Origin: Longimicrobiales bacterium
GTDB taxonomy: Bacteria > Gemmatimonadota > Gemmatimonadetes > Longimicrobiales > Gaopeijiaceae
Assembly (NCBI GenBank): GCA_965116905.1
Contig: OZ220732.1
Span: 3,360,001-3,424,000 of the forward strand
DNA length: 64,000 nt
Direction of reading: 5' to 3'
Shown here one piece after another: positions 1 to 64,000 of the stretch. The stretch's first letter is position 1. Each line of letters starts with the position of its first letter. Below the pieces are notes generated by a model, which did no database searches, was not told the origin of the DNA, and saw only the letters and a program-made list of their open reading frames with translations. The position numbers and the translations under genes were made by a program.

Positions 1-36
1 TGAAGAACGTGGGAGCGGCGCGGCCGGCCAGAGTCT

Positions 37-1314
37 CTAGAGTCTCTCCAGAGCCACGGCAATGAGTTCGTCGTTGGACCGTGTCTGACGCATGACCCGC
101 AGGAGCTCGTCCATCGCTTCCGCGGGATGCGAGGACGAAAGCTGGCGCCGCATGGCCCGCGACAGCCTGAGCGCCTCCGGCGAAAGCAGCAGCTCCTCCT
201 TCCGCGTCGCGGAGGCCCGCAGATCGATGGCCGGGAAGATGCGGCGGTCGGCGATTTCGCGGCTGAGCACCAGCTCACTGTTCCCCGTACCCTTGAACTC
301 CTCGAAGATCACCTGGTCCATGCGCGACCCCGTGTCGACCAGGGCGGTGGCAATGATCGTAAGCGATCCGCCCCCCTGATCCTCCTTGATCAGCCGTGCG
401 CTCCCGAGGAACCGCTTGGGCTTCTCGAGCGAGTTCGCGTCCAGTCCACCCGAGAGCGTGCGCCCGCTCCCCTCCTCGACCGTGTTGTGGGCACGCGCCA
501 GGCGCGTGATGGAGTCGAGTATGATGACCACGTCGTGGCCCGCCTCGACCCGCCGGCGGGCACGCGCAAGCGTCATCTCGGCGACCTGGCAGTGGCGCTC
601 GGCGGTGAGATCGAATGTCGAAGCGATGACCTCGCCGAAGCCGCACATCTCCATCTCGGTGACTTCCTCGGGCCGCTCGTCGACCAGCAGGATCATGAGC
701 TCGCACTCCGGGTGGTTATTCACGACACCCTCGGCCACGGCCTGCAGGATCGTGGTCTTCCCCGCCTTTGCGGGGGCCACGATCATTGCGCGTTGTCCTT
801 TGCCCAGCGGGCAGAAGAGGTCGATGATCCGATTGGTCATGTCCGGCTCTCCGGCGTGCACGCGGTCGCACTCCAATCGGAGTTGGTCTCGCGGGTGCAT
901 CGCGCTGAGCCGGTTGAAATCGGGCCGGCCGGTGGCGGTGTCCGGCGCCTGTCCGTTGACCTGGTCCAGGTAACGGAGCGGCGGACTCTTTCCGTTGCGG
1001 GGGCGACGTCCGACGATCCCGGCCAGTTGGTCGCCCGTACGGAGGCCGAACCTGTGGATCAGGCGGGATCCCACATAGATGTCGTTCTTGCCGGGGATGT
1101 ATCCGTCGTCGGGCCTGCGAATGAAGCCCGACCCGCTCGGGAGTACTTCGAGCACCCCGAGAACCTCGCCGGATTCTCTGTTCTCGTCGTTGACCTGCAC
1201 TTCGTCTTCCTCCTGGGGACGCCACCCTCGCCTGCGGCGCCCGCGCCCTCTTCCCCGTCGACCTCTCCGGGGCTGTCTGTTTTCTCGGGATTCTGTGGGG
1301 GCTTGTTCGGTCAC
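37..1314 (-). CDS. rho: Transcription termination factor Rho (Arg-rich N-terminus)
   Basis: GVLEV..GSGFIR RNA-binding motif, P-loop APAKAGKT, DERPEEVT, DSITRLARAHN, FEEFKGTGNSE. GTG start at 1314 chosen (alternative 1323). Confidence 0.93.
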   Translation of the reverse strand: MTEQAPTESRENRQPRRGRRGRGRGRRRRGWRPQEEDEVQVNDENRESGEVLGVLEVLPSGSGFIRRPDDGYIPGKNDIYVGSRLIHRFGLRTGDQLAGIVGRRPRNGKSPPLRYLDQVNGQAPDTATGRPDFNRLSAMHPRDQLRLECDRVHAGEPDMTNRIIDLFCPLGKGQRAMIVAPAKAGKTTILQAVAEGVVNNHPECELMILLVDERPEEVTEMEMCGFGEVIASTFDLTAERHCQVAEMTLARARRRVEAGHDVVIILDSITRLARAHNTVEEGSGRTLSGGLDANSLEKPKRFLGSARLIKEDQGGGSLTIIATALVDTGSRMDQVIFEEFKGTGNSELVLSREIADRRIFPAIDLRASATRKEELLLSPEALRLSRAMRRQLSSSHPAEAMDELLRVMRQTRSNDELIAVALERL

Positions 1315-1578
1315 GGTTGTCACGCCTTGCAGAGAGTAGGACTCTGTTCGTGCGGGCCGCGCACCCGGCGTCGTGCGGAGCGCGAACCCGGTCTTGAGCG
1401 AGGTGTGGTCCCGCCGTTTGCAAGGGCTGCGGACCCGGTCGAACCATGCCCGTCCCCCAAGGGGGCAGTTCCGGGAAACACCACGGGCCTTGAGTGGGGG
1501 CAGGAACTGCGGGTCCCAAAAAACACCCCGTGCGGGCACTCCTTCGTCTCGATGCCGAGCACGGTGTCGATGTAATCA

Positions 1579-1606
1579 AGATTGACCAGGGGGGCGTGCT
1601 TGGCAA
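1579..1606 (-). promoter_or_regulatory. Putative sigma70 promoter upstream of the rho leader
   Basis: TTGCCA-16 nt-CAATCT on the minus strand. Confidence 0.35.
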
Positions 1607-1704
1607 GGGTCCCTCCCGGAACGGGCGCCCGGACCGCGGTCGCACGATGCCCACTTGCGGATGGAAACCGAAGCGTCAACACTTGGACGAGGCCAGTCGT
1701 GACC

Positions 1705-1965
1705 ATGCCCATTCACGCATCCCGGCAGGCGCATCGGACGGGAAGCGGCGGCCGCGCACCGGCAGCAGCGAGGAGAACCTTGACCCGGTCTTCCAGCACG
1801 CAACGAGCAGGCTCCAAAACGCAGCGAGCCTCGTCCGGCGCACCAGGAGCGTCTTCCAGCGCGCGGCGCGCCTTCACGAGTACCGTGGGCAAGCTCGTCC
1901 TTACCGCTGCGCCCCTACTCGCCTTCCTGGGGTTGCTGCTGGTGCACCGGTGGCTGTTCGCATGA
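1705..1965 (+). CDS. Small hypothetical protein with a C-terminal transmembrane helix
   Basis: ORF ends in hydrophobic KLVLTAAPLLAFLGLLLVHRWLFA. ATG at 1705 is tentative. Confidence 0.4.
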   Translation: MPIHASRQAHRTGSGGRAPAAARRTLTRSSSTQRAGSKTQRASSGAPGASSSARRAFTSTVGKLVLTAAPLLAFLGLLLVHRWLFA

Positions 1966-2139
1966 CGTCTGTCCACCGGGAGTGTCGGACGGTGTCCTCA
2001 GACCCGGACAGGCGCAGGCGGACCGGTATCTCCGCCTGCCGTCAACCCTTGCCGGGACAAGGAGTTAGTCCGATCTTTCGTTTTGGCATGATCGATGCGT
2101 GTCGTTAGCCGCGATTCCCTCTTACGCGGAGGCCGAAAT

Positions 2140-3477
2140 ATGAAGCACGCAAGAGCGATACTCGTGGCGGCGGCGATGCTTGCGGGGCCGGCCTCGGCCG
2201 GTGCTCAGGTGACCAATCACGTTTCCTGGCAAATGGGTCTGGCTGCGGGCGGCTATCCGTCCTGGACCGTCCCCGGAGTCGGGCTCGGTTACGAGCCGTT
2301 CGGCCTGCGCCGGGGGATCGGGTTCGGATTCGGGTTGGGTGTGTCGTTCGGCATTGGCTTCGGATGGTCGGACGACTATTGGGGCGGATACCGACACGGA
2401 TTCCTCGGGGGCTCCCACTGCTGGGATGCCTACTACGATCCATTCCTCTACGATCCGTACTTCGATTGCTGGGGCGTCGGTCCACTCGGTTACAGCCCAT
2501 TCGGATGGTACGGGTGGGACACCCCCTGGTTGAGGCCCTTCGGATTTCTCGGTTGGCCGTCCCGCCGTTATGTCGCCCGGCACTACTACGGGTGGGCGCC
2601 GGGTTGGACCTACGGGTGGGGACCGAGCTGGTCCTATGCGTGGGCGCCGAGTTGGTCGCACTACCCATACGGGTTGTACGGGGGACGGTCCTGGGGATAC
2701 GGAAACTGGGACGACGACTGGCGGTACCGATCCCGTGTCCGCTACGCGAACGATGGCTACGGTGGCCGGTCGCCCCTCTTCGGCCCTCAATTCAAGGAGC
2801 CACCGGTGTACGTGACCGACAACGGTCCGGAGCGCCCGGTGGCCACCCTGAGGCCACGAGGACCCAATGCAACCCTGGACGATATCGACTCCCGGCGCGG
2901 CCGCAGCCGCCTTGGGGACGGGGCAGCCCAATTGCGGGGCAACACGGGGGTGCGCACGGCGCGTCCGCGCAACCAGCCGGGAGCCAGGACGGCGACCCCG
3001 AGGCCATCGACGCGCGGCGCGCCCACCGCGACCAGACGACCCTCACCGCTCCGCGGCACGCCGCCGAAGGTGACCAGGCGTCCGGAAGCCGTGACCACCC
3101 GCCAGCCCACCCGGCGACCGACGCCGCAGACGCGCTCCGCGCCGACGCGGCGGCCACAGCCTTCCGTGCGGACGCCGGCTCCCCGCCGCACGCCGACCAC
3201 GGTGCGCACGTCGCCTCCGAAGCGTCCGCCAGCGGTCCGGACCGCGCCCCGGCGGCCCGCGGTCAGGTCGACCGCGCCTCGCCGCTCGCCGCCGAAGGTA
3301 CGGTCCTCGGCGCCGCGGCGATCGCCGCCCAAGGCTCGTCCGGCACCACGGCGCGCACCGCCCAAGGCCCGTCCAGCGCCACGGCGCGCACCGCCCAAGG
3401 CCCGTCCGGCGCCCAAGCGCCCCCCCTCGAGGGCGCCCGCCAAGCGAAGCGCGCCGCCGCGGCGGCGCGGAGGATGA
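2140..3477 (+). CDS. Secreted low-complexity protein: W/Y/G-rich domain plus long Arg/Pro-rich tail
   Basis: GGAGG RBS, signal peptide MKHARAILVAAAMLAGPASAGAQ, GWAP/GWGP-type aromatic repeats, PPKARPAPRRA 33-bp repeats (~3325-3414). Confidence 0.75.
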   Translation: MKHARAILVAAAMLAGPASAGAQVTNHVSWQMGLAAGGYPSWTVPGVGLGYEPFGLRRGIGFGFGLGVSFGIGFGWSDDYWGGYRHGFLGGSHCWDAYYDPFLYDPYFDCWGVGPLGYSPFGWYGWDTPWLRPFGFLGWPSRRYVARHYYGWAPGWTYGWGPSWSYAWAPSWSHYPYGLYGGRSWGYGNWDDDWRYRSRVRYANDGYGGRSPLFGPQFKEPPVYVTDNGPERPVATLRPRGPNATLDDIDSRRGRSRLGDGAAQLRGNTGVRTARPRNQPGARTATPRPSTRGAPTATRRPSPLRGTPPKVTRRPEAVTTRQPTRRPTPQTRSAPTRRPQPSVRTPAPRRTPTTVRTSPPKRPPAVRTAPRRPAVRSTAPRRSPPKVRSSAPRRSPPKARPAPRRAPPKARPAPRRAPPKARPAPKRPPSRAPAKRSAPPRRRGG

Positions 3478-3495
3478 CGGGTCCGGGGCCGCGGG

Positions 3496-4722
3496 TCAGG
3501 AGATCGGCTCGCCGTTCTTGACCAGCGACCGAAGCGGACTGGTTCCCACCCAATAGCACAACTCCGCCACGTCGCGAACATCCCACAGGGCAAAGTCGGC
3601 GCGCATCCCGGGCCGCAGAACGCCCCGGTCGTGCTCCAGCGCCAGGACCTTCGCCGCGGCGGCGGTCAGTCCCAGCAGGGTCTCCTCCGGGGTGAGTCCG
3701 AAGAGGATGCACGCGAGGTTCATGACCGCGCCCACATGGGTGATCGGTGAGGAACCGGGGTTGGCATCCGTGGCGATGGCCATCGTCACGCCGCTTCGCC
3801 GCAGGGCGGTGACGGGCGGCCTGCGGTCCGCCCCCAGAGTGTAGGCCGCGCCGGGAAGGAGGACCGCGCACACATCCGCCTCGGCCATGGCGGCGACGCC
3901 CTGAGGGGAAAGGTACTCCAGGTGGTCGGCGGAGCGGGCGCCCACGGCAGCGGCCAGTGCGCCTCCGCCGAGGTCGGCGAGCTGGTCGGCGTGGAGACGC
4001 CCGTGCAGCCCCGCCCGGGTCCCGGCTTCCAGGATGCGGCGGCTTTCCGAGGGCGTGAAAGCGATGTCCTCGCAGAAGACGTCGATGGCCGTGGCGTGAC
4101 CCTGTTCCAGCGCGGCGGGCAGGATGCGGTCCAGGACCAGGTGGACGTAGTCTTCGCGGCGCCCGGCGTATTCGGGCGGGAGCGCGTGCGCGGCGAGCAG
4201 CGTGGGCGAGATGTCCGCGGGGAGGTGGCCGGAGAGTCCGGCGGCGACATCGAGCATGCGAAGCTCGGTGTCCGGATCCAGTCCGTAGCCTGACTTGACC
4301 TCGATGGTGGTGACGCCCCAGGAGCAGAGTTCACGGCCCCTGGCGACGGCGCCGGCGGTCAGTGCGTCGTGTGTGGCCGCGCGGGTGGCGCGCACCGTCG
4401 ACATGATGCCGCCGCCCGCTCTGGCGATCTCGGCGTAGGACTCGCCCCGCAGCCGACGCCGGAAGTCGTCGGTTCGGTCCCCGCCGAAGACGATGTGGGT
4501 GTGGCAGTCGATGAGACCCGGGGTGAGCCAGGCGCCGTGGCAGCTGACGACGTCCCGGGCCATCTGCGCGTGGCCGGCCGGAAGTTCAGCCTCCCGTCCG
4601 AGCCAGGCGATCCGCCCGCCGGTGGCCGCAATGGCGCCGTCCTCGATCAGTCCCAGCGAGGCATCGGTCATGGTTGCAAGGTTGACGCCGGTCCAGAGTC
4701 GGTCCCAGGGCTTGGCGGGCAT
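3496..4722 (-). CDS. hutI: Imidazolonepropionase
   Basis: TPGLIDCHTH, GVTTIEVKSGYG, HADQL, SADHLE, ATDANPGSSP motifs. Confidence 0.95.
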   Translation of the reverse strand: MPAKPWDRLWTGVNLATMTDASLGLIEDGAIAATGGRIAWLGREAELPAGHAQMARDVVSCHGAWLTPGLIDCHTHIVFGGDRTDDFRRRLRGESYAEIARAGGGIMSTVRATRAATHDALTAGAVARGRELCSWGVTTIEVKSGYGLDPDTELRMLDVAAGLSGHLPADISPTLLAAHALPPEYAGRREDYVHLVLDRILPAALEQGHATAIDVFCEDIAFTPSESRRILEAGTRAGLHGRLHADQLADLGGGALAAAVGARSADHLEYLSPQGVAAMAEADVCAVLLPGAAYTLGADRRPPVTALRRSGVTMAIATDANPGSSPITHVGAVMNLACILFGLTPEETLLGLTAAAAKVLALEHDRGVLRPGMRADFALWDVRDVAELCYWVGTSPLRSLVKNGEPIS

Positions 4723-4829
4723 GTGGCGGCGGTCCGGTGACGGAGGCTTAGATTGAGCGTCTGGCGCGGCATTGTCGCATGGCCGCGCGCCGTTTCGCAA
4801 CGCAGTCGACCGATCAGCCGAGGAGCACG

Positions 4830-6293
4830 GTGGCCGAGAACACGCTGAACGCAAACTCCGGATACCGCGCCTACCGGTTCGATCGGGTCCTGGTCGGGGA
4901 CGGCTGGCGACGCGATGTCGAGGTCCGGGTGGATGGGGTCGGCCGGATCGCCGAGGTGAGGGCGGGTGTCGAGGAGTCCCGCGGCGAACGGGTGTCGGGG
5001 TGGGCCGTGCCCGGGGTGCCGAACGTACACGGTCACTCGTTTCAGCGCGCCCTGGCCGGGCTCGCGGAGGGACCGGGGCCCGATTCGTTCTGGGGCTGGC
5101 GGGATGCGATGTACTCCTTCCTCGAACGGCTGACGCCCGACGACCTGGAGGCGATCACGACCCACCTCTACGTCGAGCTTCTGAAGGCCGGCTTCACGTG
5201 CGTCGGCGAATTCCACTACCTCCACCGCCCGCCCGGGGGTGGCGCGTACGACGATCCCGCCGAGATGAGCCGGCGCATCCTGGCCGCGGCGCGGACATCG
5301 GGGCTGTGCCTGGTGCACATGCCGGCCGTCTACGAGTCGGGCGGCTTCGGCGGACAGCCGCTCGCGGGCGGTCAGGAGCGATTCCGCATGGACCTGGCGG
5401 GCGCGGTGCGGTTGCACGAGATGTTGGGAAGCGAGGCTCGGGGATCGTCGGTCTCCCTGGGGTGGGCGCTGCACAGCCTGAGGGCGGTGTCGCCCGGGTC
5501 GTTTCGGGAGTTGGCGGCGCTGCTGGCCGGCGATGCGGAAGACGGCGCCCCGCCCGTGCACGTTCACGTGGCCGAACAGCGGCGGGAGGTGCGCGAGTGC
5601 ATCGCCGACCGGGGCGCGCGCCCGGTGGAGTGGCTTCTCGATCACGCGGCCGTCGACGAACGGTGGTGCCTGATCCACGCCACCCACACGACCGAGGCGG
5701 AGCTGGACGGCGTCGCGCGTCGGGGTGCGGTCGTGGGGCTGTGCCCGACCACCGAGGCGAACCTGGGTGACGGGCTGTTTCCTCTGCGCGCCTTCGCGGC
5801 CCGGGGCGGGAGCTTCGCCATCGGCACGGACAGCCACGTGTCGCGCAGCCCGGTCGAGGAACTGCGCCTGCTGGACTACGGACAGCGGCTTCGGTCGGAG
5901 GGCCGTACCGTGTTGGGCGGTGCCGGCGAGGGGGGACCTGGCGGCGAGCCCGGGGATGACGCCACACGGGCGGTCGGAGCCCTGTCCGGGGCGGGCGGCA
6001 CGCTCCTGCGCCACGCCTGGCGGGGCGGATCGCAGGCGCTGGGCGTGGACTGCGGAAGCATCGAGCCCGGGATGCGGGCGGATCTGGCGGTCCTGGACGC
6101 GGACCACCCGGCGCTGGTCGGGCGCCGCGGCCACGCCGTGCTCGATTCGTGGATCTTCTCCGGCACCGACAACCCGGTGCGCGACGTGATGGTCGGCGGA
6201 GAGTGGGTGGTGAGGGATGGCCGTCACCCGCGCGAGGAGGCGGTGCGGCGCGCGTATGCCCGGGCCGTGGAGGGTCTGGCACGCCGCAGATAG
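4830..6293 (+). CDS. hutF: Formimidoylglutamate deiminase
   Basis: PNVHGHSFQRALAG, GEFHYLH, HSLRAV, HVHVAEQ, CPTTEANLGDG, GTDSH. GAGGAG RBS before GTG. Confidence 0.93.
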   Translation: MAENTLNANSGYRAYRFDRVLVGDGWRRDVEVRVDGVGRIAEVRAGVEESRGERVSGWAVPGVPNVHGHSFQRALAGLAEGPGPDSFWGWRDAMYSFLERLTPDDLEAITTHLYVELLKAGFTCVGEFHYLHRPPGGGAYDDPAEMSRRILAAARTSGLCLVHMPAVYESGGFGGQPLAGGQERFRMDLAGAVRLHEMLGSEARGSSVSLGWALHSLRAVSPGSFRELAALLAGDAEDGAPPVHVHVAEQRREVRECIADRGARPVEWLLDHAAVDERWCLIHATHTTEAELDGVARRGAVVGLCPTTEANLGDGLFPLRAFAARGGSFAIGTDSHVSRSPVEELRLLDYGQRLRSEGRTVLGGAGEGGPGGEPGDDATRAVGALSGAGGTLLRHAWRGGSQALGVDCGSIEPGMRADLAVLDADHPALVGRRGHAVLDSWIFSGTDNPVRDVMVGGEWVVRDGRHPREEAVRRAYARAVEGLARRR

Positions 6294-6359
6294 ACCCGCC
6301 CTTGCACGGAAAGCGGCGGCGGGAACGCGCGCCGCACCGCGCCCGCGACGTCCGCCGCC

Positions 6360-8021
6360 CTACGGCATCGGGATCCGGACGCCCTTGTCGCGCGCGGTCG
6401 CGATGGCTGCCTCGTACCCCGCGTCGGCGTGTCTGGCCACGCCGAGCCCCGGGTCGTTGGTCAGCACCCGCTCGATCCGGGTCCGCATCTCGGGGGTGCC
6501 GTCGGCCACCAGCACCTGTCCCGCGTGCAGCGAGTCCCCGATGCCCACGCCGCCACCGTGGTGGAACGACACCCAGCTCGCGCCGGACGCCGTGTTGAGA
6601 AGCGCATTCAGGACCGGCCAGTCCGCCACGGCGTCGGTGCCGTCCTTCATCGCCTCGGTTTCGCGGTAGGGCGACGCGACCGAGCCCGTGTCGAGGTGAT
6701 CGCGTCCGATCACGATGGGGGCACTGATCTCGCCGCTGGCGACCAGATCGTTCATGGCGACGCCGAACGCCGCCCTCTCCCCCTGCCCCAGCCAGCAGAT
6801 CCGCGACGGCAGCCCCTGGAACGCCACCTGCTCGCGCGCCAGGCGGATCCAGCGGCAGAGATGCTCGTCGCCGGGGAACATTTCCAGCACGAGGTCGTCG
6901 GTCCGGTGGATGTCGGCAGGGTCACCCGAAAGCGCCACCCACCGAAAGGGCCCCTTGCCGAGGCAGAACAGCGGGCGCACATACGCGGGCACGAAGCCCG
7001 GGTAGGCGAAGGCGTCCTCGAAGCCCGCTTCCCGCGCGTAGCCGCGGAGGTTGTTGCCGTAGTCGACCGCCACGGCGCCTCGCGCGGCCATCTCCACGAT
7101 GGCTTCGCAGTGTTGGCGGATCGATGCCATCGCGTGCTGCCGGTATTCGGCTCGATCGCGATTCCGCAAGACGGCGGCCTCATCGATCGAGAAACCGCAA
7201 GGCACGTACCCATCCACCGGATCGTGGGCCGAGGTCTGGTCGGTCACGATGTCGGGCGTCACGCCGCGCCGGACCAGCTCCGGGAGCACGTCGGCGCAGT
7301 TGCGGACCAGCCCCACCGACAGCGCCTCCCCGGCCCCCGCCGCCTCCTGCGCCCAGCCGACCGCCTCGTCGAGATCGTGCGTCATGCGGTCGCAGTAGCG
7401 GGTCTCGATCCGGCGGCGGATGCGCTCGGGGTCCACCTCGACGACGAGGACCGCGGCCCCGTTCATCGTGCCCGCGAGCGGTTGGGCGCCCCCCATGCCC
7501 CCCATGCCCCCCGTGAGGATCCACCGCCCCGCCAGGGTCCCGCCGAAGTGGGTCCGCGCGATGGCGCCGAAGGTCTCGTAGGTGCCCTGCAGGATGCCCT
7601 GCGTACCGATGTAGATCCACGAGCCCGCGGTCATCTGGCCGTACATCATGAGCCCCTTGCGCTCCAGCTCATGAAAGTGCTCCCAGGTGGCCCAGCGGCC
7701 GACCAGGTTCGAATTGGCGATCAGCACGCGGGGGGCGTGGGCGTGGGTGCGGAAGACGCCGACGGGCTTGCCGGACTGCACCAGCAGGGTCTCGTCGTTC
7801 TCGAGCGCCCGAAGAGCCGCAACGATGGCGTCGAAGGCCGCCCAGTTCCGCGCGGCCCGCCCGGTGCCCCCGTAGACCACCAGGTCCTCCGGCTTCTCGG
7901 CCACCTCGGGATCCAGGTTGTTCATGAGCATCCGCAGCGCCGCCTCCTGGGTCCACCCCTTGCAGGTGAGCGTCCCGCCGCGGGGAGCCCGGATCGTGCG
8001 CGTCCGGCCGATGATCGTCAT
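6360..8021 (-). CDS. hutU: Urocanate hydratase
   Basis: [59 protein letters not shown]. Confidence 0.97.
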
Positions 8022-9586
8022 TGCAGTTCTCCCGTGCGAACCAGTGCCGCGAGCGCCTCCAGATCGTTACCGAGGGGTCTGTCCTCCGTCAGACGCGGGA
8101 CGTGGTTGCGCACGCTCGCCAGTGCGCGTTCCACGCCGACCCCCGCGCGCAGCGGACGGTGGAACTCCACCGCCTGAGCGGCGCACAGGAACTCGGCCGC
8201 AAGCACGATTTCGAGCAGCTCGACGCTCCGCCGCACCTTTCTGGCGGCGGCCATCCCCATGGAGACATGGTCCTCCTGGGCAGCGCTCGTCGACACGGAG
8301 TCGATACTCGCGGGCGTCGCGAGGACGCGCATTTCGGACAGGGCGTCGGCGGCGGTGACCTGCGCGATCATCAGGCCTGACCGGATGCCGGGCCGCGTCG
8401 TAAGGAAGGCCGGGAGCGCGGAGAGGTCGGGATTGAGCAGGCGGTCGATCCGCCGCTCGCAGATCGACGCCATGTCGGCAGCGGCGATGGCAACCAGGTC
8501 CAGGCACTGGGCAACGATTTGCGCGTGGAAGTTGCCGCCGCTGAGCACCACGCCGGGCGCGGCCTCGCCGGGGACGGGTTCGCCGGGGCCGTGCTCGCCG
8601 AGGGGCGCTTGCGGCCGGTCCCCGACAGCCTCGCCCGGCAGGACGAGCGGGTTGTCCGTGGTCGAATTCGCCTCGGTGCTCAGGATGCGGTGCGCATAGC
8701 CGCACGCCTCCCTCGCGGCCCCGTGTACCTGCGGCATGCAGCGCAGCGAGTACGCGTCCTGCACGCGCGGGTCGCCGGTGCGATGCGACTCCCGGATCCC
8801 GGAGCCGTGGAGCAGCGCCCACAGCCGCCGGGCGGTCGCGATCTGGCCCGGGTGCGGACGGGCGGCGTGGATCTCGGGACGGAACGGATCGGGCGTCCCC
8901 CTGAGCCCCTCCAGCGACATGGCTCCCGCGACGTCGGCCGCGTCGAGAGCTCGCTCGAAGCGCCGTAGCGCGAGGGCCCCGATTCCGGTCGTGGCCTGCG
9001 TGCCGTTGATCAGCGCCACCGCCTCCTTCTCGGACAGATCGAGCGGCTCGATGCCGACGGCGCGCAGCATCTCGGTGGCGTCTCCCAATTCGCCGTCCCG
9101 CTCGGCCCGGCCCTCCCCCGTCAGGGCAAGCGCCACGTGCGACAGGGGCGCCAGGTCCCCGCTGGCGCCGACCGAACCGATCTCCGGAACCTCCGGATGG
9201 ACCCCGTGATTGAGGAGATCGAGCAGCCGCTCCACGACGACGAGCCGGCAACCCGACTGGCCGCGCGCCAGCGTATTGGCACGGAGCAGCATGATCGCCC
9301 GGACCTCCGCCACCGGCAGCCGGCGGCCGACTCCGGCGGCGTGGCTGCGGACCATGTTGTGCTGAAGGGCACGCTGGTCAGCGGGGGAGATCCGCACGTC
9401 GGCGAGCCTGCCGAACCCCGTGTTCACGCCGTAGATCGGCCGGCCGCTGCCAAGAAGCTCTTCCAGGATGTCGCGCGAACGGCGTACCCGTCCGGCAGCT
9501 TCGGGGTGGAGGCGCACCGGGCGCCGATCGCACGCCACGGCCTCCAGCTCCGCCAGCGTCAGCCCCTGTCCGTCGATCGTGATCAT
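8018..9586 (-). CDS. hutH: Histidine ammonia-lyase
   Basis: [11 protein letters not shown]-forming [36 protein letters not shown]. Confidence 0.95.
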
Positions 9587-10203
9587 GGGCGGTCGTCCGC
9601 GTTGTCGTGCCTTGTTCGCCGCCCGGCATCGAATTCCTCGCGGGTCAACGTGTGGCGCGCGTCCTCCCACTCCTCCTCCAGCTCGACCCCGAGGCCGTCG
9701 GCCAGACGGTTCACGTAGTTGTAGTAGCACGCTACCTGGCAGATATCGAGGACGGCACGGTCGTCGAACCCCGCATCCTTCAGCCGCTCGACATCGGCCG
9801 CGGCCATCGCTCCCGGATCCCGCGTCAGCTTGACCGCGTAGTCGAGCATCGCGGCGTCGGCCGCAGCCAGCGTGGCCGGCCGCCTCCGCCGTGCCAGCGC
9901 ACGGCCAAGATCGGCACTGCCCGTGAGTCGACGGAGTCCCGCCCCGTGGTGGTTGATTCAGTAGAAGCAGTCGTTCTCAACCGATACCGCCACCGCGATC
10001 ATCTCCCTCTGGACCCGCGACAGGGGGGACGGACCCGCCATCAGATGCCTGTACAGGTCGTAGTGGTGCTCCATTGTCGGCGGATTCAGCGAGTGGATGC
10101 GCAGAATGTTGTCCAGCCGCCCGCGGGGGTCGGAGTACCGGTCGTAGAGCGTGGCCAGCCGCTCGCCCGCGTCGCCGCGCCCCACGTATCTGATGTGTGC
10201 CAT
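9583..10203 (-). CDS. AhpD/carboxymuconolactone-decarboxylase-like peroxidase-related protein, probable selenoprotein (in-frame TGA at 9958-9960, CFYU)
   Basis: ORFs 9958-10203 and 9583-9849 are in the same frame. Reading through one TGA gives a continuous 206-aa protein (REMIAVAVSVENDCFYU-INHHG...YYNYVNRLADGLG). Confidence 0.85.
9931..9947 (-). promoter_or_regulatory. Candidate bacterial SECIS hairpin
   Basis: ACGGGG-CGGGA-CTCCGT stem-loop beginning 10 nt 3' of the in-frame TGA. Confidence 0.55.
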
Positions 10204-10286
10204 GTGTTCCGGTTTCCGTTCCCCGGTTTGCAGGTCGTGGAATCTACCCTCAGCTTGTCGGATCAGCCTACACCCGGGAGAAGACG

Positions 10287-12932
10287 ATGTTCAAGGTTAC
10301 GGGGAGCCCATGGGCCCGCCCGCAGGGGCAACGAGAGCGGCGCGGCGGCGGGTCGGGAAGCCGCGCGCGGAGCCGAATGGCAGGTCTGCTGGGCGCCACC
10401 GCGGCGCTCTGGGCGGTTGCGGGCCCCGCGCTGGCCCAGGACGATTTCGGGAGCATGGTCGCCGTGTCGGAGGAGGTCGTGATCGTCGGGAAGCCGGGCT
10501 CGGCCCGGGGACCCGCGGCGTTGTACCGGTACGCGCGGTCGGCGGGAGGCGCGTGGATACTGGCCGGGACGATGTCGGTGGCGGCGGAGGCGGCCGCGGG
10601 ACGGCCGTGGTCGCCGTCGTTGCAGTGGCGGGACGGGCGGCTGGTGGTAGCGGCGGGGGATCCGGACGTGCGCTTCGGAGCCCACCTCTTCCGCGACGCC
10701 GGAGGTGGAGACTGGGCACATGAGACCAGCCTCGAGCTGTTGGATATGCCGACCCTCGAGGAATTGACGGACCCCGAACCGCAGACGGACACCGAACCGC
10801 AAACGGGCCCAGGAGCGCAGACGGGCCCCGGAGCGGCAGCCGTCGACTTCGCGGGGATCATGCGAATCCTGCAGCCCGCACCTCGGGCGGTGGCCGTGCA
10901 GGGGGACCGGGTGGCGGTGGCCGTGGGCCGCAACGGGGCGTCGTCGCCCGCGCTGCACATCTTCACCCGCCACCCTGAACGCGGATGGGAACCTCCGACC
11001 ATGATCCAGTTCCCGGCAACCCCGGTGGACGACCTGGGAACGGTGGTTCTGGACGGCGACGAACTGTTCGTGTCCTCCCGGAGTGTCGATGGCGGGGGGA
11101 CGGTGCACGTCCTGGCCCACGACGGGGACCAGTGGATCCCACGCACCCTGCTGCTCCCGGATTCCACGGACTCCGATGCAGGGTTCGGCGCGGCCATCGC
11201 CCGCGCGGGGGACAGGCTTGTGGTCGGCGCGCCCGGATCGGGTCAGGGTACGGGCGCGGTGTATGCGTACCGGCGGGCGATGGACGGAGGGTGGGAGAAG
11301 GACCAGACCCTTCATCCGCCGGATGCCGGGCGAACGGAGGCCGCGCCGGTCTCGGAGGCCGCCACTGACGCCGCAGCCACCGGGGCCGCCGCCACTGACG
11401 CCGCAACCGCCGCGCCCGCCGCCCAGGAGCGCCCCGTGCAGCCCCGGCGTTTCGGGAGCACGGTCGCGATCCTGGGCGACGAACTGTGGATCGGCGCACC
11501 AGGGGCCGCCGCCGGCGCAGGACGGGTGCACCGTTACGAGCTGCGCGATGGGGGCTGGCAGACCGCCGGGCCCGTGGAGAGCACGGCCGGCCCGGGAGCG
11601 GCGTTCGGGGCCGCGCTCGCCCTCGGCCCGACGGTTGCGGTGGTGGGCGCGCCCGGCACCGACGGGGGCTCGGGAGCCGCCCACGTCTTCACGCGGGAGC
11701 CGGGCGGCGAATGGCAGGCGGCGGGGGCGCGGCTTGTCCCCGACAACGGTCTCGAAGCCGTCACCGGCGGCGAGGTGCGCTGCTCCGACGGCGCGGCCGC
11801 GGGATTCGCCTGCGACGGCGTGGATCTCCTCGCATTCCTGCCCACGTCCGCCCTCGGCGGCACACCCGGCGAACGCGTCAGCGACGTCTGGGGGTGGACC
11901 GATCCCGTCACGGGACGTGAATACGCGCTCATCGGCCGCTCAGGAGGCGCGGCGATCGTCGACGTGACCTACGCGGCGGCCCCCCGGTACGTGGGCGTGG
12001 TCCCCGCCAATCCGAGCGGTGCGCGCGACCTGAAGGTCTACGCCGACCACCTCTTCTTCACCGGCGACGGCGCGGGCGACCACGGCCTCGTCGTCTTCGA
12101 CCTCACACGGCTCCGCGACGCCGGCCCGGATCCGGTCGAATTCTCCCCGGACGCCATCTACCGCGGCATCGCGAGCGCCCACAACCTCGTGCTCGACCCG
12201 GAGAGCGGCTTCGCGTTCCCGGTCGGGGCCAGCGGCGGCGGCCAGACGTGCGGGGGCGGCCTCCACATGGTCGACGTGCGAGACCCGAAGTCCCCCGTCT
12301 TCGCCGGCTGCTTCACCGACACCGAGGGGCTGATCTACCCGGGTCGCACCCACGACGCCCAGTGCGTGGTCTACCGCGGGCCGGACGACCGCTTCCAGGG
12401 CCGGGAGCTATGCTTCGCGTCCAACGAGACCGCGCTCCGGATCATCGACGTGACCGACAAGCAGGCCCCGGCGCCGATCGGCACGGCCACCTATCCCGGG
12501 CTGGCCTACGTGCACCAGGGCTGGCTCACCGACGACCAGCGCTACTACTACCTGGACGATGAGCTGGACGAACTGGTCGGCACGGCACCCGCCACGCGGA
12601 CCTTCATTTTCGATGTGGCGGAGCTGGACGACCCCATCCTGGTGGGAAGCGTCGACGGTCCCACCGGGGCCACGGACCACAACCTGTACGTCAAGGGGGA
12701 CCGGATGTACCAGGCCAACTACCAGGCCGGCTTCCGTCTCTTCGACATCAGCGACCCCGAGGCGCCGGTCGAGATCGGCTGGTTCGACACCACGCCGTAC
12801 GAAGGGGATCCGCCCGGGTTCGTGGGCGCGTGGACCGCCTATCCGTTCTTCGAGAGCGGGACGGTGGTGGTCACCAGCATGTACGAGGGTGTGTTCCTGC
12901 TGAGGCCCGGGCCGAGACCGCTGATTCCGTAG
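10287..12932 (+). CDS. Choice-of-anchor B family secreted protein with FG-GAP-like propeller repeats
   Basis: Signal-like ALWAVAGPALAQ, repeated FG..VA...L.VGAPG units, C-terminal DVWGWTD/AHN/HDAQC/HQGW/DHNLYV/GAWTAYPFF motifs. Confidence 0.8.
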   Translation: MFKVTGSPWARPQGQRERRGGGSGSRARSRMAGLLGATAALWAVAGPALAQDDFGSMVAVSEEVVIVGKPGSARGPAALYRYARSAGGAWILAGTMSVAAEAAAGRPWSPSLQWRDGRLVVAAGDPDVRFGAHLFRDAGGGDWAHETSLELLDMPTLEELTDPEPQTDTEPQTGPGAQTGPGAAAVDFAGIMRILQPAPRAVAVQGDRVAVAVGRNGASSPALHIFTRHPERGWEPPTMIQFPATPVDDLGTVVLDGDELFVSSRSVDGGGTVHVLAHDGDQWIPRTLLLPDSTDSDAGFGAAIARAGDRLVVGAPGSGQGTGAVYAYRRAMDGGWEKDQTLHPPDAGRTEAAPVSEAATDAAATGAAATDAATAAPAAQERPVQPRRFGSTVAILGDELWIGAPGAAAGAGRVHRYELRDGGWQTAGPVESTAGPGAAFGAALALGPTVAVVGAPGTDGGSGAAHVFTREPGGEWQAAGARLVPDNGLEAVTGGEVRCSDGAAAGFACDGVDLLAFLPTSALGGTPGERVSDVWGWTDPVTGREYALIGRSGGAAIVDVTYAAAPRYVGVVPANPSGARDLKVYADHLFFTGDGAGDHGLVVFDLTRLRDAGPDPVEFSPDAIYRGIASAHNLVLDPESGFAFPVGASGGGQTCGGGLHMVDVRDPKSPVFAGCFTDTEGLIYPGRTHDAQCVVYRGPDDRFQGRELCFASNETALRIIDVTDKQAPAPIGTATYPGLAYVHQGWLTDDQRYYYLDDELDELVGTAPATRTFIFDVAELDDPILVGSVDGPTGATDHNLYVKGDRMYQANYQAGFRLFDISDPEAPVEIGWFDTTPYEGDPPGFVGAWTAYPFFESGTVVVTSMYEGVFLLRPGPRPLIP

Positions 12933-12970
12933 GCCCACGGGCACGCGCTCCCGCGGGCACGCACTTATAG

Positions 12971-13042
<72 letters not shown>

Positions 13043-13154
13043 GACAGCAAAGGGGCGTCCGGCACCGGCCGTCGCCCCCTCCGGCGATTCGGCTGTCAAA
13101 GCTGCCCGCCCGCATCCGTGGCGAGGCATCCCTGCACCCGACTGCCGTCGTCAG

Positions 13155-13227
<73 letters not shown>

Positions 13228-13275
13228 GATTGAACCACTCCGCGCCGCATCGATGCCCGCGAAGCGGGGGAATAA

Positions 13276-13304
13276 ACCCTAGGCGCGCCACGTTGCGGTG
13301 TCAA
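13276..13304 (-). promoter_or_regulatory. Sigma70 promoter for tRNA-Gly/tRNA-Cys
   Basis: TTGACA-17 nt-TAGGGT. Confidence 0.65.
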
Positions 13305-13466
13305 GCGTCGGAGCGGCCCCGGAACGAGGCCATCGTCCCCGCCTGTGACGGCCCGCCGCGGCTCTCCACGCGTTCGCCCGGCGGGCGGGCCGCATTATCT
13401 TGTCTTCGCGATCCCGTTCGCGGCGTCAGCGCCCGGTCCCCGGGCCCACGACCACCCGGAAAAGCC

Positions 13467-15110
13467 GTGCACCGAACCTCGACCTTCATCTCGAAACTCC
13501 TTTGCGCGCTCTGCGTCTGCGCACCCGTCGCCGCCGCCGCGCAGGAACCGTATTCACCGCTGGTGCCCCGCGGCATGGTGCGCCTGGGCCTGCGCGGGGA
13601 CTACGTTTCCTTCTCCTCGCGCTTCGGCATGTGGGGGACCGGCTCGGCCGGACTGGAGCAGCTGAGCGACGCCTTTTCCGGCCCGGCCAACGAAAACGTC
13701 TTCCCCCAGCTGGCACCGTTCTCGACGGCGCTGAGAAACGCCGCGGGCGAACCGTTCGCCGTGAGTCTCGGGGCGCTGGATGCCGTGATGGAGAAAGCGA
13801 CCGTGCGCGTGCCGGTGTCCCTCGACGTGGGGGTTTTCGACTGGCTGACCGTGGGGGCGGAGGTCCCGCTCGTCCGGAGCGACACCGAGTTCTCCCTGAC
13901 CTTCGCCGCCGACTCGGCGAATGCCGACGCCGGCTTCAGTCCCGGGATGGCCGATCCCGGCGTGGTGAACGGCTTCCTTTCCCGTCTGCAGAACTCGATC
14001 ACGGCGTACGACGCATTTCGGGCGGCCACCTGCGGCACCGATCCCACCTCGCCCGAGTGCCGCGACGCGACAGATCTGGTCGCCGACGCGCGGATCTTCC
14101 GCAATTCGCTCGCGACGATGTACGGCACGATGTTCGCGCCCGTGGGCTGGTCACCCGCCGGCATGGCCCTGCAGGCCCGGCTGGCGGCACTGGCGGAAGC
14201 ATTTCAGGCCGCAGGCGTTGCGGGAACCCCCGCCTCCGTCCCCCTGGCCGCGGGCGCCCTGACCTTCGAGGAGTTGCTGGGTCTGGTCATGGACCCCGCG
14301 TACGGCATCGCGGCCAGCCATCCGTTCGAGAACTGGCAGTCCCTCTGGGCGCTCGGGGACATCGAAGCGCGGGTGGACGCGCGCCTCCTGGAGTCGGGCG
14401 ATCCGGAAGGGCCGACCCACGTCTTCGCCGGCGCGGGCGCGCTCGTCCGCCTCCCCACGGGACAGCAGGACGACCCGGCCAACTTCATCGACATCGGCAG
14501 CGGGGACGCACAGATGGACATCGAAGCCCGGGCCTGGATGAACGGCCGCTGGCGAAGGGTGGGACTGTGGGCCGACCTCCGCTACGGCGTGCAGATGACG
14601 GGGACCACGGAGCGCCGCGCCTTCGACCCCAACGTCACCTTCGCTCCGATGGCGTCGCAGGTTCAACTCGACTGGAATCCGGGCGATTACCAGTTCCTGG
14701 AGCTCTCGCCGTGGTATCAGGTGGCGCCCACGCTCCGGCTGATGACCGGATACCGCTACTTCCGCAAGGGGATGGACGCGTTCACGATCCGCACGGCCCC
14801 GCCGCCGGACACCGTGCCGCCCGCAGGCGCCGCGGCTTTCGCCCTCGCAACAGCGGACGCGGCAGACGCGAGGCTGTCGGCGGTTCCCGACCCCGAAGCG
14901 CTGGTGCCCGAGAGCGGGGCGTCGTCCGGCCGGGTGATGCTCGGGCTCGTCTACAACCGGGATGTCGCCGTGCGCGACGGGGTGGCCGGCCGACCCCTCG
15001 AGATCCGCGCGGTGTACCGCCACGTGGTCGGAGGCAGCGGCGGGGACGTGCCGAACGCGCGTTCGTTCGAGGCCGGGTTCAGGTTCTTCGTGGGGTTGTG
15101 GGGGGGTTAG
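13467..15110 (+). CDS. Secreted hypothetical protein, likely outer-membrane beta-barrel-like
   Basis: Signal peptide LLCALCVCAPVAAAAQ, alternating beta-strand segments, C-terminal FEAGFRFFVGLW. Confidence 0.65.
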   Translation: MHRTSTFISKLLCALCVCAPVAAAAQEPYSPLVPRGMVRLGLRGDYVSFSSRFGMWGTGSAGLEQLSDAFSGPANENVFPQLAPFSTALRNAAGEPFAVSLGALDAVMEKATVRVPVSLDVGVFDWLTVGAEVPLVRSDTEFSLTFAADSANADAGFSPGMADPGVVNGFLSRLQNSITAYDAFRAATCGTDPTSPECRDATDLVADARIFRNSLATMYGTMFAPVGWSPAGMALQARLAALAEAFQAAGVAGTPASVPLAAGALTFEELLGLVMDPAYGIAASHPFENWQSLWALGDIEARVDARLLESGDPEGPTHVFAGAGALVRLPTGQQDDPANFIDIGSGDAQMDIEARAWMNGRWRRVGLWADLRYGVQMTGTTERRAFDPNVTFAPMASQVQLDWNPGDYQFLELSPWYQVAPTLRLMTGYRYFRKGMDAFTIRTAPPPDTVPPAGAAAFALATADAADARLSAVPDPEALVPESGASSGRVMLGLVYNRDVAVRDGVAGRPLEIRAVYRHVVGGSGGDVPNARSFEAGFRFFVGLWGG

Positions 15111-15150
15111 GGTCTACGCGGGCACGGCGGGCAGGTCTAGCTCGGGCCCT

Positions 15151-16233
15151 TCATCGTGCGACGAGTTCGGTCTCTGCGATCACCAGGGCTGCTGGTCCGT
15201 CATTGAGCCCTTCCATGACCAGCCGGTCACCGTCGAAGAAACTGGCTCCGGTCCGCGGAATCCAGGCCCATTGGCTGCCCTCCGGTCTCCTCACCGGAAT
15301 CGCGCGCAGAGTGTTAAGGTCCAGGACGAAGCCAAGGGTGTCAACATAGGTGATCCGCACGAAAAGCCGGCCGTCCTCCAACACCTGTAGCGAGAGCGCC
15401 AACTGGGATCCGAGGACTCTTGCCGCTCCTCCCATCGCCTCAATCCGGTTGGCGTCACGCTCCAGCAGCGACGTGCGCATGGGCTCGGGCAGATAGGCCA
15501 ATCCCACCAGATCTCCGACACTGTCATAGCTGGCAAGAACCAGTTGGCTGCCATCCAGGACGTGCACTCGGCCATCGGGTGTTGTCGCCACCAGGTCGAT
15601 AGGTAGCTGGAACACATCCGGTTCGCCCCGGAACCCCACGGGTACCTCGGCAAAGGCCGTCTGCCCAGACTCGGTCACGCGACCCAGGTAATGGTCGGAG
15701 AACTCCATCCCCACGACGAGAAGGCCGAGTTCGGGATGCACCGCTGCATCGCTCAAGTAACCCCCCAACTGGTGCATGCGGACAAAATCACCGCGGGAAG
15801 TCAGGTAGGTCACGCGCGCGTGGATTTGGTCCACTACGGCAATCTGGTCCCCATTCCTGATCAGCACCCCCGGCAACTGGTATTCGCCTGGGCCCTCGCC
15901 GTGCCTTCCCACCGTTCGCACGGGGTTCAAATTCCTGTCCATGAAGACCAGCCGCTGATTCAGGCCATCGGCGGCGACGTACCCTCCGTCGGCATTCTCC
16001 ACCACGGCCGTGACAGAGCCGAACAGCGCCCGCTCGTCATCGATGTCCAACTGTGCGATCAAGCCGCGAATGGCGTACGCGGAGTCGCTCTCCGTGAAGA
16101 CCGCGATGTCGGCGACGGAATCGGAAGACGGGGCATTGCACGCCGCCAGCACCAGGAACGGGAATCCAGCGGCGACCAGCCTTCCAGCATGCCCGCGGGA
16201 CCAATCTCGGCGTCTCGTCACGCTCTCGGCCAT
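15151..16233 (-). CDS. 6-bladed beta-propeller (NHL/TolB-like) lipoprotein, paralog 1
   Basis: Lipobox LAAC, GRHGEGPGEY motif, close paralog of the adjacent gene. Confidence 0.8.
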   Translation of the reverse strand: MAESVTRRRDWSRGHAGRLVAAGFPFLVLAACNAPSSDSVADIAVFTESDSAYAIRGLIAQLDIDDERALFGSVTAVVENADGGYVAADGLNQRLVFMDRNLNPVRTVGRHGEGPGEYQLPGVLIRNGDQIAVVDQIHARVTYLTSRGDFVRMHQLGGYLSDAAVHPELGLLVVGMEFSDHYLGRVTESGQTAFAEVPVGFRGEPDVFQLPIDLVATTPDGRVHVLDGSQLVLASYDSVGDLVGLAYLPEPMRTSLLERDANRIEAMGGAARVLGSQLALSLQVLEDGRLFVRITYVDTLGFVLDLNTLRAIPVRRPEGSQWAWIPRTGASFFDGDRLVMEGLNDGPAALVIAETELVAR

Positions 16234-16261
16234 GTGCACCTGCCCGGATACGCGCGGGGTT

Positions 16262-17326
16262 TCATCTTGCAACGAGCTCGGTCTCTGCGATCACCAGGGC
16301 GGCTGGTCCGTCCTCCAGCCCTTCCACGACCAGTCGTTTGCCGTCAAAGAGGCTGATCGCGGTCCGCCGCAACCAACGCCATTCCGGACCCTCCGGCACC
16401 CTCACCGGCGTCGCGCGTAGGGAGTCGGGGTCCAGGACGAAACCCATGGCGTCCAGATAGGTGATCCGCAAGAAGAGTCGGCGGTCCCCCAACGCATGAA
16501 GCGCGGTCCCCAATTCCGACCCCAGGACCACCGTCGGTCCGCCCAATGCCTCCGTCGTTTCAGCGTCCCGCTCCAGCAAATGCACGCGCATTTCCTGTGG
16601 CAGGTACGCCACGCCCAGCAGATGTCCAGCACTGTCATAGCTGACCAATGCCAGGTGACGGCCGTCAAACACGTGAATCTTGCCGTCTGGCGTTCCCTCC
16701 ACGAGATCGTTGGGCAGTTGAAAGACAGCGGGGTCAGCGCGGAACTCGACCGGCTTCGCAGCGAAGGGAGTCTGTTCCGATCCGATCACGCGGCTCAGGT
16801 AGTGGCCGGAGAACTCCATCCCCGCGACCAGGAGTCCGAGCTCGGGATGAATGGCCATATCCCGGATGAACCCTCCAATTTGTTGCATGCTTACGAACTC
16901 GCCGCTGGCAGTGAGGTGGGTTACGCGCGCGTGTCCTTCGTCCAGCACTACGATCTCATCCTCATCGCGCACCATCACCCTCGGAAACTGGTATTCGCCG
17001 GGGCCCTCACCGTGCCTTCCCACTGTTCGCACAGGGTTGAGGCTGCGGTCCATGAAGACCAGCCTCTGGTTCAAGCCGTCGGCGGCAACGTACCCTCCGT
17101 CGGCGTTCTCCACCACGGCGGCGACAGAACCGAACATCGCCCGCTCGTCATTGATGTCCAACTGTGCGATCAGGCCCCGAATGACGTAAGCGGAATCGCT
17201 CTCGGTGAAGCGGGCAAACGCGCTATCGGGAGCCTCAGACGTCGCATCGCACGACGTCAGGAACGGGAGTCCCGCGGTAACAAGCAGGACTCCCGTCCGG
17301 ACACCCGCCCAAGCCCAGCGATCCAT
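16262..17326 (-). CDS. 6-bladed beta-propeller (NHL/TolB-like) lipoprotein, paralog 2
   Basis: Lipobox-like LTSC, GRHGEGPGEY motif, C-terminus DGPAALVIAETELVAR identical to paralog 1. Confidence 0.8.
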   Translation of the reverse strand: MDRWAWAGVRTGVLLVTAGLPFLTSCDATSEAPDSAFARFTESDSAYVIRGLIAQLDINDERAMFGSVAAVVENADGGYVAADGLNQRLVFMDRSLNPVRTVGRHGEGPGEYQFPRVMVRDEDEIVVLDEGHARVTHLTASGEFVSMQQIGGFIRDMAIHPELGLLVAGMEFSGHYLSRVIGSEQTPFAAKPVEFRADPAVFQLPNDLVEGTPDGKIHVFDGRHLALVSYDSAGHLLGVAYLPQEMRVHLLERDAETTEALGGPTVVLGSELGTALHALGDRRLFLRITYLDAMGFVLDPDSLRATPVRVPEGPEWRWLRRTAISLFDGKRLVVEGLEDGPAALVIAETELVAR

Positions 17327-17354
17327 CAGGACGTTTGGCAATGCGGCGATCCCA

Positions 17355-19022
17355 CTATACCGCCCCTCCCAACAGCTCTCGCGCGTGCTCCAGTGACGGA
17401 CCCGACTCCGGGTCCCCACCCAGCATCCGGGCGATCTCCCCGACTCTTTCCTCCCGGGTGCCCACACGCCGCAAGACGCTGACCGCCGCACCATCCACCG
17501 CACGCTTCTCGACCACAAGATGGTTGGACGCGCGCGCCGCGACCCGCGCGAGATGAGTGACCACGAGCACCTGCCGTCCGCGGGCCACGGCTGCGAGCCG
17601 GTCCGCCACCCTGGCAGCGACGCCGCCTCCGACGCCGGCATCCACTTCGTCGAACACCAGGGTGGGAAGATCGTCGATGCCGGCCAGCACGGAGTTGAGC
17701 GCGAGCATGACGCGGGACATCTCGCCGCCGGAAGCGATCTGCGAGAGAGGGGCCGGCGGAAACCCGGGGTTCATCGTGGCCATGAAGCGAACGCGTTCCA
17801 GTCCGCCGGGCGACGGCCCGGCCCGGTCCTCGAAGTGCACCTCCAGGCGCCCGCCCTCCAGCCCGAGTCCGGGGAAGACGGCCTCCGCCTCGGCCGAAAA
17901 CCGGGCGGCCGCTTCCCGCCGCCGCTGCGACAGTTCTTCCGCACGGGCTCGCCAGGCGGCATCGGCCCGGTCCAGCTCGGCCCGCAGGGCGCCGGCGTCC
18001 ATGTCGGCGGTCTCGAGTTCGTCCAGTTCGCGGCGCAGGGTCTCGCCACGCTCGATGACCACGGCCAGCGAGGGGCCGTACTTGCGCTCGAGCCGCTGGA
18101 TCAGGGCCTGCCGCTCGCGAACGGACTCGAGCCGGGCCGGGTCGTGGTCGATGCCCGCCGCGTAGTCCCCAAGCGCGCCGGCCGCATCCGCCACCTGGTG
18201 ATACGCGTCGTCGAGCGCCGCCGCGCTGGCCCCGAGCGCCGGGTCCATCTCGCTCAGGCGCCGCACACGGGCCGCCGAATCCGCGAGCCGGTCCGCGACG
18301 GCGTCCTCGCCCGCGTGGAGAAGCTCGTGCAGCGCGTGACCCTCCCGCGCGAGCGTGTCGGCGTGCGCGAGCCGGTTCGCCTCGATGCGCAGTTCCTCGT
18401 CCTCGCCCGCGTGGAGCTTCGCGCCGACGATCTCGCCGAGCTGGAAGCGGATGAAGTCGGCGCGGGTCTCCAGCTCCCCGCGCCGCTCCTCCAGCGATGC
18501 CAGCCGACTCCCGAGTTCCGCCGCCCGACGGTAGCCGTCCGCAACCTCCACGGCCAACTCGGCGCACCCTCCGAAGGCGTCCAGCACCTGCCGCTGGAAG
18601 CCCGGCGACAGGAGCCGCTGATGCTCGTGCTGCCCGTGGATGTCGACCAGCAGCGACCCGATGCGGCGCAGCATTCCGGCGGTCGCGGGCGAGCCGTTCA
18701 CCCAGCCCCGGCTTCGGCCCTCGGCGCGAACCTCGCGGCGCAGCACCAGGTGGTCGTCGTCACACTCCAGGCCCAATTCGGCCAGCAGTTCCGTGACGGC
18801 GTCGAGGTCGCCGACGTCCACCACGCCCTCGACGAGCGCGCGGGCTTCCCCGGCGCGCACCATTCCCGACGAGGCGCGGCCACCCAGCAGAACCTCCAAA
18901 GCGTCCACCACGATGGACTTGCCGGCCCCGGTTTCCCCCGAAAGCACATTCAGTCCTGGTTCAAGAGAAACACGCAAGTCCCTGAGGACAGCGACGTTGC
19001 TTATTCTGAGTTCAATGAACAT
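17355..19022 (-). CDS. recN: DNA repair protein RecN
   Basis: SGETGAGKS Walker A, DIHGQHEHQ, ASGGEMSRVML, FDEVDAG, VTHL. Confidence 0.96.
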   Translation of the reverse strand: MFIELRISNVAVLRDLRVSLEPGLNVLSGETGAGKSIVVDALEVLLGGRASSGMVRAGEARALVEGVVDVGDLDAVTELLAELGLECDDDHLVLRREVRAEGRSRGWVNGSPATAGMLRRIGSLLVDIHGQHEHQRLLSPGFQRQVLDAFGGCAELAVEVADGYRRAAELGSRLASLEERRGELETRADFIRFQLGEIVGAKLHAGEDEELRIEANRLAHADTLAREGHALHELLHAGEDAVADRLADSAARVRRLSEMDPALGASAAALDDAYHQVADAAGALGDYAAGIDHDPARLESVRERQALIQRLERKYGPSLAVVIERGETLRRELDELETADMDAGALRAELDRADAAWRARAEELSQRRREAAARFSAEAEAVFPGLGLEGGRLEVHFEDRAGPSPGGLERVRFMATMNPGFPPAPLSQIASGGEMSRVMLALNSVLAGIDDLPTLVFDEVDAGVGGGVAARVADRLAAVARGRQVLVVTHLARVAARASNHLVVEKRAVDGAAVSVLRRVGTREERVGEIARMLGGDPESGPSLEHARELLGGAV

Positions 19023-19064
19023 GGACCTTCACGTTGGCGCCTGCGGACGGGCGCCGCCATAGTC

Positions 19065-19148
19065 GCATGGGCGCCCCAGGAAGCGGCATGGACGCCACCA
19101 GCAGCGGCATGGACGCCACAGGCTGCGGCATCGGCGCCCCCACGGCGG
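19065..19148. repeat. Intergenic 21-bp tandem repeat, 4 degenerate copies
   Basis: gcatgggcgccccaggaagcg / gcatggacgccaccagcagcg / gcatggacgccacaggctgcg / gcatcggcgcccccacggcgg. Confidence 0.75.
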
Positions 19149-19169
19149 CGCGGTGCCCCGCGTGCCCCT

Positions 19170-20111
19170 TCACCCGCCGTCGATCGGCCGGACGGCCCAA
19201 CTCAGCTTCTGCCGCAACGTGGTGAAGAAGGAGTGGCCGGGCAGCCGGACGAGCGGCACCCGTGACGCCCCCATGCGCACCACCACGCGGTCGCTGTATC
19301 CGACCGGCCCGCCCTCCTGGCCGTCCACGGTCAGGAAGAGGGGTTCGCGGCGGTCCAGAGCCGTGACGGTGATCTCCTCGTCGCCGGGCACGACCAGGGG
19401 CCGGACCGCGAGGGTATGGGGAAGGATGGGCGTGACCAGGAAGCAGTTCAATTCGGGCACGATGATGGGGCCACCGGCAGAAAGCGAATACGCGGTAGAC
19501 CCGGTCGGGGTGGCCAGAATGACGCCGTCCCCGGAGAAGCTGCCGATCTCCTCCGGATCGTCCTCCGGTCCCACCCACAGGTCGAGACGGATGACCTGGG
19601 CGGCTCCCGCCTTGTGAACCACCACGTCGTTCAGAACGGTGAACCTGGCCCGGGCCATCCCTTCAGGGGACCGCACCTCTGCCTCGAGCGTCCGTCGCTC
19701 TTCGATCGAGTACTCGCCACCCAGCACCCGCCGGAGACCCTCTTCGATCGCCTGGCCGGACACCGAGGTCAGGAACCCCATGCTCCCCATGTTGATTCCC
19801 AGTACGGGGATCCCGCGGCCGAACACGGACCGCGCGGCGCGCAGCAGCGTGCCGTCGCCGCCGAGCGAGATGACCAGGTCGACGGGGTGGTCCGCGTCGG
19901 GGTCGTGCCGCTCCGCGGATACGACAAAATCGGACATACTTGCGACAATTTCGGCGGATTGCGCCACCGGTGACCCCAGATCCGGCTCCAACGACGCCGA
20001 AGCGCCGAATTCACCCGCAACCCGCGCGACCTGCTGGTACGCGTCGCGGATGCCGGGATCCGCGCCGTCCCTGCCCAGAACCGCGATATGCCGGAATGCC
20101 AAGGTCGTCAC
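19170..20111 (-). CDS. nadK: NAD(+) kinase
   Basis: LGGDGTLL, LND, GDGVILATPTGSTAYSLSAGGPI. GTG overlaps the ispA stop. Confidence 0.94.
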   Translation of the reverse strand: MTTLAFRHIAVLGRDGADPGIRDAYQQVARVAGEFGASASLEPDLGSPVAQSAEIVASMSDFVVSAERHDPDADHPVDLVISLGGDGTLLRAARSVFGRGIPVLGINMGSMGFLTSVSGQAIEEGLRRVLGGEYSIEERRTLEAEVRSPEGMARARFTVLNDVVVHKAGAAQVIRLDLWVGPEDDPEEIGSFSGDGVILATPTGSTAYSLSAGGPIIVPELNCFLVTPILPHTLAVRPLVVPGDEEITVTALDRREPLFLTVDGQEGGPVGYSDRVVVRMGASRVPLVRLPGHSFFTTLRQKLSWAVRPIDGG

Positions 20112-21082
20112 CGTTTGCGTTGAATCACGAAATCCGCCAACTGTCTGAGCCTGGGTGCGGCCAGGCCCGCAGCGTCGAGCGACGCCAGTCCGCGGGCGAT
20201 GAGCTCCTCTGCCCGCCTGCGCGCCCCATCGACACCCAACAGCCCAACATAGGTGGATTTCTCCAGTTCCGCGTCGGAAGGGCGCTTTCCGAGCACATCC
20301 GCGGACTCCGTGGCGTCGAGCACGTCGTCCATCACCTGGAAGGCCACTCCCAGCGCGCGGCCGTAGCTGCCGATCGCGCGCAGCGCCCCTTCCCCGGCCC
20401 CCGATGCCATCGCGCCCATCTCCAGCGAGGCGGCGAGGAGCGCACCCGTCTTGAGGCCGTGCAGGGTCGCCAGCTCCTCCTCCGTCAGCGACCGGCCCTC
20501 CGAGAGCAGGTCGAGCGCCTGACCGCCGATCATGCCGCCGGCTCCGGCCGCTTCGAGCAGGTGCGCTGTGATGTCCCGGGCTCCGGAAGTCGTGCAACCC
20601 GCCGCGCGGGCGCTGCCATAGGCCCATGCCGCAGCCCAGGGGATGAGGACGGCACCCGCATAGGTGGCCGTATGCACGCCATGAGCGACGTGGACCGTTG
20701 GCTTCCCCCGGCGCAGGGGGGCATCGTCCATGCAGGGAAGGTCGTCGTGAATCAGCGAATACGCGTGGATCAGCTCCACCGAGGCCGAAAGGTCGTAGAG
20801 CGAGTCCCCGGGCTCGCCCCCGGTCTCCTCATGAGCCGTGGCAAGCAGAAGAGGCCGCAGGCGCTTTCCCCCACTCATGACCCCGCCCTCGACAGCGGGG
20901 AGCAACCCGTCAGGCACCACCGCGGCCATCTCGTCCAGGCAGCGGCGCATTCCGGCCTCGATACGCTGTCTGCGGTCGTCCAGCCACGCCGCGAAGGAGA
21001 GGTCAGTCGCGGTCTCCGCCATTGCGGTCTCCGTCATTGCGGTCTCCGTCACTCCGGTCCCCGTCATTGCGGTCCCCGTCAC
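20108..21082 (-). CDS. ispA: Polyprenyl (farnesyl/geranylgeranyl) diphosphate synthase
   Basis: GGKRLRP, HDDLPCMDD..RRG, GGQALD, KTGAL, FQVMDDVLD. Start is ambiguous because of N-terminal repeats. Confidence 0.92.
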   Translation of the reverse strand: MTGTAMTGTGVTETAMTETAMAETATDLSFAAWLDDRRQRIEAGMRRCLDEMAAVVPDGLLPAVEGGVMSGGKRLRPLLLATAHEETGGEPGDSLYDLSASVELIHAYSLIHDDLPCMDDAPLRRGKPTVHVAHGVHTATYAGAVLIPWAAAWAYGSARAAGCTTSGARDITAHLLEAAGAGGMIGGQALDLLSEGRSLTEEELATLHGLKTGALLAASLEMGAMASGAGEGALRAIGSYGRALGVAFQVMDDVLDATESADVLGKRPSDAELEKSTYVGLLGVDGARRRAEELIARGLASLDAAGLAAPRLRQLADFVIQRKR

Positions 21083-21332
21083 TGCGGTCGCCGCGGCCAG
21101 GGGGCCTATGGCCAGGGGCCCCGAACTCGCGCGCCTCCTCCCCTTCCGGTCCGATCAACTCTTCAACCTTCAGCTCGGCCGACTCGAGAATCCTTCGTGC
21201 GCGCCGGAGGTGGCCGACGCCCTCCTCGAACAGCGCAAGCGCCTCGTCGAGGTCGATTTCATCGGAGTCCAGCGCCGCGACGATCTCCTCGATCCGCCTG
21301 AGGCGGCCGTCCAGTCCGCCTTCAGCCGGCAC
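21003..21332 (-). CDS. xseB: Exodeoxyribonuclease VII small subunit
   Basis: LRRIEEIVAALDSDEIDLDEALALFEEGV...AELKVEEL. Confidence 0.9.
   Translation of the reverse strand: MPAEGGLDGRLRRIEEIVAALDSDEIDLDEALALFEEGVGHLRRARRILESAELKVEELIGPEGEEAREFGAPGHRPPGRGDRSDGDRNDGDRSDGDRNDGDRNGGDRD
21008..21082. repeat. Five 15-bp tandem repeats at the xseB/ispA overlap
   Basis: Minus-strand unit RTGRCGGRGACCGCA, read as MTETA in ispA and DGDRN in xseB. Confidence 0.85.
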
Positions 21333-22611
21333 GCTGAGGCCTCCCGGCGGAGCGGCGACCTGTCCCGGCGCGGCCCGGGGTCGCCCCGGGATCATCGCCC
21401 GTGTCGGCGACCGTACACGCCACGCGCCCGTCCACGACCCGCAAGCCGAAGTCCAGCGCCGGGGGGAAGTCCGCCGTCGTGCGCAGGAGCCGGCCCTCGC
21501 CGTCGAGGGGGACTGCGTACCCGCGCGCCAGGGTGGACATGGGAGACAGCGCCTCCATGGCCGCCGCGTCCCGGGCGAGACGGGCCCGAAGGCGCGCAAT
21601 CCGCTCCCGCATGATGCCGGCCATCCGCGCCCGTTCTCTCGCCAGCCGCTCTCGACAGGTCCCCACCCGCCGCCGGCCGCGCCGTTGGAGCAGGTCACGC
21701 GCCTGATCCAGCCTCCAGCGGCGGGACCGGGCCTGGGCGGCGAGCCCCTTCCCCAGCCTGGTCCCGACGTTGGCCAGCGTCCGGACGACCGCCTCCCGAT
21801 CCGGAACCACCGCCCCCGCCGCCGCTGACGGAGTCGCCGCGCGCACGTCCGCGACCAGGTCGCAGATGGTGACATCGGTTTCGTGCCCCACGCCCGACAC
21901 GACCGGCACCGGGCTCGAGGCAACAGCGCGCGCGACGGCCTCCTCGTTGAAGCCCCAGAGGTCCTCGATCGTGCCGCCTCCGCGAGCCACGATGATCACG
22001 TCCACGTCCCGCGACGCCAGGGTCGAGATCGCCGCCGCGATCTCCTCGCCCGCCCCGCGGCCCTGCACACGCGTCCCCCGTACCAGGAGCCGCACCCACG
22101 GGGCTCGCCGCGCGATCACCGCGATCACGTCTCTCAGGGCGGCACCCGTCGGCGACGTCACGACGCCCACCGTGCCGGGGAACGGCGGAGGGCTCCGCTT
22201 GCGGGCCGGGTCGGTCAGCCCCTCTGCATCCAGCTGCCTCTTCAGCCGGTCGAACGCGAGCTTCCACATGCCGCCTTCGCTCTCGGCCTCCAGCCTGGCC
22301 GCCACGAGCTGATAGATGCCCCGCGCCTCGTACAGCGTCAGTCCGCCGAAGACGCGCACGGTCATGCCCTCGCGGGGATCGGTGGGCAGCCGGGCGGCCT
22401 CTCTTCGGAACATGACGCAGCGGAGCTGGGCGGCATCGTCCTTCAGGGTGAAGTAGCAGTGCCCGGAGCGCTGCCGCCGGAAATTCGTGACTTCGCCGCC
22501 CACCCAGAGCTGCGGAAGGCTCTGCTCCAGCTGCAGGCGCACCGCCCGGTTGACCTGGCGGACCTTCCACACGCGGGGAGCCGGGAACAGATCCAGTGTG
22601 CCGTCGGTCAC
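21322..22611 (-). CDS. xseA: Exodeoxyribonuclease VII large subunit
   Basis: [57 protein letters not shown]. Confidence 0.96.
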
Positions 22612-23501
22612 CGTGCGCGGCTGTTCAGCCGGATCGCCGCCTCGACGGTGTTGGCCAGAAGCATGGCGATCGTCATCGGACCCACTCCACCCGGCACCGG
22701 CGTGATCGCGGAAGCCACCTTGCTCACGCCCTCGAAGTCCACGTCCCCGACCACGCGGTACCCCCGCTCCCGGGTCGGGTCGTCCACGCGGTTCGTGCCC
22801 ACGTCGATCACGGTGACTCCGGGCTTGACCATGTCGCGCGTGATGGTGTCGGGCCACCCGACCGCCGCGATCAGGATGTCTGCGGTACGCGTGACGGCGC
22901 CGAGGTCGGGGGTGCGGCTGTGGGCGACCGTCACCGTGGCGTTGCCGCCGGCCGCCTTGCGAAGCAGCAGCAGCGCCATGGGCTTGCCCACGATGTTCGA
23001 CCGCCCCACCACGACGGCGTGCTTCCCCGAGGGGTCCACGCCGCTCCGGACGAGCATCTCGATCACGCCCCGGGGGGTGCAGGGCGCCAGCACATTCGGG
23101 TCGCCCGTCGCGAGGCGGCCCACGTTTACGGGATGGAAGCCGTCGACATCCTTGTCGGGGTCGATGGCCATGAGGACCTTGGACTCGTCGATCTGCCGCG
23201 GCAGCGGAAGCTGCACGAGAATCCCGTGGATCGCCGGGTCCGCGTTGAGGTCGGCGATGAGGTCGAGCAGGTCGGCCTCGCCGACGGAGTCCGGCAGGGT
23301 GATCTGACGCGAGTGAATCCCGGCGGCGGCGGCCGCCTTGTTCTTCATGCCCACGTACAGCCGGCTGGCCGGATCCTCGCCCGCCAGCACGGTCGCCAGA
23401 CCGGGCACAAGCCCCTCCCGGGCCAGCGCCGAGACCTGCTCGTTCAACTCATTCCGGATCGTTCCGGCGATGTCCTTCCCTGAAATGATCTTGGCCGACA
23501 T
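22608..23501 (-). CDS. folD: Bifunctional methylenetetrahydrofolate dehydrogenase/cyclohydrolase
   Basis: [41 protein letters not shown]. Confidence 0.97.
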
Positions 23502-23600
23502 GAATCCCCAGTTCCGCTGGTTGCGTGTGGTGGCAAGGGCCCCGATCAGGGGATCGCGGACCCCGAACAATGAAAGGTGTTCCCGCTGGCGGCATTCCCG

Positions 23601-25169
23601 CTAGCGCGCGAAGTCGATGGCACGGGTCTCGCGAATCACGACGACCTTGATCTGACCCGGGTACTGCAACTCGTCCTCGATTCTCCGGGCCACCGCCTCC
23701 GACATCCGGGTCATGGCGTCGTCGGACACCTGCTCCGGCTCGACCATGACCCTGAGCTCGCGTCCCGCCTGAATCGCGAAACAGCGCTCGACGCCGGGGT
23801 GTTCGGTGGCGATCTCCTCGAGCTTCTCGAGTCGCTTCACGTACCCCTCGAACATCTCCCGGCGCGCGCCCGGGCGGGCCCCGCTGATGGCGTCGGCGGC
23901 GGTCACGAGCCAGGCCTCCGCATAGCGGTGCGGTTCCTCGTCGTGGTGGGCCTTGATCGCGTTCAGCACGACATCGGGCTCCTTGAAGCGCTTGCAGAGC
24001 CGGTAGCCAAGTTCCACGTGCGTGAGTTCCTGCTCGTGCGTCAAACCCTTGCCGACGTCGTGGAGAAGCCCCGCCCGCCTCGTCGCCTGCACGTCCAGCC
24101 CCATCTCGGCAGCCATGTTCCCCGCCAGGAGCGCGACTTCCCTCGCGTGAGCCAGCTGATTCTGCCCGTAGGAGGTGCGGAACTTCAGGCGCCCGAGCAC
24201 CTTGATGACCTCGGGGTGCACGCTGTGGATGCCCAGGCCGTAGAGCACCTCCTCGGCCGCCTCGCGCATTTCGACCTCGACCTCCTTCTCGCTCTTTGCG
24301 ACGGTCTCCTCGATCCGCGCGGGGTGAATGCGGCCGTCCTCGATCAGCCGGGCCAGCGCGACGCGAGCGACCTCGCGGCGCACGGGATTGTACCCCGACA
24401 GGACGACCGCTTCCGGAGTGTCGTCGATGATCACGTCGATGCCGGTGGCCTGCTCGAACGCGCGGATGTTGCGCCCCTCGCGCCCGATGATCCGCCCCTT
24501 CATCTCATCGGACGGGAGCTGCACGACCGAGACGGTAAGCTGGGCCGTCTCGTCGGCCGCCATGCGCTGGATGGCCATCGCCACCAGCTTCTTCGCCTCG
24601 CGGTCCGCCGTGCGCTGCGCCTCGTCGCGAATCTCCCGAACCCGGTTGGCGGCTTCGGCGCGCGCCTCGTCCTTGATCTCGGCGACGAGTTCGCCCCTGG
24701 CCTCCTCGGCGGTGAGCCCCGCCAGCGACTCCAGCCGGGTCCGCGTCTCGGCCAGGGCCCGCTCGACTTCCGCTCCCCGCCCGGCGACCTCCGACTCGCG
24801 GCGCTTCAGGCCCTCCTCCCGTTCCTCCAGTGCATCGGAACGGCGGTCGAGAAGATCCGACTTGCGGTCGACGGCCTCGGCGCGGCTGACCAGCCTGCGC
24901 TCACCCCGCTCGACATCCTCGCGGCGCCGGCTCTCTTCGGACTCCCAGGTCTCCCTGAGCCGGTAGACCTCTTCCCTGGCCTGCAGTTCGGCGGTGCGGC
25001 GGAGGTTTTCTGCGTCTTCCCCTGCCCGCTTGCGGATCAGCGACGCCTCGTCCCGTGCCTCTTCCTTTTCCTCACGCTGCCGCGCGCGCTCCCGGTTCCT
25101 CCCCAGGAGGTAACCGAGGATTGCCGCGACAACCGCGCCGACCGCCAGGGACATACCCAGCGGATCCAT
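23601..25169 (-). CDS. rny: Ribonuclease Y
   Basis: N-terminal TM, coiled coil, KH domain KGRIIGREGRNIR, HD domain LLHDVGK, SGARPGAR. GGAG RBS. Confidence 0.97.
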   Translation of the reverse strand: MDPLGMSLAVGAVVAAILGYLLGRNRERARQREEKEEARDEASLIRKRAGEDAENLRRTAELQAREEVYRLRETWESEESRRREDVERGERRLVSRAEAVDRKSDLLDRRSDALEEREEGLKRRESEVAGRGAEVERALAETRTRLESLAGLTAEEARGELVAEIKDEARAEAANRVREIRDEAQRTADREAKKLVAMAIQRMAADETAQLTVSVVQLPSDEMKGRIIGREGRNIRAFEQATGIDVIIDDTPEAVVLSGYNPVRREVARVALARLIEDGRIHPARIEETVAKSEKEVEVEMREAAEEVLYGLGIHSVHPEVIKVLGRLKFRTSYGQNQLAHAREVALLAGNMAAEMGLDVQATRRAGLLHDVGKGLTHEQELTHVELGYRLCKRFKEPDVVLNAIKAHHDEEPHRYAEAWLVTAADAISGARPGARREMFEGYVKRLEKLEEIATEHPGVERCFAIQAGRELRVMVEPEQVSDDAMTRMSEAVARRIEDELQYPGQIKVVVIRETRAIDFAR

Positions 25170-25263
25170 GTATTTTCTCCAAGGCCGAACCTTCGTCCGG
25201 CCGCGTGATTCGACAAGGTAAACACGGCGGGGGATCCGGCCGCGGACTTCCTTGATTGCGCCT

Positions 25264-25292
25264 ACGTTATTCCCGTGCCGACCCTGACGCAA
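25264..25292 (-). promoter_or_regulatory. Putative sigma70 promoter for rny
   Basis: TTGCGT-17 nt-TAACGT. Confidence 0.5.
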
Positions 25293-25349
25293 GCATCGGC
25301 GCGGCGCCTCGCCGGCCCGGTATGGGACGCCGGGGTGGTCCGCGGATCG

Positions 25350-26048
25350 CTAGCGAATCTCCGGCCCACCCGTCCGGTTGTCGGGCACGAAACGGTCGCG
25401 ATAGGGCATCTCGACCGCCGCCAGCGAGGCGGCATCCATGACCCCGTCCGCGGGCACCAGGCCGCCCAAATGAAGCACGTAGGCCACGACGGCATAGACA
25501 TCGTCGTCGCTCAGGATCCCGGGGGTGGTCTGCGGCATCGCCTTGCGGGTGTAGTCGTAGAGCGTCGTCGCGTAGGGCCAGTATCCGCCTACGGTGCGGC
25601 CGGCCGGCCACTGCTCCCAGGGGCCCGGGCTGACCAGCCGGTCGTTGGGGCCCTCGGTGCCCGTGGGGCCGTGACACTGGAGACAGTGGGTCTCGTAGAC
25701 CAGCCGTCCCTCGGCGACCGACCCGCTGCCGGGAGGCAGCCCCTCGCCGTCCGGCTTGACGTCGATATCCCAGAGGGCCACCCGCTCTTCCGTGGCCGGT
25801 GTTCCGAATCCGAAGCGCCCGGGCGCATGCTCCGCCAGCGCGACGTGCCAGTCGTCGCCTTCTTCGGCCACCGCCCGGGCTGCGGGCGTCCCCCCCACCA
25901 CTGCCTCGGGCGCAGGCGCCCCCGGCGAGCACGCGGCCACCGCGGCCAGCGCGCCCGCGGCCAGGAGCATGGCCGACCGTGGCATCGCCGACCGGAGCAT
26001 CGCCGACTGGGACATCGCCGACCGTGGCATCCCGCGGCCGGGCGTCAC
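25350..26048 (-). CDS. Monoheme c-type cytochrome (SoxD/SorB-like), probable lipoprotein
   Basis: WDIDVKPDGEGLPPGSG, CLQCH, TVGGYWPYATTLYDY..AMP, lipobox VAAC. Start ambiguous (26048, 26030 or 25970). Confidence 0.85.
   Translation of the reverse strand: MTPGRGMPRSAMSQSAMLRSAMPRSAMLLAAGALAAVAACSPGAPAPEAVVGGTPAARAVAEEGDDWHVALAEHAPGRFGFGTPATEERVALWDIDVKPDGEGLPPGSGSVAEGRLVYETHCLQCHGPTGTEGPNDRLVSPGPWEQWPAGRTVGGYWPYATTLYDYTRKAMPQTTPGILSDDDVYAVVAYVLHLGGLVPADGVMDAASLAAVEMPYRDRFVPDNRTGGPEIR
25971..26030. repeat. Four 15-bp tandem repeats, each beginning with ATG (MPRSA/MSQSA/MLRSA/MPRSA)
   Basis: Plus-strand units ggccgaccgtggcat, cgccgaccggagcat, cgccgactgggacat, cgccgaccgtggcat. Confidence 0.8.
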
Positions 26049-27343
26049 AGCAAGTCCCCCAGACCGAAGGTGACCACGCCGTCCGCGGCGACCTTCCAAG
26101 CACGCTGATGGTTGTGGTGGTACGACGTGCGGTCTCCGCGCGCATCCCACAGCTGCTGCACCGTGGGCTGCACGTAGCCGGTCTCGTCGGTCGCGCGGCT
26201 GAGGATCACGGTTTCGCGGCCGTCCCAGTTCCAGAGATGCCGGAAGCGGACCGTCGACTTCGACAGCACGGGCGGCTGCAGCGCGGCGTCGGACCACGAC
26301 CGGCCGCCGTCGGTGCTCACTTCGACCCGGGTGATCCTTCCGCGACCCGTCCAGGCCAGGCCCTCGATCTCCCACCAGCCGCGCTCGGGCAGGACATAGG
26401 GGTAGGACGGAAAGGTGATGAGCGACTTGGCGTCCATGACGAAGCTGAAAATCCGAGCCGTACCGTCCTTGAGCGGATCGGTGTAGCGCGACGTTTCGTC
26501 CCGGGTCATGGTCGGCCGGTCCGAGACCTCGATCCGGCGCAGCCACTTCACCTGGGCGTTGCCCTCCCAGCCCGGCAGAAGCAGACGCACCGGGTATCCC
26601 TGCTCGGGACGAATCGCCTCCCCGTTCTGCCCGTAGGCCAGCATGGCGTCGTCCATCGCCTTGTCCAGGGGAACGCTCCGGGACATGACCGCGGCGTCGG
26701 CGCCCTCCGCGAGGATCCAGCTGGCGCCCGGCCGCACGCCGACCTCGCGCAGGATGGTCGACAGCATCACCCCCGTCCACTCGCTGGTGCTGAGCAGTCC
26801 GTCCAGCTGCTGCGGCGAAATCTCTGTGGGCATTCGGCTGCGGCTGTACGCTCCGCCACCGTTGCCGGAACATTCGACGAAACAGATCCGGGACGTCTGG
26901 GGATACCGTCTCAGGTCAGCCATGCGGAACACCATCGGCCGCTCGACCATGCCGTGCACGAGAACCTCGTGATCCTCCGCGGCGATGTCCGGAACGCCCG
27001 CGTGGTGGCGCTCGAAGTGGAGGTCCGAGGGCGTGATCGTACCCTGCAGGTCCTGGAGCGGCGTGCGCGACGAACTCGACAGGGCCAGGGTGCGCAGGAG
27101 GCGCCGCGGCTGCTCGCCCGGGGCGCGCGTCCCCAACTCGGAGACGAACCGTCCCGGGACCTTCGTCGGGTCGGCGGGCGCGGGAACGACCTCCTGCAGT
27201 GCCGGGGCCGGGACCGGGATCGTGCCCCCGGACGGCTCCGCCCTGAGCGCGTCCCAGCGGGTCATCACAATCCCCGAAGCCGCCGTTCCGGAAGCGGCGA
27301 GCCAGGCGCGGCGGGAAAGGCGGGTGTGCTCGGTGTCGGGCAT
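26045..27343 (-). CDS. soxC: Sulfite/sulfane dehydrogenase molybdopterin subunit (SoxC/SorA family), Tat-exported
   Basis: Tat signal SRRAWL, TPLQDLQGTITPSDLHFERHH, Mo-ligand ECSGN, EQGYPVRL, WEGNAQVKWL, SRATDETG. Confidence 0.88.
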   Translation of the reverse strand: MPDTEHTRLSRRAWLAASGTAASGIVMTRWDALRAEPSGGTIPVPAPALQEVVPAPADPTKVPGRFVSELGTRAPGEQPRRLLRTLALSSSSRTPLQDLQGTITPSDLHFERHHAGVPDIAAEDHEVLVHGMVERPMVFRMADLRRYPQTSRICFVECSGNGGGAYSRSRMPTEISPQQLDGLLSTSEWTGVMLSTILREVGVRPGASWILAEGADAAVMSRSVPLDKAMDDAMLAYGQNGEAIRPEQGYPVRLLLPGWEGNAQVKWLRRIEVSDRPTMTRDETSRYTDPLKDGTARIFSFVMDAKSLITFPSYPYVLPERGWWEIEGLAWTGRGRITRVEVSTDGGRSWSDAALQPPVLSKSTVRFRHLWNWDGRETVILSRATDETGYVQPTVQQLWDARGDRTSYHHNHQRAWKVAADGVVTFGLGDLL

Positions 27344-27365
27344 CTGCTCGATCCTCCCCTGTCTG

Positions 27366-27647
27366 CTATTCTGCCAGTGCGTTCTCGATTTTCCCGGCCA
27401 GGGCCGTTGCGCGGGCGCGCGTGCGGGCCTCCTGCCGAAACAGTTCGTCGGAAAGCGCGAGCGCGGCCAGGATCGCGGTCTTCTTCGCGTCGAGCCCCGT
27501 CTCTCCGCCGATTTCGCGCATGCGCTCGTCCACCAGCGCGGCGCAGCGCCGGGTATACTCTTCGTCGGCGTCGGTGCGCAGCGTGTAGGTCTCTCCCGCG
27601 ATCCGGACCTGGATCGCGTGGCGTGATCCATCCCTCGGCCCGCTCAT
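27366..27647 (-). CDS. zapA: Cell division protein ZapA
   Basis: VRIAGETYTL...VDERMREI...AILAALALSDE, canonical position after pheT. Confidence 0.9.
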   Translation of the reverse strand: MSGPRDGSRHAIQVRIAGETYTLRTDADEEYTRRCAALVDERMREIGGETGLDAKKTAILAALALSDELFRQEARTRARATALAGKIENALAE

Positions 27648-27958
27648 CGCCGATCCTCCAGGAAACGAATGCTGGCCAGCATCCGGTCGACGCCCTCCCG
27701 CCCCTGCTCGATCCGGGCCCGGAGACTTTCGTTTTCGGCCTCCAGCTCCGCGACGCGGCTGGCAAGCGCGCCAGGGTCCTCGCGTCCGTCCACGAATTGG
27801 CGCAGCAGCTGCTCGTTTCGCTCGGCGCGCGCCTCCGCCTGCGCGGCCCGCTCCCGGGCCACACGCACCTCCTCTACCGCGCGCTCCACCGCCGACTCCA
27901 GCGGGTCCAAAGCCGGAACCCGGGGTACGGCCGAGAACTCACCTCCTCGGTTCGACAC
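27644..27958 (-). CDS. ZapB-like coiled-coil protein
   Basis: Heptad-rich (LESAVERAVEE...LEAENESLRARIE), lies between pheT and zapA. Confidence 0.7.
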   Translation of the reverse strand: MSNRGGEFSAVPRVPALDPLESAVERAVEEVRVARERAAQAEARAERNEQLLRQFVDGREDPGALASRVAELEAENESLRARIEQGREGVDRMLASIRFLEDRR

Positions 27959-30437
27959 CGGTCTTCTCCTTTACTGTTCTGAGCACGCGGCGGCACACCT
28001 TGTCCACTTCCCTGTCCGTCAGGGTCCGTCCCCGCGCGCGGAAACGCAAGCGCAGCGCCACGGAACGCGTCCCGGGAGGCAGGTCGTCTCCCTCGTAGAC
28101 ATCGAAGACATCTCCGGTTTCCAGCAACCGGCCCGCGGCCCTCCTCGCGGCGCCAAGCACCGCGCCGGCAGGCGTGCCGGCGGGAACCAGAAACGCCATG
28201 TCGCGCTGGACCGCGGGCTGATCGGGCAGGTCCCGGGCGGTCACGTCGGGACGGGGAGCGGGCACCGCCGGAAGCACGACCTCGGCCCCCACCACCGCAC
28301 CCGCCCAGCGCGGAAGGTCCATCCGCTCGGGGCGTACCTGGCCGCCCCATCCCACCACGTCCCCGCCACCGGATACGACCTCGTAGCACCTCCCCCGCGT
28401 GAACAGGCGCGGCGTTGCCCAGGGCGAATCCGCTTCCCGGCGCGAAGCCTCTTCGGGGCCGGAGCGTGCGCCCTCCGCGCGCGCAGGCACGACCGCGGCA
28501 CCCGGGCACGCTTCCCGGACGATCAGTTCCAGCACACCGGCGATATCGTGCACGTCGAACGGCTCGGCTTCGGACGACCAGTGGGGCGGCGTGCGCCCCC
28601 CGGTGAGCACCACCGCCACCCGGGACGACTCGGCGGGAGGGCCTTCGCCCGATGGCGCGAATGCGGTCCCGATCTCAAAGAGGCGCACATCGCGCACGCC
28701 CCGGGACATGTTCCTCTCCACGTGCGCGAGCAGCCCCGGAAGACGATCCCGGCGAAGATGGCTCTCGTCCCGCGACATCGGGTTGAGGAGGGCCACGTCG
28801 CCGTGCCGCTCCGGCCCCAGCGCGGGAGTCTGCGCCTCGCTGATGCCGTTGGCCGCAAGCAGGACCCGCAGGCGGTCCTCGAGCTGGAAGAGGGGATGAT
28901 CGGCGACGGCACCGGTCCGCGCCGGGGACATCACCGCCGGGAAGGCATCGTAGCCGTGCGTGCGGGCCACCTCCTCGATCAGGTCCACTTCGCGCAGCGT
29001 GTCGTAGCTGCGGTGGCCGGGAACCGTCACGTCGAGCCGGTCCGCGCCCGCCGTCTCGACCGCGTAGCCGAGCGGGGCCAGGAGCTCCGAGATCGCTTCC
29101 GGGGTGAAATCGACGCCGAGCACGTGGCTGACGCGGGACGGCCGCAAACTCACGACCGGCGGCGTCCAGGGACGGGGGTGGGCATCGATGATCTCCCCGT
29201 CGAGCGTCCCGCCCGCGGTGGCCAGAATCAGCTGCGTGGCCCTCAACACCGCCACCTCCATCGAGGCGGGATCCACCCCGCGTTCGAAGCGGTAGCTCGC
29301 GTCGGTCGACATCGCCAGCGCGCGGCGGGTCGCACGCACCTGTCGCGGTTCGAAGAGCGCGCACTCCAGCAGGATGTCCGAGGAGTGCTCCGACACCTCG
29401 GAGTCCCGGCCGCCCATCACGCCGGCGATCGCGACGGGCTGCCGGGCGTCGCGGATCATGAGCATGTCCGGAGTGATCGCCCGCGTCTCGCCGTCGAGCG
29501 TCACCAGCGATTCCCCGGGACGGGCGCGCCCGACCACGATGGTGGCGTCGGCCAGCTTCTCCAGGTCGAAGGCATGCAGGGGCTGGCCCAGTTCCAGCAT
29601 GACGTAGTTCGTCGCATCGACGACGTTGTTGATGGGACGCGCCCCGGCCGCGCGCAGGCGGTCGGCCAGCCAGGCCGGCGACGGACCAACGGTGACCCCG
29701 CGGATCACCGCCCCGAGATAGCGGGAACACAGTTCCGGGTCCTCGATCCGGATGCGGCACCCCGCCGAAGCGGCCTCGGCGCGCCCGCGCGCGAACGAAG
29801 CCGCCTGCCCGGCCGTCTGTCCCGACATCGGCGGCGCCGCCGGCCCACCCTCGCCGCCCGGTAACGGCGGCAACGCGATCCCTCCCTGCCCCGCCGGATG
29901 GAGTTCCCGCGCGATGCCCACGTGCGAGAGGAGGTCTCCGCGGTTCGGGGTCACCTCCACCTCCATCCGGACGTCGTCGAGTCCGACCGAGGCCGCGAAG
30001 GGCGCCCCCACCTCGTAATCCCCCTCGAGCAGCATGATCCCCGCATGGTCCTCGCCCAGCTCGAGCTCCCGCTCGGAACAGAGCATCCCCTCGCTGTAGT
30101 GCCCGCGGATCTTGCGCTTCCCGATCCGGAGTCCACCGGGGAGCACCGCGCCCACCGGTGCGAAGGGATAGTGCGCTCCCACCCGCACCACAGGGGCACC
30201 GCACACCACCGGCACCTCTCCATCGGGCCCGGCCACCCGGCACAGCGTGAGCCTGTCCGCGTTCGGGTGCGGGCCGGCTTCCAGGACGCGGCCGATCACG
30301 ATGTCCTTCAGCCCCTCGGCCAGGTCCACCGCGTCCTCGACCGGCGCCCCCCGCAGCGCGAGGCGCTCCATCGTCTCCGCGGCACCGAGTCCGATGCCGG
30401 GGGCCACATCGCGGACCCAGCGGAACGAGACCTTCAC
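27939..30437 (-). CDS. pheT: Phenylalanine-tRNA ligase beta subunit
   Basis: HPNADRL, SEGMLCS, TPNRGDLLS, INNVVDATNY, ASYRFERG, DLIEEVAR, C-terminal FDX-ACB domain. Confidence 0.96.
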   Translation of the reverse strand: MKVSFRWVRDVAPGIGLGAAETMERLALRGAPVEDAVDLAEGLKDIVIGRVLEAGPHPNADRLTLCRVAGPDGEVPVVCGAPVVRVGAHYPFAPVGAVLPGGLRIGKRKIRGHYSEGMLCSERELELGEDHAGIMLLEGDYEVGAPFAASVGLDDVRMEVEVTPNRGDLLSHVGIARELHPAGQGGIALPPLPGGEGGPAAPPMSGQTAGQAASFARGRAEAASAGCRIRIEDPELCSRYLGAVIRGVTVGPSPAWLADRLRAAGARPINNVVDATNYVMLELGQPLHAFDLEKLADATIVVGRARPGESLVTLDGETRAITPDMLMIRDARQPVAIAGVMGGRDSEVSEHSSDILLECALFEPRQVRATRRALAMSTDASYRFERGVDPASMEVAVLRATQLILATAGGTLDGEIIDAHPRPWTPPVVSLRPSRVSHVLGVDFTPEAISELLAPLGYAVETAGADRLDVTVPGHRSYDTLREVDLIEEVARTHGYDAFPAVMSPARTGAVADHPLFQLEDRLRVLLAANGISEAQTPALGPERHGDVALLNPMSRDESHLRRDRLPGLLAHVERNMSRGVRDVRLFEIGTAFAPSGEGPPAESSRVAVVLTGGRTPPHWSSEAEPFDVHDIAGVLELIVREACPGAAVVPARAEGARSGPEEASRREADSPWATPRLFTRGRCYEVVSGGGDVVGWGGQVRPERMDLPRWAGAVVGAEVVLPAVPAPRPDVTARDLPDQPAVQRDMAFLVPAGTPAGAVLGAARRAAGRLLETGDVFDVYEGDDLPPGTRSVALRLRFRARGRTLTDREVDKVCRRVLRTVKEKTGVEPRR

Positions 30438-30456
30438 CGTCCAGCCTCCCCGGCCC

Positions 30457-31467
30457 TCACCTGAACTGCCCCAGAAAGCGCATGTCGTTCTCGTAGAAGA
30501 GTCTGAGGTCGCGCACCCCATGCCTCAGGAGCGCGACCCGGGCCGGCCCCATCCCGAAGGCCCAGCCGGTGTAGCGCTCCGAATCGTATCCCACGTTGTC
30601 GAGCACCGCCGGATCGACCATGCCCGCGCCCATGATCTCGATCCAGTCGGTCTCCTCCTCCCGCCCGTCCTCGCGCACGATGATCCTCTTGACGTCCACC
30701 TCGGCGGACGGCTCGGTGAAGGGGAAGAACGACGGACGGAACCGCACGCGGGTTCCCGGTCCCCAGAAGCGCCGCGCGAACTCGGCCAGGGTGGCCTTGA
30801 AGTCCACGAAGGTCACTCCCTCGTCGACCACGAGCCCCTCGATCTGCGCAAAGGCGGGTGTATGGGTCGCGTCGTAGGTGTCCCTGCGGTAGACCATGCC
30901 CGGCGCGACAATGCGAATCGGCGGGGCGTGCTGTTCCATGGTGCGAATCTGCACCGGCGAGGTGTGGCTTCTGAGCAGCAGGCCCGGCGCGAGGTAGAGC
31001 GTGTCCTGCTCGTCCGCCGCGGGATGATCGAGGGGCGTGTTGAGCGCGACGAAATTGTACCACTCCGTATCGACCTCGGGGCCCCGGGCTCTGGTGAACC
31101 CCAGACTGCGGAAGATCGACCAGATGTCGTCGATGACCCGGGTGACGGGATGAATGGTGCCCTGCCAGCCCGTCCGCGCGGGCAGCGTCAGGTCCGGGCC
31201 TTCCCGGCCGGACGCGCCATCCCGCGACAGCGCCGTTCGCCTCTCCTCCAAGGCCTTGTCGACGGCACCCTTGACCCGGTTCGCCTCGGCCCCGGCCGCC
31301 GGCCGCTCCTCGGGACTCAGTCCGCCCAGGCGCCTGAGAAACCCGGAAACCAGGCCATCCCTGCGGCCCAGATAGCGGACGCGAACCTCTTCAAGCGCGG
31401 CCTGATCGCGGGCCGCACGGACTGCCGCAATGGCGTCCTCCTCCAGCCTCCTCAGGTCCTCGATCAC
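30457..31467 (-). CDS. pheS: Phenylalanine-tRNA ligase alpha subunit
   Basis: LRSHTSPVQIR, DATHTP.F.QIEGL, RPSFFPFTEPSAE, GAGMVDP, GWAFGMG. Confidence 0.97.
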   Translation of the reverse strand: MIEDLRRLEEDAIAAVRAARDQAALEEVRVRYLGRRDGLVSGFLRRLGGLSPEERPAAGAEANRVKGAVDKALEERRTALSRDGASGREGPDLTLPARTGWQGTIHPVTRVIDDIWSIFRSLGFTRARGPEVDTEWYNFVALNTPLDHPAADEQDTLYLAPGLLLRSHTSPVQIRTMEQHAPPIRIVAPGMVYRRDTYDATHTPAFAQIEGLVVDEGVTFVDFKATLAEFARRFWGPGTRVRFRPSFFPFTEPSAEVDVKRIIVREDGREEETDWIEIMGAGMVDPAVLDNVGYDSERYTGWAFGMGPARVALLRHGVRDLRLFYENDMRFLGQFR

Positions 31468-31533
31468 GGATCGCCGCGCAGCCGGACGCACCCGCGGGAT
31501 CCGTCATCCGCGGGTTCCCGTCGCCGCCCTGTG

Positions 31534-31893
31534 CTACCTGTCGAGGGCCGACTTCGCCCGATCCGCGAGCGACGCGAAGGCGTCCGGACTCCGAATCGCC
31601 AGGTCGGCGAGCGCCTTGCGGTCCAGCTCGACTCCGGCCCGCCGCAGCCCGTTCATGAAGCGGGAATACGAAAGGTCGTTCTGGCGGGCCGCGGCGTTGA
31701 TCCGGGTAATCCACAGGCGCCGGAAGTTGCGCTTCTTCTTCTTCCGGTCCCGGTAGGCATGCTCCCACCCCTTCTCCACGGCGTCCTTGGCCGTCCGGTA
31801 CAGGTTCTTGCGCCCTCCGAAGTAGCCCTTCGCGGACCCGAGGACCTTCTTCTTCCGCTTATTCCGTGCGACGGCGCGAGTCGAACGCGGCAT
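31534..31893 (-). CDS. rplT: 50S ribosomal protein L20
   Basis: [39 protein letters not shown]. Confidence 0.98.
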
Positions 31894-31926
31894 CGGTCTA
31901 TTCTCCTGGCAGTGACGACTGTTTGG

Positions 31927-32124
31927 CTATGATCCCGGCAACATTCGGCGGAGCCGGCCGGCGTCGGCCTTCGAGGCCGTGGTCTTGCTGCGAAGTCTGC
32001 GTTTCCGCTTGCGGCTCTTCTTGGTGAGGATGTGAGACTTGTAGGCCCGCATCCGGACCAGCTTTCCCGACCCCGTCTTCCGGATCCGCTTCGCGGCACC
32101 CCGGTTGGTCTTCATTTTCGGCAT
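31927..32124 (-). CDS. rpmI: 50S ribosomal protein L35
   Basis: [18 protein letters not shown]...HILTKKS.KRKR.L. Confidence 0.97.
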
Positions 32125-32188
32125 GGGTCCTCTCCTGGATCCACGTTTGGTTGGTGCGAGAAGGACGACTTCGTCCCGTCGGCAGTCC

Positions 32189-32701
32189 CTACTTCACGGG
32201 GGTCAGGATCATCGACATCTGACGACCCTCGAAGTTCGGATACTGTTCGATCTTTCCGAGCTCGCCGAGATCCTCCGTCAGGCGGAGCAACACCTGGCGC
32301 CCCAGTTCGGGATGCGTGATCTGCCTCCCTCGGAACATCATGGTCAGCTTGACCTTGTTCCCCTCCTCAAGAAAGCGCCGCGCGTGGCGGAGCTTGAACT
32401 CGTAGTCGTGGTCTTCGATCCCGGGCCGGAACTTCACTTCCTTGATCTGGGTCGTGTGCTGCTTTCGCCGGGCCTCGCGGGCAGCGCGCGCCGCCTTGTA
32501 CTTGTACTTCCCGTAGTCCATCATGCGGACCACGGGAGGCCTCGAATCGGGGGCCACTTCGACCAGATCCAGTCCCCGTTCGGCGGCCCGGGCGCGCGCC
32601 TCGTCCAGCGAAACTATTCCGACCTGTCCTCCGTTTTCTGCGATCAGTCGAATCGGGCTGATTCGAATCTGCTCGTTCACTCGAACACGTCTGTCTGCGA
32701 T
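32189..32701 (-). CDS. infC: Translation initiation factor IF-3 (probable ATC start)
   Basis: [36 protein letters not shown] lies 9 nt upstream of an in-frame ATC. Confidence 0.95.
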
Positions 32702-32796
32702 CTTGGAACTCTCCTTGTCGTTGGGGTGGCCCAAGGGCCCCCGTTTGTTCCCCGCCTATCACCTTCCGCGCTTACGAAACGGATCCGCCGGCTACC

Positions 32797-32821
32797 AAAA
32801 AAGGCCCGGAAGACCGGGCCT
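32797..32821 (-). terminator. Intrinsic terminator/attenuator in the infC leader
   Basis: AGGCCCGG-TCTT-CCGGGCCT followed by a U tract on the minus strand. Confidence 0.8.
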
Positions 32822-32920
32822 CTTGACCTGGCGGTGAACGCGCATGCGCCCGCCGCCGACCTGGTACCCGGAAGCCCGATAGCTACGAGGGTGAGAGGCT
32901 GTCAGTCCTCTGCTTCCTGA
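32797..32920 (-). promoter_or_regulatory. L20-leader-like cis-regulatory RNA upstream of infC-rpmI-rplT
   Basis: AGAGG-ACTGACAG-CCTCT-CACC hairpin resembling the L20 leader AGAAG..CTTCTCACC core, followed by a terminator. Upstream TTGACA-18-GATTAT promoter at 32961-32990. Confidence 0.55.
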
Positions 32921-33036
32921 TTGTCAGCACCGCCGGTCGGCGGAGATGGTACAGATCCTAATAATCGGCGATCAGGGTGGTCCGTGTCAAGCGGCCAGGC
33001 GCGTGTCCGGCTCCCTGACGCCAGCGTCCGGCTCTC

Positions 33037-34959
33037 TCACCCCAGCGCCCGACTCTCCACCTCGCTCTTCAGCCGCTGCAGAAACTCCCCCCGCTCCATC
33101 GTCACCTGTTTCTTCTTCGCGCCCCGCTTGCGCACCGACACGGTGCCCGCCTCCGCCTCGCGCTCGCCCACGATGCCCATGTACGGGATCTTCATGGTCT
33201 CGGCATGGCGGATCCGGTAGCCCAGCGTGTCGCGCTCGTCGATTTCGGCCCGGAGCCCCGCTTCGGTCAGCTGCCCGGTCAGTTCCCGCGCCGACTCGAC
33301 CCACTGCTCCGACACGGGGAGGATGCGGACCTGCTCGGGCGCCAGCCACAGCGGGAACGCGCCGCCGTAGTGCTCGATCAGCCCCCCGATGAAGCGCTCC
33401 ATCGACCCCAGCAGCGTGCGGTGGATGACCACCGCCTGGTGACGCCGGTTGTCCGAGCCCACGTACTCGAGCCCGAAACGCTCCGGCATCAGGAAATCCA
33501 GCTGGAAGGTGCCGCCCTGCCACTCGCGCCCCAGCGCGTCGGTGACCAGGATGTCGACCTTGGGCCCGTAGAACGCGCCGCCCCCCTCGTCGAGCTCGTA
33601 GTCCAGCCCGCGGTTCCGCAGGACGTCCGCCAGGCGGTCCGCGGCCGCGTCGTAGACGGCCGGGTCGCCGATGGCTTTTTCGGGACGGGTGGAAAGGGCC
33701 GTGCGGTACTCGTAGCCGAATACCCCGAGCAGGTAGTCCCCCAGGTCGAGCAGGCGGTCGTACTCCTCCTCGATCTGGTCCTCGCGGATGAAGATGTGCG
33801 CGTCGTCCTGCGTGAACGAACGCACGCGCAGCATGCCGTGGAGAGCACCCGAACGCTCGTAGCGGTAGCAGGTGCCCAACTCGGCAAAGCGCAGGGGCAG
33901 GTCGCGGTACGACCGGATCTGCGAACGGTAGATCATGAAGTGATGGGGACAGTTCATCGGCTTCATGCGAAACCGCTCCCCGTCGTCGTCCATGGCCGGG
34001 AACATGTCGTCGGAGAAGACGTCCAGGTGGCCCGATATCCGGTACAACTCCTCGCTGGCCACATGGGGGGTGAAGACGATTTCGTAGCCGTGGTCGACCA
34101 GCGTCTCCCTGAGGAAGCTCTCGATGGTGTTCCGAACGCGTCCGCCGGCGGGGTGCCACAGGACGAAGCCCGGGCCCACCTCCTCCTGGATGGAGAAGAG
34201 GTCGAGGCGCTTCCCAAGCACCCTGTGGTCGCGCTTGCGCGCCTCCTCGAGGCGGTGCAGGTGCTTGCGCAGGTCCTTCGCCGCGAAGAACGCCGTCCCG
34301 TAGATCCGCTGCAGCATCCGGCGCCGCTCGTCCCCGCGCCAGTACGCGCCGGCCGCGCTCAGGAGCTTGAAGTGCCTGAGGCGTCCCGTGCTGGGTACGT
34401 GCGGCCCGCGGCAGAGGTCGAGGAAGGGGCCGTCCTGGTAGACGGTGATGACCTCGTCTTCGGCAAACTCCTCGAGCCGTTCCAGCTTGAGGGGGTCGTC
34501 GGCGAAGAGCTCCCGCGCCTCCTCGTGCGAAACGACGCGGCGCTCGAAGGGGTGGTCGGCCTTCACCACCTCGTCCATCCGCTGCTGAATCGCTTCGAGT
34601 TGTTCGGGCGTGAAGGGCTCGGGCACGTCGAAGTCGTAGTAGAAGCCGTCGTCGATCGCGGGACCGAACCCGATGCCCGCGCCCGGGATCATCTCGCGAA
34701 CCGCGGTGGCCAGGACGTGGGCGGCGGAATGGCGCAACACGCCAAGCGCCTCCGGGTCGCGCTCGGTGAGGAGGCGCACGGACGCGCCGTCGGCGAGCGG
34801 CCGGTCCAGGTCGACGATTTCGCCGTCGACGACCGCCGCGAGCGCAGCCCGCGCCAGGCCGGGTCCAATCTCGGCCGCGAGGGTGCCCGCGGTGGCACCG
34901 TCGGGGAGCGCGACCGACGTGCCGTCGGGGAGGGTTGCGTGGATGCTTGGAGCGTTCAT
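33037..34959 (-). CDS. thrS: Threonine-tRNA ligase
   Basis: TGS domain, RHSAAH, DLCRGPHV, GAYWRGD, RDHR.LG, KPMNCP, RYERSG, RSFTQDDAHIF, GSMERF. Confidence 0.98.
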   Translation of the reverse strand: MNAPSIHATLPDGTSVALPDGATAGTLAAEIGPGLARAALAAVVDGEIVDLDRPLADGASVRLLTERDPEALGVLRHSAAHVLATAVREMIPGAGIGFGPAIDDGFYYDFDVPEPFTPEQLEAIQQRMDEVVKADHPFERRVVSHEEARELFADDPLKLERLEEFAEDEVITVYQDGPFLDLCRGPHVPSTGRLRHFKLLSAAGAYWRGDERRRMLQRIYGTAFFAAKDLRKHLHRLEEARKRDHRVLGKRLDLFSIQEEVGPGFVLWHPAGGRVRNTIESFLRETLVDHGYEIVFTPHVASEELYRISGHLDVFSDDMFPAMDDDGERFRMKPMNCPHHFMIYRSQIRSYRDLPLRFAELGTCYRYERSGALHGMLRVRSFTQDDAHIFIREDQIEEEYDRLLDLGDYLLGVFGYEYRTALSTRPEKAIGDPAVYDAAADRLADVLRNRGLDYELDEGGGAFYGPKVDILVTDALGREWQGGTFQLDFLMPERFGLEYVGSDNRRHQAVVIHRTLLGSMERFIGGLIEHYGGAFPLWLAPEQVRILPVSEQWVESARELTGQLTEAGLRAEIDERDTLGYRIRHAETMKIPYMGIVGEREAEAGTVSVRKRGAKKKQVTMERGEFLQRLKSEVESRALG

Positions 34960-35055
34960 GGCGCGAAAGCTAACACCCTCGCGAGCACGCGTGGGCCCTG
35001 CGCGCACGCAGGTCAGGTGCTCCTCCGCCCGCCCTCGGCAGCGTCCCGGTGACCC

Positions 35056-35931
35056 CTATCCCGATGGAGGCCAGGGCGTCCCAGTGACCCGCTGCAACCG
35101 CGTCTGGTCCCTGGTGGGACGGTAGGCCTCACGCGCCGCCATGTCGTACTGGTCTCCCGGCGCGAGAAAGTAGAACAGCCCGCCGCTGTCGAGCGTCGCG
35201 TTGGCATCGTAGATGACCGCGTAACTCTGCCCGACCACCTCGAAGCGGTCTCCGCGCACCACGATGGCCGTGTTCTCGTCGATCCCGATGCCGAGCAGCT
35301 CGGGCTTGGCGCGGATCACCTCGATCAGGTCGAACTGGCGGTTGCGCCGGAGCAGGTGCTGGTCGATGCCCACGTCCTTCAGGAAGCCGAGGCCGACTTC
35401 GTGGTCGCCCATCATGATCGTGTTGGTGCGGGTGTCCCCGCGGACCAGGTACGATCCCTGGATGGACGCTCCGGCCGAGGACCCGCCGATGACGCCGCCA
35501 CGGTCGAGAACCCCCCACAGCGCGTCGTGCGTCTTCGTGTCGAGATAGGAATCGGCCAGTCGCCACTGGCGTCCCCCGGTGAACCAGACGCCGCGCGCTT
35601 CGAGCAGCGGTGCCACGAAGGCGTCGGTATCGGCGACTTCGGGGTCGTACGTGTGAAGGACCGTGATGTGGCGCGCGCCCGCCTGTTCGAATCGCCGCCG
35701 CCCCCCGAAGTACTGGTCGTAGCTGTCGCCGCCGCCCGCCGTCGGAATGATCACGATCGGCGCCGAAGGTCCGCCCGCAAGCTCCACGAACTGGCGAAAC
35801 ACCGCCGGATCGGTCAGCGCCCCGCCCGCGACGATCAGGGTGCCGTTCTCGGGGCCGACCTCCTGGGCGGCGGCAGGTGCAAGGGCAAGGATGAAGAAGA
35901 AGCCGAGGAAGGCGAGGCGGGTCGGTTTCAC
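35056..35931 (-). CDS. Secreted cyanophycinase-like (peptidase S51) protein
   Basis: Signal peptide, IIPTAG, FTGGRQWRL, nucleophile GGSSAGA, IDQH, GIDENTA. GGAGG RBS. Confidence 0.85.
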   Translation of the reverse strand: MKPTRLAFLGFFFILALAPAAAQEVGPENGTLIVAGGALTDPAVFRQFVELAGGPSAPIVIIPTAGGGDSYDQYFGGRRRFEQAGARHITVLHTYDPEVADTDAFVAPLLEARGVWFTGGRQWRLADSYLDTKTHDALWGVLDRGGVIGGSSAGASIQGSYLVRGDTRTNTIMMGDHEVGLGFLKDVGIDQHLLRRNRQFDLIEVIRAKPELLGIGIDENTAIVVRGDRFEVVGQSYAVIYDANATLDSGGLFYFLAPGDQYDMAAREAYRPTRDQTRLQRVTGTPWPPSG

Positions 35932-36093
35932 GGTACTTGTCCTCCGGTTCAGGGCCATTCGCGATGTGGCGGGCTTGCGCGTTGCTCAAGGTGGGCCCGC
36001 GGAGGCTCGATTGGAAGGACCACGCGGCCGGGTTGCCCACTCTCTCGCGAGCCCCTCACATTGACAGCCGACCCCAAAAAAGGACCCTTGGCG

Positions 36094-36843
36094 ATGACTC
36101 GTATCGTCCTCACCGCCGCGGCGCCCGTTCTCCTCGCATTGGCGTGCGCCGGAGAGCGGACCCCGCCAGGCCCCCCCGCCACCGGCCCCGAACTCGTCGA
36201 CGCAGCCATCGCCTATCACGATCCCGAGGGCAACTGGCCCCGGCTGAAGCACACGCTGGTGATCGACCAGTCGCGGCCCGATGGCAGCGAACGCCGGGCC
36301 ACCATCCACATGGACGTCGCCCGCAGCGAGTACAGCTACCGGGAGGACACGTCCGACGGGCTCCTGATCAAGGGGACGGCCGGCCCGGACTGCTTCGCAT
36401 CGATCGGGGGACAGGCCCCGACGGAAGAGCAGGTGGCATCGCACCGTCTCGATTGCGCCGGGATCGAACGGATGCGGGACTACTACCTGTATCTATGGGG
36501 TCTGCCGATGAAGCTCCGTGATCCGGGCACCCACATCGACCCGGTCATCGGCGACGAGGAATTCGACGGCCAGCCGAGCCGTGTGGTCAAGGTGACCTAC
36601 GATCCCCAGGTCGGTTCCGACACCTGGTACTTCCATTTCGAGCCCGGCACGCACCGGATGATCGGCTATCGCTTCTACCACGACGAGGCGGCGGGCGATG
36701 GCGAGTACATTCTGCTGAGCGGAGAGCGAGAGGTCCGGGGAATGAGGATCCCGGTCGAACGCCGGTGGTTCACCAACGCGGACGACCGCTACCTGGGAAC
36801 CGACACCCTGGTCGACGACTTCACGGAGTCACCGGGGGACTAG
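36094..36843 (+). CDS. Lipoprotein (DUF6503-like)
   Basis: Lipobox ALAC, AIAYHDPEGNW, YYLYLWGLPMKLRDPG, VTYDPQVGSDTWYF. Confidence 0.7.
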   Translation: MTRIVLTAAAPVLLALACAGERTPPGPPATGPELVDAAIAYHDPEGNWPRLKHTLVIDQSRPDGSERRATIHMDVARSEYSYREDTSDGLLIKGTAGPDCFASIGGQAPTEEQVASHRLDCAGIERMRDYYLYLWGLPMKLRDPGTHIDPVIGDEEFDGQPSRVVKVTYDPQVGSDTWYFHFEPGTHRMIGYRFYHDEAAGDGEYILLSGEREVRGMRIPVERRWFTNADDRYLGTDTLVDDFTESPGD

Positions 36844-36858
36844 GGGCCAGGGCCGCGC

Positions 36859-36897
36859 GAAAAACGGGGCCCGGCCGCTCACGCGCCCGGACCCCGC
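36859..36897 (-). terminator. Intrinsic terminator after groEL
   Basis: CGGGGTCCGG...CCGGGCCCCG followed by TTTTT on the minus strand. Confidence 0.7.
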
Positions 36898-36927
36898 TTG
36901 CAGCCTGTTCGCGGCGTTGATGCGACC

Positions 36928-38559
<1,632 letters not shown>

Positions 38560-38616
38560 TTTCGCTTGTCTCCTGGTTGTGTTCCCGGAGAGCGCCAGCG
38601 GGCGCCCCCGGCCGGG

Positions 38617-38919
38617 TTAGTGGTTGACGATGGCCAGAATGTCCGATTCCCGGAGAATCAGGTACTGATCCCCATCGACCGTGACCTCGGTGCCGCTGTA
38701 CTTCCCGTACAGCACTCTGTCGCCCGAAGCGACGTCCATCGGGATCCGGTTGCCTTCGTCCGACAGCTTGCCCGGTCCCACGGCGACGATCTCGCCTTCC
38801 TGCGGCTTCTCCTTGGCGGTGTCCGGGATGTACAGGCCACCCCGCATCTGCTCGGCTTCTTCGAGTGCCTTCACCACCACCCGATCCGCCAGGGGCTGGA
38901 TCTTGTTCGCGGCCGACAT
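38617..38919 (-). CDS. groS: Co-chaperonin GroES
   Basis: [37 protein letters not shown]. Confidence 0.98.
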
Positions 38920-38973
38920 GCGCGCTCCTCCTTGGAATGGGTTGGTTTGGAATCGCGGGCGATCTGCCCGCCG

Positions 38974-39000
38974 TTAGCACTCGAAGTAGGTGAGTGCTAA
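38974..39000. promoter_or_regulatory. CIRCE element (HrcA operator)
   Basis: Perfect TTAGCACTC-N9-GAGTGCTAA upstream of groES. Promoter TTGACC-17-GAAACT at 39014-39042 on the minus strand. Confidence 0.97.
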
Positions 39001-39118
39001 CAAACAGCAATGGAGTTTCGCGTATCGCTGCTGAGCGGTCAAGGCCCCGGTGCCGGCTACGCCTTCTCGCCTGCTCGCGCCCCGGCCAACTGGCCGTCCG
39101 CGCCGACGCCGGCCCCCC

Positions 39119-39919
39119 TTAGTGGTCCAGGTGCGCCCCCGCGATCCCCAGGCCTTCCAGCGTCAGGAACGGTTCGATCCGGTCCACCGTGGCCGCGTGG
39201 GGTCCGACCACCGGAGCGAAGCCGCCGGTCGCAACGACGAGGAGGTCCTCCGACCCCCAGTCGGCCCTGATTCGGCGCACCATCCCGTCGATCGCATCCA
39301 CGACCGAATAGAAGACGCCGCTCTGGATGCACGTCTCCGTGCGGCGCCCCACGACTTCGTCGGGCGGAACCAGTTCGACCGTGGGCAGCTTTGCGGTGCT
39401 CCGCGCGAGCCAGTCGAGACCCGCGCTCAGCCCCGGGGCGATCACCCCGCCGCGGAAAACGCCGTCGGCGGTGATGCAGTCGAAGGTCGTGGCCGTGCCG
39501 AGGTCCACCGCGATCGTGTCGCGCCCGAAGCGGACCTTGGCCGCGAGGGTGTTGACGATGCGGTCCGCCCCAACCGTCAGCGGCTCCTCCACGTCCAGCC
39601 GGATCGGCAGGTCGGAGCGGGCGCTCACGTTGAATACGTTCCCATCGACGAGCGCCGACATCACGCGCCGCAGCGTACGGTCCCCGGACGGCACCACCGA
39701 GCCGATCACACCCCGCCGGATGGGGGCGGGCGGCCCTTCACCCGTCGACAGCCCTGCGTCCGTCGACAACAGCGCCCGCAACAGCACGCCGTATTCCGCC
39801 TCGGTCCTCGGCACCCGCGTGCTGACCCGCCAGTGCCGCAGCACCTCCCGGCCGTCGAGGTCCAGCAGTCCGAATACGGTTTCCGTGTTTCCCACGTCGG
39901 CGACCAGCTGGCAAGCCAT
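39119..39919 (-). CDS. coaX: Type III pantothenate kinase
   Basis: DVGNT, SVVP, GADR, VDLGTATTFD, GGVIAPG, ATGG. Confidence 0.95.
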   Translation of the reverse strand: MACQLVADVGNTETVFGLLDLDGREVLRHWRVSTRVPRTEAEYGVLLRALLSTDAGLSTGEGPPAPIRRGVIGSVVPSGDRTLRRVMSALVDGNVFNVSARSDLPIRLDVEEPLTVGADRIVNTLAAKVRFGRDTIAVDLGTATTFDCITADGVFRGGVIAPGLSAGLDWLARSTAKLPTVELVPPDEVVGRRTETCIQSGVFYSVVDAIDGMVRRIRADWGSEDLLVVATGGFAPVVGPHAATVDRIEPFLTLEGLGIAGAHLDH

Positions 39920-39921
39920 GC

Positions 39922-40809
39922 TCAACTCCCGGGTTTCAACGCGGACTGCCATGAAACGGATCCTGCGATCAGCGCCAGGCACCGACCGCCCTCGTCCTTC
40001 AGCCCGAGCGAGCCGTCCGAATGCAGACCCGTCGATGTGGCGACGAGCCCCCGGACCGTCCGCGGGCCTCCGGAAGAATGGCGCACGGCGCCGTCAACAG
40101 ACAACCTGCGCCCGCCCAGGGGCGAACGAGCCTGCAGCGCGGCCAGCTCCGCCCGGGGTATCGAATGGCCGGGACGGGCCCACACCTGCTCCAGCGATTC
40201 CATGATCGCCTCGAGCAGCCGCCCGCGCGGCGTCGAGTGTCCGGACTCCGCGAGCACCGAGGTCGGCGCCGGCGCCAGCCCCAGGGGGAGATCGCGCAGG
40301 TGCTGGTTGACGTTGACGCCGATTCCGACGAGTACCGCCCCACCCGCCCGCTCGCACAGAATGCCGCCCAGCTTGCGCCCGGAGACAAGGAGGTCGTTGG
40401 GCCACTTCACCTCGACGCGAAGCCCCGGGGCCGCCGATTCGATCCCGCGCGCCGCCGCGAGGCCCACCCGGAGCGACAGGGGCCCGAGGTTTCGGCCGGT
40501 CCAGCTCCGCACGACCGTGCACCACAGGCCCAGGGGCGTGTCGGACATCCAGCGTCGGCCCCGGCGGCCGCGTCCTGCGCTCTGCCGGTCGGCCACGACC
40601 AGCGCGGGCAACGCGGGGAGCGCGGGCGGCGCGGGCAACGGCGATCCCCGGGCGACCAGGTCGCGCGCACGGTCATTGGTCGAGGTGATTCGCGCGTGGA
40701 GCTCGACCGTCTCCACCGGGAGCCGACGGGCCCATGCTTCGGCGGAGCGGCCCTCCCACAGGGCCGTTGGTCCGTCCGGCGCGGCTTCCGCGGGGCGCGC
40801 CGCGCTCAT
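39922..40809 (-). CDS. birA: Biotin-protein ligase (no HTH)
   Basis: STND, QSAGRGRRGRRW, KWPNDL, KLGGILCE, GIGVNV. Confidence 0.92.
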   Translation of the reverse strand: MSAARPAEAAPDGPTALWEGRSAEAWARRLPVETVELHARITSTNDRARDLVARGSPLPAPPALPALPALVVADRQSAGRGRRGRRWMSDTPLGLWCTVVRSWTGRNLGPLSLRVGLAAARGIESAAPGLRVEVKWPNDLLVSGRKLGGILCERAGGAVLVGIGVNVNQHLRDLPLGLAPAPTSVLAESGHSTPRGRLLEAIMESLEQVWARPGHSIPRAELAALQARSPLGGRRLSVDGAVRHSSGGPRTVRGLVATSTGLHSDGSLGLKDEGGRCLALIAGSVSWQSALKPGS

Positions 40810-41627
40810 CCCCGCCCCGTGAACACGAGGAAGGCCGCGCCCGCCGCCCACAGGTACGGGGCGAAATAGTGGAAGGCGCGGCGTTCGAGCATCATGCGAA
40901 AGGTGCGAATCGCCAACACCCCCGTCACGCACGCCACCACCGCTGCCACGGCGAGTGCGCCGGCGAGCGCCTCTCCGAGCGCCCCTCCGGGCGCCCCACC
41001 GAGCGCGCCGCCGCCCTCCCAGGCCGCCGTGGGCAGCTTGAGCAGCGCCGCACCCCCGATCGCCGGCACCGACATCAGGAAGGAGAACGCGGCCGCCTCG
41101 GACGGGCTCACGCCCCGCCAGAGCGCGGCGACCACCGTGGCGCCCGACCGCGAAATCCCCGGCACGATCGCGGCCGCCTGGGCGAGCCCCATCACGATCG
41201 CCACACCCGCGCCGGGTCGTCCGTCCGGCTCGCGCGCCAGCGCCCGCCGCGCGGTCCAGATCACCAGACCGGTCACCAGAAGCGCCACGCCCGTCACAGC
41301 CGGCGTGTCGAAAAGGGACTCGAAGAACCCGCCGAAACCGAGCCCGGCGACGGCCGCCGGAACGGAGGCGAGGAGAATGAGCCCCGCGTAGCGCGTCTGC
41401 GCGGGATCAAGGCGCGCCACTCCGGCGAGCAGCCTGGCCACGCGCTCCCGGTACACGATCAGCACCGACAGCAGCGTGGCGAAGTGAAGCACGACCTCGA
41501 CCGTCACTCCCGGCAGCTCGATGCCCAGCAGCGCCTGGCCCATCACGAGGTGGCCGGAACTGGACACCGGGAGGAACTCCGTCACACCCTGCAGCAACCC
41601 GAGCAACGCGCCCTCGTACCACGTCAT
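40806..41627 (-). CDS. uppP: Undecaprenyl-diphosphate phosphatase
   Basis: GLLQGVTEFLPVSSSGHL, PGISRSGAT, FSFLMSVP. Confidence 0.96.
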   Translation of the reverse strand: MTWYEGALLGLLQGVTEFLPVSSSGHLVMGQALLGIELPGVTVEVVLHFATLLSVLIVYRERVARLLAGVARLDPAQTRYAGLILLASVPAAVAGLGFGGFFESLFDTPAVTGVALLVTGLVIWTARRALAREPDGRPGAGVAIVMGLAQAAAIVPGISRSGATVVAALWRGVSPSEAAAFSFLMSVPAIGGAALLKLPTAAWEGGGALGGAPGGALGEALAGALAVAAVVACVTGVLAIRTFRMMLERRAFHYFAPYLWAAGAAFLVFTGRG

Positions 41628-42772
41628 CGCCCGGCTCCCCCCGCCGGCCCCCCAAGCACCTCCGCATAGTACGCCTCGTAGCGGGGCAGCACGCGCTGCA
41701 CGCCGTACCGCTCGACCGCCACCGTCCGCGCCGCCTCGCTGAACCGCTCCCACCGGACCGCGTCGCCGAGCAGGCCGATCGCCGCCTCCGTCGCGTCTTC
41801 AACGGCGCCCACCGGGACGAGGAACCCCGCCTCGCCGTCCGGCACCACCTCGGGCAGCCCCCCGGCCCGGTACCCCACCACGGGCACCCCGCACGAAAGC
41901 GCCTCCAGGGCGGCCAGGCCGAACGACTCCCGGTCGCTCATCATGAGGAACAGGTCCGCGCACGCCAGCAGCTCCTCGACGGCCGCGTGCTTGCCGAGGA
42001 AGACCACGTCTCGCTCGACGCCGAGCTCCCGCGCCCGTGCGGCCGCCCTGGGCCGGTCCGGACCGTCGCCCGCCATGACCAGACGGGCCGGAACCGCCGC
42101 GCGGAGGCCCGCGAAGACCTCGATCACGTCGACGACGCGCTTGACGGGGCGGAAGTTGGAAACGTGCATCACGATCTTCTCGCCGCGGGGCGCGAAGACC
42201 TCGCGGTGACAGGGATCGCGTCCCCGGTGGAAAACGCCGGTATCGACGAAGTTCGGAATTACGCGGATTCGCTCCTCGGGCACCGAGAAATCCCGCACGG
42301 TGACCTCCTTGAGGAAGCGCGACACCGCCGTGACCCCCTGCGAGCGCAGGATCGAGAAGCGCGTGATGGGGTGGAACGACGGGTGGAGTCCGACCAGCGT
42401 GACGTCCGTGCCGTGCAGGGTCGTCACCAGGGGTGGACCGCCGTTCTCTTCGAGCATCTCCTGCGCGATCCAGGCCGACGTGGCGTGGGGGATGGCGTAG
42501 TGGACGTGAATCAGGTCCAGCCGTTCCCGCCGCGCGGTGTCGTGGATCGCCGCCGCCAGCGCCAGCGTGTAGTGCGGCCGCTCGAAGAGGGGGTACTGCT
42601 CCATCTCCACTTCATGGAAATACACGCGTTCGCGGAAGCCGGAGAGGCGGAAGGGCTGGGCGTAGGAGATGAAGTGGACTTCGTGCCCGCGCGCGGCCAA
42701 TCCGATCCCGAGCTCGGTGGCCACGGCGCCCGAACCGCCGTAGGTCGGATAGCAGGTGATCCCGATCTTCAT
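41624..42772 (-). CDS. bshA: N-acetyl-alpha-D-glucosaminyl L-malate synthase (bacillithiol glycosyltransferase)
   Basis: MKIGITCYPTYGGSG, HVHYAIPHA, TTLHGTD, SNFRPVKR, ESFGLAALEA. Confidence 0.92.
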   Translation of the reverse strand: MKIGITCYPTYGGSGAVATELGIGLAARGHEVHFISYAQPFRLSGFRERVYFHEVEMEQYPLFERPHYTLALAAAIHDTARRERLDLIHVHYAIPHATSAWIAQEMLEENGGPPLVTTLHGTDVTLVGLHPSFHPITRFSILRSQGVTAVSRFLKEVTVRDFSVPEERIRVIPNFVDTGVFHRGRDPCHREVFAPRGEKIVMHVSNFRPVKRVVDVIEVFAGLRAAVPARLVMAGDGPDRPRAAARARELGVERDVVFLGKHAAVEELLACADLFLMMSDRESFGLAALEALSCGVPVVGYRAGGLPEVVPDGEAGFLVPVGAVEDATEAAIGLLGDAVRWERFSEAARTVAVERYGVQRVLPRYEAYYAEVLGGPAGGAGR

Positions 42773-43800
42773 CGCGTCCGCCGCCGCCAGGCGTCGATCA
42801 CCGCGCCCGCCTGCGCCTCGAGGGGCGCCGTCCCGTCGACCGACACGGCCCCGGGCCCCAGCTGGTGACGGAACCACGTGCGCTGCCGCCGGGCGTAGCG
42901 GCGGGTGGCCACCCGGATCCGCTCCTCCGCTTCGCGCAGGGTCATCTTACCGGCGAGGTGTTCGGCCACCTCCCGGTAGCCGACCGCGTTCATCCCGTGG
43001 TCGCCGGGGCGGTAGCCGTCCTCGATCAGGCGCGCCACCTCGTCCACGAGTCCGCCTTCCACCATGTCGCCGATACGCCGGCGGATGCGCTCGTCCAGCA
43101 CCTCCCGCGGGACCTCCAGACGGCAGACCATGCCGGGAAGGGCTTCACCCTCGGTGGGATGTCGGCCATGCCACCAGGATAGATTATGACCCGTCAGGAT
43201 AGTGATTGACAGTACTCTGAGCATGCGCTGGTATCCCCCCGCGATCGCAACCTCGGCGCGGTCGGGATCGAATCTGCGCACCCAGCGCTCCAGTTCAGCG
43301 CGCGGGAGCCGGGCGAGCGCATCCTCGAGCGCGCGCCTTTCGGCAGGGTCCATGGGGGGCTCCCGGAAGAGCGGTTCGGTCAGCACGCGAAGGAAAAATC
43401 CGGTGCCGCCGGCCAGCACCGGCACGCGGCCCCTCCCCTCGATCGCGCCGATCCAGCGACGGGCGTCACGGCCGAATTCTCCCGCGCTGTAGCGCTGGTC
43501 CGGGTTGCGCAGGTCGAGGCCGTGATGCGGCACGAGGGTCCGCTCGGCGGGCGTGACCTTGGCCGTGCCGATGTCCATGCCGCGATAGATCTGCCGCGAA
43601 TCCAGCGAGATGATCTCACCGCCGAGCCTCCGCGCAACCAGGAGCGAGAGCGCGGTCTTCCCGGCGCCCGTGGGCCCCACGATCGCGAGGAAACGGGCGG
43701 GGGCACCGACAGGCGGGGCTTTGCCCGGCGGGGGTTCCTCGGGCGCGGCCGCGGCGGATGTCGGCTTCGCTGCCGCCCCGCTCCGTATCGCCGTCGTCAT
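42769..43800 (-). CDS. miaA: tRNA dimethylallyltransferase
   Basis: GPTGAGKT, DSRQIYRGMDIGTAK, GGTGFF, TRRYARRQRTWF. Confidence 0.96.
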   Translation of the reverse strand: MTTAIRSGAAAKPTSAAAAPEEPPPGKAPPVGAPARFLAIVGPTGAGKTALSLLVARRLGGEIISLDSRQIYRGMDIGTAKVTPAERTLVPHHGLDLRNPDQRYSAGEFGRDARRWIGAIEGRGRVPVLAGGTGFFLRVLTEPLFREPPMDPAERRALEDALARLPRAELERWVRRFDPDRAEVAIAGGYQRMLRVLSITILTGHNLSWWHGRHPTEGEALPGMVCRLEVPREVLDERIRRRIGDMVEGGLVDEVARLIEDGYRPGDHGMNAVGYREVAEHLAGKMTLREAEERIRVATRRYARRQRTWFRHQLGPGAVSVDGTAPLEAQAGAVIDAWRRRTR

Positions 43801-45574
43801 GATCGGCCGAACTTGCGCCTGAGTTCGCCCAGGCCGAGCCTCACGATCGTCGGGCGGCCGTGGACGTCGTGGTACGGCAGTTCGGTCGCAAAGAGCTGGT
43901 CGAAGAGCTCCTGCATCTCGTCGTGCGAGAGGTCGCACCCGGCCTTGATCGCCGCTTTGCATGCGAAGCTCATCGCCACGCGCTCGTTCTGGTTGCGCGC
44001 GGAGTTCATCAGGTCGGAGCCGTGGGTGAGTTCGTGCAGCATCTCGCGCACGCACCGCTCCGCATCGAAGTACCGGTGGGGACTGGGGACCGCCTGCACG
44101 AGGATCGCGTCGTTTCCGAAGGGGGAGATTTCGAAACCGAGCGCCGCCAGCGGCTCGAGAATCGACTCGATGACTTCGACTTCCGGCTTCGTCAGGCGGA
44201 TCGCGATCGGAAAGAGCAGCCGCTGTCCCTCTGCGCCCCCGCGCTCGAAGCTCGCGATGATCCGCTCGTAGAGCACCCTTTCGTGCGCGGCGTGCTGGTC
44301 CACGATGATCAGGCCGTCCCGGGTCTCGGCGAGGATGAAGCTGTTGTGGACCTGGAGCAGCTCGGGACGCGGGGCCCGGCCGGCGGCGCCCTCCTCGGCC
44401 GGCGCGGAATCGCCTTCGCCTGGAGCCCCGCGTCGGAAGAGGTGCATCTGCGCGATGTCGTCCGCGGGATCGCCCGCACGGTCGCTCGCAGGATCGCCCG
44501 CACTGTCGCCCTCGAGGGTCGGGAAGCCCTCGCCCGTGCCCTCGCGGACGACATGAACCGGGCGCGGTCTGTCCAGGGTTGCCGCCGACTCGATTCCCTC
44601 CAGCGCCTTGCGGACGGAGGCCTCGACGAACTTCTCGATCCGGCTGCGGTCGCGGAAGCGGACCTCGGCCTTCCCCGGGTGCACGTTCACGTCCACCTCG
44701 CCCCCCGGCACGGTCAGGAACAGGAAGACCCACGGCCGCTTGTCCCGGGACACGGTGGTGCGGTACCCGCGGTCCGCCGCCCGGATGACCGCGGCGTCGC
44801 GGAACGGGCGCCCGTTAATGAAGAGGCCGGCGCGGCGGAAACCGGGCCGCGCCAGGTCGGGGCGCTGCACCACGCCGGCGAGCCGCATTCCCTGGTGCTG
44901 CGTGGACAGCGGCACGAGCCCCGCGTCCTCCGCGTCCTTCCAGGTCGCGCCGATCCGCGCAGCCAGAGAGCGGTCCGCCGGAAGGTCGAAGACGATGTCG
45001 CCGTTCACCTCGAAGATGAAGCGCGTGCCCAGATCGGCGAGCGCGAGCGCGTGGACCACCTCGGCGACGGCGCGCGTCTCCACCCGGGCGCTGCGCAGGA
45101 AGCGGGCGCGCACGGGCGTGTTCAGAAACAGGTTGCGCACGTCGACGGTGGTTCCCGGACGGCGCGCCGCGTCCTCGACCCCCTGGATCCGGCCGGCGAG
45201 CGACCGCAGCCGCGTGCCCGTCTCCTCGCCGTCCACCGCGGTCTCGACGACCATGCGCGACACCGCCGCAATCGATGGCAGCGCCTCGCCGCGGAAGCCG
45301 AGGGTGTGGATCTCCCGCAGGTCCTCGGCGTGCCGGATCTTGCTGGTGGCGTGCCGGTCCAGGCAGAGCAGAACGTCCTCGCGAACCATGCCGCAACCGT
45401 CGTCGGCCACGAGAATCCGCCCCTTCCCTCCCCTCTCGATCGACACCCGCACCACGCCCGCCCCCGCGTCCAGCGCGTTCTCGACCAGTTCCTTGACCAC
45501 CGAGGCCGGACGCTCGACGACTTCGCCCGCGGCGATCTGGTTCGCCACGTGGTCGGGAAGAACCCGGATCCGAT

Positions 45575-45578
<4 letters not shown>
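43797..45578 (-). CDS. mutL: DNA mismatch repair endonuclease MutL
   Basis: NQIAAGEVVERPASVVKELVEN, HATSK, GFRGEAL, DVNVHP, endonuclease DQHAAHE, ACK. Confidence 0.97.
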
Positions 45579-46387
<809 letters not shown>

Positions 46388-46391
46388 CCCG

Positions 46392-47351
46392 TTACACCGC
46401 CGCGGCCCTCCGCGCGGCACGCTGCTTCTTCTTGTCCTCGCCGGTGCCGTACCGCTTCTGGATTTCCAGCAGGGCCGGCGCGGCGATGAAGATGGACGAG
46501 TAGGTGCCGATCAGGACCCCGAGAATCAGCACCATCGTGAACGGGCGGATCACCCCGCCACCCAGCACGAGCAGCGACAGCAGCACGGCCAGCGTCGTCC
46601 CGGAGGTCAGCACCGTCCGGGGCAGCGTCTCGTTGATCGAACGGTTGACGAGCTTGTACGGATCCTCGCGCCGCCCGCCCTTCCTGTTGAGGTTCTCGCG
46701 GATACGGTCGAACACGACAATGGTGTCGTTCAGCGAGTACCCCAGGATGGTCAGGATGGCCGCGACCGTGGGCAGGGAGATCTCGACGCGGAAGAGCGCG
46801 AGCAGGCCCAGGGTGATGAGCATGTCGTGGGCGGTCGCGATCACCGATGCCACGCCGAAGCGCATCTCGAAACGGATCGCGATGTACATCAGCGTGAGCA
46901 CGAGCGAGAACATGATGGCGAGGCCCGCCCGCTGCTCGAGCTCGAGGCCGATCTTCGGTCCCACCAGCTCCCGCCGGACGACCTCGAAACCGTCCTCCCC
47001 GTACGCGGCCGCGATCTGCGCCGCGATGCCAGCAGCGACATCGTCGATATCCACGTCCGCGAGCCCGGCACGCACCACGAACTCGTCGTTGCCCTGCCCG
47101 AAACGCGTGATGGATGGAGCGTTGACCCCCCCGAGCGCCTCACGCAATTCGTCGTCGCTCGTGGGCTCCTCGAACCGGATGTGCACGAGGGCGCCGCTGG
47201 TGAAGTCGACGCCGTAGTTCTGCCAGGATCCGATGAGCGCGATGTTGAGGACCATCGCACCGATTCCGAGCGCCAGCAGGATGCCGGACAAGACGTACGC
47301 CTTCCGGCGCATGCTGATGAACTGGTATTTCGCTTCGTGAAAAAGCCACAT
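46392..47351 (-). CDS. secF: Protein translocase subunit SecF
   Basis: GVDFTSG, VGPKIG, AHD, GYSLNDTIVVFDRIRE, GTYSSIFIA. Confidence 0.96.
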   Translation of the reverse strand: MWLFHEAKYQFISMRRKAYVLSGILLALGIGAMVLNIALIGSWQNYGVDFTSGALVHIRFEEPTSDDELREALGGVNAPSITRFGQGNDEFVVRAGLADVDIDDVAAGIAAQIAAAYGEDGFEVVRRELVGPKIGLELEQRAGLAIMFSLVLTLMYIAIRFEMRFGVASVIATAHDMLITLGLLALFRVEISLPTVAAILTILGYSLNDTIVVFDRIRENLNRKGGRREDPYKLVNRSINETLPRTVLTSGTTLAVLLSLLVLGGGVIRPFTMVLILGVLIGTYSSIFIAAPALLEIQKRYGTGEDKKKQRAARRAAAV

Positions 47352-47378
47352 GGCTGTGCTGGTCCCTTGCCTTTGCTG

Positions 47379-49073
47379 CTAGATGCTGACGGGATCCGAG
47401 CCGCGCTTGCCCGACAGGTACATCAGGAAGAGCGTGCGGGTCACGTACAGGGCGGAGAAGAACGAGGCCACGATCCCGATGCAGAGCGTCACCGCGAAGC
47501 CGCGTACCGGCCCCGTGCCGAACTGGAACAGGATCAGCCCCGTGATCAGGGTCGTGAGGTTGGCGTCGACGATGGCGGACAGGGCGTTGCCGAAGCCCTC
47601 GTCCACCGCCGTGCGGGGCGCGCGGCGCGCCGCAAGTTCCTCGCGTATGCGTTCGAAGATCAGGACGTTGGCGTCCACGGCCATGCCGATCGAGAGGATG
47701 AGCCCCGCGATCCCGGGAAGCGTCAGGGTCGCGTTGAGCACGGCCAGTCCCCCGAGCACCAGAACCAGGTAGAAGCCGAGCGCGGTGATCGCCAGCATCC
47801 CCGCGACCTTGTAGTAGAGGATCATGACCACGATCACGAGGACGATCCCCACAATACCCGCGATCCTCCCCTGGTCCACGGAATCCTGTCCCAGCGAAGG
47901 CCCGACGGCGCGCTCCTCCATGATCCGGAGCGGAGCCGGCAGAGCACCGGCCCGCAGGACGAGGGCCAGATCCGTCGCCTCGCTCATGTCGGCGGTGCCG
48001 AGGTCGATCGAGCCCCGCGATCCGATCCGGTCACGCACCACCGGCGCGCTGACGACCTCTCCGTCGAGTACGATCGCGATACGGTCGCCGATGTGGGCTC
48101 CGGTCAGCTGCTGGAACGCGCGTCCGCCGCGGCGGTTGAGTTCGAAGAGCACCTGCGGCTGGTTGAACTGCTGGTCGCGGTTGGCCGTGGCGTCATCGAG
48201 CTGGTCGCCGGTGAGGAACGGCTCCTCCTCGAGGACGTAGAGCTCGCGGTAGAAGCGTCCGCCGATGGGGATCGAGTCCCATCCCCACTGCAGGCTGACA
48301 TTCCTGGGCATCGCGCGCTGGAACTCCGGCAGTCCCATGAATTCGACCGCGGTCTCCATGTCGGCCGCATCGACCGTGTATGTGCCGACGTCGCCGCGGT
48401 TGAGGAGACCGGTGAACGGTCGGAGGTTGAGTTCCCCCTCCTCGGGCTGGGCGTCGACGGACTCGTCCTCGGCGGTGGTGGCGTCGGCCGTGGCTTCGCC
48501 CGCCGCGGGATCGCCCGTTGCCGGATCGCCCGCCGCTGCCGCGCTGTCAGCGGCCGTCGCCAGGGTATCCTCCGGGTCGCTGAACAGGAGCTGCTCGATC
48601 GAGGTGCCGGTTTCCGCGACCTCGGTGGCGCGGCCCATCTCGCGCAGCCCCTCCTCGCCGATGGCCGCGACGACGGCCCGGTCCAGTCGCTCCAGCGCCG
48701 GATCGATCTCGGTCGTCTCCAGGACCAGCTTCCACTCGAGGTACGCCTGCTGGTTGATGATCTCCTTGGCCCGGCTCTCGTCGTCCAGACCCGCGAGCTC
48801 CACGATGATCCGGTCCGCGCCGCTCTTCTGGATCAGCGGCTCTTCCACACCGAATTCGTCGACCCGCGTGCGGATGATCCGCTCGGCCCGGTCGATCGCG
48901 TCCGCGCGCCGTTCGGGCGTCAGGGTCTCATCCGGATCGTCGATCTCGAGGACGAGGTGAATCCCGCCCTGAAGGTCGAGGCCCAGCTTCAGACCCCTCG
49001 TCCACAGATAACCCGCCGAGAGGCCGAGCACCGCCAGAATGACGATGATCCGGCCCCGAAATGACTTTAGCAT
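47379..49073 (-). CDS. secD: Protein translocase subunit SecD
   Basis: LGLDLQGG, LRAGALP, VGPSLG, GMAVDANVLIFERIREE, DANLTT. Confidence 0.97.
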   Translation of the reverse strand: MLKSFRGRIIVILAVLGLSAGYLWTRGLKLGLDLQGGIHLVLEIDDPDETLTPERRADAIDRAERIIRTRVDEFGVEEPLIQKSGADRIIVELAGLDDESRAKEIINQQAYLEWKLVLETTEIDPALERLDRAVVAAIGEEGLREMGRATEVAETGTSIEQLLFSDPEDTLATAADSAAAAGDPATGDPAAGEATADATTAEDESVDAQPEEGELNLRPFTGLLNRGDVGTYTVDAADMETAVEFMGLPEFQRAMPRNVSLQWGWDSIPIGGRFYRELYVLEEEPFLTGDQLDDATANRDQQFNQPQVLFELNRRGGRAFQQLTGAHIGDRIAIVLDGEVVSAPVVRDRIGSRGSIDLGTADMSEATDLALVLRAGALPAPLRIMEERAVGPSLGQDSVDQGRIAGIVGIVLVIVVMILYYKVAGMLAITALGFYLVLVLGGLAVLNATLTLPGIAGLILSIGMAVDANVLIFERIREELAARRAPRTAVDEGFGNALSAIVDANLTTLITGLILFQFGTGPVRGFAVTLCIGIVASFFSALYVTRTLFLMYLSGKRGSDPVSI

Positions 49074-49185
49074 GTGCGTCCTGACCCCTTCGTGAACCCT
49101 CGGCGACCGCAGGCGGGCGAGGGCTGCGCGCTCGCGCCCGCGATGACGGCGTCGCAAGCCGCAACCGTCGCGACGCCAGCATGGG

Positions 49186-49214
49186 AAGTTGGCCCGCCGC
49201 GCCGGGAGTGTCAA
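49186..49214 (-). promoter_or_regulatory. Putative sigma70 promoter for the secD operon
   Basis: TTGACA-17 nt-CAACTT. Confidence 0.5.
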
Positions 49215-49291
49215 TCATTTTGCGCTTTGTCGGCCGGGTTCCGTCCCGGCCTGGACTTCACTCTTCGTAGGCGACGCCGGGAAAGTGTCAG

Positions 49292-50566
49292 TCAGGGCAT
49301 CTCGGAGCCCGCCGGGGCATCGGCCGGGGCCGCGGGGGCCGGAGTGTGGAGGTCGTACATGACCGCTGTCTCGATGCCGAGTTCGTCGCTGTGAACGCCA
49401 AGCCAGTAGTCCTCGCCGAACTCGAAGGTGCTGAGCCCGCTTTGGGCGCTCTCCAGATGGCAGAGAAAGCTGCCGTCCGGCTCGAACCCCATCCACCGGA
49501 CCCGGTCGGCGCGCGGCCGCTGGTAGGGCAGCACCCAAAGTCGGCCGTCGCGGCCGATCATGACCTTGGACATCGACGGGAATTGATCGGCAACCGGGAC
49601 CTCGGGATCAATGATCGCTTCCTCGCGCTCGCTCCACTCCGGCGAATCGCGGCCTCCGCGGCTTTCGATGTACTCATCTCGCCACGCCTGGACATCGGCA
49701 CCCGTGACATCCCGGTCGGGGTCGGACCACCTGACAATGCGCCGCAGTCGGAACCCGTCGTCCAGCAGCCTGACCTCCGTGTCCCGACCCACCGCAATTG
49801 CGATTGTGCGACCCCCGGCGTCTACGAGGGGTGATGGCGCAAAGATCGGTCGACGAACCAGGCCCGCTCTCTCCGAAATCTGAATCCGGCCTGCGGGACT
49901 CGTCGGGAGGCGGGCAAGCGTGCCCATCATTCGCCCGCCCGCGTCGTGAAGCTCGACGACGAGGGTGTCCGGGGTAGAGAAGTCGTCACGCCGACTGCTC
50001 CTACGCTCCGTCGTGTTGATCGAAAGACCGTTGTCCAGCACGCCGCCCCAGCGCGAAGGACTCGGATAGACGGGATCCAGTCGGGCGGTGCGGACCCAAT
50101 CGCCCGACGCCGTAAAGACCTGGTACCTCCAGGGACGGTAGTCGCCAACCCACAGCGTGTCGCCTGGAAGGATCCAGAGTTTCCACGCGTCGTTGAACTC
50201 GCCAGGCCCCTCTCCCGGCCGTCCCATCGAACGCAGATGCCGACCCGTCTCATCGAAGATCCGGATCTCGGCGCTGGTCCGGTCAACCACGGCCACCGAG
50301 CCGTCCGAGAGGCGTCCCACGCCACGGATGTAACTGAACCAATGCGCCTCGTCGTTTTCGTTGTCGCCGACCCTGAAGATGGGTTCCGCCCCGAGCGAAC
50401 AGACCGCGTCGGAGTTCAACGGATCGCTGGTGACGACCTCTACCCCGGCGCTGTCGATGGCGATCGTGGTGGCCGGCCCGGAGGAGGCGTCGCAGGCACC
50501 GAGGAGTGCGAGGACGGCGGGAAGAAGCGGGACGGGGACGGAAAAGGGGACCGGTCGACGGTTCAT
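49292..50566 (-). CDS. 6-bladed beta-propeller lipoprotein (third family member)
   Basis: Lipobox LGAC, DSAGVEVV, GRPGEGPGEF, DGRLWV, DELGIE. Confidence 0.8.
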   Translation of the reverse strand: MNRRPVPFSVPVPLLPAVLALLGACDASSGPATTIAIDSAGVEVVTSDPLNSDAVCSLGAEPIFRVGDNENDEAHWFSYIRGVGRLSDGSVAVVDRTSAEIRIFDETGRHLRSMGRPGEGPGEFNDAWKLWILPGDTLWVGDYRPWRYQVFTASGDWVRTARLDPVYPSPSRWGGVLDNGLSINTTERRSSRRDDFSTPDTLVVELHDAGGRMMGTLARLPTSPAGRIQISERAGLVRRPIFAPSPLVDAGGRTIAIAVGRDTEVRLLDDGFRLRRIVRWSDPDRDVTGADVQAWRDEYIESRGGRDSPEWSEREEAIIDPEVPVADQFPSMSKVMIGRDGRLWVLPYQRPRADRVRWMGFEPDGSFLCHLESAQSGLSTFEFGEDYWLGVHSDELGIETAVMYDLHTPAPAAPADAPAGSEMP

Positions 50567-50854
50567 ATCTGGTCTCTTGAATGAGCAGCAAGCCGGGGGC
50601 AGCGGCACCTGGCCGATCCAGCCATGTAGGTGCCCCGGATGTCGGCTCAGCTTGAAGCCCCAGTTACCGCCACGCAACCGTGGCACCCAAGCGGGGGCGG
50701 TCGCGTCGTGTGGGACGGGTGACGAACTCCTGAACCGCGTGCGGAGCCTGCCGAACGGTTGAAGGGGTCGCCGGCCGGGTGGGCGCAACTCACGCGGCAG
50801 AGGCATGACCCCACACGGTAGCCCCGGCACGCCAGCGTCCCTACTCTGGGACGC

Positions 50855-52288
50855 ATGTGCTCCTCGAACATCGCCGGGCCCAGGCCGGCCGCCTTCGCCA
50901 CGGTGGCCATGTGCGCGGTCCTCGCCGGGCTCGCCCTGGCCGCTCTCCCGCAGGCGGCCCCTGGTGGGGACGGGGCAGGTCGTGCGGATTCGGGGGCCGC
51001 GATGGCGGACATCGCGCTTCCCTCCCCCACCGACACCACCCTTGCGATCACCTTCCTCAACGTGGGTCAGGGGGACGCGGTACTGATCCGTGCGCCGGAG
51101 GGCCAGACGGCGCTCGTCGATGCGGGGCGCGGCGACATCGTTCCGCTGCTGCGCGAGATGGGCGTGGACGGGATCGATCTGCTGGTGGCGACGCATCCGG
51201 ATGCGGACCATATCGGGGGGATGGCGGACGTGATCGGGTCGATGCCCGTGCGGTTCTTCATGGACAACGGGCAGCCCCACACGACGGCGACGTACCGTCG
51301 GCTGCTGGCGGCGCTCGAGGCCAAGCCGGAGATCACGTACCTGGAGGCGGTTCCGCGGACGATCTCGCTGGGGAGCGCCGAGATCGAGGTGCTGCCGCTG
51401 CTGCCGCGGGCGACTGCGGATCGGAACAACCGCTCGGTGGCGCTCATCGTGCGGTTCGGGAGCTTCACGGCGCTGCTGAGCGGCGATTCTGGGGTGCGGC
51501 AGCTGACACATCTGGTCGGCCAGGGCGCCGTTCCCGCGCTGACGCTGCTGAAAGCGCCGCATCATGGCAGCGACAATGGGTTCACGTGGCCGTTTCTGGA
51601 GGCCGCGCGGCCCGAGGTCGTGGTGATTTCGGTGGGCCGGAACGGCTATGGGCATCCGCGGCCGGCAGCGCTGCGGGCGTATGCCGAGGTGGGGGCGGCG
51701 GTGCTGCGGACGGACCAGGCCGGGCATGTCGCGATTCTCGGGTATGAGCATGGGGACTTCGGGGTTGTGCGCGGGGAGCAGGTGGCATTGGTGATGCGGG
51801 CGAGTGGGGAGCGGAACGGGATCGGGGGTGCGGTGGTCGCGGAAGCGGAGGCTGTGGTTGGCGCGGGGGCGGCGGGGGGCGTGGCGGAACGGGCGGGGGC
51901 GGCAGGCACGAACGCGGCGGGCGCGGCGGGCGCGGCAGGCGTGACTGCAGCCGGTAGCGGCGCGGACCTCAGACTCAGCGTCTACGCCGATGCGCCGGGC
52001 AACGACAACCGCAATCCCAACGGCGAGTACGTCGTGATCCAGAATCTCGGGGCGGTGGCACAGGCCATCGGCGGGTGGAGTTTGTGCGACCTGGCGAACC
52101 ACTGCTTCGAGTTCCCCGCGGGCGCGGTTCTGGCGGCCGGTGGGACCATCACGCTCTACAGCGGGCAGGGCCGCTCCGACGGCAGCCGATATTACATGGG
52201 CTATCGCAGGGCCGTGTGGAACAACGGCGGGGACACCGCAACACTGTACGACGAACGGAGGGCGGTCGTGGTCGCCTACAGGTATTGA
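50855..52288 (+). CDS. ComEC/Rec2-like metallo-beta-lactamase-fold nuclease fused to a lamin-tail domain
   Basis: NVGQGDA, THPDADHIGG, NNRS, GD, PHHGS, NGYGHP, RTD. C-terminal LTD (EYVVIQN, IGGWSL, VWNNGGDTATL). Confidence 0.85.
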   Translation: MCSSNIAGPRPAAFATVAMCAVLAGLALAALPQAAPGGDGAGRADSGAAMADIALPSPTDTTLAITFLNVGQGDAVLIRAPEGQTALVDAGRGDIVPLLREMGVDGIDLLVATHPDADHIGGMADVIGSMPVRFFMDNGQPHTTATYRRLLAALEAKPEITYLEAVPRTISLGSAEIEVLPLLPRATADRNNRSVALIVRFGSFTALLSGDSGVRQLTHLVGQGAVPALTLLKAPHHGSDNGFTWPFLEAARPEVVVISVGRNGYGHPRPAALRAYAEVGAAVLRTDQAGHVAILGYEHGDFGVVRGEQVALVMRASGERNGIGGAVVAEAEAVVGAGAAGGVAERAGAAGTNAAGAAGAAGVTAAGSGADLRLSVYADAPGNDNRNPNGEYVVIQNLGAVAQAIGGWSLCDLANHCFEFPAGAVLAAGGTITLYSGQGRSDGSRYYMGYRRAVWNNGGDTATLYDERRAVVVAYRY

Positions 52289-52338
52289 GCGGGCGAGGCG
52301 GGGCCGCAGGGGGCGGCGGGGCCGAAGGGCGCGGAGGA

Positions 52339-52614
52339 ATGCCGGTGACGCGGATCTGGGTGGTGGACCGCGTGGAGCCGCCGATGGCCGTCGTGGTCGC
52401 GGACGACGACGAGCGGCAGGTGGACGTGCCGCTGGCCCGGCTGCCGGCCGGTGCGCGGGCGGGTGCGGTCCTGCGCGTGCCGGAGACTGACGAGGGGCCG
52501 GACTGGGAGGCCGCGAGGGTGGACGAGGAACTGCGGCGGGCCCGCCTGCAGGAGGCGGAGGCCGCCCTCGACCGGCTGCGCCGCCGGGATCCAGGCGGCG
52601 ACATCGTGCTGTAG
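52339..52614 (+). CDS. DUF3006-like protein
   Basis: GGAGG RBS, VVDRVE..AV, LPAGARAGAVL, RDPGGDIVL. This family typically follows ComEC-like MBL genes. Confidence 0.75.
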   Translation: MPVTRIWVVDRVEPPMAVVVADDDERQVDVPLARLPAGARAGAVLRVPETDEGPDWEAARVDEELRRARLQEAEAALDRLRRRDPGGDIVL

Positions 52615-52626
52615 CCCCGGCTGGGG

Positions 52627-53205
52627 TCAGGTGGGGCCGGCGGATTCCCGGTCGCGAAGGAGCAGCGCGGAAGCCACGCAGATGAACGATGCGACCCAAA
52701 CCCAGTAGCCGACGCGCAGGTGGCCCATACCGTCCCGCCAAAAGTGGGGCCAGCCGAACAGAGCCGACAACGCCCAGTAGAGGTTGAGCACCGCCGCACC
52801 TGCCACCAGCCGGAGCAGCCAGCGGCTCTCTGGAGGCCGCACGCCTCCCAGCTTCAGGAAGGTCAGCAGAATCAGAAGGTTGCTGAGCCCGCTGAGCACG
52901 GCGACGAGATCCTCCACGGAGGACATCGCAGTGACGAGGAGAATCGCCATGAAGGCGGCCTCCCAGCCAGGGACCCCTGGGCGGCGTTCAGCCGGCTCCT
53001 CGGCGCCCCCGGTATCGGCGGGTTGAACCGGCTCGGGGTCCGCGGTTTCCGTGAACGCCGGTGGCGGGGGTGGCGGGGGTGGCGGTAGGCGTGGGCCTAA
53101 CGGGGGTACAGCCGTCGCCGGCAACACGAACGACACCGCGAACATCGCCCATCCCGCAAGCAACAGGCGCCGCCAACTCCTGACCATGCGCTCCACCACT
53201 GACAT
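52627..53205 (-). CDS. Membrane protein, paralog of the TM domain of 53708-54373
   Basis: GGAGG RBS, WRRLLLAGWAMFAVSFVLPA ... GYWVWVASFICVA. Confidence 0.75.
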   Translation of the reverse strand: MSVVERMVRSWRRLLLAGWAMFAVSFVLPATAVPPLGPRLPPPPPPPPPAFTETADPEPVQPADTGGAEEPAERRPGVPGWEAAFMAILLVTAMSSVEDLVAVLSGLSNLLILLTFLKLGGVRPPESRWLLRLVAGAAVLNLYWALSALFGWPHFWRDGMGHLRVGYWVWVASFICVASALLLRDRESAGPT

Positions 53206-53282
53206 GGCGACCTCCCGCGAGACATGAAGTCCTCCCCGAAGGACTACGGCCTGCGGTAGGCGAACGCAACCCGGTTGCCTCC

Positions 53283-53326
53283 TTGTCCCGCCGGCCGCCT
53301 TCCTATACATTGTACCTCAAGGTACA
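53283..53326 (+). promoter_or_regulatory. padR promoter with an overlapping palindromic operator
   Basis: TTGTCC-17-TACATT, and TGTACC-TCAA-GGTACA (53311-53326) spanning the predicted start site. Confidence 0.6.
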
Positions 53327-53373
53327 TTGCAGATCAAGGCAACCGGCGCGGTCGAGGTGAAGAAGGGGTCAGG

Positions 53374-53715
53374 GTGAAGAAATCGATTTCCAAGGAACTC
53401 GTGGCCGCCTCGTCGCGGCCGATGGTGCTTTCGATCCTGGCGGGCGGCGAGAGCTACGGCTACGAGATTCTTAAGCAGGTGAAGCTGCTCTCGGACGGAG
53501 AGCTGCAGTGGTCGGACGGGATGCTGTACCCGGTCCTGCACCGGCTGGAACGCGACGGGCTGATCGCCGGCCGGTGGCAGCTGACCGAGGCGGGACGGCG
53601 GCGGAAGTACTACCGGCTCACCAGCCGCGGCAAGGGCCAGCTGGCGAGTGACCGGCAGAACTGGCGAGCCGTGCATGGGGCGCTCGAGATGTCCTGGGGA
53701 GGCAGCCATGTTTGA
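53374..53715 (+). CDS. PadR family transcriptional regulator
   Basis: VLSILAGGESYGYEI, GMLYPVLHRLE, RRKYYRLTSRG. Confidence 0.93.
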   Translation: MKKSISKELVAASSRPMVLSILAGGESYGYEILKQVKLLSDGELQWSDGMLYPVLHRLERDGLIAGRWQLTEAGRRRKYYRLTSRGKGQLASDRQNWRAVHGALEMSWGGSHV

Positions 53716-54373
53716 CCTGGATAGGGCGGTCGGGCGCTGGCGCAAGAAGCTGGAGAGCGAATCCTCGCTGTCGCCGTGCGAGGTGGACGAACTCGAGGAT
53801 CACCTCCGGGCCCACTTCGACCTGGAGATGGAACTGACTCCTGAGCAGACCCGCGTGACGGCGTTCGCGAACGCGAGCGGGGGGATGGGCGAACCGGCGG
53901 ACCTGTCGAAAGAGTTCGCGAGAGCGGGAAGCCCGAGGTGGCGGCAGCTGATCTACGCCGGATGGGCGTTGTTTGCGGTCTCGTTCGTGCTGCCGGCGTA
54001 CGCCGAGGGTCCGGGCCACGGTATCTTCTCCTTCGGGACCATGTCCGGTTGGGGCGCGTTCCAGAGCGCGGTATTCTGGGGCGACTGGCTGGGCAGGCTC
54101 AGTGCCGCGACCAACCTCATCATGCTGGGCAGCCTGCTCATCCTCCGCACCTCCCGGCGCGGGCGCGGCCGCTGGCTCCGATGGCTCGTGGGAGGCGCCG
54201 GTATCCTGAACCTCGCGTACTGGCCGATCTGGGTCGTGACTGAGGGTGACCCGGTGTCGGACCTGCTGCCCGGCTACTGGATCTGGGTGGCGTCGTTCCT
54301 TTGTGTGGCCGCCGGCATCTGGATGTCGGTGAAGGAGCGCACGTCGATCGGTTTCGTGCCGGAGACCTCCTGA
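53708..54373 (+). CDS. Membrane protein with an N-terminal permease-prefix (HAAS-like) domain
   Basis: EVDELEDHL...MGEPADLSKEF followed by ~4 TM helices. Overlaps padR. Confidence 0.8.
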   Translation: MFDLDRAVGRWRKKLESESSLSPCEVDELEDHLRAHFDLEMELTPEQTRVTAFANASGGMGEPADLSKEFARAGSPRWRQLIYAGWALFAVSFVLPAYAEGPGHGIFSFGTMSGWGAFQSAVFWGDWLGRLSAATNLIMLGSLLILRTSRRGRGRWLRWLVGGAGILNLAYWPIWVVTEGDPVSDLLPGYWIWVASFLCVAAGIWMSVKERTSIGFVPETS

Positions 54374-54377
54374 CGCG

Positions 54378-54401
54378 AAATGTAAAGTAAAGTTTACATT
54401 T
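54378..54401. promoter_or_regulatory. AT-rich perfect inverted repeat (putative operator) upstream of the S9 peptidase
   Basis: AAATGTAAA-GTAAAG-TTTACATTT. Downstream promoter TTGTCC-17-CATATT at 54432-54460. Confidence 0.55.
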
Positions 54402-54511
54402 TGTGATCCTGGGATGACACGTGACATCGTATTGTCCCTTGCGTAACGCTTGATCATATTGGCGGCGTTGAGACATATGGCTTGTGTCCTCCGGCCAAGG
54501 AGTCGACTCCG

Positions 54512-56896
54512 ATGTATGCCGCCTTTCCGTATTCGCCCACGACCAGGGCCGCCGCTCTGACGGCCACCCTCGCCGCCCTGACGGCCACCCTCGCCGCCCT
54601 CGCCGTCCTCGCCACCCTCGCCGTCCTCCCTGCCCTGCCCGCCGAGGCGCAGCAGCGCCCCTTCACGACTGAGGTCGCGCTCGACGTCAACCTGGTGGGC
54701 ATCGCGGCGGTCACGAGCGACGGCTCCCGCGTGGCCGCGACGGTGCGCACCCGGCGCGACCGCACCGATGTCGACCATCAGCGCTTCGGCGACCCCACGT
54801 ACATCTCGCCCACCTCGACCCGGCTGATGGTGATCGACACGCGGAGCGGCAACCGCACATGGGTGCACGAGGACCCGGCCCAGCTGCGCGGCTTCGCGTG
54901 GTCGCCCGACGGGGAGCGGCTGGCCTACTTCGCCGTCGAGGGCGGGGAGTACCGGCTCCGGATCTTCGACGCGCGCGCGGGCAGCGCCGAGACCGTGGCG
55001 CTCGGCACCGACAACGAGATCGCGTCGTCGTCGCCGCTCGTGTGGGCTCCCGATGCGTCCGGGGTGCTCCTCGGGCTGCGGCCGGCCGGGTGGGCCGAGG
55101 AGGCTCGCGCGGCCTTCGTAGCCCTGACCGAGGCGCCGGTGATCGTGCAGGATTCCCGCAACGACTTCCTGGCCTGGGACCGCGTGAGGAACATCGCCGC
55201 GCGGCAGATCATCGCGCTCGTCTCACTCGAAGACGGCGGCGGCGGCAGCAATGGCAGTGTGCGCGAAGTGCTGACCGGTGCGACGCCTTCCGGGCTGGGG
55301 TTCTCGGCCGACGGCTCGTACGTGACCTATTCGACGGCGACGCGCACGAAGACGTCGTACACGCGGCGGGACGGAACCGAGTACGCGCTGTACCGGCTCG
55401 ACCTTGCGGACGGCGGCGAGCCCGAGTTGCTGCGGGACACCGGCGAGGAGCGGATGGGTGTGACATGGAACGACGCGCGCGATGCGTTCGCGTACAGTGA
55501 GGACGGGTCGGTGTTTGTGCGCAGGCTGGATCAGGACGAGGCGGTCGACGTGACGGCGGCGCACCGGGGGGACGCGGAAGAGGCCGGTGGGGCCGACGCC
55601 GCTGCCGACGCCGACGCCGACGCCGACTCGGACTCCGCCGCCGACTCCGCCCGCATCCGCTTCTCCGTTCAGCGCTGGAGCCCGTCCGGGGACGCGCTGC
55701 TGCTCGCCTCGCAGGACGCCTGGCACCTGCTGGAGCCGGGCACGGGCCCCGCCAGCAACAACCTCCGCACCCTCCTCGAACTCGAGGACGACGAAGACGC
55801 CCGGCCCCGCCGCCAGGTTCAGGGCTGGCGCGACGACGGGCGCCACGTCCACTTTAGCTACTCCGCCCGCGACCGCTGGCAGCGCGGCCTGAAGCGCCTC
55901 GACACCGCCACCGGCGCCATCGAGACCCTGGTCCTGGACAGCAACCTCTACCGCTCCTGGAACGTCTCGGACGACGGCGGAACGGTCGTTTACACCATGT
56001 CCGACGGCGACCGCCCCGACGAGATCCACGTCGCGCGCGGCGACTTCCCGGCGGCTCGCCGGCTCACGACCTCCAACCCGGGGCTCGACGACGTCGCGCT
56101 CACCCGCAGCGAGCTCGTCGAGTACCTGGACGTCGACGGCAACACCCTCTACGGCATCCTCTACTACCCCGCCAACTACGAGCCCGGGCGCAAGTACCCG
56201 CTCGTGGCCGAGATCTACGAGCAGTTCTTCGACAACGGCTTCAACGAGAACATGAACCTGATCACCGCGCAGGGGTGGTTCGGGTTCCGCCCGTCGGTGC
56301 GCTTCGAGGAGGGATTTCCCGGCGAGGCGTGGCTGAAGGCCGTGCCCAACGCGATCAACAAGATCATCGAGCGGGGCCTCGTCGACCCCGACAGGGTGGG
56401 CGTCTACGGGCAGAGCTACGGGGGCTACGCGACCAACCTGCTGATCACCCAGACCGACCGTTTCGCGGCGGCGGCGAACGTGTCCGGCAAGGTGAACATC
56501 ATCTCGTTCCTGGGCGACTCGCCCAAGATCACGACGCGCAACTACGCGGCCGCCGAGGTCGGGCAGGACCGGATCGGCGCCACGCTCTGGGAGCAGCCGC
56601 ACAAGTATATCGAGCACTCGGCGGTCATGTTCGCGGACCGGATCGAGACGCCGCTGCTCATGCTTTCGGGCGAGGGCGACTGGAACGTGCCGGCCACCAA
56701 CCAGCGCGAGATGTACTACGCGCTCCGCCGGCTGGGGAAGGAGGTCGTGTGGGTGCACTACACCGCGGGCGGTCACGGAGCCGGGCGCGCCAGCACGGCG
56801 GCCGATTTCGCGGATCATTGGCAGCGCATGTTCGAGTGGTTTGCCGAGCACTTTGTTGATGAGGAGGAGAGCAGAGCGGCGACATCGGACCGGTGA
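54512..56896 (+). CDS. Secreted S9 (prolyl oligopeptidase-family) peptidase
   Basis: AAGGAG RBS, signal peptide with ATLAALT repeats, propeller WSPDG motifs, triad GQSYGG / GEGD / GGHG. Confidence 0.9.
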   Translation: MYAAFPYSPTTRAAALTATLAALTATLAALAVLATLAVLPALPAEAQQRPFTTEVALDVNLVGIAAVTSDGSRVAATVRTRRDRTDVDHQRFGDPTYISPTSTRLMVIDTRSGNRTWVHEDPAQLRGFAWSPDGERLAYFAVEGGEYRLRIFDARAGSAETVALGTDNEIASSSPLVWAPDASGVLLGLRPAGWAEEARAAFVALTEAPVIVQDSRNDFLAWDRVRNIAARQIIALVSLEDGGGGSNGSVREVLTGATPSGLGFSADGSYVTYSTATRTKTSYTRRDGTEYALYRLDLADGGEPELLRDTGEERMGVTWNDARDAFAYSEDGSVFVRRLDQDEAVDVTAAHRGDAEEAGGADAAADADADADSDSAADSARIRFSVQRWSPSGDALLLASQDAWHLLEPGTGPASNNLRTLLELEDDEDARPRRQVQGWRDDGRHVHFSYSARDRWQRGLKRLDTATGAIETLVLDSNLYRSWNVSDDGGTVVYTMSDGDRPDEIHVARGDFPAARRLTTSNPGLDDVALTRSELVEYLDVDGNTLYGILYYPANYEPGRKYPLVAEIYEQFFDNGFNENMNLITAQGWFGFRPSVRFEEGFPGEAWLKAVPNAINKIIERGLVDPDRVGVYGQSYGGYATNLLITQTDRFAAAANVSGKVNIISFLGDSPKITTRNYAAAEVGQDRIGATLWEQPHKYIEHSAVMFADRIETPLLMLSGEGDWNVPATNQREMYYALRRLGKEVVWVHYTAGGHGAGRASTAADFADHWQRMFEWFAEHFVDEEESRAATSDR

Positions 56897-56963
56897 CCGA
56901 TGCCGCAACGGGGTGGTGGTGAGGGGCGTGCGGGAGGAGGCAGGAGATAGCGGGGGATCCAAA

Positions 56964-57956
56964 ATGAACCACGGCATGTTCGCTGTCTCGGGGCCGAGCA
57001 ACGGCCTCGCCGATCATTACATAGACGCGATTGCCGCCGCACTCGACAAGAGCCGGCGCCCGGCTACGCTGCGCGCCTACGAGCGCGCCTGGGAGCGCTT
57101 CAGGACCTGGGCGGTGTCGGAGGGGCTGGAGCCGCTCCCCGCCGATCCGCTGACCGTGGCGGCCTATCTGGCGTACAGGGCGGGCATCGGGCGTTCCCCT
57201 TCCACGCTGGCGCTGGACCGCAAGGCCATCAGCTACCACCACGGCAAGCTGGGGTATCCGTCGCCCACGGCGTCCGAGGGGGTCAAGGCCACGCTGGCGG
57301 GGCTCCGCAACCAGGCGGCGGAAGACGGCCGCGGCGACCCCAGGCAGGCGCGTGCGCTGACCGGGAGCGCGCTCCGGGCGATCGAGCGGACCGCGCACCG
57401 GCGGCGGCGGGGGCCCACGGGCCGGACGGAATCGCTCGGGGCCGCGAACCACCGGGGCGACGTGGACATCGCGCTGGCCTCGGTCATGCGGGACGCCCTG
57501 CTCCGAAGGGGCGAAGCCGCGCGGCTCCGCTGGGGCGAGGTGGAGTTCTGGTCGGACGGTTCGGCCCGCGTCGTCATCCGGCAGTCGAAGACCAGCAAAG
57601 CCTCTGCCGTCCTGTACGTCGGCACGCGCGCCGCGAAGGCGCTGCGGCACATCCGTCCGGCCGACGCCGACCCGGGCGACCGCGTCTTCGGTCTGCGCTC
57701 CGGCCGCTCGATCGCGAACCGGATCGCGGCCATGGCAAGGGCGGCGGGGCTGGGCGAGGGGTTCAGCGGGCACTCGCCGCGCATCGGCATGGCCCAGGAC
57801 CTCACGGCCGCAGGGGTCGGCCTGCCCGCGCTGATGGTGGCCGGACGCTGGAAGTCGGAGCGCATGCCGGCGTACTACAGCCGCGCGCAATCGGCCGGCC
57901 GCGGGGCCGTGGCGAACTTCTACGGGAACGGCGCGGCGCCGGGAGGCGGGCGCTGA
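56964..57956 (+). CDS. Cre-like tyrosine recombinase
   Basis: Core-binding domain (TLRAYERAW..F..W, LPADPLTVAAYL, RQARAL) and catalytic residues R (LLRR), K (SKT), SGHSPRIGMAQD, W (AGRWKS), Y (MPAYY). Trp in place of the second His is as in Cre. Confidence 0.9.
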   Translation: MNHGMFAVSGPSNGLADHYIDAIAAALDKSRRPATLRAYERAWERFRTWAVSEGLEPLPADPLTVAAYLAYRAGIGRSPSTLALDRKAISYHHGKLGYPSPTASEGVKATLAGLRNQAAEDGRGDPRQARALTGSALRAIERTAHRRRRGPTGRTESLGAANHRGDVDIALASVMRDALLRRGEAARLRWGEVEFWSDGSARVVIRQSKTSKASAVLYVGTRAAKALRHIRPADADPGDRVFGLRSGRSIANRIAAMARAAGLGEGFSGHSPRIGMAQDLTAAGVGLPALMVAGRWKSERMPAYYSRAQSAGRGAVANFYGNGAAPGGGR

Positions 57957-57961
57957 CGGAC

Positions 57962-57995
57962 CTCTAAGTTAGCTAATTATCTAGCTACGTTAGAG
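57962..57995. other. Candidate lox-type recombination site (13-bp arms + 8-bp asymmetric spacer)
   Basis: CTCTAAGTTAGCT-AATTATCT-AGCTACGTTAGAG. Arms are 11/13 complementary, the site is an AT-rich island, and it starts 5 bp after the recombinase stop. Confidence 0.65.
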
Positions 57996-58430
57996 ATTGA
58001 GGCCCCTCAGGTAGCCGCGGACTTCCGCGAGGCCTTGACGCAGGGTCTGCTGTTGCCTTCGCAGTGCGGCCTGCTGCCTTCGGAGTTCGTCCTGTTCTCT
58101 CTGGAGTTGGGCCTGTTCCCGGCGGAGGTTGGTCTGTTCCCGGCGGAGTTCGGTCTGTTCCCTCTGGAGGCCGGCGACCTTGTAGCCGATGTCGGCGACC
58201 TCGTGGCGGAGGTCGGAGCGTCGACGCAGTTCCCATGCCGATCGCGGATGGTAGGTGGATGATCTCATCACAAGGCAATCACTTCGCCCGGTGACCTGGC
58301 TTGGGCTCCCCGCCCACCTCTCCCAACCCACTCGGCGCAGTTCTTCGACTTTGTACCGCAAGACCGCCATCCCTGCCAAGGCAGTTCCCACACACGTTCC
58401 CGCTAGAACAGCGAATTGCCACCAATCCAT
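57990..58430 (-). CDS. Small membrane-anchored coiled-coil protein
   Basis: GGAGG RBS, N-terminal TM MDWWQFAVLAGTCVGTALAGMAVL, heptad repeats LQREQTE/LRREQTN/LRREQAQ/LQREQDE (21-bp units). Confidence 0.7.
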   Translation of the reverse strand: MDWWQFAVLAGTCVGTALAGMAVLRYKVEELRRVGWERWAGSPSQVTGRSDCLVMRSSTYHPRSAWELRRRSDLRHEVADIGYKVAGLQREQTELRREQTNLRREQAQLQREQDELRRQQAALRRQQQTLRQGLAEVRGYLRGLNL

Positions 58431-58520
58431 AACCGCCTCCCCCCCACTTTGGCCCCTCTCCCCGTGCCGGTACTCGGTCCCGACCCACCGAAGGTACCGA
58501 CGAACCACTTTCTTTGCGAG

Positions 58521-61500
58521 GTGGGGACGGTAACGGTGGAGAACATGGGCCTCGCGGGCGTGACTGTCATGCTTTCCGGCATGGCTGATGGTCAGACCAC
58601 GACCGACGACAGCGGCCAGTTCTCCTTCACGGGACTGCGCGCCGGCACGTATTCGGTCGAGATCTCCGGCTTCGACACCAACGAAGTCAGCTTCTCGAGC
58701 ACCTCCGGTGCCGCGACGGTCGGCGTCGGCGAGTCCAAGGTCGTCAGCTTCGACGGCACGTATCTCCGCACCGCGGGGATCCAGGGCCAGGTAAGCGTGG
58801 ACGGCGAGGGCCTCGGCGGCGTGACGGTGACGCTGGTGGGCGAAGGCGAAGAGCGGACCGACGTGACGGATGCGGGCGGGCTCTACGCGTTCTCGGCGCT
58901 TAAGAGCGGCACCTACCAGGTCGCGATCACGAACCCGGATCCCGAGGACTACGAGTTCACGACCACGTCGAAGAGCGCGACGGTCGCGACGGGCGAGACC
59001 GCCAACGTGCCGTTCGAAGGCACGCTGCTGCGGACGGCCGGTATCGCGGGCCGGGTCAGTCTCGACGACGGCATGGGCCTTGACGGCGTGACGGTTACGC
59101 TCGCGGGCGCAGCCGAGGCGACGGCGACGACGTCGAACGGCGGTCAGTACGCTTTTGCCGGGCTGGCGGCTGGCACCTACGTGCTCAGCATCGAGAACCC
59201 GGACGCCAACGCGTACAGCTTCGCCGAAGACGAGATGATGAAGACGGTCATGCTGGAAGACGACCAGTCTGCGATCGTCAACTTCAGCGGGACGCACACC
59301 CGCACCGCCTCGGTGTCGGGCATGCTGTTCGTCGACGAAGTGATGCAGGACAAGATGTACACCGACGGCGAGCCCACGATCGTCGCAGCGCTGGGACCCT
59401 GGTTGGGGTCGCTGGCCGACGATGACCCGGCGAAGATGGCCGTGCTCGGAGCGCTGGCCAAGGCGACGGTGAAGCTGCGCGGCCCGGATCTCAGCGACGA
59501 GCATGACATTCCCATCATGGCGGACGGCAGCTTCACGACGGGCCCGGCGCTGATGGCCGGTTCGTACCAGGTCGAGTTGCCGGTCAACGACGACGACGTG
59601 GCGGCGGGACTCGCCGCGGCAGGCGTCGCGTTTGTGGGCGAGTCGATGGTGGTCAACGTCGAGGCTGGCGGCAACGCGACGGTCAACTTCCCGTTCCGGA
59701 TCACGATGCAGACGGTGGTGACCGGTGCCCGCATGGGCGGCGGCGGCCACTTCGGTCTCCCGGTCGAGGGCGTGGAGCTGGCGCTGTACGCCCGGGCCGA
59801 CGGCACCGACATGCTGGGCGAGGCCACGACCGACGAGATGGGCATGGCCACGTTCAACTTCGCGCGCGCGGACAACACGGGTCCCGTGGGCAACGACAAC
59901 ATCGTATTCGTGAAGGCCATGGATTCGGGGCACCCGGCGCTGCACGTGAGCGGCAACGAGTTCGTCGAGATCAACCATGCGTCGACGGCGCGTCTCTACG
60001 CGGCGGACGCCGAGAAGGAAGTGGCGACGCTGATCAACGTGGCGGTCGCGTTCGACTTCTGGGTCAAGAGCAACGAGATGGCCCGCAACGGCGACGAGGG
60101 CCTCGGCGGCTGGAGCACCGAGGTCTACTTGGGCGATCCGGAGGACGAGGACAACATGCCTCTGATGCTTCCGAATCCCATGGATCCCACGATGATGGTC
60201 AACGCCACCCTGCCCACGGACACCACGAAGGGCGACGATCTGGGTAAGAGCACGTTCGCGTACGTGGCCGACCCGACGATGGTGGATTATCCCGTGACGT
60301 TCACGGTGATGGCGGCCATGGACGACGAGGCCGACTGTAAGGGATCGGGCCTGATGGCGGTATCCGATCAGCCCGACCAGTGCGAGATGTGGGAGCAGAG
60401 CGACGCGCTCACGCACACGCACACGGGGCTTGACCTTCCGCCGGGCAAGGACGACGACATGCTCGACCTCGGCCCCATCCGGATCACGTACACGACGCAG
60501 ACCGTCTACGTCGGCGCGCACCGTGAGCTGGACGACCGGACCGGGTTTACCGACTTCATCGGTGTCGGAGACGGCGATGCCCGTCCCATGGGCACCGGCG
60601 TGGACGAGATCGAGGTCAGCCTGATGGTCGCGGACAGCAGAGGGCGTCTCAGAGCCTTCGAGTATGACCACGACATGGACGAGGACACGGAGGATGTCGA
60701 AGCGACGGCGACCGTCGGCGCTTCGGGCATGGTGTCATTCGCCCACATTCCCGCCGATACCGAATTCACGGTCGTGGCCGATGCGGGCAGCGACATGATG
60801 ATCGTTCCCGACGATCGATCCACGAGGGAGATCGACGCGTTCGGCGATCAGCTGGACGACTATCCCGACGGCAAGATGGTCGGCGCCTTCGGTGACGGCA
60901 GCGGCGCGCGTGCGGACGTCTGGATCTGCCCGCTGTGGAGACTCGACAACGACGATCCCAACGAGAACTGCTCGACCTTCGCCTACAAGTGGGCGACCGG
61001 GACGATCTCGGGCGATATCGACGGTCTCCGCAAGGGCGACAAGGCGTCCGTGATCCTGACGCCGGTCAACAGTAACGAAGACTACGAGGACGACCTCGCG
61101 GACGACGACGAGATCACCGCCGGGACGGGCGGAGCGGCCAGCTACTCCTTCACGGGTGTTGCGGACGGCCGTTACATGGTCACGCTCGAAGCCAAAGCAG
61201 GAAGCTGGGAAGAGGACGAGACCAAAGTGCTCTCCGTCATGCACGACGAGGAAAGCGAAGACGAGGAATACACCGGCGCGACTGCGGGCGAGGACCTGTC
61301 CGCCAGCGACCTGCGCGGCGTGATCCGTGGCCGGATCGCGAACGACTCGAATGGCCGAGCGGGCCTGACGAGCGACGAGTCCAGGGCCGGCGTCGTGGTG
61401 GAGATCTACTCGGCGAAGAAGGTCGGTGGATCAGGCACCACCAAGAACAACTACGTGCCCGACGAAGCCGTGACGGACGCGGACGGCGACGAGGTGATGG

Positions 61501-62963
61501 CCGAGACCGACGGCGAAGGCGTCTTCATGTTCGAGAACCTGGTGGTTGGCGACATGTACTTCCTGAAGCCGGTGGAGACCGACCTGTACATCTCGGTCAG
61601 GAACGGCAACACGAGCATCGGCAAGACGGCCGAGAAGGCCACGGATGTGGTGCCGCACGCGCTCGTGACAGCTGGACTGCCGCCCAGGGCGGGCACCGAG
61701 CCAGGAATCCCGACATGGGACTACCACACGAGCATGGCCACACCCAATGGCGACGCCAACTTCGTACTGCTGTACAAGGACGGCGAGGTCGAGGGTAAGG
61801 TGTCGGATCCGAGCGTGCGTGCCGCGCACAGTCGCTCGGTCGTCGAACTGCACCTGTGCAGGACGTCGAACCAGGTGCTTGATACCTCGGTAGACCCCCC
61901 CACAGTGACCACGGCTGCGACTGGATGCGGCGGGGGCGTAAATGCGTACGAGGGCACGGTTGTGGAAGCCGACGTAGACGAGGACGGCGACTGGAGTGCC
62001 GATGGCCTCCGGGAAGGCCTCTACGAGGTGGTTCCCGACCTGCCGGCGGGCTATGTCGTTTCCGACTCGGCCGGTACGACGGACGGGACCGGCACCAGCT
62101 ACCACGCCCAGCAGTTCGTCGACCTGAGGGGTGGGCGCGCCGATGACGACACCGAGACCATCCACATCAAGGACCGGAACGCGGGTGACGGCGCTACGCT
62201 TACGAGTGTCGAGATCGACGGTACTGCTTGCACCAGGGGCACCGCTACCAACCCCGCGGACAACAACTGCGGCCACGATGCGGCCGGATCGTTCTCCGTG
62301 GTGGCTACCGCGTCCACGGGTGCGGTCGTCCGTCTGAGCTCGAGCGCGACGGATGCGACGCCCACCGGGACGGGGACGTACTCGGTGGTGGTGAGTAACG
62401 GGAAAGCCACGACGGTCACGCTGTCCAAGCCTGGCAGCAGGAGGTTCTTCGTTCACGTCGCGGCCGAGGACGGCTACGCATCCAACGACGCGACCAATGA
62501 AGGCTTCCACGTCCGGCGCGACGCCGACGTGCGCGTGAAGGAAGTCACGATCGCATGGAGCGGCGACAGGATCGAACTGGATCGTGACGCGCTCAATCTG
62601 GATCCCGACGGTGAGACGGATCCGGTCACCGGGACGACGACCCTGAGGGTCACCGTGGACAAGGGTGACAACAATGGGGATATCCCGATTACGGATCTCA
62701 CGGTTACGGCCATGGGCATGACCACGGGATTTGGTGTGGCAGGATTCGGCACCGTCGACGTGACCACGACTCCCATCGCGTGTTCCGCCGCAGACTTCAC
62801 CGGCCTCAGCGGAGACGGCACCCTCACGTTGCCGGCGAACACGGCGACCGACAAGGGGAGCGACGGGGTCTGCTTCCGGATCGCCGACACCGACGGTGAG
62901 TCTGATCCAGACGCCAACGCGGACAACAACCGCGACTACATCCTGATCGTGACCAGGAAGTAG
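58521..62963 (+). pseudogene. 5'-truncated large acidic surface-protein gene with carboxypeptidase-regulatory/SdrD-B-like beta-sandwich repeats (possible silent cassette)
   Basis: Open frame of ~1480 codons. Homology to the 63123 paralog starts abruptly at its codon ~121, so it lacks the lipoprotein signal and first repeat. No well-spaced RBS/start. Confidence 0.65.
58576..59038 (+). repeat. Near-identical direct repeat, copy 1 (copy 2 at 63538-64000)
   Basis: Offset 4962 bp. About six mismatches seen by eye, all synonymous third positions. Confidence 0.92.
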
Positions 62964-63014
62964 GAACGGACCAACCCGTCGGGATTCTGCGAGGAATCGC
63001 GATGGCGCAGGAAG

Positions 63015-63056
63015 GTTGCCCCCGTCCGGTTCGCCGGGCGGGGGCAACACCGTTTT
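63015..63056 (+). terminator. Strong hairpin/terminator between the two surface-protein genes
   Basis: GTTGCCCCCGTCCGG-TTCG-CCGGGCGGGGGCAAC then ACCGTTTT. Confidence 0.75.
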
Positions 63057-63122
63057 CGGAGCCCGCGCGGAAGCGTGCCGGATGCCGACCACAGAGACCA
63101 TCTAACGGACAAGGACGACTAC

Positions 63123-64000
63123 ATGGACAGGCTCAGGAGGTTCCTGGGAATGGCGACGTTGCTGGTGCTTCCGATCATCGCCGCGTGCGGAGAGGACGTC
63201 ATTCCTCCTCCGCCGACGGGCTCCATCGTGGGCCAGGTGTCGATCGAGGGCATGGGGATCGACGGGGTAACCGTCTCCCTTAGCAACGGGGCCTCCACTG
63301 CTACGGCTGGTGGCGGGAACTACCGCTTCGACACCGTGGAGCAGGGCTCCTATACGGTGACGATCAGCGGATTCCCCGCGGACGCCAGCTTCGATGCAAC
63401 CTCAGCTCCCGCCAGCATAGGCGACACCGGCGGGACGGTCACCGTGGACTTCCGCGGCACCTATATCCGCACCGCCTCGATCCTCGGAACGATCACTGTT
63501 GAGGGCAGCGGTCTCGGCGGGGTGACGGTGCGCCTTCCCGGCATGGCTGATGGCCAGACCACGACCGACGACAGCGGCCAGTTTTCCTTCACGGGACTGC
63601 GCGCCGGCACGTATTCGGTCGAGATCTCCGGCTTCGACACCAACGAGGTCAGCTTCTCGAGCACCTCCGGTGCCGCGACGGTCGGCGTCGGCGAGTCCAA
63701 GGTCGTCAGCTTCGACGGCACGTATCTCCGCACGGCGGGGATCCAGGGCCAGGTAAGCGTGGACGGCGAGGGCCTCGGCGGCGTGACGGTGACGCTGGTG
63801 GGCGAAGGCGAAGAGCGGACCGACGTGACGGATGCGGGCGGGCTCTACGCGTTCTCGGCGCTCAAGAGCGGCACCTACCAGGTCGCGATCACGAACCCGG
63901 ATCCCGAAGACTACGAGTTCACGACCACGTCGAAGAGCGCGACGGTCGCGACGGGCGAGACCGCCAACGTGCCGTTCGAAGGCACGCTGCTGCGGACGGC
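63123..64000 (+). CDS. Large surface lipoprotein paralog with carboxypeptidase-regulatory-like repeats (runs off the window end)
   Basis: AAGGA RBS, MDRLRRFLGMATLLVLPIIAA-C lipobox, open frame to 64000. Absent from the ORF track because there is no stop in the window. Confidence 0.88.
   Translation, partial: MDRLRRFLGMATLLVLPIIAACGEDVIPPPPTGSIVGQVSIEGMGIDGVTVSLSNGASTATAGGGNYRFDTVEQGSYTVTISGFPADASFDATSAPASIGDTGGTVTVDFRGTYIRTASILGTITVEGSGLGGVTVRLPGMADGQTTTDDSGQFSFTGLRAGTYSVEISGFDTNEVSFSSTSGAATVGVGESKVVSFDGTYLRTAGIQGQVSVDGEGLGGVTVTLVGEGEERTDVTDAGGLYAFSALKSGTYQVAITNPDPEDYEFTTTSKSATVATGETANVPFEGTLLRT
63538..64000 (+). repeat. Near-identical direct repeat, copy 2
   Basis: Matches 58576-59038. Confidence 0.92.

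Follow-up and report, generated by a model that had tools for sequence, protein, structure and literature searches.

A Cre-like tyrosine recombinase and a candidate shufflon/vsa-type inversion system for surface lipoproteins in an uncultured genus of Gemmatimonadota

Tyrosine recombinases act as two monomers per site, introduce staggered cuts at the spacer, pass through a Holliday intermediate and produce inversion when the two sites are inverted relative to each other. Enzymes driving mycoplasma switches of the vsa type are Xer-like (HvsR, Xer1). In the R64/IncI shufflon (Rci, sfx, pilV), recombination at a site within the gene joins alternative C-terminal portions of a surface adhesin to a constant head, and the sfx sites, according to the accessible part of PMC11852207, are asymmetric with 12-7-12 architecture, combining a conserved 7-bp spacer and right arm with a variable left arm. 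In the vsa and mba systems, as described in the accessible part of PMC3047005, inversion positions promoter, RBS and the 5′ lipoprotein part upstream of a silent gene's 3′ portion, one expression site serving the silent surface-lipoprotein genes of Mycoplasma pulmonis vsa and of Ureaplasma mba and UU172. A further group is formed by Cre/loxP, Dre/rox, Nigri/nox and Panto/pox (PMC10250229, accessible part), whose site is a symmetric 13-8-13 resolution site; following the same source, spacers of recombining sites are presumed to match. Pairs of this kind were mined there by arms of 13-15 bp, an 8-bp spacer, no more than 2 asymmetries and location within 1 kb, with 8 of the 17 tested candidates being active. 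Here, we compare with these systems a locus from the window, meaning the whole analysed stretch of 64,000 nucleotides, which belongs to a 4.2-Mb genome (G000). Other G-numbers denote genomes, L-numbers homologous loci and X-numbers read runs, and the features are collected in Table 1.

Table 1. Features of the recombinase locus, in window coordinates
Feature	Position	Strand	Remarks
Cre-like tyrosine recombinase, 330 aa	56964..57956	+	Catalytic set R181/K209/H270/R273/W296/Y305
13+8+13 palindrome of the initial annotation (34-mer)	57962..57995		Unconserved; core recurs as a palindrome at gene ends; shares bases with the stop codon of the convergent gene
Small convergent coiled-coil gene, 146 codons	57990..58430	-	Present in L002, absent in L001
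Left arm of the putative crossover site, degenerate	58510..58522	+	Non-coding
Proposed 7-bp spacer GGGGACG	58523..58529	+	Identical between partner sites, variable between loci; length deduced
Conserved right arm GTAACGGTRGAR	58530..58542	+	Codes Val-Thr-Val-Glu in the cassette
Silent cassette A, 1479 codons, no signal peptide	58524..62963	+	SdrD_B/CarboxypepD_reg beta-sandwich repeats and a variable C-terminal part
Complete paralogue E, start	63123..64000, to G000 3427910	+	85% aa to cassette A; own head, degenerate site

The recombinase gene is an intact reading frame between its ATG (56964) and TGA (57956), and all 17 PDB sequence matches of the product are Cre or Tre (best E 4.6e-11). A Phage_integrase domain was matched at E 1.2e-9 and a SAM-like N-domain below threshold; NCBIfam gave no family match either for the recombinase or for the cassette protein. 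The AlphaFold model has mean pLDDT 74 and pTM 0.56, with low confidence at the C-terminus (residues 288-330), and Foldseek placed Cre on top (E 2e-11, TM only ~0.40), the top 19 rows among the matches listed being Cre or Tre and XerA, XerD and lambda Int ranking lower. In our reading of the PDB sequence alignment, the catalytic set given in Table 1 would correspond to R173/K201/H289/R292/W315/Y324, the catalytic residues of Cre according to the accessible part of PMC10250229. Among 27 aligned homologues, chosen with exclusion of loci containing in-frame stops or partial matches, the first five of these residues are invariant and Y305 nearly so. The Cre-type features listed in the initial annotation, including Trp in place of the second His and the catalytic Tyr, are thus borne out by W296, Y305 and the PDB and Foldseek matches to Cre, and the enzyme can be assigned to the Cre type by an R-K-H-R-W-Y set as in Cre and a predicted two-domain fold nearer Cre than Xer or lambda Int. 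Its C-terminus lies 25 aa past Y305, and the aligned homologues are all of similar length; because the enzyme ends so shortly after the catalytic Tyr, no room is left for the extra C-terminal domain of the Rci type. Homologues are present in 45 of 53 genomes of an uncultured Gemmatimonadota genus, the nearest relatives are labelled Longimicrobiales or Gemmatimonadota, and plasmid relatives aligning over most of the protein have only ~30% identity. G000 encodes two recombinases, the window enzyme and a 67% paralogue, both intact. On the tree the window enzyme groups with L001-L005, and the enzymes of the compact switches described below form, together with others, one supported clade.

What is conserved beside these homologues, unlike the palindrome adjoining the gene, is an asymmetric site of 15 bp (58523-58537) located ~570 bp 3′ of the recombinase, at the very start of a large surface-protein cassette. 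The length of its spacer was set at 7 bp from arm symmetry and from agreement between partner sites. In a set of 77 distinct sites, conservation is seen in the spacer and right arm, and the left arm mirrors the right one only weakly (mean 5.7/13 in 49 silent sites and 6.5/13 in 28 head-side sites); the conservation is here due in part to the way the set was built. That is avoided by a codon test in which cassette starts were chosen by protein homology and hence independently of the motif: in 34 distinct starts within 1.5 kb of a recombinase, the third codon, Val, is GTA without exception (34/34; GTA accounts for 3.8% of Val codons in G000), GGG is used in 32/34 and ACG in 32/33, most later Gly, Val and Thr codons vary freely, and the constraint at codon level is limited to ~15 bp. 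Three copies of the 15-mer are present in G000, where 0.003 would be expected. Members of the SdrD_B/CarboxypepD_reg surface-protein family lie within 5 kb of the recombinase at 37 of 52 loci; the cassette proteins nearly always start abruptly at GTVTVE, with no head, and the distance from recombinase to cassette start is 59-661 bp in all but 3 of 37 rows. The other 15 of the 52 loci lack a cassette within 5 kb, some of them adjoining the far end of a cassette or other large lipoprotein genes, and no common exact flanking inverted repeat of at least 12 bp was found at 14 cassette-less loci. Close recombinase homologues at L010 and L021 lie between other large lipoprotein genes and lack the conserved site motif; these genes may represent a second target family.

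The three 15-mers of G000 differ in their surroundings. One, at 3472527 (-), lies inside a complete gene at 3472892 (-), where it follows, in inverted position, a 122-codon head that reads as a lipoprotein-type signal sequence (lipobox judged by eye) and one repeat. The two others, at window position 58523 (+) and at 3605171 (+), lie at the first codon of headless cassettes A and C, each of which adjoins a recombinase paralogue (the cassette C site is 99 bp from the 67% one) and is in frame with the 122-codon head. Cassette A is separated from the expression site by 54 kb, and cassette C lies up to 133 kb away. A cassette D at G000:C1:3463376 (L184) has lost precisely the 16 bp of the site, which are still present in the corresponding left flank of G031 (1600348), and a frameshift interrupts D close to its end. 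Paralogue E is likely a fixed, non-switching copy. Contigs of run X2 end directly behind 58537, a suggestive break that could also stem from a difference between strains, and no recombinant joint of the window's strain was seen in run contigs, whose breaks are ambiguous. Sponge metatranscriptome contigs of a related strain (run X3) cover cassette sequence and not the recombinase and give no expression levels; this related cassette sequence does not fix the habitat of the window's genome.

Taken with the rearranged forms of relatives considered below, this arrangement makes it likely that the locus is an inversion system of the shufflon/vsa type run by the Cre-like enzyme, with the crossover inside the surface-lipoprotein gene and not at the 34-bp palindrome. 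The expression site would synapse with an inverted cassette site, strands would be exchanged across the 7-bp spacer and a segment of 54 kb (cassette A) or 133 kb (cassette C) would be inverted, so that the single promoter and head become fused in frame to a new body of 1400-1500 aa and the old body is silenced; fusion of the head with cassette A would give 1601 aa. By analogy, the adjacent enzyme would serve the window's site. The type of enzyme, the site copies, the frames, the orientation bias and the reciprocal forms in relatives are matters of observation; the purpose, to judge from comparable systems, is likely surface variation against phage, host or neighbours.

In its layout the locus has features of a shufflon: several copies of a short asymmetric site are placed between one constant 5′ part and alternative in-frame 3′ parts, and alternative arrangements, encountered in relatives, appear to exist in nature. 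The site resembles R64 sfx, as the accessible part of the literature presents it, in the putative 7-bp spacer, the conserved right arm and the variable left arm. Unlike those of R64, cassettes of the window type measure 4-6 kb, are chromosomal and stand up to 133 kb apart, the target is no pilin, and genomes have several recombinase paralogues each. The enzyme is likewise unlike Rci, being Cre-like, 330 aa long and devoid of the extra C-terminal domain. With vsa, mba and UU172 the locus has in common that a single expression site of G000 carries a signal sequence and the silent cassettes, being headless, lack one; it is unlike them in phylum (its relatives being Gemmatimonadota), in the protein family and in the Cre-like enzyme. 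Cre-type pairs (PMC10250229, accessible part) are similar in protein fold, catalytic set and Trp at the Cre W315 position, and differ in the site, since the conserved site of the window type is asymmetric, in-gene, arranged for inversion and provided with a putative 7-bp spacer. Judging from sequence, the recombinase is probably not a member of the Rci family, nor the locus a lox-type pair. No description of such a system in Gemmatimonadota was found among the literature matches listed, which do not cover subscription papers; in particular, the main text and one supplementary file of PMC9881135 (large tables possibly lying outside these) contain no mention of Gemmatimonad or SdrD, and term searches yielded no mention of Gemmatimonad in PMC10028968 and no discussion of recombinase or inversion in PMC10469786 and PMC11316326.

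In relatives the same site would also run a compact ON/OFF version of 1.6-1.7 kb, whose head continues into a cassette in one state and into a 12-codon stub in the other. Nine such loci (L024, L025, L028, L029, L030, L032, L038, L039 and L046) contain two inverted sites 1.6-1.7 kb apart enclosing recombinase and head, and in eight of them the head runs into a stub of 12-27 codons (OFF). At L046, the segment with its internal recombinase is reversed, giving head plus cassette and left flank plus stub, with the exchange at the site; head plus stub and left flank plus cassette at L030 and L038 are the reciprocal combination. L046 is the only compact switch assembled ON and stops after 231 codons. 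Metagenome contigs L134 and L145 contain the flipped form of the G012 pair (the search that yielded them returned 21 stretches, about half of which were chance coding matches). In G014, one left flank is joined to two different cassettes, one of the joints being an exact mosaic with 2062 bp identical to the left flank, 6360 bp identical to the expressed cassette rightward and 0 bp shared left of the site, as would be expected of the product of a 49-kb inversion; the duplicate, located at contig ends, may reflect two co-assembled isomers or strains. Partner-site spacers are identical in 10 of 10 pairs (nine compact loci and G012), six forms being distributed across the pairs, and this agreement includes the spacer's first base, a position outside the coding sequence of the silent copy; four loci of G035 have four different spacers. 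Silent cassettes are inverted relative to the expression site in 25 of 28 cases from 15 genomes and co-oriented in 3 of 28, by a hand tally to which no p-value is attached because the genomes are related, and which excludes sites on contigs with no head, compact switches, chance coding matches, one G011 site and the lone second head in G033. Two separate assemblies, G031 and G032, carry one additional G (five instead of four) both at the expression site and at the A-type site (L093, L096, L083, L091), which fits exchange between these partners; the additional G throws the fusion out of frame, and the five-G form may be a second OFF state produced by slippage. Between the expression site and cassette C, the large flanks are collinear in G000, G031 and G001, and the C-type cassette is silent wherever found, so inversion with cassette C may be rare. 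Large-scale synteny with G031, G032 and G001 revealed no clean inversion of the segment from A to the expression site, the content of this segment differing too much. At L009, L005 and L004 (G034, G033 and G014), units of site, cassette and recombinase, ~5.2 kb each, stand in tandem with direct-repeat sites at their bounds, a layout that would be expected from circle integration.

Gene conversion or a RecA-type process acting on the homologous repeats at the 5′ ends of the cassettes could also exchange these, with the recombinase incidental or accessory; it would account for the homogenised cassette starts within genomes (the first 60 aa are common to three G031 cassettes) and agrees with the first ~800 bp of cassettes remaining 80-85% alike. 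Against it, the codon constraint is confined to ~15 bp, in compact switches the partners exchanged at the site are a cassette and a diverged stub, and the recombinase keeps its short distance to the cassette start in nearly all rows; we regard this explanation as very improbable.

In the initial annotation, the 34-bp palindrome was put forward as the recombinase's native, lox-like target, a role that now appears very improbable. The palindrome itself is exactly as was stated, starting 5 bp past the stop, with 11/13 complementary arms around the spacer AATTATCT, and its geometry and position fall within the mining bounds cited above from the accessible part of PMC10250229. Since G000 has only 9 AT-rich (at least 55% AT) positions among 185 with 13-8-13 arms matching at 11/13 or better, its occurrence beside a recombinase is not trivially expected by chance. 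Moreover, the stretch 57984-57996 at its right end matches the right arm of the conserved site at 10/13, so the enzyme might bind a half-site there; this match was found post hoc, matches of this quality number 550 genome-wide, 1.2% of AT-rich 40-bp windows contain one, and the arm-like motifs of the palindrome are separated by 3 bp more than those of the conserved site. The two checks suggested together with the proposal, further genomic copies and similar 34-mers beside homologous recombinases, both turned out negative. No second copy was detected within 8 mismatches across G000. When 50 recombinase loci were scanned (the window, its paralogue and 48 of 50 homologous loci, leaving out L045 and L048, which are partial or distant), the 34-mer was found in the window alone, the next best match being 20/34; a downstream palindrome of at least 11/13 occurs at one other locus only, L023, with unrelated sequence. 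Beside the 93% aa ortholog of L001 the 34-mer is missing along with the whole small convergent gene, and beside the 92% ortholog of L002 only its core is kept, in another spacing: the spacer exceeds that of the window by 1 bp and the right arm falls short by 5 bp. In the window, 6 bp at the outer end of the right arm (57990-57995, -) serve as a Leu codon and the stop of the convergent gene. Finally, the core, TAGCTA-N-TCTAGCTA, has 16 occurrences spread over 8 of 31 genomes, each of these 8 from the window's genus, and at 15 of the 16 loci it sits at gene ends with no recombinase, which lies within ~1.5 kb only in the window. The 34-mer is therefore probably not the recombinase's target; of the native, undescribed pair that had been suggested, the intact Cre-like enzyme and its having an undescribed native target stand, and the 34-mer as that target is not supported.

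As an element in its own right, the TAGCTA-N-TCTAGCTA palindrome is 18-19 bp long, rich in stop codons and found at the 3′ ends of genes, in many cases just past stops and often where two genes converge; a terminator-like element or a protein-binding site are its candidate roles. Further copies were recorded at G000:C1:2683398 and 4192874 and at L166-L181. The RNA hairpin of the 34-mer is modest (z -2.05; 7 of 200 shuffles are as good), a consensus scan of 56800-58700 gave neither an intrinsic terminator nor a promoter, and a repeated element or att site was ruled out, there being no second copy and no tRNA near. One contig of run X1 skips 57963-58458. Other palindromes were noticed in passing. 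A 31-bp operator-like one of the TTAGTTCAG/AAYTTA-N5-TAANCTGAACTAA type occurs at seven places in G000 (C1: 174329, 660102, 1334683, 1554450, 1645883, 1668181 and 2574387), which probably constitute a regulon; an intergenic low-complexity AGCTA/GGCTA repeat palindrome lies at G000:C1:1264321, and an AT-rich 13-8-13 palindrome at window position 54374. The window also encodes a PadR-like regulator, so assigned by inspection of the ORF list, and after it a membrane protein of which a partial duplicate lies on the opposite strand (53376-54373 and 52627-53310).

That the system was formerly active and is now frozen in the window's strain, with headless cassettes as relics, is the least probable explanation, suggested by the decayed cassette D, the out-of-frame fusions of G031 and G032 and the lack of a joint in the read-run contigs, and opposed by G000 having both recombinases, all three sites and the two cassettes A and C intact and in frame, and by alternative states present in relatives.

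The inversion system proposed here has consequences for the search for recombinases as well as for the organisms. Mining by the nearest palindrome can choose the wrong site. The system also supplies dozens of native pairs of enzyme and site, with natural variation among their spacers, and shufflon invertases are wanted for barcoding and diversification, as stated in the accessible part of PMC11852207. A Cre-fold enzyme acting on asymmetric sites, if true, would directly test the model crediting the extra domain of Rci with making such sites usable. Only tentatively, one may imagine that Cre-like enzymes perform cofactor-free, inversion-biased recombination at asymmetric sites with 7-bp spacers over 50-130 kb in the absence of this domain, that switches in one genome are separated by spacer alone (G035) and that tandem units (G033, G034) move as circles delivering new surface-protein bodies, like integron cassettes with their own integrase. 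For the uncultured Gemmatimonadota genus, the locus provides a candidate mechanism of surface variation.
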